Assembly (NCBI RefSeq): GCF_004010195.1
Contig: NC_057718.1
Location: 46,196,600 to 46,260,599, forward strand
DNA length: 64,000 nucleotides
Reading direction: 5' to 3'
Source of the DNA: Chiloscyllium plagiosum
Taxonomy: Eukaryota
In this document: positions 1 to 64,000 of the stretch, piece by piece
Numbering within the stretch: the stretch's first letter is position 1
Layout: every line of letters begins with the position of its first letter
Position numbers and translations under genes: made by a program
Notes under the pieces: generated by a model
Database searches by the model: none
Told to the model about the DNA's origin: nothing
The model's input: only the letters and a program-made list of their open reading frames with translations

Positions 1-390
1 TCAGTATCCTGGGATGCAGACCATCAGGCCCCGGGGGCTTATCAACCTTCAGACCTAACAGTCTCGCTAACACCAAATCCTGGCAAATATAAATTCCCTT
101 ATGTTCAGGTCCTTCAGCCACTGTTACCTCAGGGAGATTGCTTGTGTCTTCCCCAGTGAACACAGATCTGAAGTACCCATTTAATTCCTCTGCCATTTCT
201 TTGTTCCTAGTAATATATTCCCCTGTTTCTGTCTTCAAGGGCCCAATTTTTGTCCTAACCATTTTTTTGCCTTGCACATACCTAAAAAAGCTTTTACTAT
301 CCTCCTTAACATTCTTGGCCAGTTTACCTTCGTACCTCATTTTTCCTCTGCATATTTCCTTCTTAGTAATCCTCTGTTGCTCTTTACAAC
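1..390 (-). mobile_element. CR1-clade LINE ORF2 fragment (endonuclease-RT linker), runs off window start
   Basis: Minus strand reads ...KEDSKSFFRYVQG... and ends ...PDGLHPRIL at position 1, motifs typical of the CR1 ORF2 region just before RT. Confidence 0.85.
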
Positions 391-443
391 ATCTGTTACT
401 CCATCTGCCAGACTTCTTCCCACTCAGTTAAACTGTCTATGTT

Positions 444-746
444 AAATTAGATTACCTACAGTGTGAAAACAGGCCGTTTGGCCAATCAGTCCACACCGAC
501 CATCAGAAGAGTAACCCACCCAGACCCATTGCCCTCTGACTAATGCACCTAACACTATGGGCAATTTAGCATCGCCAATTCACCTGACCTGCACATCTTT
601 GGACTGTGGAAGGAAACCGGAGCACCCGGAGGAAACCCACGCAGACACAGGGAGAATGTGCAAACTCCACACAGACAGTTGCCCAAGGTTGGGATAAAAC
701 CTAGGACCCTGGTGCTCTGAGGCAGCAGTGCTAACGACTAAGCCAC
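444..746 (-). mobile_element. HE1-like tRNA-derived SINE inserted in CR1
   Basis: Reverse complement begins gtggcttagtcgttagcactgctgcctcagag (A box), has a B-box-like ggttttatcc, the core gtctgtgtggagtttgcacattctcc and a CR1-like tail ggcctgttttcacactgtaggtaatct. Possible TSD tgtt. Confidence 0.88.
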
Positions 747-1058
747 TGTTCCTTTGCAAACCTTCACAGTCCTCTGCAAACTTGGCTCTATCACTCATCA
801 TAGTGCGATCTGCAAACTTTGACACACTACACATGGTCCCCAACTCCAAATCATCTATGTAAATTGTGAATAATTGTGGTCCCAACACTAATTCCTGAGG
901 CACACTACTGTCACTGATCTCCAACCAGGAAAGCACTCATTTATCCCCACACTTTGCTTCCTTTTAGTTAACCAATCCTCTAGCCATGCTAATACATTGC
1001 CTGTAATGCCTTGCATCTTTATCTTGTGCAGCAGCCTTTTGTGCTGCACTCTGTCGAA

Positions 1059-1313
1059 TGCCTTGTGGAAACCTAGATACACCACATCTACTGGGTCCCC
1101 TTTGTCCACCATGCTCATAATGTCTTCATAGAATTCTAGTAAATTAATTAAGGATGATCTGCCCTTCATGAGCCCATGCTTCATCTGCCTTGTGGAAACC
1201 TAGATACACCACATCTACTGGGTCCCCTTTGTCCACATGCTCATAATGTCTTCATAGAATTCTAATAAATTAATTAAGGATGATCTGCCCTTCATGAGCC
1301 CATGCTTCATCTG
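1059..1313. repeat. Tandem duplication, 127-bp period, inside CR1 RT
   Basis: tgccttgtggaaacctagatacacc...gcttcatc occurs at 1059 and again at 1186 with only about 2 differences. Confidence 0.95.
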
Positions 1314-1759
1314 TCCAATAAGACAATTTCTATCCAGATATCTTGTTATTTCTTCCTTGAAAATAGGTTCAAGCATTTTTCCCACTGCAGAAGTTAAGCT
1401 AACTGGCCTATAATTCCCCATTTTTTGGCTACCTCCTTTTTTAATGTAAAAATGGAAAATGTTTGAAATTCACAGTGGGCCATTCAGCATTTGTAAAGAG
1501 AAGATTGGTATGCACCAGGTTCTAATGAAAGCTACACATTGGGAATATCTGCCTTTTGTCTTTACATTGGATTCCCAAACCAGCAAAACCAGCTGACTGA
1601 AATCTGTACTCCAGTTTCAAGTGCTAATTTGCAGTCCATCCTTTCAACATATTACAACCTAAAAGGAATGCTATAAACCCCTAATTAATGTGTTAAAGGG
1701 AATGATGTTTATGATAAAATTTTCAAATGACAAAAGCCACTCACAGTCTCTCATGTTCT

Positions 1760-2340
1760 TCTTAGGCAATCCCACAAAGTTTCTTCCTCTCTAGTTCAAT
1801 GTGTTCTAAGAAGGTTAAGAGGTCCACTGTGTAGCCAGCAGACACTACCATATGCAGGGCAGATGAAACTTGAAGCATTGGGTCAGTGAGCTGCATAGTG
1901 ATTTATGAACTCCCGCTGGTGCCTTGACTATGCCTCTGTCTGTTCCTGACAGTCTCTTGATGTGTTTGATGCCTTCCCAAATGAACCCTCTTTATCTTGG
2001 TTGATCAGAAGGCAGGTTTCCTGTGAGGTAAGATGATTGACATCTTCAGGGATGCTTTTAAGAACATCACAATTGTGCTCCCATAAATTTCCTGCATGTC
2101 ACTTGCGCTGGCCAAGTTCTGAGTAGAGCAGTTGCTTCAGTAGTCTGGTGTTGGACATGCTATCGATGAGCGCTGAAGCAAAGAGGTTCCTACCTTAATC
2201 CTGGGTGAATTGGGTTTGAAAAGGAAACTGCTTTTGGATCGCTTGTCTTTCCAAGTGGCTTGAGACAGGAAGCTGCTGTTTGAACACCTGGATTTGAAAA
2301 TGCTGGCAGTAGTTCTTCAGGGCTTTGAGCTACACATTAT
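1760..2340 (-). mobile_element. Decayed RTE-clade LINE 3' ORF remnant
   Basis: Minus strand of about 2060-2160 reads MSNTRLLKQLLYSELGQ followed by DVLK, then FIWEGIKHI. This resembles the RTE ORF C-terminus (RLPKQLLYSEL...DVLKASL). Confidence 0.6.
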
Positions 2341-3949
2341 ATGCACATATGACATAGCTTCCAGAGAACAAGAACCAGGCTTTAAGATAAAACAAATTTA
2401 AGGAACATGTTGCTATACAAACCGTACTCTCACAGTACATTACCTCTACAGTTTCATAAGTAGTAGAGTGGAACCATGGACGCAGATAGTAAGAATAATG
2501 AAGTTTGTGCAGCTACACAAAAGGTACAAGTGTGAGGTCCATAATAATAGGAGAATGATAGTAATGGGAGCTCCTCAAAGTCGGGGCCTCAGATACAAAA
2601 TAATACATTTCAACCCATTTGTCCTGCACCTTTAATGACCTGTGTATTTGCACATCAGGTTCACTTTGATACTTGCAGTGTCAAGTGTTCTGTGGTTCAT
2701 TCTGTGGGTCTACTGATTGATTTACTTTATGCTCACTGTTCTTGATTGGGCGTGGGGTCAGGGAAAAGTAATCAAACTGTAGAAGCCAGAGTTCAAGAAT
2801 GGAGTAAACATTTGAAAGCACTATGAATAAATCCTGTTAGAAACTTGTTTTATCTCTGCATAGACCTGAAATAAACAATTTACAATGGTTCTCTCTTTGA
2901 AGTGCTACCATTTATTATCTATGCTCCTTCACCATTATTTGTGAAATGTATTACTTCACCTTTAGTTGCTTTTGCTACTGTTTTTGTAACAGTCAATCCA
3001 TAACCCGCCATAGACTTCCACATCTCTTGCCAGAGTTCGTTACACTCACAAATTGATTTCACCAGCAGATTTCAATGTTGCCACTGTAGTTCCTAAATTC
3101 AGATTAAATGTATATGCAGCTAATTAGAACAACCCTTGTTCTGTATCACTAACCACAGCTTTACATTTCTTTTAAAACTTCTCTGTTTTCTATCTTTCAA
3201 CCATTTCTCCATCTTTCTAATTACATTCCTCTTAAATCCATTATTTCTGTTATCTTTGTATGTGTTTCTAATATGGATGTTTTAAAAGTGTACATAAACT
3301 TAACAATCTGCATTCCTTCATCCATTCTTACTGTTATTCTTAAAGGAAGTTATAAGCTGTAGAAAGGAGTGACATGCCGCTTAGAAATGCGTGCAGTCTG
3401 GCTCTGATTAGCCTAAATGAAATGTATAAAATCAATATCACTTAAGCTTATAAGAACTCATAAGAACATATTGTAAACATTAATCTTTTAAAATCATAAA
3501 TATATAAATCTGTTTACTTATACATTTTCCATACATACAAGAAACCACATAGTGCTTTCAACTGTTCAATATCCTATTAATGCCCCATTTGTGTAAACAT
3601 GAATTAGATATTTGAAAATAATGCTGTGCATCATTCAAATGTGTGCACGAGACATTATAGACTATTGTGCCAAATCATTTACAGTTTTGACTAGGAACTG
3701 GCACTTTTTCTGGAAACCTTGACATAATTTCGAGAGATAAAACAGGTGATGTTGACTGAACTGCAAATGACATATCTCTCTTGATTTACATTTCCAATAG
3801 TCAGTAAAAATGAAAATTGAAAGAGACATATAACAGCAAGTTAAATCAATATCAAGCACTTCATAAAGCAACCAAAAGTCAAAATTACACTAATATTGTA
3901 TAAGAGCATTTATTACTAATGCCAAATTTGCAGACTTTAAATATAATAA

Positions 3950-4818
3950 TGTCTTCTACTGCTCTTTTTTTTTGGATTTTTCACAGTTGTTAAAATAATA
4001 TCAGCAAGTTTTAAGGACCATGTCTTTATTGCTTTTGTGTCTTTTAAAACTGTGGACTGCAAGGGAAATAACTGTTTTTAAAATCAGCGTTTTACCAGGA
4101 TGGCTGCATAATTTCACAGCAAGGAATTTGAATGCCATTTTGTGTCTATGCGTTCTTGTAATGTGCAGATGATCATGGCAGAGGAGTTGTTGACAAGGGA
4201 AGCTGACGTGTTTGCAAGTAATTGAGCAGCTTGGAACTGGAAACAAGTTACAGAGACAGAGAGAGATAGAAAAGAAGTATGCAAATCTTCTTCCATCTTG
4301 AAGTTGTTTGTTCTTTGCAGCCAGAAACTCAGTTCAAACCTGAAGAAAAGCTGTTAGTTATCCTGCAAAGTTTGCTGTAGGCCATAACTTTTGCACTGAG
4401 AAATCAGTTATTTTTGAAGTGTTTCAATTACTCTACTTCTTACAAACCAGTGGAAGAATCCAGAGGAAGACAGCTGAACATCAAGAGGTCTGGTCAATCA
4501 AAGAAGGGCTATCTCAACATTGGTGTTTGTATGTGTGTGTATGTAAAGGGGAGTTTATAAGAGGGTTAGAATTTTAGCTAGTAGTATTATACGCCAATGA
4601 TTTACATCTGTGTACCTGTAGCTATAGTCTAAATACATGTAATAACAATTATTTCTTGGTTAATGCAGCAACCTTTTCTTTTTTTCTAGCAATCTGGTTC
4701 TGAAAGTCAGGTAAATCAAGATTCTGTACTTATTGTAAAAAAAAACTTGTAACATTTGGTATGTTGTAGTGAATAGCAGGGCTTCGTTTATGGCATGTTA
4801 CCCCATGGGGTCATATCA
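3950..4818 (+). repeat. 5' LTR of Gmr1-like element
   Basis: Colinear similarity to 9620-10616 (e.g. cttttgtgtcttt(t)aaaact, gctgcataa(t/g)ttcacagcaa, gaaacaagttaca, cagaaactcagtt, ggagtttataag). Begins TGT, ends ...atatCA before the PBS. Confidence 0.82.
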
Positions 4819-4823
4819 AAGTT

Positions 4824-4841
4824 TGGGGCTCTTATCCAGGA
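4824..4841 (+). promoter_or_regulatory. Primer-binding site, tRNA-Pro-like
   Basis: tggggctcttatccagga resembles the tRNA-Pro PBS TGGGGGCTCGTCCGGGAT and lies a few nt after the LTR end. Confidence 0.65.
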
Positions 4842-5364
4842 CTGGATTGGATTGAAAACAAAGGCAATGAAGAGTTGGGGTTAATCTTTGCAAATAATAC
4901 AGGTGAAGGAACTCATCTGTTTCTGTACTGCACTGAACAGGGCATTATAAAAGGTTTCTGCAAGTGACAGAGTTGTCGCTGGCAGCCATAAAGGTAATGT
5001 CAAAACCAAGGTTGATTGACTTGCTGGGTAAACTGGAGGTTGCATTGACAAACCAAGATAACAATACCGAAGACTTTGGGGAGTGAAATGTCAGAATAAG
5101 GTCAAATTCAGTTACAGTTAAAGTCGCTTGAGCACAAGAAGGGAATGAAGGAAAGAAAGGTGGCAAATGAAATCAAAATGAATGAGAATAAGAAAACTAG
5201 AATTAGTATTGCAAAAAAAAAGAGTGAGGGAACATGAATAAAACTTAAAATGATGCAGTTGAAACAAGAGATGTCAGATCTGATGCGGGCTCTAGTTGGG
5301 GGAAGATTTTGAGTCATAATTTGAAATCCAATAAGAAAGGTAAAATTTTGCATAAATCTGACCA

Positions 5365-6050
5365 AAATTTGAGGGAAAGAATATGAAGGCATTCTTCAAG
5401 TCATTTGAGAAAAGGCTAGGCAAATAAGATGGGTCAAAGAGGACTGGCTTTGCTTATGCAGAGTAAGTTGACAGGTAGCACACAAGAAATTTATACATCG
5501 CTGTCAGAGGAAGTTTCTTGAGATTGTGGCACAATGAAGAAGATGAAATTGATTGCATAAAAGTTAGTGCATGAGGCATTTCAGCAAAACCTCTACAATT
5601 TAAGGAAGCAGTTTGTGCAAACCCATATTGAATTGAAAAGAGTGAAACAATGCAATTTTGACATGGATAAGAGCATTAGAAGTCAAATCATGTTTGAAGC
5701 TCTCAGAGAGCTCTCAGAGGAATATAAGAACTCATTACCTTTCATAATAAGAACCCATATTGAAGACCAAAGAGCTGCAATTGTTACTGAGGCAACAATA
5801 ATGTCTGATAACAACAATGATTATGAGATCATGCATAAAACTAAACATTTTTTCTACCACTCTTATAAGTTCAAAAGGGATAGAAAATGGGAGAGTAATA
5901 AATAGACAAGGTAATGAATGAATAGTTTGGGAATGCCCTTGGTCCGCTCCATAGATTGGAAAGGAAAGTACTGAGGGTGGAGATGAAAATCAGAAGCCAA
6001 GGTGTTTCCATTGTCACAAGGTGGCACACATTTCCTCAAAATGCTGGAAG
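5365..6050 (+). pseudogene. Gmr1-like gag (capsid/SCAN-related region plus CCHC zinc knuckle), disrupted
   Basis: KFEGKNMKAFFKSFEK..RWVKEDW..LMQSKLTG..EIYTSLSEE..LVHEAFQQNLYNLRKQFVQTHIE. Knuckle CFHCHKVAHISSKC at 6003-6044. Confidence 0.82.
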
Positions 6051-6244
6051 TTATTTGGAAACACATAGGACTCTTTGGCATTTGCGAGGAGGGGTCTAAA
6101 AAGGAAACTCTGATTAATAGGTCACAGATCAGATGGCAATTTTAACTACAACTGAGAGATTGGAGTTAAATACTACTATGAGAGCAAAAGACATATATAG
6201 GGTGGATGAGAGGTTATGAAGCATTTTATCTGAAGGGAACAACT

Positions 6245-7460
6245 TTTCTAAGAGATGCAGGGGGCTACTCAAACTCCTTGGCTGCAGAAGCATTTATTTT
6301 TTCCATCCAGAGTGTTCTATGAAAGCTGAGGTGTTGATCAATGGAATAGATGGAGAGTATATCCAAGTTCCATTTTAGAAAATCCAATTGGAATGTGACT
6401 TTTGATCTTGATTAACGATAGTCAAGGTGGATCAAACATTTACTGCAGTTGGAGTTGATTTATCTCTGGGGAATGATTTGGCAGGTGTGAAAAACATAGC
6501 TTCACCTAAAATCAGAGAGTCCAGTTGAGCCTAAATGGATGGAACACTTACAGGAACAGATTTTAGATATCTTTCCAGCATGTGTGGTGACCAGAGTAAT
6601 GGCTTAAAAACATTAGAGGTCACAAGCAGAAACTCTTTTTAAGAATGAGGATAGTTCAAAAGAGGTGTTTTACATGTCTTTGTTAACTGAGACTGGGGAA
6701 GAAGATTGAGAGTTAAGTAAGTTAGTACAGACAGCTCTCAGTGAAGATTAAGCTGAAAGCATAACAGAGTGTTATTATACAGAAAACAGCTTTGATGAAG
6801 AAGTAGAGATATCCTTGTAGACCTGCAGGCAAAGAATAGATTGTTTAGTATCAGATAATGGCACCAGATATTGTAACATAACATTCCTGTGGAGAGACAT
6901 ATAGGAAGATAAAAAATGCAGGCATCAATATGCAGGCATTTTAGATGGCCAAGGCTTCATTCAGATGTAATACAGTTCTGTAGAATTTGTCATGAATGTA
7001 GGTGGTTGGAAAATCTCATCATTTAATCAGACCAATGCCTTTTAAAACAATATCAGTTTTTGAAGAATCATTTGGCTGAGTGTTAGCGGACTGTATGAGA
7101 CCATTACCAAAAATAAAAGTTGAACATTGGTATATCCTTACAAAAATGAATATGTCAAATTGACATCAGGGATAAAGAGTCATCCACTTTTGTTACATCA
7201 AATGTTATATCAATGTCAACTGGTGCTATTTAGGTTAAAGAATGCCCCAGAGGCATATGAATCAAGTCATAGCTGCAGTTCATGATTGTGTAGTCCATTT
7301 AGAAAATGTTGGAGCAAACAGTAGAACTTGAGAATAGCATGTACGACAGGTTAAAGACCTGTTTATGTAATTACTTTTGGCTTGTTTACTGATAAACTTA
7401 GCCAAAAAATCAATTTAAAAAGCAAGAGTGATTAACTTTAGATATGTTGTGGGAATAAGT
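6245..7460 (+). pseudogene. Gmr1-like pol remnants: protease, then integrase, then RT (internally deleted)
   Basis: LRDAG (PR) about 6248; HNIPVERHIG..HFRWPRLHSDVIQFCRICHEC (IN HHCC) 6877-6999; VLADCMRPLPK about 7080; LFRLKNAP about 7225-7250 and VHLENV (YLDD-like) about 7292 (RT). Confidence 0.8.
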
Positions 7461-7627
7461 TAAAATTTAAGAAATTATAGGCCTATGTAAGTTTGTGTAA
7501 GGGGTTGGGGGGGAGAAGAATGAATGGATATAAGTCTTGTTTTATTATTGTATGTTGCATGTTTGCAATGTAACAAGTTTTTGAAATGGTGTTTAGTTTT
7601 TCTCAGGGACAGAAGCATGTAAGAACT

Positions 7628-9305
7628 AGGACCTCTCAAAGATCAGCAAGGTAGCCTATGTGTGGAACTGCAGGTGATGGGGGAGATACTGAATGAGTAT
7701 TTTGCATCAGTGTTTACTGCGGAGAAGGCTATGGAAGATACAGAATGTAGAGAAATAGATGATAACTTATTGAAAAATGGAGGAAGTGCTGACTGTCTTA
7801 AAACGTGTAAAGGTAGATAAAACCCCAGGATCTGATCAGGTATACCCCAGAACACTGTGGGAAGCTAGGAAAGCGATTGCTGGGCCCCTTGCTGAGGTAT
7901 TTGGATCATTGATAGTCATAGGCGAGATGCCAGAAGACTGGAGTTTGGCAAATGTGGTGCCACTATTTAAGAAAGGTGGTAAGGAAAAGCAAGGGAACTA
8001 TAGACCAGTGAGCCTGACATCGTGGTGGGAAGTTGTTTGAGGGAATTTTAAGGGACCAGGATTTACATATATTTGGAAAGGCAAGAATTGATTACGGATA
8101 GTCAACATGGTTTTGTGTATGGGAAATCATGCCTTGATTGAGTTATTTGAAGAAGTAACAAGGAGGGTTAAGGAGGGCAGAATGGTGGACATCATCTATA
8201 TGGACTTTAGTAAGGTGTTCGACAAGGTTCCTCATTATAGACTGGCTAGCAAGGTTAGATCTCATGGAATACAGGGAGAACTAGCCATTTGGATACAGAA
8301 CTGGCTCGAAGATAGAAGTCAGAGGATGGTGGTGGAGTGTTGCTTTTCAGACTGGAGGCCTGTGACCAGTTGTGTGCCACAAGGATCAGTGCTGGGTCCA
8401 CTGCTTTTCATCATTTATATAAATGATTTGGATGTGAACATAGGAGGTATAGTTAGTAAGTTTGGAGGTATTGTGGACAGCGAATAAGGTTAGCTCAGAG
8501 TACAAAGGGATCTTGATCAGAGGGGCCACTGGGCCAAGGAAGGCAAGTGGAGCATAATTTAGATAAATGCATTTTGGAAAGGCAAATCAGGGCAGAACTT
8601 ATACACTTATGGTAAGGTCCTGGGGAGTGTTGCTGAACAAAGAGACCTTGGACGACAGGTACCATAGAGTCACAGTTAGATAGGATAGTGAAGAAGGTGT
8701 TTGGTCAGTCCATTGATTATAGGAGTTGGAAGGACATGTTGCAGCTGTATAGTACATTGGTTAGGCCACTTTTGGAATACTGTGTGCAATTCCAGTCTCC
8801 CTCCTATATGGATGTTGTGAAACTTGAAAGGGTTCAGAAAAGATTTACAAGGATGTTGCCAGGGGTGGAGGATGTGAGCTATAAGGAGAGGCTAAATAGG
8901 CTGGGGCTGTTGTACCTGAAGCGTTGGAAGCTGAGGGGTGACCTTGTAGAGTTTTATAAAATCATGAGGGGCGTGGAAATGGTAAATAGACAAGGTCTTT
9001 TCCCTGGGGTGGGAGAACTAGAGGGCATAGGTTTAAGATGAGAGGGGTAAGATATAAAAGGGAGCTAAGGGGCAACCTTTCACGCAAAGGGTGGTGCATG
9101 CACAGAATGAGCTGCCAGAAGAAGTGGTGGAGGCTGGTACAATTACAACATTTAAAAGACATCTGGATGGGTATATGAATAGAAAGGGTTTAGAGGGATA
9201 TGGGCCAAGGGCTGTAAAGTGGGACTAGATTAATGTAGGATATCTGGTTGGCATGGAAGAGTTGACCGAAGGATCTATTTTCATGCTGTACATCTCTATG
9301 ACTCT
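7628..9305 (+). mobile_element. 5'-truncated CR1/HER1-type LINE
   Basis: ORFs 7777-9041 carry CR1 RT motifs ([71 protein letters not shown]). Ends in an (ctctatga)n tail; possible TSD aact. Confidence 0.95.
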
Positions 9306-9327
9306 AACTGTTTCTTTTTATTTTTTT

Positions 9328-9620
9328 GAATTCATTCATGGGATGAGGGCATCACTGGCAAGGCCAGGATTTATTGCCCATCCCTAACTGCCATGAGGCA
9401 AGTTAAGGGTTTACCACATTGCTGTGGATCTGGAGTCACATGTAGGCCAGACTAGATAAGGATGGCAGTTTCCTTCCCTAAAAGATATTAGTGAACCAGC
9501 TGGGTTTCCCTGATCATTGGCAATAGATTTATGATCATCATTAGACTGTTAATTCCATATTTTCATTGAATTCAAATTTTAGCACCAGCCATAGTGGGAT
9601 TTGAACCCAGGTCCCCAGAA
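9328..9620 (-). mobile_element. tRNA-derived SINE (MER131-like family by recollection), 5'-truncated
   Basis: Reverse complement: ctggggacctgggttcaaatcccac (B box) ... ctggttcactaatatc ... gtgactccagatccacagcaatgtgg ... catcccatgaatgaat tail. Same family as 49371-49730. Confidence 0.8.
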
Positions 9621-10714
9621 TACTTTTGTGTCTTTAAAACTATGAACTGCACGGAGGAAGAGGATTTATCAGAATCGCTGCATAAGTTCACAGCAAAGAA
9701 TTTAATACTTATTGTGAACTATGTTTTTTGTGGCTGTGGTTTGCTGAAATGTACAGATGATCAGGAACAAAGGAGTTGTTTCCAAATGAAGCTGATTGGT
9801 TCACAGATAACTGAGCACACTAGAAATAGAAACAAGTTACACAGGCACAGAGATGGTGAAAGAAAGAGAGAGTAAAGAAGTGTGTAAATCTTCTAGCCAA
9901 AAAACATTTCCCTGCAGTCAGAAACTCAGTTTAAACCCGAAGAAAACTAGCTGCCTTCCTATAGAAGTTGCTGTAAGCTGTGACTTATGAATTGATGAAC
10001 CAGAGCTATTTTCCAAGTAAATCAGTTACTTTGTATTACTTACAAACCAATGGAAGCATCCAGAGAAAGACAACTGAACAACAAATGGTCTGCCCAATTA
10101 AAGAAGCATCATTTGTACATTGGCACTGGGAACTGGAACTGACTTTCCAGTTTTACTACCTCTGCCAATAATCGATTTTCCGTATATATGTATGTGTGTG
10201 TGTGTGTATGTGCTGCTCATGTGCATGTGTGTATGTTTGTGTGCCTAAATGCAAATGTGTTTGCAAGTTTGTGTATATACGCATGCGGGTGTCTGTCTAT
10301 GGGTGCATGTGGGCATGTGTGTGTGTGAGCAGGAGTTTATAAGGGGCTCAGAGTTTTAGTTAGTTGCGTTACATGCCAATGCTTTATATCTGTTTTCCTG
10401 TAGCTATATATTTGTAATAAATACTCATTCTTTATCAGTGCAGAAACCAAGTCTATGCTTTCTAACAACCTTGATCTGAAAGTTAACTAAATTGATGTAC
10501 TGTGCATACCATAAAGAATGCTTTAACGTTTTGGTGTGACTTTGGGAATAGGTTTAGGTTAGCATTATTGAGTAGCAGAGCTCATTTACGATGCACTACC
10601 TCAGTGAATTGTAACAATATGCTTTTTTTATCCTTATTGATTGTAGACTTGTTGCTGTTAAAATGCAGCAACTAATCATTTTCCACCAATGCTTGTTATT
10701 TTTACAACAAGCTA

Positions 10715-11070
10715 TTAGAGCACGAGAGTTCAGAACAAAAGTGGGCCATTTTACTCTTTGAAGACTGTTCCAAATTCAATAAGGTAATACATCAACTCCA
10801 CTTGCTTGCCCTATCACTATATTTCTTGAATCCCTGCATGATTAGAAGTCTTTATTAATTTTGACTGTGCACAAGGATAGACCATCCTGTACTAAAGGAG
10901 TTCAAAGATTTACAGCCCTTTGATTGAAGAAGTTTCTCCTCACCTCAGCTCTAAATCTCTGACCTTTATCCTGAGGTCGAGAATCCTGGTTTTTGGCTCC
11001 ATTGCAAGAGACACAAACTTCCAGCTTCCAGCTTGTTAAGTCATCTGAAATGGTTCTGGCATTTCAATAA
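10715..11070 (-). mobile_element. Old CR1 3'-end remnant
   Basis: aggagttcaaagatttacagccc...gaagaagtttctcctcacctcagctctaaat resembles the reverse complement of the CR1 ORF2 end and 3' UTR. Confidence 0.55.
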
Positions 11071-11919
11071 CTTCATCTGTCATAATATTCTGAAATATTT
11101 AGGATACTTCACATAATTTTCCTAAGGTCAGTTAAATTGTGAGTAGGACAGATCTGATTAACACGCTGGATTTTGAAAATTCCAAATATTTCATCATTTT
11201 CTCTTTCCAAGTCTTATGTCAAGGCAAATGTCAATGCAATTGAATTTTTTTTTAAAATATCTGTTTGAAAGCACCTATTCACTTGAGTAAATATACAAAA
11301 GAAAAACATCTTACATACAGATGCATTTTACCCAAACCGATGCACAATGGCTGCACAACAAACCCTTTCTAACAACAGTACATTGTTGTGAATGCACATA
11401 TTAAATAAATTCATCATTGATGGGAGGAAATAAACTTGCTGAGACAAACAATTCTATCTACAAATATATAAAGCACAATAGGACATTACAAAAACCTTAC
11501 GATTAATTCAATAAAACCAGATACAAATATTTAAAATTTCAGATAATACAGATTTTTTAAACAGATTCTTAGTAATTATGAACTTATGTATTCTGTCTAA
11601 CATAGAGAAAGCATATGTATTCATCATACCCAAGTCATCAGATATTTCTGGCAGTCAGTTGTAACAACTTGTATACTCATTGACTGCCAAGGTACTGTCT
11701 ATAAGGCAATCCCTTTTAAATGTACATTGGCATATTTTCCCATCTAATGGATGTGAGAGTAAAACTTCACATGCAAATCAAATTAAACAATTTTACTTTT
11801 AGTTAATTCTATTATTTAATTAATTCTAGGAGTCAATTATTCTTAAGTACAATAGGAATGAAATCTCACGGAGCTCCCAAAATCATCCTGATTCTGATAC
11901 AACAAAGTTGCACTCTGTC

Positions 11920-12920
11920 CAGTCAGCCTTATGAATTCCTCCTCACCAACACTTGGGAACATCTGGCGAGATTGGGAGATTTGTCCCACAGACTATTAAA
12001 GCAACAGTTTGACATTGTCTTACCTATATAACTATAACTTCCCAGTTTCGATAATGTCCCAGTTTCCTTCATCAGCAAACCCAAACAACATGCAATAGAT
12101 AGAGCTAAGTGATTCTGCAATCAACAGATCAGCTCCAAACTCTGCAGTCCCACCACATCCAGCCATGAATGATGATGGACAACTAAGTAATGGAGAATGA
12201 GACTCCATAACTAACATATCAGCATATCAATGCAAAGGACAAGAGTGAAATATTTACAACAATCTTCAACCAGCGATATCAAATTATTGTTCTGTCTTAG
12301 CTTCCTGAGGCCGCCCAGCAGCAATGCCTATCTTTAGTCAATTTGATTCTTTCCATGTAATATCAAAGCAGCACTTGGTGCTGCAAAGTATTTGGACCCT
12401 GACAACATTCTCACAATAGTACTGAAGACATGTACTTGATCATTAGTTGTGGTCCTAATCAAGCTATGGCTGTACACCTTTGACACAGACATCTACCAGG
12501 AAATATGGAAAATTGACTAGATATGCCCTATGCACAGAAGTGGGCAATTTCAACCCGGTCAAATACAGCTCCACATTCTACCTCAGTAATCATAAAAGTA
12601 TTTGGAGGAGGTCATCAACAATGCTATGAAGTGGCACTTGCTCAAAAAAAAACTGTCCTTTGATGCTCAGTTTGAGTTCCACCATGGCTACTCAGCTCCT
12701 AAGCTCGTAGAGGCTTGGTTTAAACATGGTGAAAGAGCTGAACATTAGAGGTGAGGTGAGAGTAACTGCCTTTGAAATTGAGGCAGCATTTGACTGAATA
12801 TGGCATCAAGGAAATCTAGCAAAATGGAAGTCAATGGGAATAATGGTGAAAATTCTCTGTTACTTCAGAGTCATATCTAGCACAAAGGAAAATGGCTTTC
12901 ATTGTTAGGAGGTCAAAGGC
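11920..12920 (+). mobile_element. Decayed CR1/L2-group LINE (endonuclease start plus RT), internally deleted
   Basis: LTNTWEHLARLGDLSHRLLKQQFDIV (APE N-terminus) about 11942-12020; DAQFEFHHGYSAP and ELNIRGEVRVTAFEIEAAFD*IWHQG (RT) about 12660-12810. Confidence 0.75.
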
Positions 12921-12959
12921 CATCACATATTTTGTTGCATTCATAGATTCTCCGTGATA

Positions 12960-13100
12960 GGGCTTCCACCAATCAGAGTTCATTTGCCAACCAATCAGCA
13001 TTTTCCTCTCATACAGTATTATTGTTGTTTTCCTTCAACTTTGGTATTTCTTGCAACTTGTCCTGATGACTGCAAGATGAAATGTTTTAACAAAATGTTT
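12960..13100 (+). mobile_element. Penelope-like terminal repeat remnant with decayed hammerhead core
   Basis: Two ccaatc boxes, then tgtc-CTGATGA-ctgcaagat-GAAA at 13063-13082. Stem II is imperfect. Confidence 0.45.
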
Positions 13101-13124
13101 CCATAGGATGTTTCCATAGTGATA

Positions 13125-13850
13125 CAGAGGAATCTTGATTATCCAAATACCAATTAGCTGAAAATCAGATCTCGAGGCCCCGATAGAAACAGTACATCAA
13201 AGACATGTTTTCAGCAGTGATTCTGTCTTTTGTTTACAGTGATTAAACAGGCACCATCTCCAAATGACTGACCTCCCACCCTCTCTCTCATCCCACACTT
13301 TCCCTGAAGTTCTACAGAGGGATGTACCCTAACCCCCCCCACTCCTTCCCCAGATAATCTCTCCAACATTGTCCTGTCAAAATGTTGCAGTAAAAAGTTG
13401 TGTGTGTGGCTCTGTGTGTGTGTGTGTGTGTGCGTGCGCGCGCACTATTTGGAGACTCACCCCACAAAGGCAGCAGCAGCAGTCTTGCTGTTGGTGTACA
13501 GTCCAGCTGCCCCATACAGGGAGTGGGGGTGGACGGGGTGACGTGTGGCGGTGTTGGATGGGGTTGGGGCGGGGCATGGTGTTGGGGTCGGGATAGTGTT
13601 TTGGTCGGGGGTGGTGTTGGATGGGGTGGGGGCAGGGCGTGGTGTTGGGGCGGGGGGTAGTGTTGGAATCGGCTTGCGGTGTTGGGGGCAAGGGCTCACA
13701 CGCTGTGTGCTGCTGCAGTCTCCTGAACGGGGAGCAGACTTTAAAAACTCCAATCCCCAGAGGAAAAGCATTTAATCCATTAACAGAATAATTGATTATC
13801 CAAAATAAATAGTGCCCGCCCATCTCGTTCAGATAATTGAGGTTCCCCTG
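13125..13850. mobile_element. TcMar/Tigger-like MITE with TIRs and TA target duplication
   Basis: TA|cagaggaatcttgattatccaaa ... ttcagataattgaggttcccctg|TA. Internal (TG)n tract and G-rich segment; no transposase. Confidence 0.85.
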
Positions 13851-13869
13851 TATTTGGAACATTTTGGAA

Positions 13870-13960
13870 TTGTTCCAAAGAAGAGTCATTAGACTCAAAA
13901 TGTTACCTCGTTTGCTTTGTCCCCAGATGCTGACAGACCTGAGTTTTTTCAACACATATA
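13870..13960 (+). mobile_element. Decayed Penelope-like pseudo-LTR fragment
   Basis: aagaagagtcattagactcaaaatgtt (gagtc/gactc stem II remnant) followed by cagatgctgacagacctgagttttttcaac, the same layout as the other pLTRs in this window. Confidence 0.5.
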
Positions 13961-15619
13961 GTTTGAAGTTCAGAGCTCAACATCCTCAGCTCCCAATTTT
14001 AACCAATGGTTTCAATTATACTTTCAGGAACAATGAAAATCTGTTTTTCAAGTTTATCATGAATGAATGGTGGAAATGTAAAGAGTGAAGTAGAGAGTCT
14101 ACAATATTTTTGGGTTCAGGTGGAATTCTTTTTGCAGCAATTTTCATCAAAAGAAATAGAAATAATTGACATTGAATCTATGGGAGGCCAAACAGATTTT
14201 GCATAGTCACAGCGCAAAACAGGTTTAAAGAGGTGAATGGATTCTTTTTGCTCTATTTTTACTTACCACAACCATTTGATATATGCTGACTGGTAGCACA
14301 ACTCAATGCTACATATTATCACACATTGCGTTCAGTATTAAAGATCAATATTTTTAAAATGGCAAATTGGACGCAAGCAGTTTCCAGATGATGATGATAG
14401 ATACTGTAGTCCCCTCAAGTTGTAAAGAATTATTTTCCACATGTTAAAAAAAAACAAAATGCCAGGAGTGAAAATTCTTATCTGAATTTGTTGCTCCAAA
14501 CTTCACCATAAATCAAAGAATTAAAAACAACCAGTGGTTGGAATAAAAGTTTTGACTGCCATAAATTGTTTCAGTATTGTAAGAGACAGTTTCTGTTCTG
14601 TGTATAACACACAGCAATTACAAGAAACAGTAAAACTTTTTGTTGACAATATTAAGTTGACTGTGAAACTAATTTGCAGGCGTAAACCCAACATAATTGT
14701 GAATGTAGAATAATGGATGACATAACAATTAACGCATTCCCTTTTCTCCCTTTCTTCAAAAAATAGAAACTAGCAGTGCTAATTGTCACGCAGAGTTCCC
14801 ACTGTGAAATTGGAGAGTAGTTTTGAAAATACTGTTGTCTGCCAGTCTAATTATAGAGACTTCTGTTCCTATTGGATCAAGAACTGAAAACAGAAACCAT
14901 ACATTGCAGTAAGGCTTTCTTTCGGAAAATATGCTTCAGTAGAAAATTCACACATCAGCAGAAAGCAAACATTGAAACAAAAATGCTTGAGTCAAGTTTT
15001 CTCCTTTTACCATACACATAATGTCAAATTAGCAAATGGAGTTTTAAAGTTATTATGTGTGAAGAACATCATTTCAAGCTCCAAAGAAAATTATGCATTC
15101 ACAGGCACAAATTTGTGTGTTCTCAACTTTGCATAATTGGATTAATTTTGATGGTTTGTAAATAAGCACAATGTAAAATGTCCTCTTTTTATGGTTTTAT
15201 GTGCAAATAGATGCAGATGGTATTGAACATGACCTGTATATCTCATACCTAAAGCTCAAGTAGAAGATTTGAATGGGAGATGACTCCATTATAAAGTGAA
15301 GTGCCTATAATTTATGGACTTGAATCAGTGGCATTTAACGGCCCAGTGTAATCTCTCAGTTAGGGGAAGTTGCAGGTAACGGTAGTGATGGTTGGGAACA
15401 GTGATAGGAATTGGTACTTTGAATTTAGTAACACAAGTTGTTCCCACATTGATGGAATTTACGTAGTGTTACCTTTAATACTGAACCCAGCAAATTGAGT
15501 GAAACGCAAAATGACAAACAAAAATAAAAATCATTTTCAGGAATTACAATGACCATGTTTTAAATTGGGTTTGCACTCAAAGCTCAGATGTAAAAGACGT
15601 TATGGTAAGATCTGCCTAG

Positions 15620-16245
15620 TTAGAGGTAGCCAGCATGGATTTCAAACAGGCAATCACGCTTCACAATCTTCACATAATTTGTTGAGGAGGTAAGTGAAAT
15701 GGTAGTTGAGGAAGGTTCAGTTGATAATCTCTATATGAACTTTTGGTGAATATTTTATTTAGTATGATTTGGGGGATTATCAGAAATGCTTAAGGAAGCT
15801 GTAATTTGGAAGATAATAACATATTATATTTCTTCCATAAGTCCCACAAAGTTCAGTTATAGAGTGATTTCTGTTCACTATGTATTTCAGCAACTTAATA
15901 CAGACCTGCTGTGAAAATGTGCAGATTATATCATTAATCAGGCATATTGTTAAATCTTTAGAAAGCCAAACGAAGCTGTAAAGGAATATTATTGACAACA
16001 GGGAAGGAAACATTTGGATGGAAGCTGATATCCGTAAGTATAAGATTTTATATTTTGGTTAAAAGAAAGTAACACCAAAAATTGGTGTAATAATAAAGAT
16101 TGTGAGGACAAGATTGCAGAAAATCATATTGATAAATTAATATAAAATAAAGGGAATGAAACTTTATATTTTTCCATTAGAGTTCTGGAAATTAAAAGCC
16201 AATAGGCAATGATGAGCACTTATATACCTTTAGTAAGGCCCTATT
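15620..16245 (+). mobile_element. Highly decayed CR1 RT remnant
   Basis: SQHGFQTG..FVEEVSEMVVEEGSVDNLYMNF at about 15628-15743; later ttatatacctttagtaaggcc (LY..LVRP-like). Confidence 0.6.
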
Positions 16246-16587
16246 GTCTTTAATTCATTCTCAGGATAGAACATTACTAGTAGACATTGCAATTCATAGT
16301 TAGCCTTGGACAATGATGATAGGCCTACATCCTGAACTGCTGCAGGATGATACATCTGCGTAAGATTGTCAGGAAGATCCTGGAAAGTAGGATGGGTAAG
16401 TTGCAGTAAAGTATGGGACGCTTCTCATGGGTCCCTCATTTGTTACCAGTGGCTTTTCCATTGGACAAAAGTTGCTAAAGAAGAAGGGAATCTCTTCCCA
16501 GGAGGATTTACCATGCAGCTATAACCAGAAGCTGAACTGGACCAGCCATATAAATAGAGGAATTCAGAGGTTAGGAATACTGCGGTG

Positions 16588-16870
16588 ACTAACTCACCTC
16601 CTGACTCCCTAAAGACTGTTCATCATCTACAAGGCGCAAGTCAGGAGTGTGATGGAATACTCCCGACTTGCCTGGATGAGTGCAGCTCCAACAAGACTCA
16701 AGAAGCTTGATGCCATCCAGAACAAAGCAGCTCGCTTGATTGGTATCACATCCATTCTCACACCACCATTGATGTTCAGTGGCAGTGGTGTGTAATGGTA
16801 GTGCACTGTAGAAATTCACCACGATTCCTTAAACAGCACCTTCCAAACCCCATGACCATTTCCACCCTAG
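16588..16870 (+). mobile_element. CR1/L2-group LINE ORF2 C-terminal fragment
   Basis: LTHLLTP*RLFIIYKAQVRSVMEYSRLAWMSAAPTRLKKLDAIQNKAARLIG. Confidence 0.8.
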
Positions 16871-16879
16871 GGCACACAC

Positions 16880-18161
16880 TCCATGAGCAACAGTCACATA
16901 CATCCCATATCCACGGATATTGGCATCTGGCATGTGCCAGCCTCACACATGACCATGGGATTGGCCAGGCTGCTTCTTGGAACTCTTCACTCTCTGTGAC
17001 AGAGCTCACTCACACTAAGCCTACCTGCACGATCACAGTATCCCTGCACTGCATTGTTTTGCCTTGTGTTTTTGCTCAGTCAGAATACATGGATCACAGT
17101 ACCTCTGTCTGCTTTTGAGTGCAGTCACAAAGACAGGAAACCTGTCCTGGCTGTCAGTGGCCCTTGTCTAAGTAAAGGGGAAAGCCTTTACTTAGTGGGA
17201 TCCTGCATATTAAGCCAAGGAAAGCCTCCGATACCAGTCGAGGGGCTTGGATATAGTGAGTCAGCCAGTCGGCATGGTTAGAGTCAGGATGTCTTCCACG
17301 CAATGGCTGAACAGTCAAATGTTGGGAAGCTCACCACCCAGCTTGACCCCTCCTGCCTTATATGGCCTGTTTGCTTCTGGAACGAGACTGAGGCAGGTAT
17401 TAAGAGAGATGGAAATTGGTGGGGGGGCACACCTCTTACTTTTGGTGCTGATGGAGAAGTGTCAAGAGTTAGCGAGGCAGTGCAGAAGATATCCAGGGGT
17501 AGGGGTGGATGTCAGCAAGTGAGGGAAGTTGCATGCTGTTGTGAGAGTGGTAGACCATGAGCCTTGATGGGAGGTTGGAACATTAATAGAGATGGTGTGA
17601 TGAGAGGTATCAGAGAATAGATGATTACGTTTACATTGATGGAATGGAAAAGGTCATTGACTTTCTTCCTACAGTGCTGGGCATTCCTCCAGATAGTGAG
17701 ACTGCACTGACCTGGGTGGTAACCTTTGACCAGGCTGGCGTGGTCTGGTGTCATGGCCTGGACTGTGGGGGAAGGGGGTTCCCATTAGGCAGAATCTCCA
17801 GGTCCCTAGCTGCAAAGACAGGCACGAATTTCCCTTGTTTGCCATGTCCAGGGCAAATGCCAGGAATCATGCAGGGCAGCTTCAGACTGTCAGTGCTTGT
17901 CCAGGTGTAGAACTGGCTTTCAAAGAGGGCACCAGGGATGTTGGTCAATACTGGGATATTTGATGAGTGGCAGGTTGCTCTAGGAACAGCTCATGGTAAG
18001 ATGGGGCTGGAATCAGACAAGAGGGATACAATCTGAGCTGAATAGATTGTTAATGAGGTGAGTTTCATAAGATACAAAGAGAAAACCCATTAGGCCTCAC
18101 AGTAGAAAAACCCTCCACAAAACACAACTGCCACTTAGACAAAAAAAGTAAAATTCAGCCC
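16880..18161 (-). mobile_element. PIF/Harbinger-derived element carrying a decayed Myb/SANT-like ORF (copy 1)
   Basis: Minus strand from ATG at 17845: MANKG/KFVPVFAARDLEIL...AWSKVTTQVSA...RNAQHCRKKVNDL. Right end gtaaaattcagccc resembles a Harbinger-type TIR. Left boundary uncertain. Confidence 0.65.
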
Positions 18162-18164
18162 CAG

Positions 18165-18380
18165 AAGGCTAAAGTTTCCAATCAACAAGAGAAGGGATGT
18201 TCCTCAAGCTTATATTGAGTTTTATTGAAAGAGTGAAGGATGGTGAGGTCAGAGAGATCAGCTTTTGAACAAACAAGTGAATTAAAATGACAGGAAACTC
18301 AAAGCTTTGGGGCACACTGGTCGACTAAATGGATATGTTTTGCAAAGCTGTCGGCCAATCTGTTTTTGGTCTCCTCAGTA
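18165..18380 (-). mobile_element. Penelope GIY-YIG endonuclease remnant
   Basis: Minus strand reads TEETKNRLADSFAKHIHLV, like the PLE motif GETKRRLGDRFAEH. Confidence 0.55.
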
Positions 18381-19899
18381 AAATTTTCCAGATCAGGGCG
18401 AGAGCAGGAAATAGCAACAATACAGACATCAGCTTTGCATTAGAGTGAGATGTCACTGAACAGAAAGGTCAACAGCACACATGTGGCTTCCATCTGAGCC
18501 CTTCCCTCTGGCCTCTTACCAGCTCTAGATCATTTTATTAAGACTGGAAAATTTTGTCAACTTTACCTCCAATTTCTACCTTCTTTTATGTCTTAATAAA
18601 TTATGAACAAATACCCCTTGTTAATGCTAGAACTCACCACATTGATATTCATCTTCATATCTTATCAAAGTAACTAAGCAAGCTCGACATCAGGAAGACT
18701 TGAGAAGGAAACCAGGAGAGGTACTTGGATTCAACCTGCTGCCTGCTCTAAACCACCTCCATTTTGCTTGTGATCAAACATAACTCTGGGCAAGATACAC
18801 AGGCAGCAGCCACTCTCACTCCTTGCTCATGGACATTGGTACCCAATACCTGTCAGCCTTCTTTGACCATCCTGGCTCTTCTACCTTTCATTGGCAGTGT
18901 CATCTGGAAGCACCTACTTGCAATGCAGCATACTGCAGCAACTTGCGTTGGAAGGCTGCAATCTGGACTCTTTCCAAACAGGGGCATGAACCCAGCTTTT
19001 GCTGGATTAGGCTGCAGTTCAGGGATGCTTGCCTACACCTTTAACACTTGCTTAGCACCTACTTACATATTCACAGTCTTGCTGTTCCGTGTCAATTAGT
19101 TCACTCACAAAAAAAGTGCTCATTTGATATCGCTGACACTACACCCACCAGGAGTAAGTGATAGATACTGTCAGTTCAGCTGTTTTGAAGAAGCAGTGCC
19201 GATAAAGCACAGTCAGCTTTACTAGCTGTGATTCAACCTGATAAAATGATGATGATGATTCCCAGAAGAATACAAGTAGGAATTCAACATGTGAGTTTAC
19301 TTCATTATGCACAAAAATGAGACGACTAATTCTTTTAGACACATAACTATTTCCTCTGACTCAATTTCAGAAAACTGAAGATCTTCCAAGGGATGTGCCA
19401 GAGGACTACATCAGCAAAGCAATCCAGGAAATCAACGATCCACTATGGGTTAGTGTGGCAATGAACTGTACCAGGATACTTTTGTCCTTAAGTAATGGAT
19501 CATTAACCTGAACAAATAATCAGTCATTCATGAAATAAGAGATTTGGGGGGAGATAGAAAAAGCTTGGGGAGAGATATTGTATATAACAGTTAATACCTG
19601 AGAAAGCTAACAGATATCCTGAGATATGATCGGCCCTTCAGAAAAAGCTCACCAGAATTTCTAAAGAATTGTTAGTATTCTGTGCATGTTTAGTAGCTGT
19701 CATCTTTCACTTACGTTAAGCCCGATATCTCACAAGACATAATCGTGTATCATAGGTACAATGTAATAGACCGAATAACTGCTGATTAAAATTAAGCCTG
19801 TCCTCTGCCTGGACCATCAAGTGCACATCCTTGTTCAAATGGTACAAGTAGCCTTCTAAACTAATACAATGAAAAAGGAATAACAGTAAGAGGCAGTGA

Positions 19900-20640
19900 A
19901 ACATGACTGGCATGGCTCCTTGTCAGGTCCAGTCCATTTCATATACTTCTCTGTCATGCCTTCCCCTCCCACTGAGAACCATGATCAGATTTGCCTTGCT
20001 CTCACCTTTAAACAATCATGCTCCACTATTTCCACTAGCTCCAATTTGCCTCTGCCACCAAACACATCTTCCATTCCCACCACTTTCAGTATTTCAAAAG
20101 GCCTGTTCTCTCCATGACACCCTGGCCCAGTCCTTAATCACCCCACCACCCTCTCTCTTTCCCATTGCAACTTTCCACAAAAGCGCAACAGATGTTATAC
20201 CTTCCCGTTTACTCCCTCCCTTTTCACCATCCAAAACATCAAAAACTCCTTCAAGTGAAAGAATAATTTGCTTTCACTTCCTTTTAGTAAATCTTATCCA
20301 CTGCTTATGATGTGGTCTCCTCTATAACATGGAGACCAAGTATAGATTGAGTGGCCACTTTGCAAACATCTCCCCTGAGGTTGTAAATATAACTCTGACC
20401 TTCAGTCACCTCTCATTTCCATTCTCCACCTTCCTTCTGACCTGACCCTTCTGTCCTTAGCCTCAAAGTGTTCCAATGAAGCTCAACACAAGGTACAGCT
20501 CACCTTTCAACTGGACAATTTACAACCTTCAACATTGCATTCAACCATTTGACACTTTAACATCTGCCTCCATTTTGTCTCCATTATCTTTGCTGTTTTT
20601 GGTTTATCACTTATTTTTAATTTTCATTTCAAAAATTCTA
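19900..20640 (+). mobile_element. Decayed Penelope-like element 3' part (linker plus GIY-YIG)
   Basis: FPPLSVFQKACSLHDTLAQS (PLE linker) and CGLLYNMETKYRLSGHFAN about 20311-20370; pyrimidine-rich tail. Confidence 0.7.
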
Positions 20641-21202
20641 TCGAAGTGGACGATTAGCAATGAAAAGTTTTGAAATCCATAGTCTCCAGAATCCAATAAT
20701 TGTCCATATTAACCCAAAATTTCCTGGGTTAGCTGATATGAAGTTAGATGAAATGAAATAAAATGTAGATAAATCATATAAAGCCTGGTGATTATAAATG
20801 CTGAAGTGATTAGAAATTGACCTAATAATAATTAGAAAGGCCACTGGTTAATTTGTTTCTGTGTTCTGCTGAAGGAATGCATGTGTGTGTGTTTATGTTA
20901 AGTATTGTAAATCAGCAATAATGAAGTGAGCAGTCACAGGAATGCCAGAAAGGCTGAAGCTTTGTTTAAAACAGACACAGTAAATCAGATGTGGACTATT
21001 TATCAACCGAAATTATCATTGTCGTGGAATTGTTTTGTCTTAATATCACACAATTGGTTGAATGACATAAAATGTGAGCAAGCTAAAGCTGAGGTCCAAG
21101 TTCATTAAAAGCCAGTGATAAGCCTCTTTCCAGGGATATGTAAGCAGGTTCGAATGAGTTAATTGATCAAATCAGTGTGAAGATATGACACATGTAATGT
21201 TT

Positions 21203-21406
21203 AGGAGAAAGTGAGGACTGCAGATGCTGGGGATCAGAGCTTAAAAATGGGTTGCTGAAAAAGTACAGCAGGTCAGGCAGCATCAAAGGAGAAGGAGAAT
21301 CGACGTTTCGGGCATCCTGAAGAAGGGCTTATGCCTGAAATGTCGATTCTCCTTTTCCTTTGATGCTGCCTGACCTGCTGCGTTTTTCCAGCAACACATT
21401 GTTAAG
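21203..21406. mobile_element. Penelope pseudo-LTR inverted (hairpin) mini-insertion with 14-bp TSD and hammerhead motif
   Basis: Arms about 21239-21315 and 21331-21407 are reverse complements. TSD cacatgtaatgttt at 21189-21202 and 21407-21420. Core CTGAAGA-A-GGGC-ttat-GCCT-GAAA-tgtc. Confidence 0.88.
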
Positions 21407-21631
21407 CACATGTAATGTTTGCCAGGGTTCAAACTGATCATTTGCCGGAGACTGGACAGTGTCAAAATTTGATTGCGCAGCTTCTCGGTAAGGAAACAGT
21501 ATAAAGAAAGCTTGCTTAAAGCGAGTTAGCAACCACAGGAAGTAGGTCATCTGATTGATGACTGAGACTTTAGGGTACAACAGGCTGATCACCTCTTCTG
21601 GTCAGCTTGGACAAATCCACGTAGGCAGGTA

Positions 21632-21956
21632 TATAGAACATAGAACATTACAGCACAGTACAGGCCCTTTGGGGCCCTTCGGGGCGCAGTACAGGCCCTT
21701 TACATTAGGGAGATTTAAACAATCCTTGGATGAGCACATAGATGATGATGGGATAGTGTAGGGAGACGAGCTGAGAATAGTTCACAGGTTGGCGCAACAT
21801 CGAGGGCCAAAGGGTCTGCTCTGCGTTGTATTGTTCTATGTTCTATGTTCTATGTTTGGCCCTCAATATTGCACGACTCTGTGAAACTAATCTGAAGCCC
21901 ATCTAACCTACACTATTCCATTCTTGTCCATATACCTATCCAATGACCATTTAAAC
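21632..21956. mobile_element. Minus-strand CR1 3' tail with a plus-strand CR1 3' tail nested inside (about 21700-21855)
   Basis: (catagaa)n at the left end, (ttctatg)n at 21835-21854, and matching ggccct...cgagggcc hairpin motifs in opposite orientations. Confidence 0.75.
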
Positions 21957-22785
21957 TCGATCACTTGTGATTGTGAGCATTATATGGGCATGGTTTTTGC
22001 AATATATTTTGTTGTACTTTGCTTTAATATAGAATATTGATTATATTCCATTGTTAGAACTGCCCTGTGTTATAAATATCAAGAGTAAACCCAACAGACC
22101 AAGGAAAGTGAGAATAAAAGCCTACTTTGGGTTTAAAGGACAGCATGAAATAGCAAGCAATCCTTTCTTCTTAACACCCAAAAATATTTTTCAAAGATTT
22201 GAAGGACAGGGCGTTTAAATGCCTTATCAGCACAGCAGATCATTTTGGCAGGACCTCTTGATTAATTTCTGAGGCAGGTGTTACTGACAGTCCTGATAGT
22301 TGACTTTGAAAAATCTATTGACAGTTCCAATAAGCTTGACCGTATTAACATTATGCACCTTTGACATACATTTATGCCTACTTTTAACTCTTCAAAGGAC
22401 ACTTGATCTCCCCAAAAGGTGCCCCAGAACCAAATCCAAAGTGGAATGTTAACATTCCAAAGGAGTAACTGGCTCATCAAAGAAATGCAAAATGCAGCCT
22501 TGCTCTTTCCTGATCTAATCTGTACACTTTGGGTTTCAGATTCCAAAACTACCAAAGTCACATCACAGTGGAAATAGCTGAGGACTTCAATGGTCAATAT
22601 CTAAGGTGTGGGAGATCTTGGTGTCATTCCAACAAAGACACATTTGTTGTGGAATCCAACAAAGATGCTTGCGAGAACTGGGCCTAGTAGTGATCTCATG
22701 GCAACAGCATCCATTTTGGCCTACACGGTGCCTTTAAATTTGAGCCCAACTACATGAGTAACTGACTTATTAAAGTCAATACATT

Positions 22786-23305
22786 GTTATGATCCCAGCT
22801 GATGTCATTACTAGACAAGTCAGATCACTGAATGAAATCTGGCTTGATCACTCAAATTATTTTTTATAACAAGGTGGTCATTCACTGAGACACAAGCACA
22901 CAAAGCTGCATACCTGGTTTTAACAATTAAACAGAAGCTTGTTATGCAAAAGAAAAGAAGATAAAGTAGAATAAACCAAATTAATTGTGTGAAACACAAT
23001 TTGAAAGAGTTTGAAATATATAGTAAAAGTACAATATTCTGTCTATCTCAACAGTATCCCTTCATAGTATTCAAACATCCAAGAGAATTCCCTCTGCTAT
23101 CTCATCTATCGGCTGCACTTAACTTTATTGCTCAGTTACTGGATTTGAGGATCTGATGGCCACTTCCATGAATATTCACACAACTGAGTTTAGGCTTAGA
23201 CAAACTCTTTCAGTGTTCTAAGCAAACAATTCAAACTAAAATGCTATACTAAGGTAGACAATTTCTTCTTATTCAGGACAGCTGCTCAATATGTCCAACT
23301 TCAAC
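22786..23305 (-). repeat. Possible solo LTR, interrupted by CR1
   Basis: Starts tgttatgatccc, like the element at 28059. LTR-like composition; the other end is not defined. Confidence 0.35.
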
Positions 23306-23307
23306 TA

Positions 23308-24722
23308 GGACATAGAGTCATAGAGATGTTCAGCATGGAAACAGACCCTTCAGTCGAACCCATCCATGCCGACCAGGTATCCCAACCCATTCTAGTCCCA
23401 CCTGCCAGTGCCCGGCCCATATCCCTCCAAACCCTTCCTATTCATATACCCATCCAAATGCGTCTTAAATGTTGCAATTGTACCAGGCTCCACCACATCC
23501 TCTGGCAGCTCATTCCATACACGTACCACCCTCTGCGTGAAAAAGTTGCCCCTTAGGTCTCTTTTATATCTTTCCCCTCTCACCCTAAACCTATGCCCTC
23601 AAGTTCTGGACTCCCCGACCCCAGGGAAAACACTTTGTCTATTTATCCTATCCATGCCTCTCATAATTTTGTAAACCTCTATAAGGTCACCCCTCAGCCT
23701 CCAACGCTCCAGGAAAANNNNNNNNNNNNNNNNNNNNNNNNNNNNNNNNNNNNNNNNNNNNNNNNNNNNNNNNNNNNNNNNNNNNNNNNNNNNNNNNNNN
23801 NNNNNNNNNNNNNNNNNNNNNNNNNNNNNNNNNNNNNNNNNNNNNNNNNNNNNNNNNNNNNNNNNNNNNNNNNNNNNNNNNNNNNNNNNNNNNNNNNNNN
23901 NNNNNNNNNNNNNNNNNNNNNNNNNNNNNNNNNNNNNNNNNNNNNNNNNNNNNNNNNNNNNNNNNNNNNNNNNNNNNNNNNNNNNNNNNNNNNNNNNNNN
24001 NNNNNNNNNNNNNNNNNNNNNNNNNNNNNNNNNNNNNNNNNNNNNNNNNNNNNNNNNNNNNNNNNNNNNNNNNNNNNNNNNNNNNNNNNNNNNNNNNNNN
24101 NNNNNNNNNNNNNNNNNNNNNNNNNNNNNNNNNNNNNNNNNCAACCCTCCACCACCACCCTCTGTCTTCTACCTTTGAGCCAGTTCTGTATCCAAATGGC
24201 TAGTTCTCCCTGTATTCCATGAGATCTAACCTTGCTAATCAGTCTCCCATGGGGAACCTTGTCGAACGCCTTACTAAAGTCCATATAGATCACATCTACT
24301 GCTCCGCCCTCATCAATCTTCTTTGTTACTTCCTCAAAACAGTCAATCAATTTTGTGAGACATGATTTCCCATGCACAAAGCCATGTTGACTATCCAGAA
24401 TCAGTCCTTGCCTTTCCAAATACATGTACATCCTGTTCCTCAGGATTCCCTCCAACAACTTGCCCACCACCGAGGTTTGGCTCACCAGTCTATAGCTCGC
24501 TGGCTTGTCTTTACTGCCCTTCTTAAACAGTGGCACCACGTTTGCCAACCTCCAGTCTTCCGGCACATCACTTGTTTCTATCGATGATACAAATATCTCA
24601 GCAAGAGGCCCAGCAATCACTTCTCTAGTTTCCCACAGAGTTCTTGGGTACACCTGCCATAGTGTTAAAGGTTTAAATGGAGAGGAATTTCTTAAGTGCG
24701 TAAAAGACAATTTTCTGATTCC
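23308..24722 (-). mobile_element. CR1/HER1-type LINE with a short 5' inversion, spanning an assembly gap
   Basis: Minus-strand RT motifs in ORF 23694-24710 and (catagagt)n tail at 23310. 24657-24722 reads on plus as CHSVKGLNGEEFLKCVKDNFLI (endonuclease region). Confidence 0.92.
23718..24141. other. Assembly gap (424 N)
   Basis: Run of n. Confidence 1.
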
Positions 24723-27700
24723 TCTATGAACTGAAAATAAAAGGTTTCCAACTATGAGTTTTTCTCCTAAACAAAGTAAAAAATCAACTCCTGATCCTTC
24801 TCACTGACAGCAGGTGAAAGCTCTTTGATGTTTAGTCCCTCCATTTGGAGGATTTTGTTATTTTTAAAAAATAGACAGCAGTGTAGCGTTTGTTTATTTC
24901 TTTCACTGGTTTTGCATTTCTCAACTTTTAAATATGACCCTTTTCTGCCACTGTTTTCTTTGGTTTTGTTATCGTTCTTTTCCTAGCCTTGGTCCATGTC
25001 AGAAAGTTGTTCTGAGAACAATAGCTTTATAGGTCTACAAGTTACAACATAGAGTTTTCATCCACTAAATGTCACCCATGGAAAATAAGGAATGATGATG
25101 TCAAGGGAGCTTCCTTCAAATTCTGCACTGATTTAGTGTGGCAAAAGGGTGGAACCAACTAACCTTTGCACATTAGCAAACCTTCTTGGAGTAAAGCATT
25201 CTCTTTAGTTTCAGGAGGGCTGCGTAACTCTCCTGTAAAGAGCATGCCATTTCCCAGTTAAGACAAAATCAGATTGGAAGGGGGTTCGTTTGTTTTTTAA
25301 AGGGGATAGACAGTGAAGCAGAATATTCACTGCTTCAGCACATGACTGCAACTTGAATCAGTCTTGTACGTGTAGTGTCACTGCTAGAAACTTCTAGATT
25401 GACAGATCTTAAATTTTACTTAGAAAGAATTAAGCTCTATTTTCCAGCTTTGTAATTGTATGGGTCTCTATTCACAGTTGCTGACGTTGCTAAATGTCTG
25501 AATTCTTTAATGTCCAGGGCTATTGTATAGATGATCTTCAATTAGTTGCCAAATATTTACTACCAAGATGTTAAAGTAACCTCCTTTTAGATAGCTACTG
25601 CTGGCACCATTTTGCCTCCAATGGGATATTTCTAACAGATGCAGCAATGATTAAAGTATCCCTCATAATATAAGATTTATACATGGGCAACATGGTAATG
25701 AAGAATCCAACAGAATAGTTATTATAGCCAACTTCTCTCCAGACATTAGATTTGTAGTCACAGAAATATCTAGCCTACTGTTAGGCCACTTAGTCACAAT
25801 GAGTAGCATGCTTCCATCAATGTGTTATGCTTCAAGTAACACATGTTAAGTGAGCCCGAGAGCTACATATGCTCAGGTCACATCCTATGACACCGTGATA
25901 ATAAATAAAAGTTTCTCTTAAAAGTCTATGGACATAGTAACTGTGAGATATCCCATAATATAAACAACTCTCAGCATCGCTGAAGAGCTGGAAATGCAAA
26001 AAGATTCTTCAATGTATGTCTACGATATGTAAGTAAATAATGACAATAAAGAAACAATGGGATGCAAGTTCACAGAAATGTTCATGTCAGTTTATTAATT
26101 TCTCCAGGAAATTGTCTGGTGTGACACTTTATTTGATGTAACTTCTAATATTTCAGTGTCTTGAATGAATGATGCACTTTTTTCGCCTAAACAGCAAAGA
26201 CCTTTCTCAAATTTTTCATTTAGGAATGCATTACTTTTTGTTAAATTTCAAAACAATTCTCCCATTAGTCATAGATAATACACAGTGGAAATATGAAATT
26301 TTACCTCACTTTCATATTAGAACAATGCTTAATGGCAAATAGGGACAATATCCCACATTATTGATCCACCTCAATTACCAAGCACCAATGTAATCTCGCT
26401 CTTCCACTCAAAGGACTGGTCCTCATGAATTCCTTGCATATCTAGCAAAATATTATTGTTGGTTTTACATGTATATAGCTAGACAACTAAAGTTAACCAA
26501 TATATCTCCAAGAAGCACTGACTCAGAAAGGTGATCACTCAAGAACAGTTCTGATTATAAGGATATGATATATGATAACAGGTAGTTAAACAGATTTTTA
26601 AGTTTGGCCATCCTTACATATAGCATTGGTCCAGTTATATTTGAGGAGACAGAAATGTAAACACAAGGAAGCCTAAAGAGGAAATCCCAAATGTTGTTGG
26701 TACAAAACTAGTGATGACTTTCTAAAGCACTTTACTCCACTAGAGCATGTACACGGTTCGTTGCATGCTTGGCTCTGGAGAATGTTGCAATGTGCACTTT
26801 TTGAAGGAAGAATGGGTACGTTTGAAACTAAGTAAGATACAGAGCTATAGGGAAAGCGCAGGGATTACCTTTCGACCGTTCTTACAAAGAGTTGGCAGAT
26901 GCAAGATCTGCCAAATGGTCTGATTATTTTTTGAAAACCTTTGTTGACTCTTTGGTTCAAATGGTTCAAGAAATTGCCTTGGAAGTTTTGGAAGACGTGA
27001 CAGATTCTAGTTGACATAATCTTTTTCTCATAATTTCTAGATTTTTAATCTAAAGAAAGAGGTGCAAATCAGTGTCATGTGCATTTTCAACATAATTGCT
27101 TCATTATTGCAACATATCCCAAGTTATTCACTTACATTTGTTGGATGTACTCATTTACATCTGCAAACATGAACATGCAAGGCTCCTAAAATGTTGATTG
27201 TTCATGTTAAATGCAGACTGTTGCTTTGTATGCTACTGGAATCGGTAAATGAAGCAAAGTTTAATGTCTCATATCCTTCAACATCATCACAACACAACAG
27301 TCTTAATCTTACACTGAATGGTTTGCCTCCATTAAGATCCCTGACATAAGAATGTTACCAATTGATCCAAAATAAAATAAGGTTTATGCGATTTCAGAAT
27401 GGAATCAAAATGCTGCAGGGTGTCATTAGCATGGTATATATACAAAGATTTTGGCTGCTCATGAACCAGAATGGCACGTGAATTGTATGCTGCCCTGTAC
27501 CCCTGTCTTTGCTGTCATTAATATATTGTTCCCCATATCAACTTCAATTTGCAGGAAAAGTATTCTAACTTCTAATAATTTGAATTAATCAATTGGCTTA
27601 AATATCAATATGTAAAATGAGATTATTTTAAAATGTTGCCTCCAATACTACTAAAGGCCACAGGTGTTCGTAAAGTAATTATTTCAGCTTTCTGAGCAAC

Positions 27701-28058
27701 AGAATGGCTAAACAAATGGCATTAATGAAGTACTATCTCTGAGTACAGACAGTTTGTTAAAGGACAGGGTTTACAATCTCTTCCATCAACCAAGCTACAG
27801 GTTCCCATTTCCAACTTACTGTACTCCCCAGTGTCCATATTATCCTTTAATGTGGTTACATCTCCATAAAATGCAATGTTCTGATTACCTCGTGGACTCC
27901 TTTCACACTCAGCTGAGTATCTCAATGTGATTGAAGATACCCTCCTGAGACAGGGCAGTTCACACACTCCACATATGTCACCTTCACCCTTCTGCACTCG
28001 TAATAGGGGATATTCAGATGCCAGCACCAAGGAAAAATTTGATTTTGTTATAAACAAT

Positions 28059-29411
28059 TGTTATGATTCCCAAAGAGACCATTAACTTTTAAAAAGAAAT
28101 TTGAACTTCTAGTTAATTGCTAAGAGAATGACATAACAATGTTTCACATTGTCACAAAGGATTAAAGACACGATTGACTAAACATTACCCTTTGAGACAA
28201 CTTACACTTTAAACCACTGTTTAAAATTCTCCTCATTTATTTATAGCGCAATGGAAAATTAAACTTCAGAGGTATACTTTACGCTACCCATTAAGGACAC
28301 ATTCAATTCTTCCAAATCACTCCAGCGTGAGTTTTAGGTCCCAAGATTTAAGTCTGTTCTGTTCCTTTCTCAGCCTGGTAACTTGTAACCCCAAAACTGT
28401 CTATCACAGTGAGAGCAGCCTGGGAGATTTTCCCTCTAGCACAAGCGAGGTGAGTCATTGGGCCTTGTTTTAACGCTTTGTGAGTTTGGTCTTTTTAATC
28501 CAAGGTTGAACTTGCATTCCGGTATGGTGAACCATGGAGGCTATTGACCTCTTGCTGCTCTCTCTTTCTCTCCCAGACCCTGGTAAATGAACAATCTGTG
28601 AGGTTTCAGGGATACCTTAGAAACTCTGCTCTTCTTGTTACCCATTTCACATAGGTTTTGTATTCAGATATAAATGCTGACTAGCTATCCTTGTCAGCTC
28701 AATTCTCTTTTATCTTCAAAGCAAATGGACAGTTTAAAGCAAGTCTATATAAGATACATTTATAATCTAACATTCTCAATATTGTTCTGGTATTTTGGAG
28801 ATTTACAGTCTATCCACTGTCAGCACACAGGCTGCTGCCATTGATTTCAGGGTCTCATATCTTATTCCCCGTACAAAAATCCCCAGCCCCACTGATCTCC
28901 AACAAGCTAGCCATACAGATGTGTTGGCAGGCAGATTTTAAAACGAGTCTCGTGAACCCTATTATTTTGCCATAAATTAAGGACACATTTTCAAATCATA
29001 ACAATCTTAAGGAGTTGGGAGGTCATGTTGCTGCTGTACAGAACATTGGTTAAGCCACTGTTGGAATATTGCGTGCAATTCTGGTCTCCTTCCTATCGGA
29101 AAGATGTCGTGAAACTTGAAAGAGTTCAGAAAAGATTTACAAGGATGTTGCCAGGGTTGGAGGATCTGAGCTATAGGGAGAGGCTGAACAGGCTGGGGCT
29201 GTTTTCCCTGGAGCGTCGGAGGCTGAGGGGTGACCTTATAGAGGGATATGGGCCGGGTGCTGGCAAATGGGACTAGATTGGTTTGGGATATCTGGTCGGC
29301 ATGGACAGGTTGGACCGAAGGGTCTGTTTCCATGCTGTACACCTTTATGACTCTATGACTCTAAAAGTGTCATAATTTCAACAGATGTGAATTCAAAAAT
29401 GGGTATCAACA
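28059..29411 (-). repeat. Probable solo LTR interrupted by a CR1 fragment
   Basis: tgttatgatt start and tatcaaCA end, flanked by caat/taat (imperfect 4-bp TSD). No coding content. Confidence 0.45.
29011..29364 (+). mobile_element. Short, internally deleted CR1/HER1 3' fragment
   Basis: MLLLYRTLVKPLLEYCVQFWSPSYRKDVVKLERVQKRFTRMLPG...RGDLIE jumps directly to the gagggatatggg 3' UTR; (ctctatga)n tail. Confidence 0.92.
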
Positions 29412-30269
29412 TAATACCAATATTGGGATGGTTCACTTCAGGTTATCATTATAATTTATACGATGAAACTGGTCATTCAGTTACACTCGCTTCAGTGTTA
29501 CAAAAATAATTCTGAATTAAAACACCATTCAGGAAAACCTGAAAACCTGTTATAAAAAGATATGTAGTCCTAAATTGCCCTGAGCTATTGTGTCAGAGCG
29601 TGCAGTGCACAATGATACTAAAGTGCTAAGATCTTGTATCATTTGACAATTGAGATATCATTTCCGTAGTGATGCTTAACAGAGACCAGGTACATCCCCT
29701 CCAAATTGGAAGGAAGTATCAATGGATGAGTCACTCACATTTCACACATCAGGAGTTACATTGCAGAGAGAATGGGAGAAAATCTGTCCACCCTCTTCAT
29801 CCAATGTTCTTAACAAGTAAAGATCGAAAATAAGTTACCTTTAAAAAATGAAAATATTTTACTCTTAAAATTTAATTTCAATTCAGAATTCTGGAAGCTC
29901 TTTTGTAAAATTAAATTGTAACGTCCCTGTTTTGTGTGATATTTTTGTTATTCTTCAACCATGACAAAGTAATTTGCATATGAACATGGCCTGAAAAGAG
30001 GTTTGTTTTCTAAATTATGAGGATGTTGATAAAGCTACCTACATGTTTGTCTGTTTATCCAAGAGTACCATTTAGGACTGAATGAACTGCAAAAGGCCAT
30101 GTATTTACACTCCTGGGATATCATTACTGCAACAGCAGTCAACCAAACACAATGTCCAAACAACTTTGTTAAACCATTCTTCTACAAATAGTGCTACAAT
30201 AATAACATTTTCTTCAAGTAAAGTGGAATTTATAAGCAGAGATAAAATATCATGTACTCTCAAAGAAAG

Positions 30270-30611
30270 GTGTCACAGTGGCTCAGTGGTTAGCAATGCT
30301 GCTTCACAGCACCAGGGACCCGGGTGTGATTCCAGCCTTGGGTGACTGTGTGGAGTTTGCACATTCTCCCAGTGTCTGTGTGGGTTTCCTACGGGTGCTC
30401 TGGATTCCTCCCACAGTCCAAAGATGTGCAGATAGGTGAATTGGCAATGCTAAATTGTCCATAGTGTTCAGGGATGTGTAGGTTAGGTGCATTTGTCAGG
30501 GGAAATGTAAAGTAAAAAGGTTGGGGAATGGGTCTGGGTGAGTTACTGTTCTTAGGGTTGGTGTGGACTTGTTGGGCTAATTGGCCTGTTTTCACACTGT
30601 AGGGGTTCTAT
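30270..30611 (+). mobile_element. HE1-like tRNA-derived SINE, full length
   Basis: A box tggctcagtgg, B-box-like gggtgtgattcc, core gtggagtttgcacattctccc, CR1-like tail. TSD gaaag at 30265-30269 and 30612-30616. Confidence 0.9.
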
Positions 30612-30704
30612 GAAAGATTTGGACTTATATACTGCTGTATCATGTCACCCTTAGCATCTCTATGTACTTCAGATTGAATTGCTGAATTTGAAAACAGTGC
30701 AGCA

Positions 30705-31140
30705 AGAAAGAAATAAAGAACTTATATTTATATAGCACCTTTCATGACTTCAGACTGTTGCAAAACACTTTGCACCCAAAGAAGTATAATTTGATTTGCC
30801 AACACTGTTTAGTGTCAAAAACATGGCAGTCAATAAGCTTTCATGAATGGCAATGAGATTGTGATCAGATAATTTGTTGAATTAATTTTGAGAGCGGTAT
30901 TACTATTGTCCAGAACATTGGATAGAACGCCTCCCCCTTTTGAAATACTGCATAGACACCTTTTACTTTTGCTTGAGAGGATGGTCCATATCTCTGTTTA
31001 ATGTCTGAAAGGTGGTATGTCTGGCAGAGTAGCAGTGCTACACTGAAACACCAGCTGAGAATATATGCTCAACACTCCAGAGCATACTTTAAACCCAGAG
31101 CATTTGGTCTGAATGGCGATTGTACTATCACTGAACCATT
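30705..31140 (-). mobile_element. Old Deu-domain-type SINE (SacSINE1/AmnSINE-like by recollection)
   Basis: Reverse-complement tail catgaaaggtgctatataaatataagttcttt, central cctttcagacattaaacagag, tRNA-like head tggttcagtgatagtac. Confidence 0.65.
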
Positions 31141-31321
31141 TCTGGCACTACTGACTGAAACCTCTGAAAATTGAAAGTACCAACTTTGATTGGCAGCTTA
31201 AGCAAATAGCCAATCCCAATGCTTCACATGCATCATGCCTTTTATAGACATATTTCAAATAAGTGTTCTCTAATACTCAAATTAATCGGTTATATTGGGT
31301 CCACGTGTATGTGATAAGCAT

Positions 31322-32940
31322 GGGTAGAATCTTATGGGTATCTGAGCTATAGCGAGATCTGTGGCAGAATTGGTCAAATGCCAGCTCAACGTCAAGATCA
31401 TCTCATCATATCTTTTATGCTTTTCACAAGCTGTGTGGCAAGACTGTCGCTACGCAGCAGTGAGTTCCCCATTAACCCTCATTACTGCTTGTTAAACAGC
31501 TTGTTAACAGCCCAACCCACAGCGCAGGTTGTAATCTTAACCAAACACTTCGGACAGACTAACTGTCGCAGAAACTTGACATGGAAACCAAAGTGGATTC
31601 TTGCTGGCTTCAACTTGCCTCTTGCTCCAGATAACATTCAAGTTGGACACTGAGTACCAACATCTCAGGGAACAGTCCATGAGCTACACATGCCTCCTCC
31701 ACAGGCATTGGCATTTGACATTTGACATCTTCTGAGAAGCAGGTCCAATTCACTTAAAATATGCTTCTGCACTTCAATGTTGCAATTGGGCTATACCAAT
31801 AATTGTCATTGTAATGTTGCAGCAAGAACAGTGTGCACTCATGGACACACTCTCAGCTTATAGTCTGGACCAGGCTGTATCTCTGGGCACCTTGCTCAGT
31901 GACATAGTACTCACTCATTTTGACCCCATCTGGATGCTCAACGATCTCTGCTTTGCATTGCCTTGTCTTTTTATGTTTTGTCACCCTCTGCCAGATTTAT
32001 ATTACTGTTGTCTTGCCTTGTCACTTAGTGCAGTGACAAAGGCAGGAAGCTTGGCAGCTGGCCTCAGTTGAACCAAGTGGGATAGCATTCTCAGGAGATT
32101 CCAGTACAATAAGGAACAGCAACTTCCGATATCAGTCCATGGCTTGGTCAAGACAGCCAGCCAGAAGGTCCTCACCTTGTAAGAAATGAGATGATGAACA
32201 GTACACCACCCAGCTTGACTCTTTCTGGTCCTTTTGTGGAAAGGCAGCTATTATGGAAGATGAAAGTGAGTAGCTATTACTTTTGATGCAGGTGGAACAG
32301 TGTCCTGTATGAATGAGAAGGGCTGTGCAGAGCGCATGTATTATTAGTGTTGTTAAAGGTCGGGTGGGTGAGGGTGAGTAGGGGAAATGCAGGGATTAGG
32401 GAGAGTGGTGAGCATGACCTTTGGTGGGTGGTGGATACAGCAACAGAGATAGAGTAAATGTGAGATATTGGAAGGAAGATGATGGAACTGACATTGTCAA
32501 ACTGGAGAAGGTCACTGACATACAGTGCTGGGCATTCCTCCAAATGTTGAGATTACTTCACCCTCGGTGGCTACCCTGGCTTGGGGCAAGAGGAAGTCTG
32601 ATTTGGGCACCATTCTGTCTAACCGGATCTCCAGAACAATACTCGCAAAACAGGGCGATAGTTCCCCTCCGTCTGCCATGTCCAGGGCTATGTCAGGAAT
32701 CATGCAGGGCAGCCCCGTGGACTGACAGCAGATGTTAAAGCTTTCAGACTTGCCAAGGATCCCAGGCAATGTGAGGCTACCTGATATATGGCGAGTGGGA
32801 AGATTAAGAGGAAATTGGATGTGATGCTTGTTAAATGGGAAGGAAAGACACTTAATGTGGCAGAATCAGGGGAAAACACTCACTCAGCCGCATGGTAAGA
32901 CTGACTCCACCAAACTCAACATGCCTTGCACTTAGCCAAA
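31322..32940 (-). mobile_element. PIF/Harbinger-derived element with decayed Myb/SANT-like ORF (copy 2)
   Basis: MADGGELSPCFASIVLEIRLDRMV..LPQ..RNAQHC. Shares gccatgtccagggc..tg(c/t)caggaatcatgcagggcagc (32675-32713 vs 17841-17880) and caccacccagcttgac with copy 1. Left end gggtagaatctta is TIR-like. Confidence 0.62.
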
Positions 32941-34723
32941 AAAATGCAATATTCATCTCATTATTTCCAAATGCCTTTGTCCGTCCTTCATTATATTCAT
33001 ACCTTGGTCAGGATTAACTTAAAGGATGCATTATAGATACTCCAAAGTATTTCCCTGAAAGCTCAGTAACAATATCAGGTATTACCTGATGTGACATAGT
33101 TTCAGGCAAATGCTACAACAATATTCAGATATAAAGGCTGAAGTGCATGACTGTAACATTTATTTTTCATATGTCCTCATACTGGCACAATTAATACGAT
33201 ACGACAAGAGGCACCTTTCCCATTTTCCGTGATGTTTATCTTGCCATATAACGTCAAATTTGAGAACCATTTTGTGCTATGGACAAAGTATCCATTGGGA
33301 ATTAGAATTGACATATTTCAAACATTTCACTTAGACCTTTAACAGTGATCAAAGAGAGGAAAGTTTCATCCCATCTGCCTGAGCTAAAATTCAAGACCTG
33401 CTCCCAGAGGAGAAATGATAACAATTTAACTCATTGCACTACGTGAGTAACCCAAATGATTTTTTTAAACATTGTTAATGTATATGAATATAAGAGAAAA
33501 AACACTTTCATATCAGAATAGTTTTGCATCTGAAGTTTATCAAAGCAAGGTCTGTGATGCAGCCTATGATATTAACATACTTAAGTATTTGTAGTTTGGC
33601 AACAAAAGAGTTAAAACTGTATTTTCCCCCAACATCATACTCATCTTGTGTTGGAGAGCCCTTGAGAATGTTATTAGCTGGGTGTTCGCCTGCCATTTTC
33701 CATGGGAGGCAGCTGTGTAATTACAAAGCTAATAGCCTGATTGAGAGAAATCAGATGCAGTGGTTTGTCCAATTATATGATACATTAGCTCTTTCTTTGT
33801 AAGCAGCTAATGTGTGAAGCAAAGTGGCATTTCAAGGGTCAGGATCCTTAAACAAGTGCCGAGTTGCAGGAGATTATTGTGGTTTCTAAATGGATAAAAG
33901 TGCTAAATCTTCATTACCAAAAGCACGAAAATGCAAATGCGACTCAAACAAAAGAGAGGAGGGCTGGCAAGAATATTTAGTGTATAATATGTCAACCTAC
34001 AACACCAATTACAGCAAAATGCATGGAAACTAATCAAGGACGGTATAATTGTTCAAATTGCATTCGTCTTTATGGGAGTGTAGATAATGTTGTTGCTATT
34101 TCCTTTCACACTGTGGTTACTTGACTTGATTGTCAAAATATGTTGTGTAAGTACCTGCAAAGTTAAAGGTATGTGACAGTGTTCCTTATTACCACATGGG
34201 CACAATCTTTTACATGAGTTTGGAAGAGCCATAACTCACTTTAATTATACTGTATGATATGTTTATACATCAATATAATGGTTGGAAAGTTCAGTTGAGG
34301 TAATTTAAATCCTATATATTGAATTGGTTAAGGTGACTTGTCTTGTATCAGAAGCCCACACTGGAATATGAAAAAAAGATTACGTTCCTGTAATTATTCA
34401 ATGTAGTTTATTTTCATTCAGAAGTTTCATAATTCTTGCAGTAGTTTTATCAGCTGCTTCAGATATAAAATGATTGTGTAGTGATCAATGGTTGATTTTG
34501 AAGTATAGTGGTGACATGGATAAAGTAATTGGAAATATAATAAAAATATAATTATGAAATGATTTAAAACTAATAAGTGATTTTTGCAGCACATCAAACT
34601 GAATAGGATTTCTGTAGCATAAAGTAGGTCCACATGACTGAGTTTAATAGTTCTCTAAAATGTCATCTAACTTGAATTTTGAGAAGATGTTGCATGACAT
34701 TCCCAAACATTCAGAATATGCAA

Positions 34724-34860
34724 ACACAGAACACAGAACAGTACAGTACAGGAATGGGCACTTTGGCCTACTGTGCTGACTATGAAGCCATTCTAAACTA
34801 ATCCCATCTGCCTGCACATGGTCTGCATCATTTGATTCCCTGCCTGTTCATGTATCTGTC
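34724..34860 (-). mobile_element. CR1 3' tail, cut by the Gypsy LTR insertion
   Basis: (cacagaa)n tail and aaactaatcccatctgcctgcacatggt motif, ending abruptly at the LTR. Confidence 0.7.
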
Positions 34861-35187
34861 TGAAATAACTGCCCAAAGGCTGGTATCCCATTACCAAGTC
34901 ACCCTTTATTTACTTGTCCACAGTACCCTGGCTGTGGCCAGCCAGCTCGGAGTCATTTGCCTGAACTGAGGAGATTCTGAGTCTCTTGATTATATTTTTT
35001 CCTTCCTCCATTTTTTTTTCAGTGTTTATGTTCCTTAGCACCTATGTTTGTGTGTGTGTAGGTGCATGATACAGTGAAAAGACCAAGTGAAAATAATTTT
35101 ATTATCCCCTGTAAATATTAGTCAGCCAGGGCTTTCCTGATTGGCCCAGGTTAGTGAAAGAGGTCAACCTGGTTCCAATCACTGAAT
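34861..35187 (-). repeat. 3' LTR of Gypsy element, preceded by polypurine tract
   Basis: PPT ggggggagggcgga (minus, about 35187-35200), CCAAT box, AATAAA at 34905-34910, end ...agttatttCA at 34861. Contains a short Tx1-like tail insert at about 35000-35102. Confidence 0.75.
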
Positions 35188-35510
35188 CCGCCCTCCCCCC
35201 TGCTCCGAGGATGTATGCCTGGTCTTTGGCTCGTAGCTTATCCTACCAGGTTTTTGCCCCAAGTCTCGTTCCTCTGATTTAGTCTCTGACATGGGTAGTG
35301 TGTACCAGACTGTATCTCACCTGTTGCGTCTGAAGCATCTCAGGAGAGTTTCCCCCTCTTCTTCCGGTGGTAAAGGTGTCGAGGCTGCATCCATCTTGGA
35401 CTCTGAGGTTTGCTCAACAATAAACAGAGCAGGAGAACCTACAGTTTCCAACAGGCCTTCTAGCCAGGTATGTTTTGCTCCTTCCCAGTTTGTTCAGGAC
35501 TATTTCATAT

Positions 35511-36543
35511 TAGATCAGAAATTGGTGAGCTGAAAGAAGACAGAGGATGGTGGTTGATGGGAAATGTTCATCATGGAGCTCAGTTACCCGTGGTGTGCCG
35601 CAAGGATCTGTTTTGGGGCCGCTGCTGTTTGTCATTTTTATAAATGGTCTGGAGGTGGATGTAGAAGGATGGGTTAGTAAATTTGCAAATGACACAAAGG
35701 TAGGCAGAGTTGTGAATAGTGCTGAAGGATGTTGTGGGTTACAGAGGGACATAGATAAGATGCAGAGCTGGGCTAAGAAGTGGCATTTGGAGTTTAATGC
35801 AGAAAAGTGTGAGGTAGTTCATTTCGGAAGAAGTAGCAGGAAAGCAGAGTATTGGGCTAATGGTAAAATTCTTGGCAGTGTAGATGAACAGAGAGATCTC
35901 AGTGTCAAGATGCATAAATCCCTGAAAGTTGCCACCCAGGTTGATAGTGTTGTTAAGAAGGCTTTGGTGTGTTGGCATTTATTGGTAGAGGGATTGAGTT
36001 TTGGAGCCACGAGGTCATGCTTCAGCTGTACTGGTAAGGCCATACCTCGAGTACTGTGTGCAGTTCTGGTCCCGCATTGTAAGAAGGATGTGAAAGCTTT
36101 GGAAAGGGTTCAGAGGAGATTTACTAGGATGTATGGAACGAAGATCTTATGAGGAAAGGCTGAGGGAACTAAGGCTGTTTTTGTTGGAGTGAAGAAGGTT
36201 GAGAGGTGACTTACTTGAGATGTATAAGATAATCAGAGGGTGGACAGGGAGAGCCTTTTTCCTCGTATGGTAAAGGCTAACACGAGGCGACATAGCTTTA
36301 GATTGAGGGGTGATAGATATCAGGGGTAGTTTCTTTACTCAGAGAGTAGTAGGGGTGTGGAACGGCCTGCCTGTAACACGCAGTAGACACTCAGACGTTA
36401 AGGGCATTTAAATGGGCATTGGACATACATATGGGTAATATGGAAAGATGTAGGTTAGATGGGCATCAGATTAATTTCGCAGGTCAGTGCAACATCGAGG
36501 GCCAAAGGGCCTGTGCCCTGCTGTAACATTCTATGTTCTATGT
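35511..36543 (+). mobile_element. 5'-truncated CR1 LINE inserted in the Gypsy integrase tail
   Basis: ORF 35547-36152 ([46 protein letters not shown]); (ttctatg)n tail. Confidence 0.93.
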
Positions 36544-38409
36544 ATCACCTAGCAGAACTTTGTAAGTAACGGGACCTGGCCTTGCATCTACCTCGCCTCG
36601 TACCCATACAGGGCCATTTCCATGGTTCCAGCATCAAACTTCATCCCCTGAGTTCAATTACCTCTCTGACTGAGAAGTGCATTTGCATTCTTGCTGCTGT
36701 TTCACCCTCCCCCATGTCTGGGAATATCAAGTTTAACCTGATGCAGAGTCTTCTTCCCATCAACAACTTTGCTGGAGCTATCCCTGTTTGCATGTTGGGT
36801 GGTCCTATACTCAAACAGAAACCAGGACTGTTTGTTACCAATTGACACTGTAGGCTGTTTCTTTAAACCTGCCTTCAACACTTGGATTGCCCTTTCCACT
36901 AGACTATTTGATGATGAATGGTATAGAGCTGTCCTTATGTGCCGAATGCCATTTGACATTAGGGAATATTCAAAATCCCTGCTGGTAAATGACATCCCAT
37001 TGTCTGTGAACAATACTTCCAGGGGCCTGTGTATCGCAAATAATCATCTCTGAGTTTGCTGAACAAATGTTTAGTATGTCCAACTACTCTGAAAGGGTGC
37101 CCATAATGACCAGGAGCATTGGGCCCATGAAAGGACTGGCACAGTCAACATGCAACTGAGTCCAGAGTTCTCCCGGCCATTTGCATGAATATGGAGGTGC
37201 TGACGATGGCAATTTTTGTCCTTTTTGGCATCTGGGCACTGCCCGCCAATGCAGCAATGTCAGCATCCAACTCCAGCCACCAGACATAGCTTCTTGCTAG
37301 CATCTTCATTTTGGAAACCCCTGGATGACACTGGTGGAGCTCAGCCAGTATCTGGTGGCAGCCTTTACTCAGGACAGTCCCCCTTCCTCCCCACAGTAAT
37401 ATGTCGTCCTCTACAGTTATCTGGTCCCACCAGATCCAGAAAAGTTTCAATCCAGATTGAGATGGCCCAGCTATTTTAGTTTCACTAGAACAAGATCTTT
37501 TCGTGTCCACAGCGGATATTGTTTGTGGTGACTGGAAAGGTGTCCAGGAAGTTCAAAACCAAAACAGACTCTTCCAGGCGTAGCACCTCTGGTGGAGTAT
37601 CTGCCAATGGGAGGCAGCGTAAGGCATCCGTATTCACCACTTGGTGTTTAACTTGTAGATTCTGAGAATAAGGGCCCAATGTTGAATTCTACCACCACCT
37701 TGTCTTCCTTCAGTAGCCCTAGCAGGAGTTTGTGATCTGTTACTACAACAAATTTCTGTCCATAAAGGGACTGGGGTAACTTCCTCACACCAAAGATGAC
37801 CACTAAACCTTCCTTCTCTATCTGGGCATCTTTGCATCTGGCATCAGCCAAAGTCCAGGAAGCACACAATTGGATGGTCCTCTCCGTAGCACCACTGGTG
37901 AGCCAACATTACGCCAATACTGTATAGGGAGGCATCACATGTTAACACTGCCTCTCACTTCGGGCCAATAAGATGACTATAGTTGACTATAGTTGCTTTT
38001 TCACTTCCTTCAAGGCTGCTTCTCAGTTTTGCAACCACTCGCAGGGCTGACCCTTTATCAACAGCAGGTGTATAGGTGCCAAGATAGAGGTCGGGTTAGG
38101 TATGAATTTTCCATAATAACTCACTAGCCCAAGGCATGACCCAAGCTCCAGTACAGACGTGGGAAGCGGGGTTCCTTTGATTGCCCTCTCTTCCTCTTCC
38201 AACGGGTGTCAGCTGGTTTTGTCAACTCTGTGGCCCAAGTAGGTCAGTTGAGAGACCTGAAACTCACATTATTCCCTTTCTAAGGCATATGCACGTCTGG
38301 GAGAAACATTTAAGCAGCACTATGTCCAAGTTCTCCAAGTGCTCTTTATTGGTCTTCCCTATTATTAGTACGTCATCTAGGTAAATGGCTATCTGGGGTA
38401 GCTCTTGTA

Positions 38410-38742
38410 CAGGTAAACAATCCCTTATCCGAAATTCCAAAATCTGAAAAGCTCCAAAATCAGAAGTTTTTTTCTCCACAACAAGGTTGTTTGGCTTGCA
38501 AACAGTTAACCCAACTCCACACCCACTCAACCTGCGTCACTCAGATGTGACATGGCGGCATGGCTCAGCACTGGCAGACATCAATTCTGTCTCAGCACTT
38601 GTTATAGTCACATTTGTGTCTGCTGCTTGGAAAGGATTTTTTAATTTCACTATGAAAATGTCATTTATTCCAAAATCTGAAAAATTCCGAAACCCAAAAA
38701 CTAGCTGGCCCCGAGGGTTTTGGATAAAGGATTGTACACCTA
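38410..38742. mobile_element. Tigger-like MITE inserted in Gypsy RT
   Basis: TA|caggtaaacaatcccttatccgaaa ... ttttggataaaggattgtacaccta|TA. Removing it restores RT MGNILQELPQIAIYLDD. Confidence 0.9.
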
Positions 38743-40431
38743 TAGAATGTTCCCCATGGTTAGCTGGACAAAAGTGCAGGCTGGTGATACCTCAAATGGC
38801 AATCTTGTATATTGGTATAAATCCTATGGATATTAATTGTAGTGTACTTCTGTGACTCCTCATCCAGTCACAATTGCAGGTAGTCGTGGCTCATGCCCAG
38901 CTTTGTTAAGGATAGCCACCCCACCATCATTGCGTACAAGTTCTCTATGCGAGGGATTGGGTATTTATCCAGCTGTGAGAAATGGTTTATCATTTGCTTA
39001 AAATCCCCACAAAGGTGAACTGAGCCTCCAGGCTTCACAACCAGTATGACTGGTGCTGCCCATTCTGCAAAGTACACCCTCCTGATTTCCGCCTCTACTT
39101 CTGTTTGCAAGGCAAATGGCACCAGGCAGGCCTTGCTTCCTGATCAACACGTCAAGTGGCTTTGGCCCCTTTGATAGTCCCAAGCCCTTCCTGAAATATT
39201 CCTGGGTATTTCACTAGGACTTCACTGAGGCAGCCATTTTCTTATCGAAAAATGTTTAGCCAATCAAGGTGAATCTTTCTCAATCAATTCTGCCCCAATA
39301 GACTTGGGCCTGAGCCTTTTACTACAATCAGTGGTAACTGCACTAACTGCTTCTCATAGGAGACCGGAACAGAAGTATTACCTTTAATCTGCAACAGTTC
39401 TCCAGTGTATGTTCTCAGTCTGGCTGAGGTCTTCTGCAACTGAAGGGTTGGAGACCCAGTGAATCTTGTTAAAGATGGCTTCTTCAGTCACAGATATAGC
39501 TGCGCTGGAATCAACCTCCATGGGAACTGGATGACCATTTAACCAAAATCAATTCTGGTTTGGATGTCACTAACCAATTTAATTGTTCCAACTCACATAT
39601 AGGGGAACGTTCCAAGGTGTGCATTCTCCTGGGTACCAGCCTAAGACTTTTCTTACTCAAGTCAGACCTTAAAGGATTCCTTTGCTGTCGAGAGCCTACG
39701 TACCGGTAACAATTACAATTGCTTGCTGGCCCAGATCCTGAAAAATATTTTAGCCATTTGGATGAGGCATTGCTTTGTTGTTCTGCTGTGGACTAGGTGA
39801 GGGCCCTCTACTCAGGATGTGCCCTGCATGAGGCTCTGCAATTGCCTACACTCAAGTGGTGTTCTCCAAGATCAGTCAGAGAGGTGAGGGTGTCCATGTT
39901 ATTTGGGATACCCTGTAGCTTCCATGCTCCACTTGCCACCCTTTCTAATGACAACATCACGTGCTGTGCCTGTTTGAAGTCCAGTTGGGCTTCAGTTAGT
40001 AGGCGCTTCTGCATGTTTATGTCATTAATTTCACATACCAAACGGTCTCACAGCATCTCATTCAGGGTTAACCCAAAATCACATGTCTCTGCAAGTCATC
40101 TCAACCTCGTCAAAATCCTGATATGGATTCCCCAGGTTCTTGAACAGCCAAATAAAACTGATAGATTGTGCATTTATTTTTTCAGCAGCATAGAATATGT
40201 CTGCACATATAACTCTGCAAATACAAATTCACCCCATAGACTTATATATGTGTGTACGTGCACAAGAGAGAGAGAGAGTGTGTGAGTGTGTGCATGTGAG
40301 AGAGTGTGTGTTTGCATGGATGAAAACTTGGTAAAGTGTCATGATTTGGAGATGCTGGTGTTGGATTGGGGTGTACAAAGTTAAAAATTACACAACACCA
40401 GGTTATAGTTCAACAGGTTTAATTGGAAGCG

Positions 40432-40466
40432 CACTAGCTTTCGGAGCGTCGCTCCTTCATCAGGTG
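40432..40466 (-). ncRNA. Minimal hammerhead ribozyme motif (Penelope family B), intact core
   Basis: Reverse complement cac-CTGATGA-A-GGAGC-gac-GCTCC-GAAA-GCT-A-gtg: stem I cac/gtg, stem II 5 bp, palindromic stem III AGCT. Confidence 0.75.
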
Positions 40467-40486
40467 ATAGTGAAGTCCTCCACTGT

Positions 40487-40521
40487 CACCTGATGAAGGA
40501 GCGATGCTCTGAAAGCTAGTG
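40487..40521 (+). ncRNA. Minimal hammerhead ribozyme motif (family B), one stem II C>T change
   Basis: cac-CTGATGA-A-GGAGC-gat-GCTCT-GAAA-GCT-A-gtg. Confidence 0.65.
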
Positions 40522-40912
40522 CGCTTCCACTTTAACCTGTTGATAACGTGTGTGTGTGAGTGTAATGGGGTATAAGCCTGTGAGAGGGTGTCAGCATGGA
40601 GGGTGTGAGTGTGGAGGTGTGTGTGCGTGTGCATGAGAGAGAGCATGTATATGAGATAGGGTCTGCGTAAGTATGTGAGTATGTAAGAGTGTGCGTGTGT
40701 GAGAGTGTATAGTGTATTGGAGTCACCTGTAGTGTGACATGAACCCAAACTCCTGATTGAGGCCATCTCCATGAGTACCAAATTTGGCTACCAGCCTCTG
40801 CTTGGCCACTCTGTGTTGTTGCTTATCCCAAAGTCCGCCTTAGATCTTCGGGTGACCATCCTCCAAGGTGGACTTCGAGACAGGCAGCAATGCAGAGTGG
40901 CTGAGCAGAGGC

Positions 40913-40952
40913 AGATTCCTGAAGAAGGGCTTATGCCCGAAACGTCGATTCT
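40913..40952 (+). ncRNA. Minimal hammerhead ribozyme motif (family A), intact core
   Basis: agattc-CTGAAGA-A-GGGC-ttat-GCCC-GAAA-CGTC-gattct: GUC cleavage triplet, palindromic stem III ACGT, stem I with 5 of 6 pairs. Confidence 0.78.
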
Positions 40953-41005
40953 CCTGTTCCCTGGATGCTGCCTGACCTGCTGCGCTTTTCCAGCAACACA
41001 TTTTC
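40913..41005 (+). mobile_element. Penelope family A pLTR mini-insertion with 9-bp TSD
   Basis: TSD agcagaggc at 40904-40912 and 41006-41014. Same family as 21203-21406 and 58805-58903. Confidence 0.88.
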
Positions 41006-41713
41006 AGCAGAGGCTGATAGCCAAGTTTGGTATCCATGGGGATGGCCTCAACTGGGACCTTGGGTTCATGTCACACTACAGGTGACCCCAATATAGTCTC
41101 ATACACACACACTCTTACATACCCACACACGCACCAGATCCTGTCTCATACACACACTGTCTCTCATTCACACCTACGCACGTACCCTCTCACAGGCTTA
41201 TACTCCATCAACCTAGACACACTTTACCAAGTATGCACACATGCAAACACACACTCTCATGCACTCTGTCTCTCTCTCATGCACACACACAACATATATG
41301 TCTATGGGGTGAATTTGTATTTGCAGAATTATATTTGCAGATACATTCTATTTTGCTCAAAAGAAAATGCACAATCTTCAGGCAGTCAATGCAGGCAGTT
41401 TATCCATGTACTATTTTGTAAATTCCACTTTGGAAATAGAAGCAGTCTGACTTAAGATTGGGATACAGACAGACTCTTTAATGCATTGTCCGAGCTGAGA
41501 TGTCACCTTTTGTTATAAAACCTTACATTATCGCGAGAAGGTGCTTAAAAGAAGTTCTGGGGTTTATATATTAATGAACTGAAACCTGCAGCCCATTCTA
41601 AAAGATGAAAGACTTAACAGCAATTTAGGTTTGTTCAATATATCATTTCAGTTGCATGACACCGTAATCTTTTGCGATTAAATTCTGTGTCTTGTGATCT
41701 TATATTCCACAAC

Positions 41714-41748
41714 CACCTGATGAAGGAGCAGTGCTCCGAAAGCTAGTG
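41714..41748 (+). ncRNA. Minimal hammerhead ribozyme motif (family B), intact core, in terminal pLTR
   Basis: cac-CTGATGA-A-GGAGC-agt-GCTCC-GAAA-GCT-A-gtg. Confidence 0.75.
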
Positions 41749-41839
41749 CTTCCAAATAAACCTGTTGGACTATATCCTGGTGTTGTGTGATTTTTAACTT
41801 TGTCCGCCCCAGTCCAACAACAGCACTTCCACAATGTAT

Positions 41840-42364
41840 ATTTCTTTTTTCTTATAAACCGCTACACTACCGTCAAACACCAGAAGTGCTTATGTTTGCC
41901 CAGCGCCCATGTTGTATGCGTGTAGGTGTAGGACACAGTGAAAAAGACGAGTGCAGAAAAAGTTATTCGTATTCCATCACCAGGAAGAAAAACCACCTGA
42001 GTGGCCAGTGACAAGCACTGCCATTCTCAACAGAGGCCATTGCTTAAGTGATCGAAAAATGAAGGAGAAGGGGTAGGTATAAATTAAAATAGAGTTGGAG
42101 GGGGAAATAGAACACTCCACATCCTGTGGTGCCCACCTCTCCCTGAAACCTCTCGCATATTGCTAGACACCACATATCCCTTCTCCATCGATACCTTGGC
42201 CCAAACATAATCCCCTGGTTATAATTTTTTTTCTTTTTTTCTTTCTTTTAGTGAAAAACAATAAGTGTGTAAAGTGTAAATTTTTATTCATTTTCCACCA
42301 CCAGGAAGAAAGAAAACACCCGAGTGGCTAGTGACAAGCAAGGCCCTTCACATCAAAAGGCAAT
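41840..42364 (-). mobile_element. Tx1/L1-clade LINE 3' ends (two tandem pieces, second truncated by the gap)
   Basis: Minus strand about 42080-42215 reads DYVWAKVSMEKGYVVSSN../FRERWAPQDVECSISPSNSILI. The 3' UTR motif caccaggaagaaa..gagtggc(c/t)agtgacaagca occurs twice. Confidence 0.7.
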
Positions 42365-42864
42365 NNNNNNNNNNNNNNNNNNNNNNNNNNNNNNNNNNNN
42401 NNNNNNNNNNNNNNNNNNNNNNNNNNNNNNNNNNNNNNNNNNNNNNNNNNNNNNNNNNNNNNNNNNNNNNNNNNNNNNNNNNNNNNNNNNNNNNNNNNNN
42501 NNNNNNNNNNNNNNNNNNNNNNNNNNNNNNNNNNNNNNNNNNNNNNNNNNNNNNNNNNNNNNNNNNNNNNNNNNNNNNNNNNNNNNNNNNNNNNNNNNNN
42601 NNNNNNNNNNNNNNNNNNNNNNNNNNNNNNNNNNNNNNNNNNNNNNNNNNNNNNNNNNNNNNNNNNNNNNNNNNNNNNNNNNNNNNNNNNNNNNNNNNNN
42701 NNNNNNNNNNNNNNNNNNNNNNNNNNNNNNNNNNNNNNNNNNNNNNNNNNNNNNNNNNNNNNNNNNNNNNNNNNNNNNNNNNNNNNNNNNNNNNNNNNNN
42801 NNNNNNNNNNNNNNNNNNNNNNNNNNNNNNNNNNNNNNNNNNNNNNNNNNNNNNNNNNNNNNNN
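42365..42864. other. Assembly gap (500 N)
   Basis: Run of n; the round size suggests a placeholder. Confidence 1.
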
Positions 42865-45800
42865 CAGTCCGTGCAGACAGAATGCAAAACATCTCACAGA
42901 GGGTCTGCACTACTTAAAGGCAGCCTGTACCTCTTAAAGAAGAAGTGAATTGTCACTGCAGCATGGATTCAAAGTCACTCAGGGGGACATTATTTTTATG
43001 AAGAACACTAACTAATGTCACGACAGGCAGAAAGCATGATTCAAAGTCTTCAGACATAGATACAAGCTAAATGTTTCAGGGCACTCCTCTCTGCTGCACC
43101 TTTGCAATGAACTAATTACAACACTTGCTTGAGACACAGTGTGGAAATCTATCGTATGATGGAGGGATTGAGAAGTAAGCAAAGCCTTTCTCATTGACAA
43201 TGCACCATACTTGCATTTTGTATTCAGACAACTGACAAGGGAAATACATGGAGATCAGATCTTATGGCTTTCATTTGCTCTGTCTTTGAGAGTTAGCACA
43301 AATGCCGATTATAAATTAAGGAGCAATACATTTCTAAACTGGTCTTACTAAAGCTGACAATAACATGCATATAAAATTGTTTCCAAAAGTGAAAAGCATA
43401 GCATGTTAATGCACTTGTCCAATGTTTATCGTGGTTTCTCTTATCAGGTAATAAGTAATGTAAAACATAGGGTTCCGGACTACAAACCAAGGGATGCAAT
43501 AAAACATGGGGCAGCTGTAGTGGGGAAAGATCATTGTCTAAGATCTTTCTGCTAAAGCATAATGGGGCTTCGTTCAGCTCTCAGACCCCCTCATTGCCTC
43601 AAAATGAATGTAAATAATTTCTTGCAGGAGCAGAAAATGCTTTTGCTTTGCAACCAAAGGGAAACTCTGAAGAATGTCAAATTCCAATCCATCGTTTGTA
43701 TTTTTTTTCTGAAAAGACAGTACAGAACTGTTTTAGTACTTTTTGTACGTACTTAAAGATAATTATTTATAATTAAGATAAATTTTTGCAGTAATAAAAG
43801 TAACACAAAATATGCAAATTCACTTTGAATTTTTTTCATTCCCACTGTTAATTAGGACAGGCATCATATCAGTGGAGGGAATTGGGAATTCCAATGATGT
43901 TCGGAGCAGAACAAGCCAGCTTGCAAGGAACAAAACAGCATAAGAGCAACATCCAGGTTTTCAGTGCTCTATATAGTTTTAAGCTGAATGAACACTTGAA
44001 TACCCTTCCATTATGTGTGGACATGCTTCTGAACTCTGTTCATTGTCTTGCAATGATTCTTTTTTTGCTTCTCATCTCTATCTTTTTGGGATTTAGTCGA
44101 TACATTGGACTTCTGAATTTGTTGAGGCCATTTTTCCATTTCCCTCCTTCCATGGCTGCTCCTTTTCACAAATCAAATGGTGCTTCGTCAAAGAATATAC
44201 CATGAAAAGAGACCTGAACTTATTAAATATTTGCTTTAATGACCCAGGTACTCTTCCTCAAGAGCAGGATCATTCCTAAAACCAATCACATGGTCGATGA
44301 GAATGGAAACTGTTTTAATAACAGACACCTGCTTTCTTGGTATCTGATTTATCTAATGGTTTCTGGACTCATTTCAAATTTTATTGGTCTTGTTCTCTAG
44401 TTTTTTCAATTAAAAGTAAAATTAGGAATTGGATTGTGATTCCCAAGCTCCTTTCTTTTGGAATCTCTATTCAGAACTGTTCCCATAGTGGTTGAAAGAT
44501 ATACATCAGTGGTTCTGTTTTCTTGAGACCACAAGTGCATTGAAACTGGACAGTTGTTAATTACGAGACTTTCTATTCCTGCTTTCGAAATCAACTTCTG
44601 TAAAATGTTCAGATAATTCAGACCAATCCCTAATGGTTACCAGGTATGCTTTGATCCTTTTTTGTTCACTCAGTAAGTTGGATTTAAGTTATGAATCATC
44701 ACAAAGTTTTACAAGTGGCTTACAAGCATCACCAGGATAGGTACTTGGCCAATATGGATTCCAGACACACCTTTCTTTTACTTTCCTGTAACCCAATTGT
44801 CTTACATTTCTGATCCATTATCACCATATGCTGGATTTCTCAAATCTGATTAGGTGCATCATCTGGGGTGACTTTTGCCAATATAATGATTCTAACCATG
44901 AGTGGGCTAGAATCAGTTAATTATCACAGGTCTTGCAGTTCTATTTTTAACTCATCCTTGAATTGTAATAAGGCCACTTTTGATCTCTGAGCAATTTTTT
45001 TCAGTATGGTATTAAAACCTGCATTCTTGCCACAGTGTGTCCAACTAAATATAAATTACTGGCCAGCCTCAAGGAGGCTGGAATGTCGGTGACATCTCAG
45101 CAGGCTAAAGTTCAATCGTGGTGTAATTTATCCAATTAAGGATTATAGGACAGAGTTTCATGGTGCTGGACAGGATCAGCAATATTTCCTGTACAGGGCA
45201 ATTTACATGCTCCTTGGACTTCCTCTTCAGTTTCAACCTTAAAACACTTCAATCTGAGTAGGATACAATTACAATTAATTTGTGTTTCTTTTCACACCCT
45301 AAAGGTGGCTGATCTGGATCATATCATCTTAGGTTTGCATCCTAGTACTGATTAACACATGATTTCATATTGGTATCTTGTATTGCAAACAACAGGGTGA
45401 TTTACAATTTTAATGGCAAGTATTCCATTTACATTTTGAAAACCTTTAAGTGAACCCTCAGTTTACTTGTGCTGCAGCAAGCTGTTGCATGCTGTTCTCT
45501 CTCTGCCACATGAGACAAGTGTCCCCACTGCCTCTTCAAAGTGTAGGGATGCATGTTTGTGTTAATTAAATACCTCCAAACTGGAATGAAGCTGGGAACA
45601 CATGTAGTGAGCATTTTGTCAACCATACCTTCCAAGACACCAGTCCTAGAACAGAACCTGGAAACTCATGTCCATGAAAATCAATAGTTGCATGTGTCGT
45701 AACCAAGCTGCAGGTACACCTCATATATCTTCACTTGTATTATAGGATAAAATGTCCATAAAAGGTTGAAAAAGAAAATAGTAACAATATTAATTGATTG

Positions 45801-48800
45801 TACATTTCTTCTAGGTCAGTACAGATAATTCAAATCATTTCCTAAAGATGTCATACTAAAACTGGAACTCATACAATTGATCCACTCTAAATAATCCAAT
45901 GTACAGAAGACAAAAAAAAGATGAACTTTTAAGAAACCAAAACTACCCTTTGCAAAGCAAATTATGCCATTAGAACCTCCATGCCAAATCAGCGGACTGA
46001 TCTTACCAAGCCCAAACCATCACCAGATTTACTGAACATCACACATTAACTACACTTGAAATCTATATTGTTTGGGCTAGTCTGAAGAGATGTTGCAAAA
46101 GGGCTACGGTTAGATATGGAGAGTAGCCCTGCTGTGGCAAAGAAAGGCAGACATTCAGAGTTCAAGGATCATAGAGCAAAACTGATTGCTTACTTTGTTT
46201 TTAGTTTGTGGAATGTAAACCAACATTGTGCTGTGAATATGACACACATTCCCACATACGATCTGCATTTCCCTTCCCATCCTGTGCAAAATCTTACAAA
46301 CTTTATCACAGCTGAAAACAATAACTCTAGTTGCTATACAAGTGAAAATGATAAAGATTACATTTGTTCTATTTGCATTGTGCTAAATGTTTTTATCTGT
46401 TCTGACCTTTTGAGCTTACATAATGCCTTACTTTCAGCTTTATGTTGGAGTGAAACACTCCTAGATGAAAGAAGCAAAGTTACTGTAAGGTGCTGGAACT
46501 CATAGTGTGAGGTTTCTGGTTGTGGAAGGCTGTAATATCTCTGCAACAGTCAGAGTCACATCCAACAACACAGTGGCTGAAGTACCTATCTCTGCCTTAC
46601 ATTTATAGGAGCCCTGGGGGGAATGGCTGCTTACCCCAATCTCTCCAAAGGAGATTGTTTATCCAGACGTTCTCCGACAACTGAACATCCTAGTTGTACA
46701 TTTCCTGATCTGCAGGATAGCTGTCAAGAGGTTGTCTCTGGAGTAGGTGAAGCCTATTTTCACTGCACTTGCTAAATAATTACCTGGTGAGAAATCCAGC
46801 AGAGAGAGCCTCCTATAACTGAGCAATAGCTCAGCTTCTGAGAGAACACTATTTGTGCTTTGGCTTTGGAGCTCCCATCTTGCAGATGATCACCAAGATG
46901 CCACTTGCTACCCAATGTTAGGAACTCATTGTTTCGGGACTGTCTTATTAATAGGGATACATTGCTGCATATTCACTATAGCTGCACTTTACTCAAAGGA
47001 GGCTCCAAATCTACACTTACTCTCAAACTAATCTCCTATTAAAGGAAGACACAACAGAAATCAATCATTGCCCAACGTACGAGCTTGTAGCCTCATCTGA
47101 TCATTCACCTTTCACTGATATTAGATTGACTTTCTTTTCTTACTTGTGGGTTTCTGCTTTGCCGAGTGACACTTTTACAAACATATTAACTGTACATTCT
47201 GCTACACTTGTGCTGGAACTTGGGCATGTGAAATGCTTGACATTATATGTTGTGAAGTGATTGAGGCCAAGGTACCAATTCTTCTGAGCTCCTCAAAGAG
47301 CAAAAAGCATTTAACAATATGTCCCGCAAAAGGTGGGTTTGTAAAGTAACTCAGATCATACAACTTCCATACAGAGAAGCAGATGGAGGGCCTGGTTCCA
47401 GGATTTGAACCTGAGGGAAGGATCTTCTGCTCTCACTCGGGGCAAACTTGGCAAGCTTGGAGGTGAGAAGGATATTTCTTAAGGCAGAGTGGTAGTGTAC
47501 CTGAACCTTGCCACACGTGATTGACCTTCCCATCCTACCACCTACTGGCACTGTTAAGTGGAACACCAAGGTGAATTTGTATAGGCTGCTTGTCATCTCA
47601 AGTGGCTTTGGGACAGGAGGGCCTTGATCAAAGGCCTAATCAATGGAAAGGATATAGGGAAGAGAGTGACCGCTGACAGCTATCTGTTTGCTTTTTATGC
47701 CAATACCTCAACATTCTCCACCCGTACCCTCCCTGTGATCCCATCCCATAAAACCCTTCTCTTCCACACATTACCTACCTGTGGCCTTGATTCTCCACAA
47801 TCTTGGAACTCTGTGGGTGTGCAGAGACTATATCCCTCTGGGAACAGCAATACCCCTCTCATGGCTGATTAGTTGGCAGCTGTTGATGGGTGGGACTTCT
47901 GTCCCTGGATTCCAGGAGAAGGTGGCCTCATCACTGCCTGATTGTTATGTAGTTTAGAGGGTCTTCTCAAGAAGAGTCACCATGGGTCCTCACCGTTCTT
48001 GAGTGAGCTACCTAAACAAGCATTTCAACTTTATTCTCAAGTGGATGATACTGGCAAAAAGAGGATACTTGCTGAGTGATGACACTAAAACTTTAAACTC
48101 ATTCAAGTCAGTGAAACTTTGAATCTCTGTCTCATTAAGACAAGTGCCATGGCCAGAAGGAAAGCACAGTAAAACTTGCAAGTGACACAAACTGGCCTGA
48201 TGCATCTTGTACACCTAAAATAGATCTCAACTATATGCAGTCTGTTCATTTCCAAGTATTACTGGTTCTTTCCCTCAGGGAGTTCCTCATTCACAGTGTG
48301 ATGCTTCAGTACAGCAGACCCATATGTATTCTCTATTCTTCCTTAGCCATAAGCATCCTTTGACTATAAGGCCATGAATGAAAATAACAGCCAGTGACAA
48401 AGCAGATAAAACAGCATTGCAAGGTCCTGGCTATTTCTCTCCCTATCTTTGACAGTTCCTATAAATCCATATCATAGTTTGCCAGACACATTGGGTTTGG
48501 CCTATCAGAAGGTGTGTGTGGAATTAGTTCACCCCATTAGAATGTTTGTTGCAAAAAGAGCACACTCTAGATAATCTCTCTGATGATATAGTTAATGGGG
48601 CAGTTAAACTGGGTCATGCCTTATCTGAATGTATAAGAATCTGCTTACAAATTATCTTGCAATTTCCTTTAATGGCATTAGACGTCTCCCTTATTTGCTT
48701 CCAGATCTGATGTTTCCAGGTAACTTGTACCTCAGTTGAAAAAGGTGATTCCAACACAACCTGCAAGACATCGTGAGCAAAAGTTTTCCCTGTTCACCTT

Positions 48801-49370
48801 TGCACACCTCTGAACCCTTCACCTTCATCCATCTGCGGCACTCCTCTGATTCCTCAGAAGGGGGACTACTACTCCCAGCCTTCTGAAAGCAAATTCCCAA
48901 ATCTGCCAGCCAACCAGCAGCATCCTGGCTTCATTTCCTGTATGACTTCTCCACCTCCAATCATTAACAAGTGGATACAAAATCTGATCCTTGGTCCCAG
49001 ACAGTTTCTCTCTCCCATGATGGTGACACAGGCATACACAGAACCAGTTCTGATATACCAGTAGTATGTACAAGAGGAAAGATTCACAAACCCATAAACA
49101 ACATTGTCACACTGGATAACTTCCCACACTGATTCCAATCCACTAATCAAATCTGGAGAGTACATAATGGAGGGTAACCACTGTGCAAGCTCATAATGTT
49201 CTGAAAATTACTACATTATTATATTGTTGACCTGCTTTAAATAGACAGGAATTTACTTTTTAAGATATCACAGTTCATACATCAAACCCCTTTATCATTA
49301 TTACTCCCATCTGTCATATATTTCTACCCAGAAATGGAAGACAATCACAGGAGTATACCTATGGAAATTC

Positions 49371-49730
49371 TTTTTATTCATTCATGGAACGTGGGCTTCA
49401 CTAGCTAGGTCAGTATTTATTGTCCACCCCGAATTGCCCAGGGGTTAATTGCCCTAAGAATCTATCATATTGCTGTGGGTTTGGAATCATATGGAGGCTA
49501 AACCAGCAAGGACACCAGTTTCCATTCCTAAAGGACACTAGTGAACCAAACGTTTTTCCAAAACAATAGGCAATTGGTTCATGGCCATTGTAAAGCTCTT
49601 AATTCCAGACTTTTATTGAATTTAAATTCCATCATCTGCCATGATATGATTCCAACCCTGGGTCCCCAGAACATTACCTGGATCTTTGAAGTAGTGATCC
49701 AGTGGTAATACCACTAGGCCACCATTTCCC
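49371..49730 (-). mobile_element. tRNA-derived SINE (MER131-like family by recollection), near full length
   Basis: Reverse-complement head tggcctagtggtatt (A box), ggttggaatc (B box), tail ttccatgaatgaataaaaa. Homologous to 9328-9620. Confidence 0.8.
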
Positions 49731-50851
49731 CACTTACATAGCAAAGTTTCAGCATGTCAGAATCATGGATACCTTATGTGTATGCCATTGACTTTGGCAA
49801 TACATTTCAGAGCAATTTCTTATTTTTAAATGATGCATTTTGCATGTAATATCCAAAATCTACCCTTCAGGTGGTGAGAGTGACAGGAGTCACAAATCAA
49901 CGAGCAACACTGATAGTTGGAAGAAAAAAGGTCTTAATAGGAAACTAGCCTGGGGCAAATGACACTGAAGCAGCACAATTATTTAACATCCACCTTCAAA
50001 GATTTACCATTTCTCATTGCTGTGTGGTTGCTTAAAACACGCTGGTTAAAGAATAAAATCAAAGAACTGCTTCTCCTCTACTTTTTGGCAAAGTAGGAAC
50101 AGGAGGTGACGAGCTAAGGAGTGATTAACTTTTGTAAGATTCATAAACATCTCTGAATTTAAGAAATAGTACAATGTTTTCTGCTGACTCTGAGCATGTT
50201 AAATGCTTCTGTAATTCTATGATTATTCTATCATTTTTCCCATCAAATATTTGGAAATAATAAGAGCAATTTGTCAACCTCATGGTACAGACGATAAAAG
50301 TTGCTTGCACTGAACATGATTTTGTGACTACTTAAATTAATGGCTCGAAAAGTGTGTTCTGTGCTTGTTCCAATTTCCAATGTGCTTCTACCAAGCAAAG
50401 CTCATCATTCATAGTACAAAATCAAGGAAAAAAAAGCCATATCGTCGATAAATATAATTTCAATGTCACAAAGGAAAACTTTTGTCATGGGCCATAAGAC
50501 AATGTACTGTGGTCTGTTAATGTGGCCAATAGGCACTGTCACTTCCATTTCTCAATTTACCTCTGCCCCTTAAAGCTGGCATGATGCTTAATGAATAGTC
50601 CATTGATTATAAAATTTAGCATGTTATTCCCTAGCTCACAGTGGTTTACCCACAGTCATCCATCCAGTCTTCCTTACTCTTCAAATGGAAGTGGCACTAT
50701 CCATTACCATCAAATGAATAGCAACTGAAAGATATGGTTTTGAATTTATAGTCAAAGATCAGCAGCACCTTTGTTTATTGGAACTGCCATATGTTGCTGA
50801 AAGGAGAGGAATAAATTGGAGTCTTGCACAGCCTCATATCAACCTCATATC

Positions 50852-51991
50852 AACTGATGAATGCATAGCAGTCTCAACTCTGAATGATAAAATCTGTCTT
50901 CAGTGTTCATACTTGGTCATTTATGGAAACATTCTTGTCCCAAGTAGGACATACCAACAGGTTCCACATATAGACAGGTGACTACTAATTCGACAACAGC
51001 CTTAAACGTTTATGCCACATGATGGTCAGGCTTTCTCAGACATAGCAATGCTCCCACCCAGAGATGAACAACTTGGGCGGGGGGGTGGGGGGTGGTGATG
51101 GTGGTGAGTGCAGGGTGTTTGACAGGGAGGAGTTCATCACACCCGGGCAATGGACTCAATGCTACATTTTACTAGCGACTCTCAATGATGCTATTAAGGA
51201 CAGTGACCCGTCACCCTAAGTGTTTCCAACTAAATCGGAGAATTTCAGGAGCACCACCACTAGCAGTAGCCATTGCTAGTCTGCACCTGGTGGAAGATGG
51301 AGCTGCAGTAGATGCCACCTCAGAGTAAACTAAGTCAGCTTCAGGAAAGCCATTGTCAGGCACCAATGAGGGCATGGGATAGTGTCACTGAGGGCACAAG
51401 GCATGGTTATTGTCACTCAAGAGCCCCTTTCTCCAAAACATGAACAAAAACAAGGTTCATCCCTCCTCTTTGGATCCCACTGGCAAGCTAATAGGGCTTT
51501 CCTAATATTTATTCCACAAAGAGTCAGAGAGTCATACATCATAGAGACAGATCCTTCCATCGGAGATCCTCCCAGACTGCTGGTTAAACTGCAGCCATTA
51601 TAACTATTGAGTATTTTCCATTGCACAAACTTCTGAGATCCTTTTCAATTTCCAGCACCTCTATTTGTGATTCTGAACCTGTTTAGAGCTGCATGTTAAA
51701 GTTTTTGTAATCACAAAATAAGACATTTTTGGAAGAGGAGGATTGGAAGTAACATGAAGTGAAGGTACATTTATACTTGGGGCAATCATATTGCCCAGTC
51801 TTACCCAGCCATCCACCTTAACTGATGAATGCATAGCAGTCTCAACTCTGAATGATAAAATCTGTCTTCAGTGTTCATACTTGGTCATTTATGGAAACAT
51901 TCTTGTCCCAAGTAGGACATACCAACAGGTTCCACATATAGACAGGTGACTACTAATTCGACAACAGCCTTAAACGTTTATGCCACATGAT
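50852..51991 (+). repeat. Perfect 172-bp dispersed direct repeat (50852-51023 and 51820-51991)
   Basis: aactgatgaatgcatagc...tatgccacatgat reads identically in both copies. Confidence 0.95.
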
Positions 51992-52264
51992 TCTGTCAAA
52001 TAATTACTGAATATAAGTGCCAGATAACTCAACAAGCAGTTCAGGAATGCAAAGAATAGATCGATGTCATGCTGGTCACAGCAAACTCCTTCTTTCATTT
52101 TCAATGAAAGGAGCTGACAATACCAAAGAATTTGATATGTTTTCAGTTTCCTGCAAGTATAAGATGACACACATCCTACACCCAAATCCATAGCCTTCAT
52201 AAATAGAAACTTGATTCTCTCCATCAATGTAACCATACGAGCAACTATGGCTACAAATTTACAT

Positions 52265-52378
52265 GAGGTTGACTCTTAACGCCCTCTGAAGTGCCCTAGC
52301 AGGCCACGCAAATCAACTAAGAATAAGCAATAAATGTCAGCCTTGGTAGAGACACCCACATCCCAAGAATGTAAGAAT
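52265..52378 (+). mobile_element. 3' fragment of MER131-like SINE
   Basis: ggttgactcttaacgccctctgaagtgccctagcaggccac...aataaatgtcagccttgg..cccacatcccaagaat. Confidence 0.65.
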
Positions 52379-53018
52379 AATTACGCACTTGAACACCCAC
52401 TATGCTTTGAGTAGTCACATCAACTGTAGTTTATGTCAAACTGTCACATTACTGATACACAATTGCATCACACAAGAGCCATTACCATGGAGAGGTAATG
52501 AGGGGATAAACCTGCAATCATTGGCAGAGAAGGTTGCAGTATAGGGTCTATGCAAGTGTCGATGTCTGGAAGAGCATGAGTAACACGACCCACTACAATG
52601 ACATTTAAGGTCATATGTAAAGAAGAGCTTGCATAGACTTCACAGGAGACAGATATATCACTGTGATGTGGTACATAGTTTGCAATTATGCAGTAACCTA
52701 GTAAATACAGAAAAGACTCCATAAACTCTCCAAACTAATGATGGATCATGTTCTGTACTATGTCTGTGCTTGGTATCTTGCTGCAAAGGAAAGCTTTGCT
52801 AGATCTTCACCTTAAAATTGTATCAAGATTTTACATAGAAAACTGTCACCACTTCCCATTCTAGTACCAATCTAAGGCTTACTAATGTTGAGTGGTAAAG
52901 GATGACCATGTGAAAGTCTTGCAGAAGAGACACATTCTTCGGTAACAAGAAAGGTTTTTCTACAATGTATTACAAGTTACACTGGAGTAAGATATCTTCA
53001 CTAACACTAGGTAAGAAA

Positions 53019-54995
53019 TGTTGTTACCTTCTACAAGATAGTAACTAGGTCAACGTTACATGATTATAGACTACAGATTTCAACTGCAGACTGACTAGTC
53101 TCACTTAGAAACACTTGTGGACAAGGTCTCAAAAGAGCAAACACTTAAGCCATTAAACAATTGCTTAAGCAAACACATCAACTTTACCTACTCCCCTTAT
53201 GCATCTGACTTTACAAATTTAATCTTGGTTTACTAACGACATGGTCATTTGCTTGAGGATGATTGACTGAGATGTTGCTGTTTGTTATTCTGTGCCACTG
53301 GTGAGTCTTTTATTTCTTGAATGTCTTTCACCAAAGACATTTGGTGAAGTACTGTTATCCTATCGGGAAGATTCTTAACCTCCTCAGCATGTGTAAGGGA
53401 ATACTATTGAGTTGGTAGGTGAAGTAACCTTCCTCATTTGACTTTGTCCTGAGATAGACTTAGCTGAAGATTTTCCACTTTGGGGCCTGTTCTTTTAGCC
53501 AATATCATCATTTTATTTTTGGTGTTGCCATTGTCTGTGGCCCTGGCTGTGTAGTATTAGCCATAACTTCTCTGAATAATAATTTCTACCAGAGTTTTCT
53601 GGAAGTCAAACTCTGAAGGTTTCCCATTGGTGAGAAAGAAGCAAACAGTTCTTTTTAGCACAGCGAAGTTGATAGATTTTTTTTATGTTGTTAATGTGAA
53701 ACAATTACTTAATACCAGTGTGTCTGATCTCAATTGGTGGGTTCATCTTTCAGGGGTCAGCCAACAGACCTTTGAGGCCAGTAAAGACAACTTGTTGCTG
53801 GCATGTGTCAAGTTGGTCAATGGTATATGTTTTCTTTGATGGTTGGAATTCTTCCCCAAATTTCAAGTTTTTTGGGGCAACACATGCCTTCCCGTTCAGA
53901 AATAAAGTCTTCTGGTTCTGGATGGCATAAGCATGTTCTGCAAACTAGATTTTTATGTCTGAAAAATCACTTTAATATCATTTAATATTATGTTTTATTC
54001 ACCTGCCACTGTTAGCATCAAACCAGTGGATTGTAACATTACCTTTCAATCAAGGAGGTTTATAAGATAATATAGTGATGTCCACCTCTGTATTAAGCTT
54101 AAATTGAATCAGGTATCCATTGACATAGATGAGCTCTGTCATGTGTGGTTCAGATGTGTCACTTATTTCATGTGGAATTGGCTGTGGTATTTCTTCTACA
54201 GCATCATATTAGGATAGATGTTCTAATGGAAATGTATTTTTGGGAATCAGAATTATTTTCTAACGATGTTTGGTATAAGGTAATAGACTTTTTTGCAGAT
54301 GTAACCGGCATTGTTGTTAAGGATTGTTTCTGGTTTTGCATTTTCCTTTAACATGTCCCTCTTTCTTGGAAAAGTGACATACTTGTGGTGGAGCTGGATG
54401 TTGCTTTCATTTGTGTGTGTTTTTCTTTACTCCACACCTTGCACGGCCACTCCTAGCATCGAACAATAGGATTACTGTTTGTTTTGATTTGTCATGTGAT
54501 TAATTGGAATATTTATACCTCATGAAGTTGATAGGTTCTGTTGATCTGTTTGTGTAAACTTGTGCTTCTATTTCCCAGATTGTGCTGAGTCTTTTTCCTG
54601 AATCTCAGCTTCTAAAAAAAATCTGGATAACCTTTTCAGTGTGAGACCTTCCTTCAATTATAAAAGATGTGAATGGAATGTATCAGAAATTCTGATGATA
54701 ATTGTCTGTAATTGGCTTGGTTCTGAGGCTTCATATTCACAAGACTTAGATAATGCATAAATATTACTGAAGTTTTCAACAGGTTCCCCTGGACACTAAT
54801 CTTTTATTGAATCTTGCTCTTTACATAACGGAATTACCTCTCAAAGTGAAATAATTGTCAAATGATTTTCAGACATCAAAGTTACCCTGCTTCACGTTTC
54901 ATCTGTTAATAACATGGCCTGTTAATGATCCCATGGCAATATTTTATTGACTTGGAAAAAGTCAGACAAGTTAAATGAGGAGTTGTTCAAAGTGT
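53019..54995 (-). mobile_element. Old internally deleted Gypsy element (gag, protease, pol scraps, PPT and short 3' LTR)
   Basis: gag SFDNYF..RARFNKR..GEPVENF..KSCEY..LKEGLTL; knuckles CARCG..H and CHFSKKEGHVKGKC at about 54335-54445; PR IYVNGYLIQFKLNTEVDITI about 54070-54130; PPT aaggggag about 53190; LTR-like end taacaaCA at 53019. Confidence 0.72.
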
Positions 54996-55004
54996 GCGTA
55001 TGAT

Positions 55005-55240
55005 TTCAGTCAGGTGAGGGAAGATGGCATGGAGGGGTCTGTTCAGGGCTCTTTTCAAAGAAGAAGCAGAGAGCTTTCAAATCTTCCTGCTGGGGAATGG
55101 GTGTGCTAGAGGGATTGTACATCCACGATTCTGAGGAGGTAGTGAGAGCCGGAAAACTGGGAATTGTGCCACCAATATAAAGTGTCAGAAGAATCACAAA
55201 CATATCTGAGAAGAGACTGAGCAAGGGGCATGGCATAAAG
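55005..55240 (-). mobile_element. Penelope RT fragment (second family)
   Basis: Minus strand VDVQSL..PIPQQEDLKALCFFFEKSPEQ. Confidence 0.65.
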
Positions 55241-55289
55241 TAGAACCAAGGTAGCTAGAAATAAATTGCTGAAGTGCTGAAGATAAGGA

Positions 55290-57520
55290 AACTGGTGAAG
55301 TCAATGTTAATGCCATGTGGTTGAAGGTATCCAGGGTGGAAAATGAGACATTCTCCCTCCAGTTGTCAGTGGATTTGATTTAGCAGTCGAGGAGGCACAG
55401 GACGTGCATGTCCTTGGGGGAATGTGAGGGGGAGTTGAAGTGGTTGGCCACAGGCTGGTCATGTTGTTTGGTGCGTGTGTCCCAGAGATATTCCCTGAAA
55501 CGCTCTGCAAGTTGGCGTCCTGTTTCCCATATGTAGAGGAGGCCACATCAAGAGCAATGAACACAGTAGATGATGCATTTGGATGTGCAGGAAAATCTCT
55601 GCTGGATGTGGAAAGATCCTTTGGGACCTTAGATGGAGGTGAGGGGGGAGGTGTGTGCGCAGGTTTTACGCCTCTTGCCGTGGCAAGGGTATGTGGGAGG
55701 TAGGGGGAGGGGGGATGTGGGGGCGTGGAGCTAATGAGGGAGTCGCAGAGGGAATGGTCTCTGCAGAATGCAGATAGGGGTGGGGAGGGAAATTTATTCT
55801 TGGTGGTGGGGTCTCACTGTAGGTGGTGGAAATGACAGAGGATGATATTTTGTATCCGGAGATTGGTGGGGTGGCAGGTGAGGACCAGGGGGATTCTATC
55901 TTTATTGTGTCGGGGGGGTGAGGTTTGAATGCAGAAGTGTGGGAAGTGGAGGAGACACCCTGGACAGTAGTGTGTTTAATGTGAGAGGGGAAATTGTGGT
56001 CCCTGAAATAAGATGTCCTGGATGGAATTGCTCTTCCTGGGAACAGATATGGCAGAAGCAGAGAAATTAGGAGCAAGGAATCTCATAATATGGGGGAGGG
56101 GGGGTGGTGTGATGGGGGAGCGGTGGAAGGAGATGTGTTTGGAATAGATGCCCATTTTGAATCGGTCACCAGATATGGAGACAGAGAACTCCAGGAAGAG
56201 GATAGAGCTGTCAGAGATGGTCCAGGTGAATTGATGAAGTTGATGGACTGTTCAACTTCTGTATGGGAACATAATGTGATACCGATATAGTCATTGATGT
56301 TGCAGAGGAAAAGATTGGGGATGGTGCCGGTGTAAATCCTGAAGATCGACTGTTCCACTTACCTGACGAAGAGACAGGCATAGCTACCCCTTTGGTCAAA
56401 AGGAAGTGGGAGGATTCAAAGGAGAATTTGTTAAGGGTGAGGCCAGTTCCGCCGATCGAATGTGTGTTGGTGGAGGGGTACTGGTTGGGTTGGTGTGAAA
56501 GGAAGAAACAGAGGGCTTTTAGGCCTTCACCATGGTGGATGGACATTTATAGGTACTGATGTCCACGGTGAAAATGAGGTGTTGGGGACCAAGTAAACAA
56601 AAGTCATGGAGGGGATGGAGGGTGTGGGTGGTGTCCCGAACATATGTGGGGAGTTCCTGGACCAAAGAGGACAGGACTGACCAGAGATATGAGGAGATGA
56701 GTTCGGTAGGGCAGGAGCAAGTAGAGGTGATGGGTCGACCGGGGCAGTCAGGTTTGTGAATTCTGGGTAAGGTTTGTTGGGTTTGAGAACTATGAGGTTG
56801 GAGGCTGTGGGTGGGAACTCCCCTGAGGTGATGAGATTATAGATGGTCTGGGAGATGATGGTTTGGTGATGAGAGGTGGGGTTGTGGTCAAGGGGACGGT
56901 AGGAGGAGGTGTCAGCAAGTTAGCGTCTGGCTTCAGCAAGGTAGAGATCGGTCTGCCAAACTACCACTGTGTGCCCCCTTGTCCACTGGTTTAATGTTAA
57001 GATTGGGGTTGGAGTGGAGGGAGATTGGAGGGCTGTGCCTTCCGAGGGTGAGATGTTGGAGTCAGTGAGAGGGGTAGACAGGTTGAGGCAGTCAATGTCA
57101 TGACAGCAGTTGGAGATAAAGAGGCTGAGAGAGGGTAAGAGGCCAGCATGAAATATCCAAGAGGATGGAGTATATTGAAGGTAAGAGAAGGGGTCATCAA
57201 AGGGTGGGTGGGAGCCGCGACTGAAAAGTAGCCACAAGGCTGAGGCGGCAGAAGAAAAGTTAAATGTCACAATGTGTATAGAATCCGTTGATATAGTTGG
57301 GGCAATCAGAGTTGGGACAGAATAGACACTGGGGTAGAGAAGTTGTAGTTGGAAGATTGCAGTAATGATCAAGGGGAGTGGAAATTCAATTTCTGGGGAG
57401 GGATAATTGGTGATGATAAAAGATGGAAAGGGAAAGGTGGAGGCCAGTAGGATGATGATGATAATGATGATGATGATGATGGTAATGGTAATAATGATGA
57501 TGATCAGGGAGGGAAGGAAC
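55290..57520 (-). mobile_element. Penelope-like element, near-complete frameshifted ORF (RT plus GIY-YIG)
   Basis: HTVVVWQTDLYLAEARR, EGLKALCFFLS..LTLNKFSFESSHFLLTKGVAM, EQSIF..NLFLCNINDYIG (YIDD-like), and GIY-YIG near 55500-55570 (CGLLYIWETG..RFREH). (GAT)n tract at 57451-57504. Confidence 0.88.
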
Positions 57521-58804
57521 AGTCGCTGACCAAGCCTTTGTCCTTTGAATATGTAGTCAGATGATCCATCAGGAAATCTAAAAGCTTACAAAGCAGAATT
57601 GTACGTACTTAAAAATTGCTTCATTCACTGACAAAGAAGGTAAGACCTGGAATGAAAAGTGCTGTAAGCGTTCAATACATTTGTATTAGAAATTAATCTA
57701 AGAATAATAGTGTGCCTTTTCATAATGTTTCTGAGTTCTGAATTATTAAATTCTCAACAAATCAAAAAGCAAAAGGCTTTAGAAAATCTAATAGTAAAAA
57801 TATTAAATGAATGTAAGATGGAAAATAATGACAAATGTTTTGGCTTTAAAATGATGATGTTTCTTCCCAAAGGCTCTGTCTTTCAGATCTGGCCCCGACT
57901 ACAAGTCTTGTTTCATCTCCTAAAACATCCCTGGAATGGTCTTATATTCCCTTCTTTTCTGTTGGGATTTATTACCAAACAAAGATAGTTTTAGTCCCTA
58001 TTTCTATTTCAATTTGTGTTGGGAAATTTTGTGATTACTCTGTCAACAGATACCCACGTTCAGCTAGAGGAATAAAGAACATATGACCATAATGCCACTA
58101 AAACTGGACTACATATATGTTTCCATTCCTTATGATTATTTTGAAACTCAGGTTTAATTCATGACAAGAATGATCAGGATACACTAGCACTGCTTCTGCA
58201 CTGGAAGATACAATCACAAAGAGAGATTAAAACATAAGATGAAGTGGATTCCAAAGTTACAATGTTAAGTTTATAGTCTACGCACCTATAAACACCTGTT
58301 ATTTAGTACCACTTCCATCATATCATATATTCTGAATTATTAGAAAGATATTTTGTATTTTAAATGTAGAATTTCTGTGAAAAATGGATGACCCAAATGT
58401 TATTAGTGTGAATCTTTTACAACACGGTCATATTCAAATGTTTTATAATCTACATATATGGAACAAAACTGCTAATTCAGTGAAAAGTTTCAAAAACACA
58501 GTTTTAAAGAAGAATTTAGAAAACAAACTGGACTACAAACCAAACAGCATGAAGTTGAAATCTGTAATCCTTCTCAGCCTTGTTTTTTTGGCTCATCCTC
58601 AAAAGGTCTAAAGCGTGGATTGCTGGAAAATTTAGTTTATATGTCATCTCTCAAATTGGAATGGGCATTGCCATCACCGCTTTCCCAGTGTGCACTTCAA
58701 TAACTGGAAGACTTTTTGACATTAACAGGAACCCAGGCACTGTTAGATAGTGTCATGAAGATCTTCTGTTGCAAGCTTTGATGTAGATTTTGGTCAAATG
58801 TATT

Positions 58805-58903
58805 CACAGTCGAGAGTGTGTTGCTGGGAAAGCAAGGCAGGTCAGGCAGCATCTGAGGAGCAAGAGAACCAACGTTTCGGGCAAAAGCCCTTCAGCAGGA
58901 ATC
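58805..58903 (-). mobile_element. Penelope family A pLTR fragment with mutated hammerhead core
   Basis: Reverse complement gattc-CTGCTGA-A-GGGC-tttt-GCCC-GAAA-CGTT-ggttc...gatgctgcctgacctg. Confidence 0.8.
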
Positions 58904-59154
58904 ACAAACCTATCATGAAGAGGCCAATCATGGAAGTGATCAGCACTACAGGCAGTCCCTGGGTTACAAGAAGTTACACTTTCAAGTCCATTTGCAAGTT
59001 GGTTTGTGCACAAGTTAGAATACACTACATGAACAATATAAAGTAGCCATTGGTAAGTATAGGAAACATTCAGATGCTGGACCTTTGACAGAATCACATT
59101 CATAAGTAAAAGCATTCATAAGTCAGACATTCGTAAATTGGGGATTTTTCGATC

Positions 59155-59651
59155 AGAGCTGGCACTGGAGGGGGTGCAAAGGAGGTTCACTAGCTTGATT
59201 CTGGAGTTGAGCAGTTTGGCTTATGAGGAGAGACTGAGTAGACTGAGACAATACTCTTTGGAACTTAGAAGAATTGGGAGGGAATCATATAGAAACATAA
59301 AATTATGAAGGGCATAGATATATAGAAGCAGGGAGGTTGATTCTACTGGGTGGGTGAAACTAGAACTAGGGGGCATAGCCTCAAAATAAGGGCAAGCAGA
59401 TTTAGGACTGAGTTGAGATGGAAATTCATCACCCAAAGGATTGTGAATTTGGAATTTCTTGCCAAGTGAAGCAGTTGAGGCTATCTTGTTGAATATTTTT
59501 TAAGGCAAAGATAGAAAGATTTTAGAACAGTAAAGGAATGAAGGGTAAGTGGCGCTGAGTCCATGAAAAGATCGGCCATTATCTTATTGAATGGCAAAGC
59601 AGGCTCAAGGGGCCAGATGGCCTACTCCTGCTCCTAGTTCTTATGTTCTTA
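59155..59651 (+). mobile_element. CR1 3' fragment
   Basis: ALEGVQRRFTSLILELSSLAYEERLSRL; tail gcctactcctgctcctagttcttatgttctta. Confidence 0.88.
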
Positions 59652-60439
59652 TTCCCTGTACTAAACTTGAGAAAGCAGCATTTATAGCATGTGTTGCAAG
59701 CCACTTCAAAGCATTTTTGATTCACAGGCACAACCAGTCCCATTGTGTGCTAGATAACACAAATTTTATTGTACTTCAGCCAGACAATTGAATAAAGTCG
59801 CTGGGTGGTAAAGACTTAATGGAATAATCCATGGGACTTATTATTTCACATGGGGTTCTTGATTTAAACAGAACAGAAATATTGCTGGCGAAATCATGAT
59901 GCAAAAGTGAATGATGTTGAATTTCAAGTACTGTATTTTTATCGTGAAAATAAAGCAAGATTTTAAACCATTTTTCCACAATAATAATTGAATTACAATT
60001 GCGAGACAGCATGTTGTTTGAATTACAATAAAAGAAAAAATGGGTTTGTGGTATTTGTCCTGCAAAATATATGTGTGGTGTTTTGTAATTAGTTATTGGA
60101 TTTATAATAGTCACTTTTCTAGTGGTTACAGTATTTATGTATAATTACTTTCATATTCATTGAAATTGCAAAGTAGCTTACTAATTAACTATTTCAAATA
60201 TATAATTATGCCACATCTTTATACAAGATTTGCTTAATTATGTAGTCATGCCACTCCTTTTGTACACATCTTATTAAACACTCTTGCATTCACTCTTAGG
60301 CTTCCTTGTAATTTGCTCTTAAAATACGAGCTCAAATTAAGCAGCTTGTTTCCTGTAAACCTAACGGGAAAATATCAAAAAGTTTGTTTGAAGAAATGAT
60401 TATACTGAAATATTGTATCACACCAACTTTACATTTTTA

Positions 60440-60770
60440 ATTAAGGAAGTAGATGATCAATTTTTAAAGGGTGTATTTAAGAAGGAACTACTTCCACTAA
60501 TGGAGGAATTAGGAGGGAGAGAACATAATAAGAGTGCATCGATTTGGAGGGAAATTAGGACACGGTGTTTCACATAAAGGGTATAGAAATCGAAGATTCT
60601 CTCCTCTTGATTCTAGTAGTTCTGGAATGTTTGGAGCTTTCAAAGCAGGCTTTTGTTGGTAGTATTATTAACAGATATGGAGCTGAGAGGTGATTGAATT
60701 CGGAATGATGATCTAATCAATAGGGGGAGCAGACTCAAGGCTCCGGGTAGTGCACCATTTCTTTGTTTAT
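60440..60770 (+). mobile_element. Old CR1 3' remnant
   Basis: cttccactaatggaggaattaggaggg...tttcacataaagggtatagaaatc...gatctaatcaatagggggagcagactcaagg, a CR1 3'-end layout. Confidence 0.55.
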
Positions 60771-62099
60771 AAGAAAAGCCATTCCCCAGTCTAACGCCAC
60801 AGCAAAGTAACAGAGATGAGGTTGTTTTCACTTGATGTGTCCAAGTTCACATTATGTTCCATTTAGTGGTTCAGAAAACAAAAGGGTCAACGTGACCCAA
60901 TGCTTTGTGTACTTCAAGTTAGTGAAGCACTCCACCTTAGGAACTGTTAAATCTGCACAAATTCAAGTTCTCAGAATGTCTGAGGGATCCAGCTTAAAGA
61001 TGTTCCCAAAAGTAACAGATTATAGTATCACTCCAGAGAATATGCTCAAGTGAACCATCTGGCACAGAGTGGCCACAGCTTTCATTCCTCTCCAGCAATC
61101 AAATTTGATACGTTTTTACCCACACTCCAATAGCACTCATCACAATATTGAATTGGACCAACTCACTGAACTTCATTTAACTGCTATGTATTTCTTTTCA
61201 GATAATGACATTCTCTATTGCTCGTTTGTTCATTTTAAGCTTTTATTTAAGTTATCATTCACATTACAATTCATTTTTCCTATTACAACTTATTACATCT
61301 ATTGGCCAGTTGAATCTAACAGTAAAGGAGAATTGGCTGCTTTGTTGCACATAGCAAAAAAGGAGAATATGTTTACCTAATCATCAGCATATAATTAAAA
61401 GTCTTCCTTAAGGGTTTCTAGACTGAATTTACTGAAGGACTGAAGTAAAAAATTTATATCAAATTAAAGTCAAATTCAGACCTTAAAATGGTATTGTTAA
61501 TGCTGTAAAGCTCTCAGTTACAGAGAGATACAGAGATCCTGTCAATAAATAAAATGGCCCGTTAACATTAGAGTTTTCAGCTTTGTTTCACCTTTGATAA
61601 ATGGTGGTCACCACTGCACCAAAAAAAATCAACTTTACTAGAATGCATTTTACCAAATTATGCACCAAATTCATTTTTAGCCCATTCATTAAATTCTGAT
61701 GCTTGCAAAACTAAGATATCACTGGACTTTGTGTTTGCCCATTACTATAGACACCAGTAGAAATAAAAAATATTGTTAATGTGACAAAAGAAATTTCAGG
61801 CATTCAATAACCAAAATCACATTTTTTTTTGTTAGTGGGCTAATTAATGATAGTAACTGACAATGAGTAATATTCATTTATTCACTAACATTACTCTCTA
61901 TTTAATTTTAGTTAAAGACTGCAATTATTATTTGCTCCTCTTTGGAACAGGGGCTTAAAATAATAGAAGGCAGCAAATTCTCAGCAATTTTCCGCATTAA
62001 CAGCATTGTTTATGTTTGTTTCTAGCACATAGTTGCAGAAGGCTTAAAGGAAGTACAGAATGCATAGACTCTCATGGTCCGGACATTAGATATCCATGG

Positions 62100-62365
62100 T
62101 AACATAACTATTGCCTCAGGATCAATTACCTGGTGCTAAGTGCCAGGCAATGAATGCAAAGATGGTTACTGAGTTCTGCCATCTTTTAGCATCTGATTTG
62201 CAGGGGCGATCTTCAGCAAGCACAGCTCTGTGGCTCTCAACATAATTGCAATCTTACATTTTTATGCTTCTGGATCCTTCCAAGCTGCCATGGGGGATTT
62301 GATAGAAATTAGCTGGTCCATTGTGCTCTGATGCATCCACAAGGTCACTGAGGCTGTGCTGCAGT
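62100..62365 (+). pseudogene. Harbinger (HARBI1-like) transposase N-terminal remnant
   Basis: MVTEFCHLLASDLQ../VALNIIAILHFYASGSFQAAMGDLIEISWSIVL*CIHKVTEAV, matching the Harbinger motif AL.FYASGSFQ...GD..GISQ...C...VT.AL. Confidence 0.75.
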
Positions 62366-63724
62366 AAAACAAAAACCATTCACTGTGCATTTTGGCACCC
62401 ATTCACTGCAGCAAAGATCCAGGTCACAAGAATTCTTTGTTGACAGCATCCCAAAGGCATAGAGCGTTATAAATTACACACATTTTTCTATTCGTCAGGC
62501 CAAACCATGTTTATGAACATATAATGTAACATTGCTGTATCAAAGTGTGTGCAGCGCAGCTGTTTTTAAGCCAAAATGGCATGCACACTGTCTGTCCACG
62601 TTTCCAGGACAGGGCACATCAGATACCATTTTGGTTCGGTCACTAGTGCTGATGGTAGCAGTGTGTAGCAGAGTAGGCAGATCAGACATCAGTCAGCATG
62701 CAAGACAGATTCATCTTCAACACTCCACCTATTAACCTCACACAGCTGAACATGTGATCAGCAGGGGGAGGACAACCCCCAAAGTTGATTTCTAATGGCT
62801 GCTGCTGAGTTACTAGAAATACCTCATTGCCATTTAAAATTACTAGAGTCCAGAGATGATGGTGGAGTAATGGTGAAGGCTCTGGTTCTGACTCAGCATG
62901 ACAGGGGAAAATATGCAGAGGCAACACAGAGGAAGACCAGCTGTTTGAAGAGGGAGGAACTTAAGGGGGAGAGTGACTCTTGACAGAAACATATTCCCTT
63001 TAAGAAGCAACTCCTCTACCTTAACGCCAGCAAGGAAGCTTAAGGATGACAGCCCAGCTTCACTAAGGACGTGATACCAAGTAAGAAGTTAATCTCATTA
63101 CTAGCGACTGCTGATCACAATTCCTATAGGACAATGTGCTCACTGGAAACAAACTGTAACATGCGGTATTCCCTGAAGTATTGTACTGTAACAAGACTAC
63201 AAAAATACCCATTACATTTGGAGCCAGAGAGCCCCCAGCAGGTGGTGGACCAAGCGTGCCCTAATGTGTAGAAAAGGACAAGAGATAAGAGACATTGACT
63301 ATGGGCCAGTTAGCATGATGGGCCCAGGAAATGAATCAATTAACAGCATAATTCTCTGATCAGTTGAATTCTAATGGCTGGGAAAGAAGGAGGATAAAAA
63401 GAAGAATTACAAATATTCAAGGCAGGAGAACCTATTGAGAGAAAGAGACTCTCCAGAAGACAGCTCGAATTTCAGACTTCGTGTGGAGTCCTCCTGTCTC
63501 AGGAGTCCTCCTGATAACCTGAGGACAGACAGTAAAATCACACACATACACACATAACAATAGTTTAGTTTATGTAGCAATGGTATTTCATGACTAAGTT
63601 GCTTCCACTGCAATAAAGAATGTGATTCTTCAAATTGTAATCTGAGCTCCGCAGTCCTGTCACATTCCGTCACTTTTAGTAAACAATTGACAGAGGAATA
63701 GGGTTCAAAAATATCTCCTGCTTA

Positions 63725-63848
63725 ATGAATGATGAATAGGAAAGGTTTGGAGGGGTATGGGCCAGGAGCAGGCAGGTGGGACGAATTTAGTTTGGGATTA
63801 TCTTCAGCATGGACTGGTTCTGTGCTGTATGACTCTATGACTGTATGA
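63725..63848 (+). mobile_element. CR1/HER1 3' tail fragment
   Basis: atgaataggaaaggtttggaggggtatgggcc...gtgctgtatgactctatgactgtatga. Confidence 0.85.
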
Positions 63849-64000
63849 AGCATTTATATCCGCCTTCAATCCAAAGTGCCAAGTGCTCTCCATTTTGGCC
63901 TCAGCTTGATGTTCCCAGCATCATTGTTGTCAGTTGTCAATCAATTTTATTTATTCCACATGATATAAATAAACTGCAGCAAGTACTAACACTGCAAAGG

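What the first reader, a model, noticed from the sequence alone, without database searches (positions are those of the whole stretch)
40328..40548. Fold-back mini-element with two head-to-head hammerhead ribozymes, one per strand
Seen: arms about 40411-40472 and 40481-40543 are reverse complements around an 8-nt loop. Each arm holds cac-CTGATGA-A-stemII-GAAA-GCTA-gtg; the minus copy is intact and the plus copy has one stem II C>T change. Known: Penelope pLTRs carry minimal hammerheads with a palindromic stem III that are thought to cleave as dimers. Inference: transcription from either direction yields one ribozyme plus its antisense. On both strands the antisense arm is made first, so the long hairpin should compete with the ribozyme fold, possibly acting as a self-silencing or dsRNA-producing switch.
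Basis: partly seen in the sequence, partly recalled or inferred. Interest (0 to 1): 0.7.

Follow-up and report, generated by a model that had tools for sequence, protein, structure and literature searches.

The report
Head-to-head Penelope stub in shark DNA
This 200-base mirror-image insert is one of more than 1,200 similar stubs of a Penelope-like jumping gene in a shark-like genome; its two ribozyme motifs are predicted to be locked in the hairpin, and it was likely made when the element copied only the first 95-130 letters of its RNA onto both cut DNA strands.

Summary
The hairpin and both minimal hammerhead (HHR) motifs are real. It is not a one-off, and nothing supports a switch. It is the known inverted-pLTR-plus-tail insertion of Penelope-like elements (PLEs), here between 12-bp target duplications (10/12 match). 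The genome holds 35,432 exact HHR 16-mers and 1,221 close head-to-head pairs. Of 50 pairs, 38 join one tailed and one tail-less arm, none two of a kind; 40 have a target duplication; 43 junctions are distinct, so each likely forms anew. The ribozyme fold costs 57-66 kcal/mol against the hairpin. Family-level clues to mechanism: 56 of 101 copies end within -15..+9 of the HHR core; an untemplated G precedes position -8, likely a copied cap; family RNA is polyadenylated at +57/+60, upstream of both arm ends. This copy is old and lacks the -8/G end. No read spanned its junction. Opposite-strand HHR pairs are in print (PMC4209133). The scan found this class before, many times, on other DNA.

The parts
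40328..40339 (.). Left target-site duplication (12 bp)
   Evidence: Matches 40540-40551 at 10 of 12. An uninterrupted host copy (L185) carries this 12-mer once, followed by the focal right flank.
40340..40475 (-). Long arm: pLTR end with HHR, poly(A) signal and tail
   Evidence: Aligns to a natural family copy to +122; 86.5% to the third copy at 41708-41831.
40340..40378 (-). PLE 'tail' (about 38 nt), on this arm only
   Evidence: +85..+122 of the family arm; present on one arm only in 38 of 50 sister loci.
40403..40423 (-). ATTAAA hexamer (40423-40418) and family poly(A) sites (40406, 40403)
   Evidence: Poly(T) loose ends in 142 and 131 reads of run X17, family-level, not from this locus; 342 and 414 reads on L037.
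40432..40466 (-). Minimal type I hammerhead motif, intact
   Evidence: Sequence; motif scan.
40473..40480 (.). Head-to-head junction (hairpin loop)
   Evidence: Fold; exact once in the genome, 9 more within 2 mismatches.
40476..40539 (+). Short arm without tail; ends near +50, shorter than the usual +85; poly(A) hexamer decayed
40487..40521 (+). Minimal type I hammerhead motif, G10.1-C11.1 changed to G-U (40510)
40540..40551 (.). Right target-site duplication
40158..40844 (-). Host: older 5'-truncated copy of a related PLE (ORF end plus CA-rich 3' UTR), split by the insert
   Evidence: About 80% to 41006-41381 in pieces on both sides of the insert. 40726-40839 encodes the ORF's last 38 aa, with 150 scored genomic matches.
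40845..41831 (+). Neighbouring 5'-truncated PLE copy: ORF end, 3' UTR, pLTR with a third HHR (41714-41748) and tail; interrupted at about 40913-41005 by a second HHR family (CTGAAGA core)

Best explanation
This is a TSD-flanked, head-to-head pair of short pLTR ends of an endonuclease-positive Penelope-like retrotransposon, likely written in one insertion event by two reverse-transcription starts, one on each nicked DNA strand, and its ribozyme motifs are predicted to be inert passengers. Shown: layout, copy numbers, one tailed plus one tail-less arm, about 12-bp TSDs, variable junctions, a pile-up of 5' ends at the HHR's front edge, an extra G at -9, and family poly(A) sites at +57/+60. Inferred: the RNA starts, capped, about 8 nt before the HHR core. 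The element protein nicks both strands about 12 bp apart. One strand primes at the +85 site and the other at the +122 site, the equivalents of the two internal start sites of Anolis Poseidon. Both cDNAs run off the RNA 5' end and are joined by microhomology or end joining. Because poly(A) cleavage lies upstream of both start sites, a normally processed mRNA would offer start sites only in its 5' pLTR, so stubs would be the default product and long copies would need read-through RNA.
For: Recurrence: 1,221 close pairs among 35,432 HHR 16-mers. Arms: 38 of 50 long+short, 0 long+long, 0 short+short, 12 with one mid or truncated arm; TSD in 40 of 50 (mode 12 bp) against 8 of 195 shuffled flank pairs. 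In 101 copies picked by the 3' motif only, 46 of 48 with an adjacent inverted partner are long+short; 5' ends fall 56 in -15..+9, 2 in -40..-16 and 22 beyond -150. Base at -9 (templated C) among 100 listed non-C copies: G68, A9, T23; controls at -10 G18, A20 and at -7 G31, A30 (hand tallies; Fisher p 5e-6 and 1e-6); background G 22%, A 28%. Of 32 G copies fetched, 30 are truncated exactly there; 2 of 50 pairs show the G end on both arms. Solo copies with TSDs end at either site (L271, L281 short; L276 long). Parent: a 470-aa RT-containing frame ending like the window's ORF end, with shark homologues and GIY-YIG-bearing turtle homologues. PMC11167929: two internal RT start sites bound the tail, both strands are cut and extended, a dimer is predicted, and HHR mutants still insert.
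Against: The focal copy itself does not show the -8/G end: its arms reach about -9 to -12 and -13 to -16, and its short arm stops near +50. The related subfamily picked often reaches -12 to -25. In many G cases the partner arm could also template the G. No RNA 5' end was seen (3'-type library). No full-length copy was found to show the ORF following the tail: 75 distinct tail ends shared no continuation except one duplicated contig pair. Arms often share private variants yet disagree in spacing in 9 of 38, so one versus two RNA templates is unresolved. All counted loci come from contig C1 and needed exact motifs.
Confidence: 0.7

Rival explanations
1. Same PLE by-product, but the second arm comes from self-priming fold-back of one cDNA or an antisense template, and the short end is cut by the endonuclease.
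For: Proposed in PMC3846280; PMC8557442 ascribes the tail to endonuclease resolution. Arms share private variants and are more alike within than between loci (median 95.9% vs 91.7%). Many junctions are near-palindromic.
Against: Tail-less solo copies with TSDs exist. Two loci carry the G-capped-like end on both arms, one with a 2-nt spacer. Arms disagree in spacing in 9 of 38. Both tail ends are RT start sites in vitro (PMC11167929).
Confidence: 0.15
2. A functional hairpin: a self-silencing switch or a source of dsRNA or siRNA that restrains the family.
For: Very stable hairpin. RNA reads that switch strand at the HHR's front edge exist for sister loci, for example 17 reads with 16 starts.
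Against: No read over this junction and only 2 of 727 reads at least 99% alike (about 2% of one run). Arms have drifted 9%. Loop and arm lengths are not conserved. Forcing the HHR fold costs 57-66 kcal/mol. It lies in a nest of dead elements.
Confidence: 0.07
3. A non-autonomous palindromic mini-element (MITE- or retrozyme-like) that is copied as a unit.
For: High copy number, TSDs and regular length; a few junctions recur (4, 3, 2 and 2 times of 50); 9 near matches to the focal junction.
Against: 43 of 50 junctions are distinct; spacers run continuously from 2 nt to over 1 kb. The ends are unequal, unlike TIRs. Retrozymes are direct tandems (10.64898/2026.07.22.740005).
Confidence: 0.05
4. 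Assembly artefact or later inverted duplication.
For: Hairpins can be mis-assembled; no contig of the laid DNA runs spans the locus.
Against: Arms differ by 9%, end at fixed unequal points and are flanked by TSDs at 40 of 50 loci.
Confidence: 0.03

Closest known systems
EN+ PLE insertions with inverted pLTR, one-sided tail and TSD (Adineta Pen2a, PMC3846280; general scheme PMC8557442; D. virilis Penelope, PMC2377424)
   Same: Head-to-head inverted pLTR, 30-40-bp tail on one end, TSD around the whole unit.
   Different: No ORF inside; about 200 bp; very high copy number; 5' ends pile up at the HHR's front edge.
Minimal HHRs of metazoan PLEs (PMC4209133)
   Same: Same core, extra base before stem II, palindromic 15.2-16.2, short stem I; that paper already notes dual motifs on opposite strands 100-700 bp apart in Schistosoma.
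   Different: Spacing is only about 25 nt, so the motifs form one hairpin; stem II is 5 bp.
Poseidon of Anolis carolinensis, PAc (PMC11167929)
   Same: HHR shortly upstream of two fixed 3' ends that bound a tail; uncleaved HHR retained in inserts.
   Different: In PAc the ORF starts inside the HHR; here that frame stops within the HHR and the ORF start was not found. Clade not tested.
Non-LTR retrozymes (10.64898/2026.07.22.740005)
   Same: Short non-coding HHR repeats related to pLTRs.
   Different: Retrozymes are direct tandems able to form dimeric HHRs; this is inverted, so it has no same-strand partner.
L1 twin priming (PMC11702581, passages)
   Same: Both DNA ends prime RT, the TSD is kept, and the junction shows microhomology.
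   Different: L1 arms copy adjacent, non-overlapping RNA parts; here both arms copy the same 5' stretch from two fixed sites.

Membership tests
EN+ Penelope-like element insertion | Parent ORF with RT and C-terminal GIY-YIG endonuclease | tested here: met
   L239 470-aa frame: RVT_1 E 9.5e-6, below the curated cut-off; homologue P0001 passes RVT_1; homologue P0032 (42% identical) passes RVT_1 and GIY-YIG. GIY-YIG did not score on L239 itself. ORF end, UTR and HHR are linked in window 40845-41831 and L240, L250, L251.
EN+ Penelope-like element insertion | Adjacent inverted 5'-truncated copy | tested here: met
   48 of 101 copies have a partner within 60 nt.
EN+ Penelope-like element insertion | 30-40-bp tail on one end only | tested here: met
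   Focal left arm only; 38 of 50 sister loci.
EN+ Penelope-like element insertion | Target-site duplication around the unit | tested here: met
   10 of 12 at the focal locus, which the script's stricter rule missed; 40 of 50 sister loci against 8 of 195 control.
EN+ Penelope-like element insertion | pLTR repeated upstream of a full-length ORF | tested here: inconclusive
   No full-length copy found.
Poseidon, Neptune or Nematis clade | RT phylogeny and linker Zn-finger | not tested
   No named reference set in hand; a Cys cluster precedes the endonuclease region in L239.
Minimal type I hammerhead | Core, extra base before stem II, G10.1-C11.1 pair, palindromic 15.2-16.2 | tested here: met
   Minus copy meets all; plus copy has G-U at 10.1-11.1 (definition).
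Minimal type I hammerhead | Self-cleavage (as dimer or protein-assisted) | not testable with these tools
   Predicted blocked in the hairpin; many family reads cross the cut site uncleaved, but short cleaved products would be lost.
Non-LTR retrozyme | Two or more HHR units in direct tandem | tested here: not met
   Inverted pair.
MITE | Equal terminal inverted repeats and a fixed interior | tested here: not met
   Unequal ends and variable centre.

The most novel reading that the evidence does not exclude
The shark PLE pLTR is ordered: capped start (-8), hammerhead, poly(A) site (+57/+60), then two RT start sites (+85, +122). A processed mRNA carries start sites only at its 5' end, so an asymmetric RNP primes one site from each nick and writes a head-to-head stub by default, while full-length transposition needs read-through tandem RNA. 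This would explain in one model the inverted pLTR, the one-sided tail and the need for tandem copies, with thousands of genomic junctions as its record.
Probability: 0.45. Interest if true: 0.55.

Novelty: new member of a known kind. Interest (0 to 1): 0.3.

Why it matters
The locus itself is ordinary debris. The class matters modestly: how PLEs make inverted ends and tails is still open (self-priming in PMC3846280, endonuclease resolution in PMC8557442, two RT starts in PMC11167929). The strict tailed/tail-less pairing, the extra G and the poly(A) site give precise predictions for an existing in vitro system. Over a thousand near-perfect hairpins could also be an incidental dsRNA source in shark cells.

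Tried and rejected
Rfam scan: no hammerhead family hit; miRNA hits are generic hairpins below cut-off. An 850-aa 'open frame' on C28 was a run of N. No full-length element among 15 further candidates, and no shared sequence after the tail. Spliced-exon origin of the extra G rejected: upstream letters differ between copies and the genome has no AG there. A subfamily with G at -9 rejected: only 2 of 32 G copies extend upstream. Internal oligo-dT priming unlikely: no A-run at the poly(A) sites. Run search listed no RNA holder (not evidence). X18 laid 0 reads; DNA contigs X11 and X12 do not span the locus. Paper searches found no account of the 5' pile-up, extra G or poly(A) site in PLEs; the library lacks most subscription papers and no supplements were opened. 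That RT copies a cap as an extra G is recalled knowledge; two searches gave no passage for it. Our-findings look-ups by sequence and by place returned nothing.

Full report
Observation. Arms 40410-40475 and 40478-40543 are 91% complementary over 66 nt and fold into one hairpin with an 8-nt loop. Each arm has a minimal type I hammerhead motif; the minus copy is intact and the plus copy has C>T at 40510. Rfam has no matching hammerhead model at E<=5. Positions below are counted from the first C of the HHR core.

Local anatomy. The left arm continues to 40340 and includes a tail of about 38 nt that the right arm lacks. The insert lies between 40328-40339 and 40540-40551, which match at 10 of 12. 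An uninterrupted host copy shows that 12-mer once, followed by the focal right flank, so these are an aged TSD. The host is an older minus-strand copy of a related element. Next to it a plus-strand copy runs from the ORF end through a CA-rich UTR to a third HHR and tail. The wider region is decayed LTR-retrotransposon and LINE sequence (my reading of the translations).

Parent. The ORF end has 13,503 first-look candidates, 150 scored. One copy keeps a 470-aa frame with a weak RVT_1 match. Its best homologues are shark proteins, and a turtle homologue has RVT_1 plus GIY-YIG. No full-length copy was found.

Recurrence. The genome has 13,395 exact matches to a 35-letter HHR pattern and 35,432 to its first 16 letters. 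There are 1,221 head-to-head pairs with a gap of at most 30 nt. I fetched all 50 listed pairs, all on C1. Of these, 38 pair an arm ending near +122 with one ending near +85; none pairs two of a kind; 12 have one mid-length or truncated arm. TSDs (mode 12 bp) were found in 40 of 50, against 8 of 195 shuffled flank pairs. 43 of 50 junctions are distinct, and the focal junction is exact only here. Longer inverted pairs, spaced 200 nt to over 1 kb, also occur. The mini is thus the short end of a range of insertion products, not a unit with a fixed centre.

5' ends. In 101 copies chosen only by a 3' motif (first 7 Mb of C1), 56 end within -15..+9, 2 within -40..-16 and 22 extend beyond -150; the commonest ends are -8 (9) and -2 (8). 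Where the base at -9 is not the templated C, it is G in 68, A in 9 and T in 23 of the 100 listed (3,971 in all). Controls at -10 give G18, A20 and at -7 G31, A30 (hand tallies; p about 1e-6 to 5e-6). I fetched 40 of the listed G or A copies: 30 of 32 G copies stop exactly there; some have a G that neither TSD nor partner explains (L281, L283), while in many the partner could template it. I read this as a copied cap and a start site at -8. That reading rests on recalled knowledge and no RNA 5' end was seen. The focal copy is an exception: its arms reach slightly further upstream.

RNA. In one single-cell poly(A) run (X17, about 2% read; its organism's DNA contigs match two flank pieces exactly), family reads carry poly(A) at +57 and +60, after an ATTAAA hexamer. 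Many reads cross the HHR cut site uncleaved. Reads that switch strand at the HHR's front edge show that some sister hairpins are likely transcribed, though library chimeras are not excluded. Nothing points to this locus: 2 of 727 reads are at least 99% alike and none joins the two arms.

Ribozyme. Forcing stems I and II costs 66 (plus) and 57 (minus) kcal/mol in the whole element, but only 2-5 in the sense arm alone. Opposite-strand motifs cannot dimerise within one transcript. Single minimal HHRs were inactive in vitro (PMC4209133), and the Anolis HHR needed protein and was dispensable for insertion (PMC11167929). A lock is predicted, not a switch.

Mechanism. Most likely two nicks about 12 bp apart each prime RT, one at +85 and one at +122; both run off the capped 5' end and are joined (0.7 for the whole account; higher for 'PLE by-product' alone). 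Since poly(A) cleavage precedes both start sites, processed mRNA would supply them only at its 5' end. Against this: no full-length copy to confirm the order, and mixed evidence on one or two templates (shared private variants; spacing differs in 9 of 38). Self-priming is the main rival.

What is known. Inverted pLTR, one-sided tail and TSD: PMC3846280 (passages), PMC8557442 (passages), PMC2377424 (passages). Opposite-strand HHR pairs: PMC4209133 (parts 1-2 of 4). Two RT start sites: PMC11167929 (parts 1-2 of 4). Retrozymes: 10.64898/2026.07.22.740005 (part 1 of 5 and passages). L1 twin priming: PMC11702581 (passages). Six searches found no account of the 5' pile-up, extra G or poly(A) site. 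The scan's notes list 260 findings with these words in at least 24 genomes, several with the dual-priming and capped-RNA reading. I had recorded the insertion by-product and capped-start reading before seeing them; they are not independent support.

Verdict. Real; a new member of a known kind; interest 0.3. The switch idea is unsupported. The value lies in the class as a record of how PLEs insert.

Noticed in passing
window 40158-41831: The host copy (minus) and its neighbour (plus) are themselves head to head, meeting near 40845 in the ORF end: perhaps an older, larger inverted insertion with arms about 80% alike; the minus arm lacks its pLTR.
   Followed up: partly
window 40913-41005, 21244-21408, 58817-58903: A second abundant HHR family (CTGAAGA core, 4-bp stem II); the copy near 21315 is itself an inverted pair, and such pairs recur in fetched loci (L033, L041, L055).
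   Followed up: no
L010:1474-1837: Three arms in a row (two head-to-head junctions and one tail-to-tail join), a compound insertion.
   Followed up: no
L009:2558-2726; L043: Very short inverted pairs joined downstream of the HHR core, and repeated nested units.
   Followed up: no
L037:1472-1475 (run X17): The family pLTR gives a well-used poly(A) site; with tens of thousands of copies it may end many host transcripts.
   Followed up: partly
window 35529-39800: Decayed LINE RT fragment (35529-36152, plus) and a decayed LTR-retrotransposon pol region (about 36570-39150, minus), read from translations only.
   Followed up: no
window 38423-38486 and 38667-38692: A small imperfect hairpin and a 26-nt direct repeat inserted in the LTR-retrotransposon remains.
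   Followed up: no
window 41963-42362: Direct repeat with about 322-nt spacing, cut by an assembly gap at 42365.
   Followed up: no
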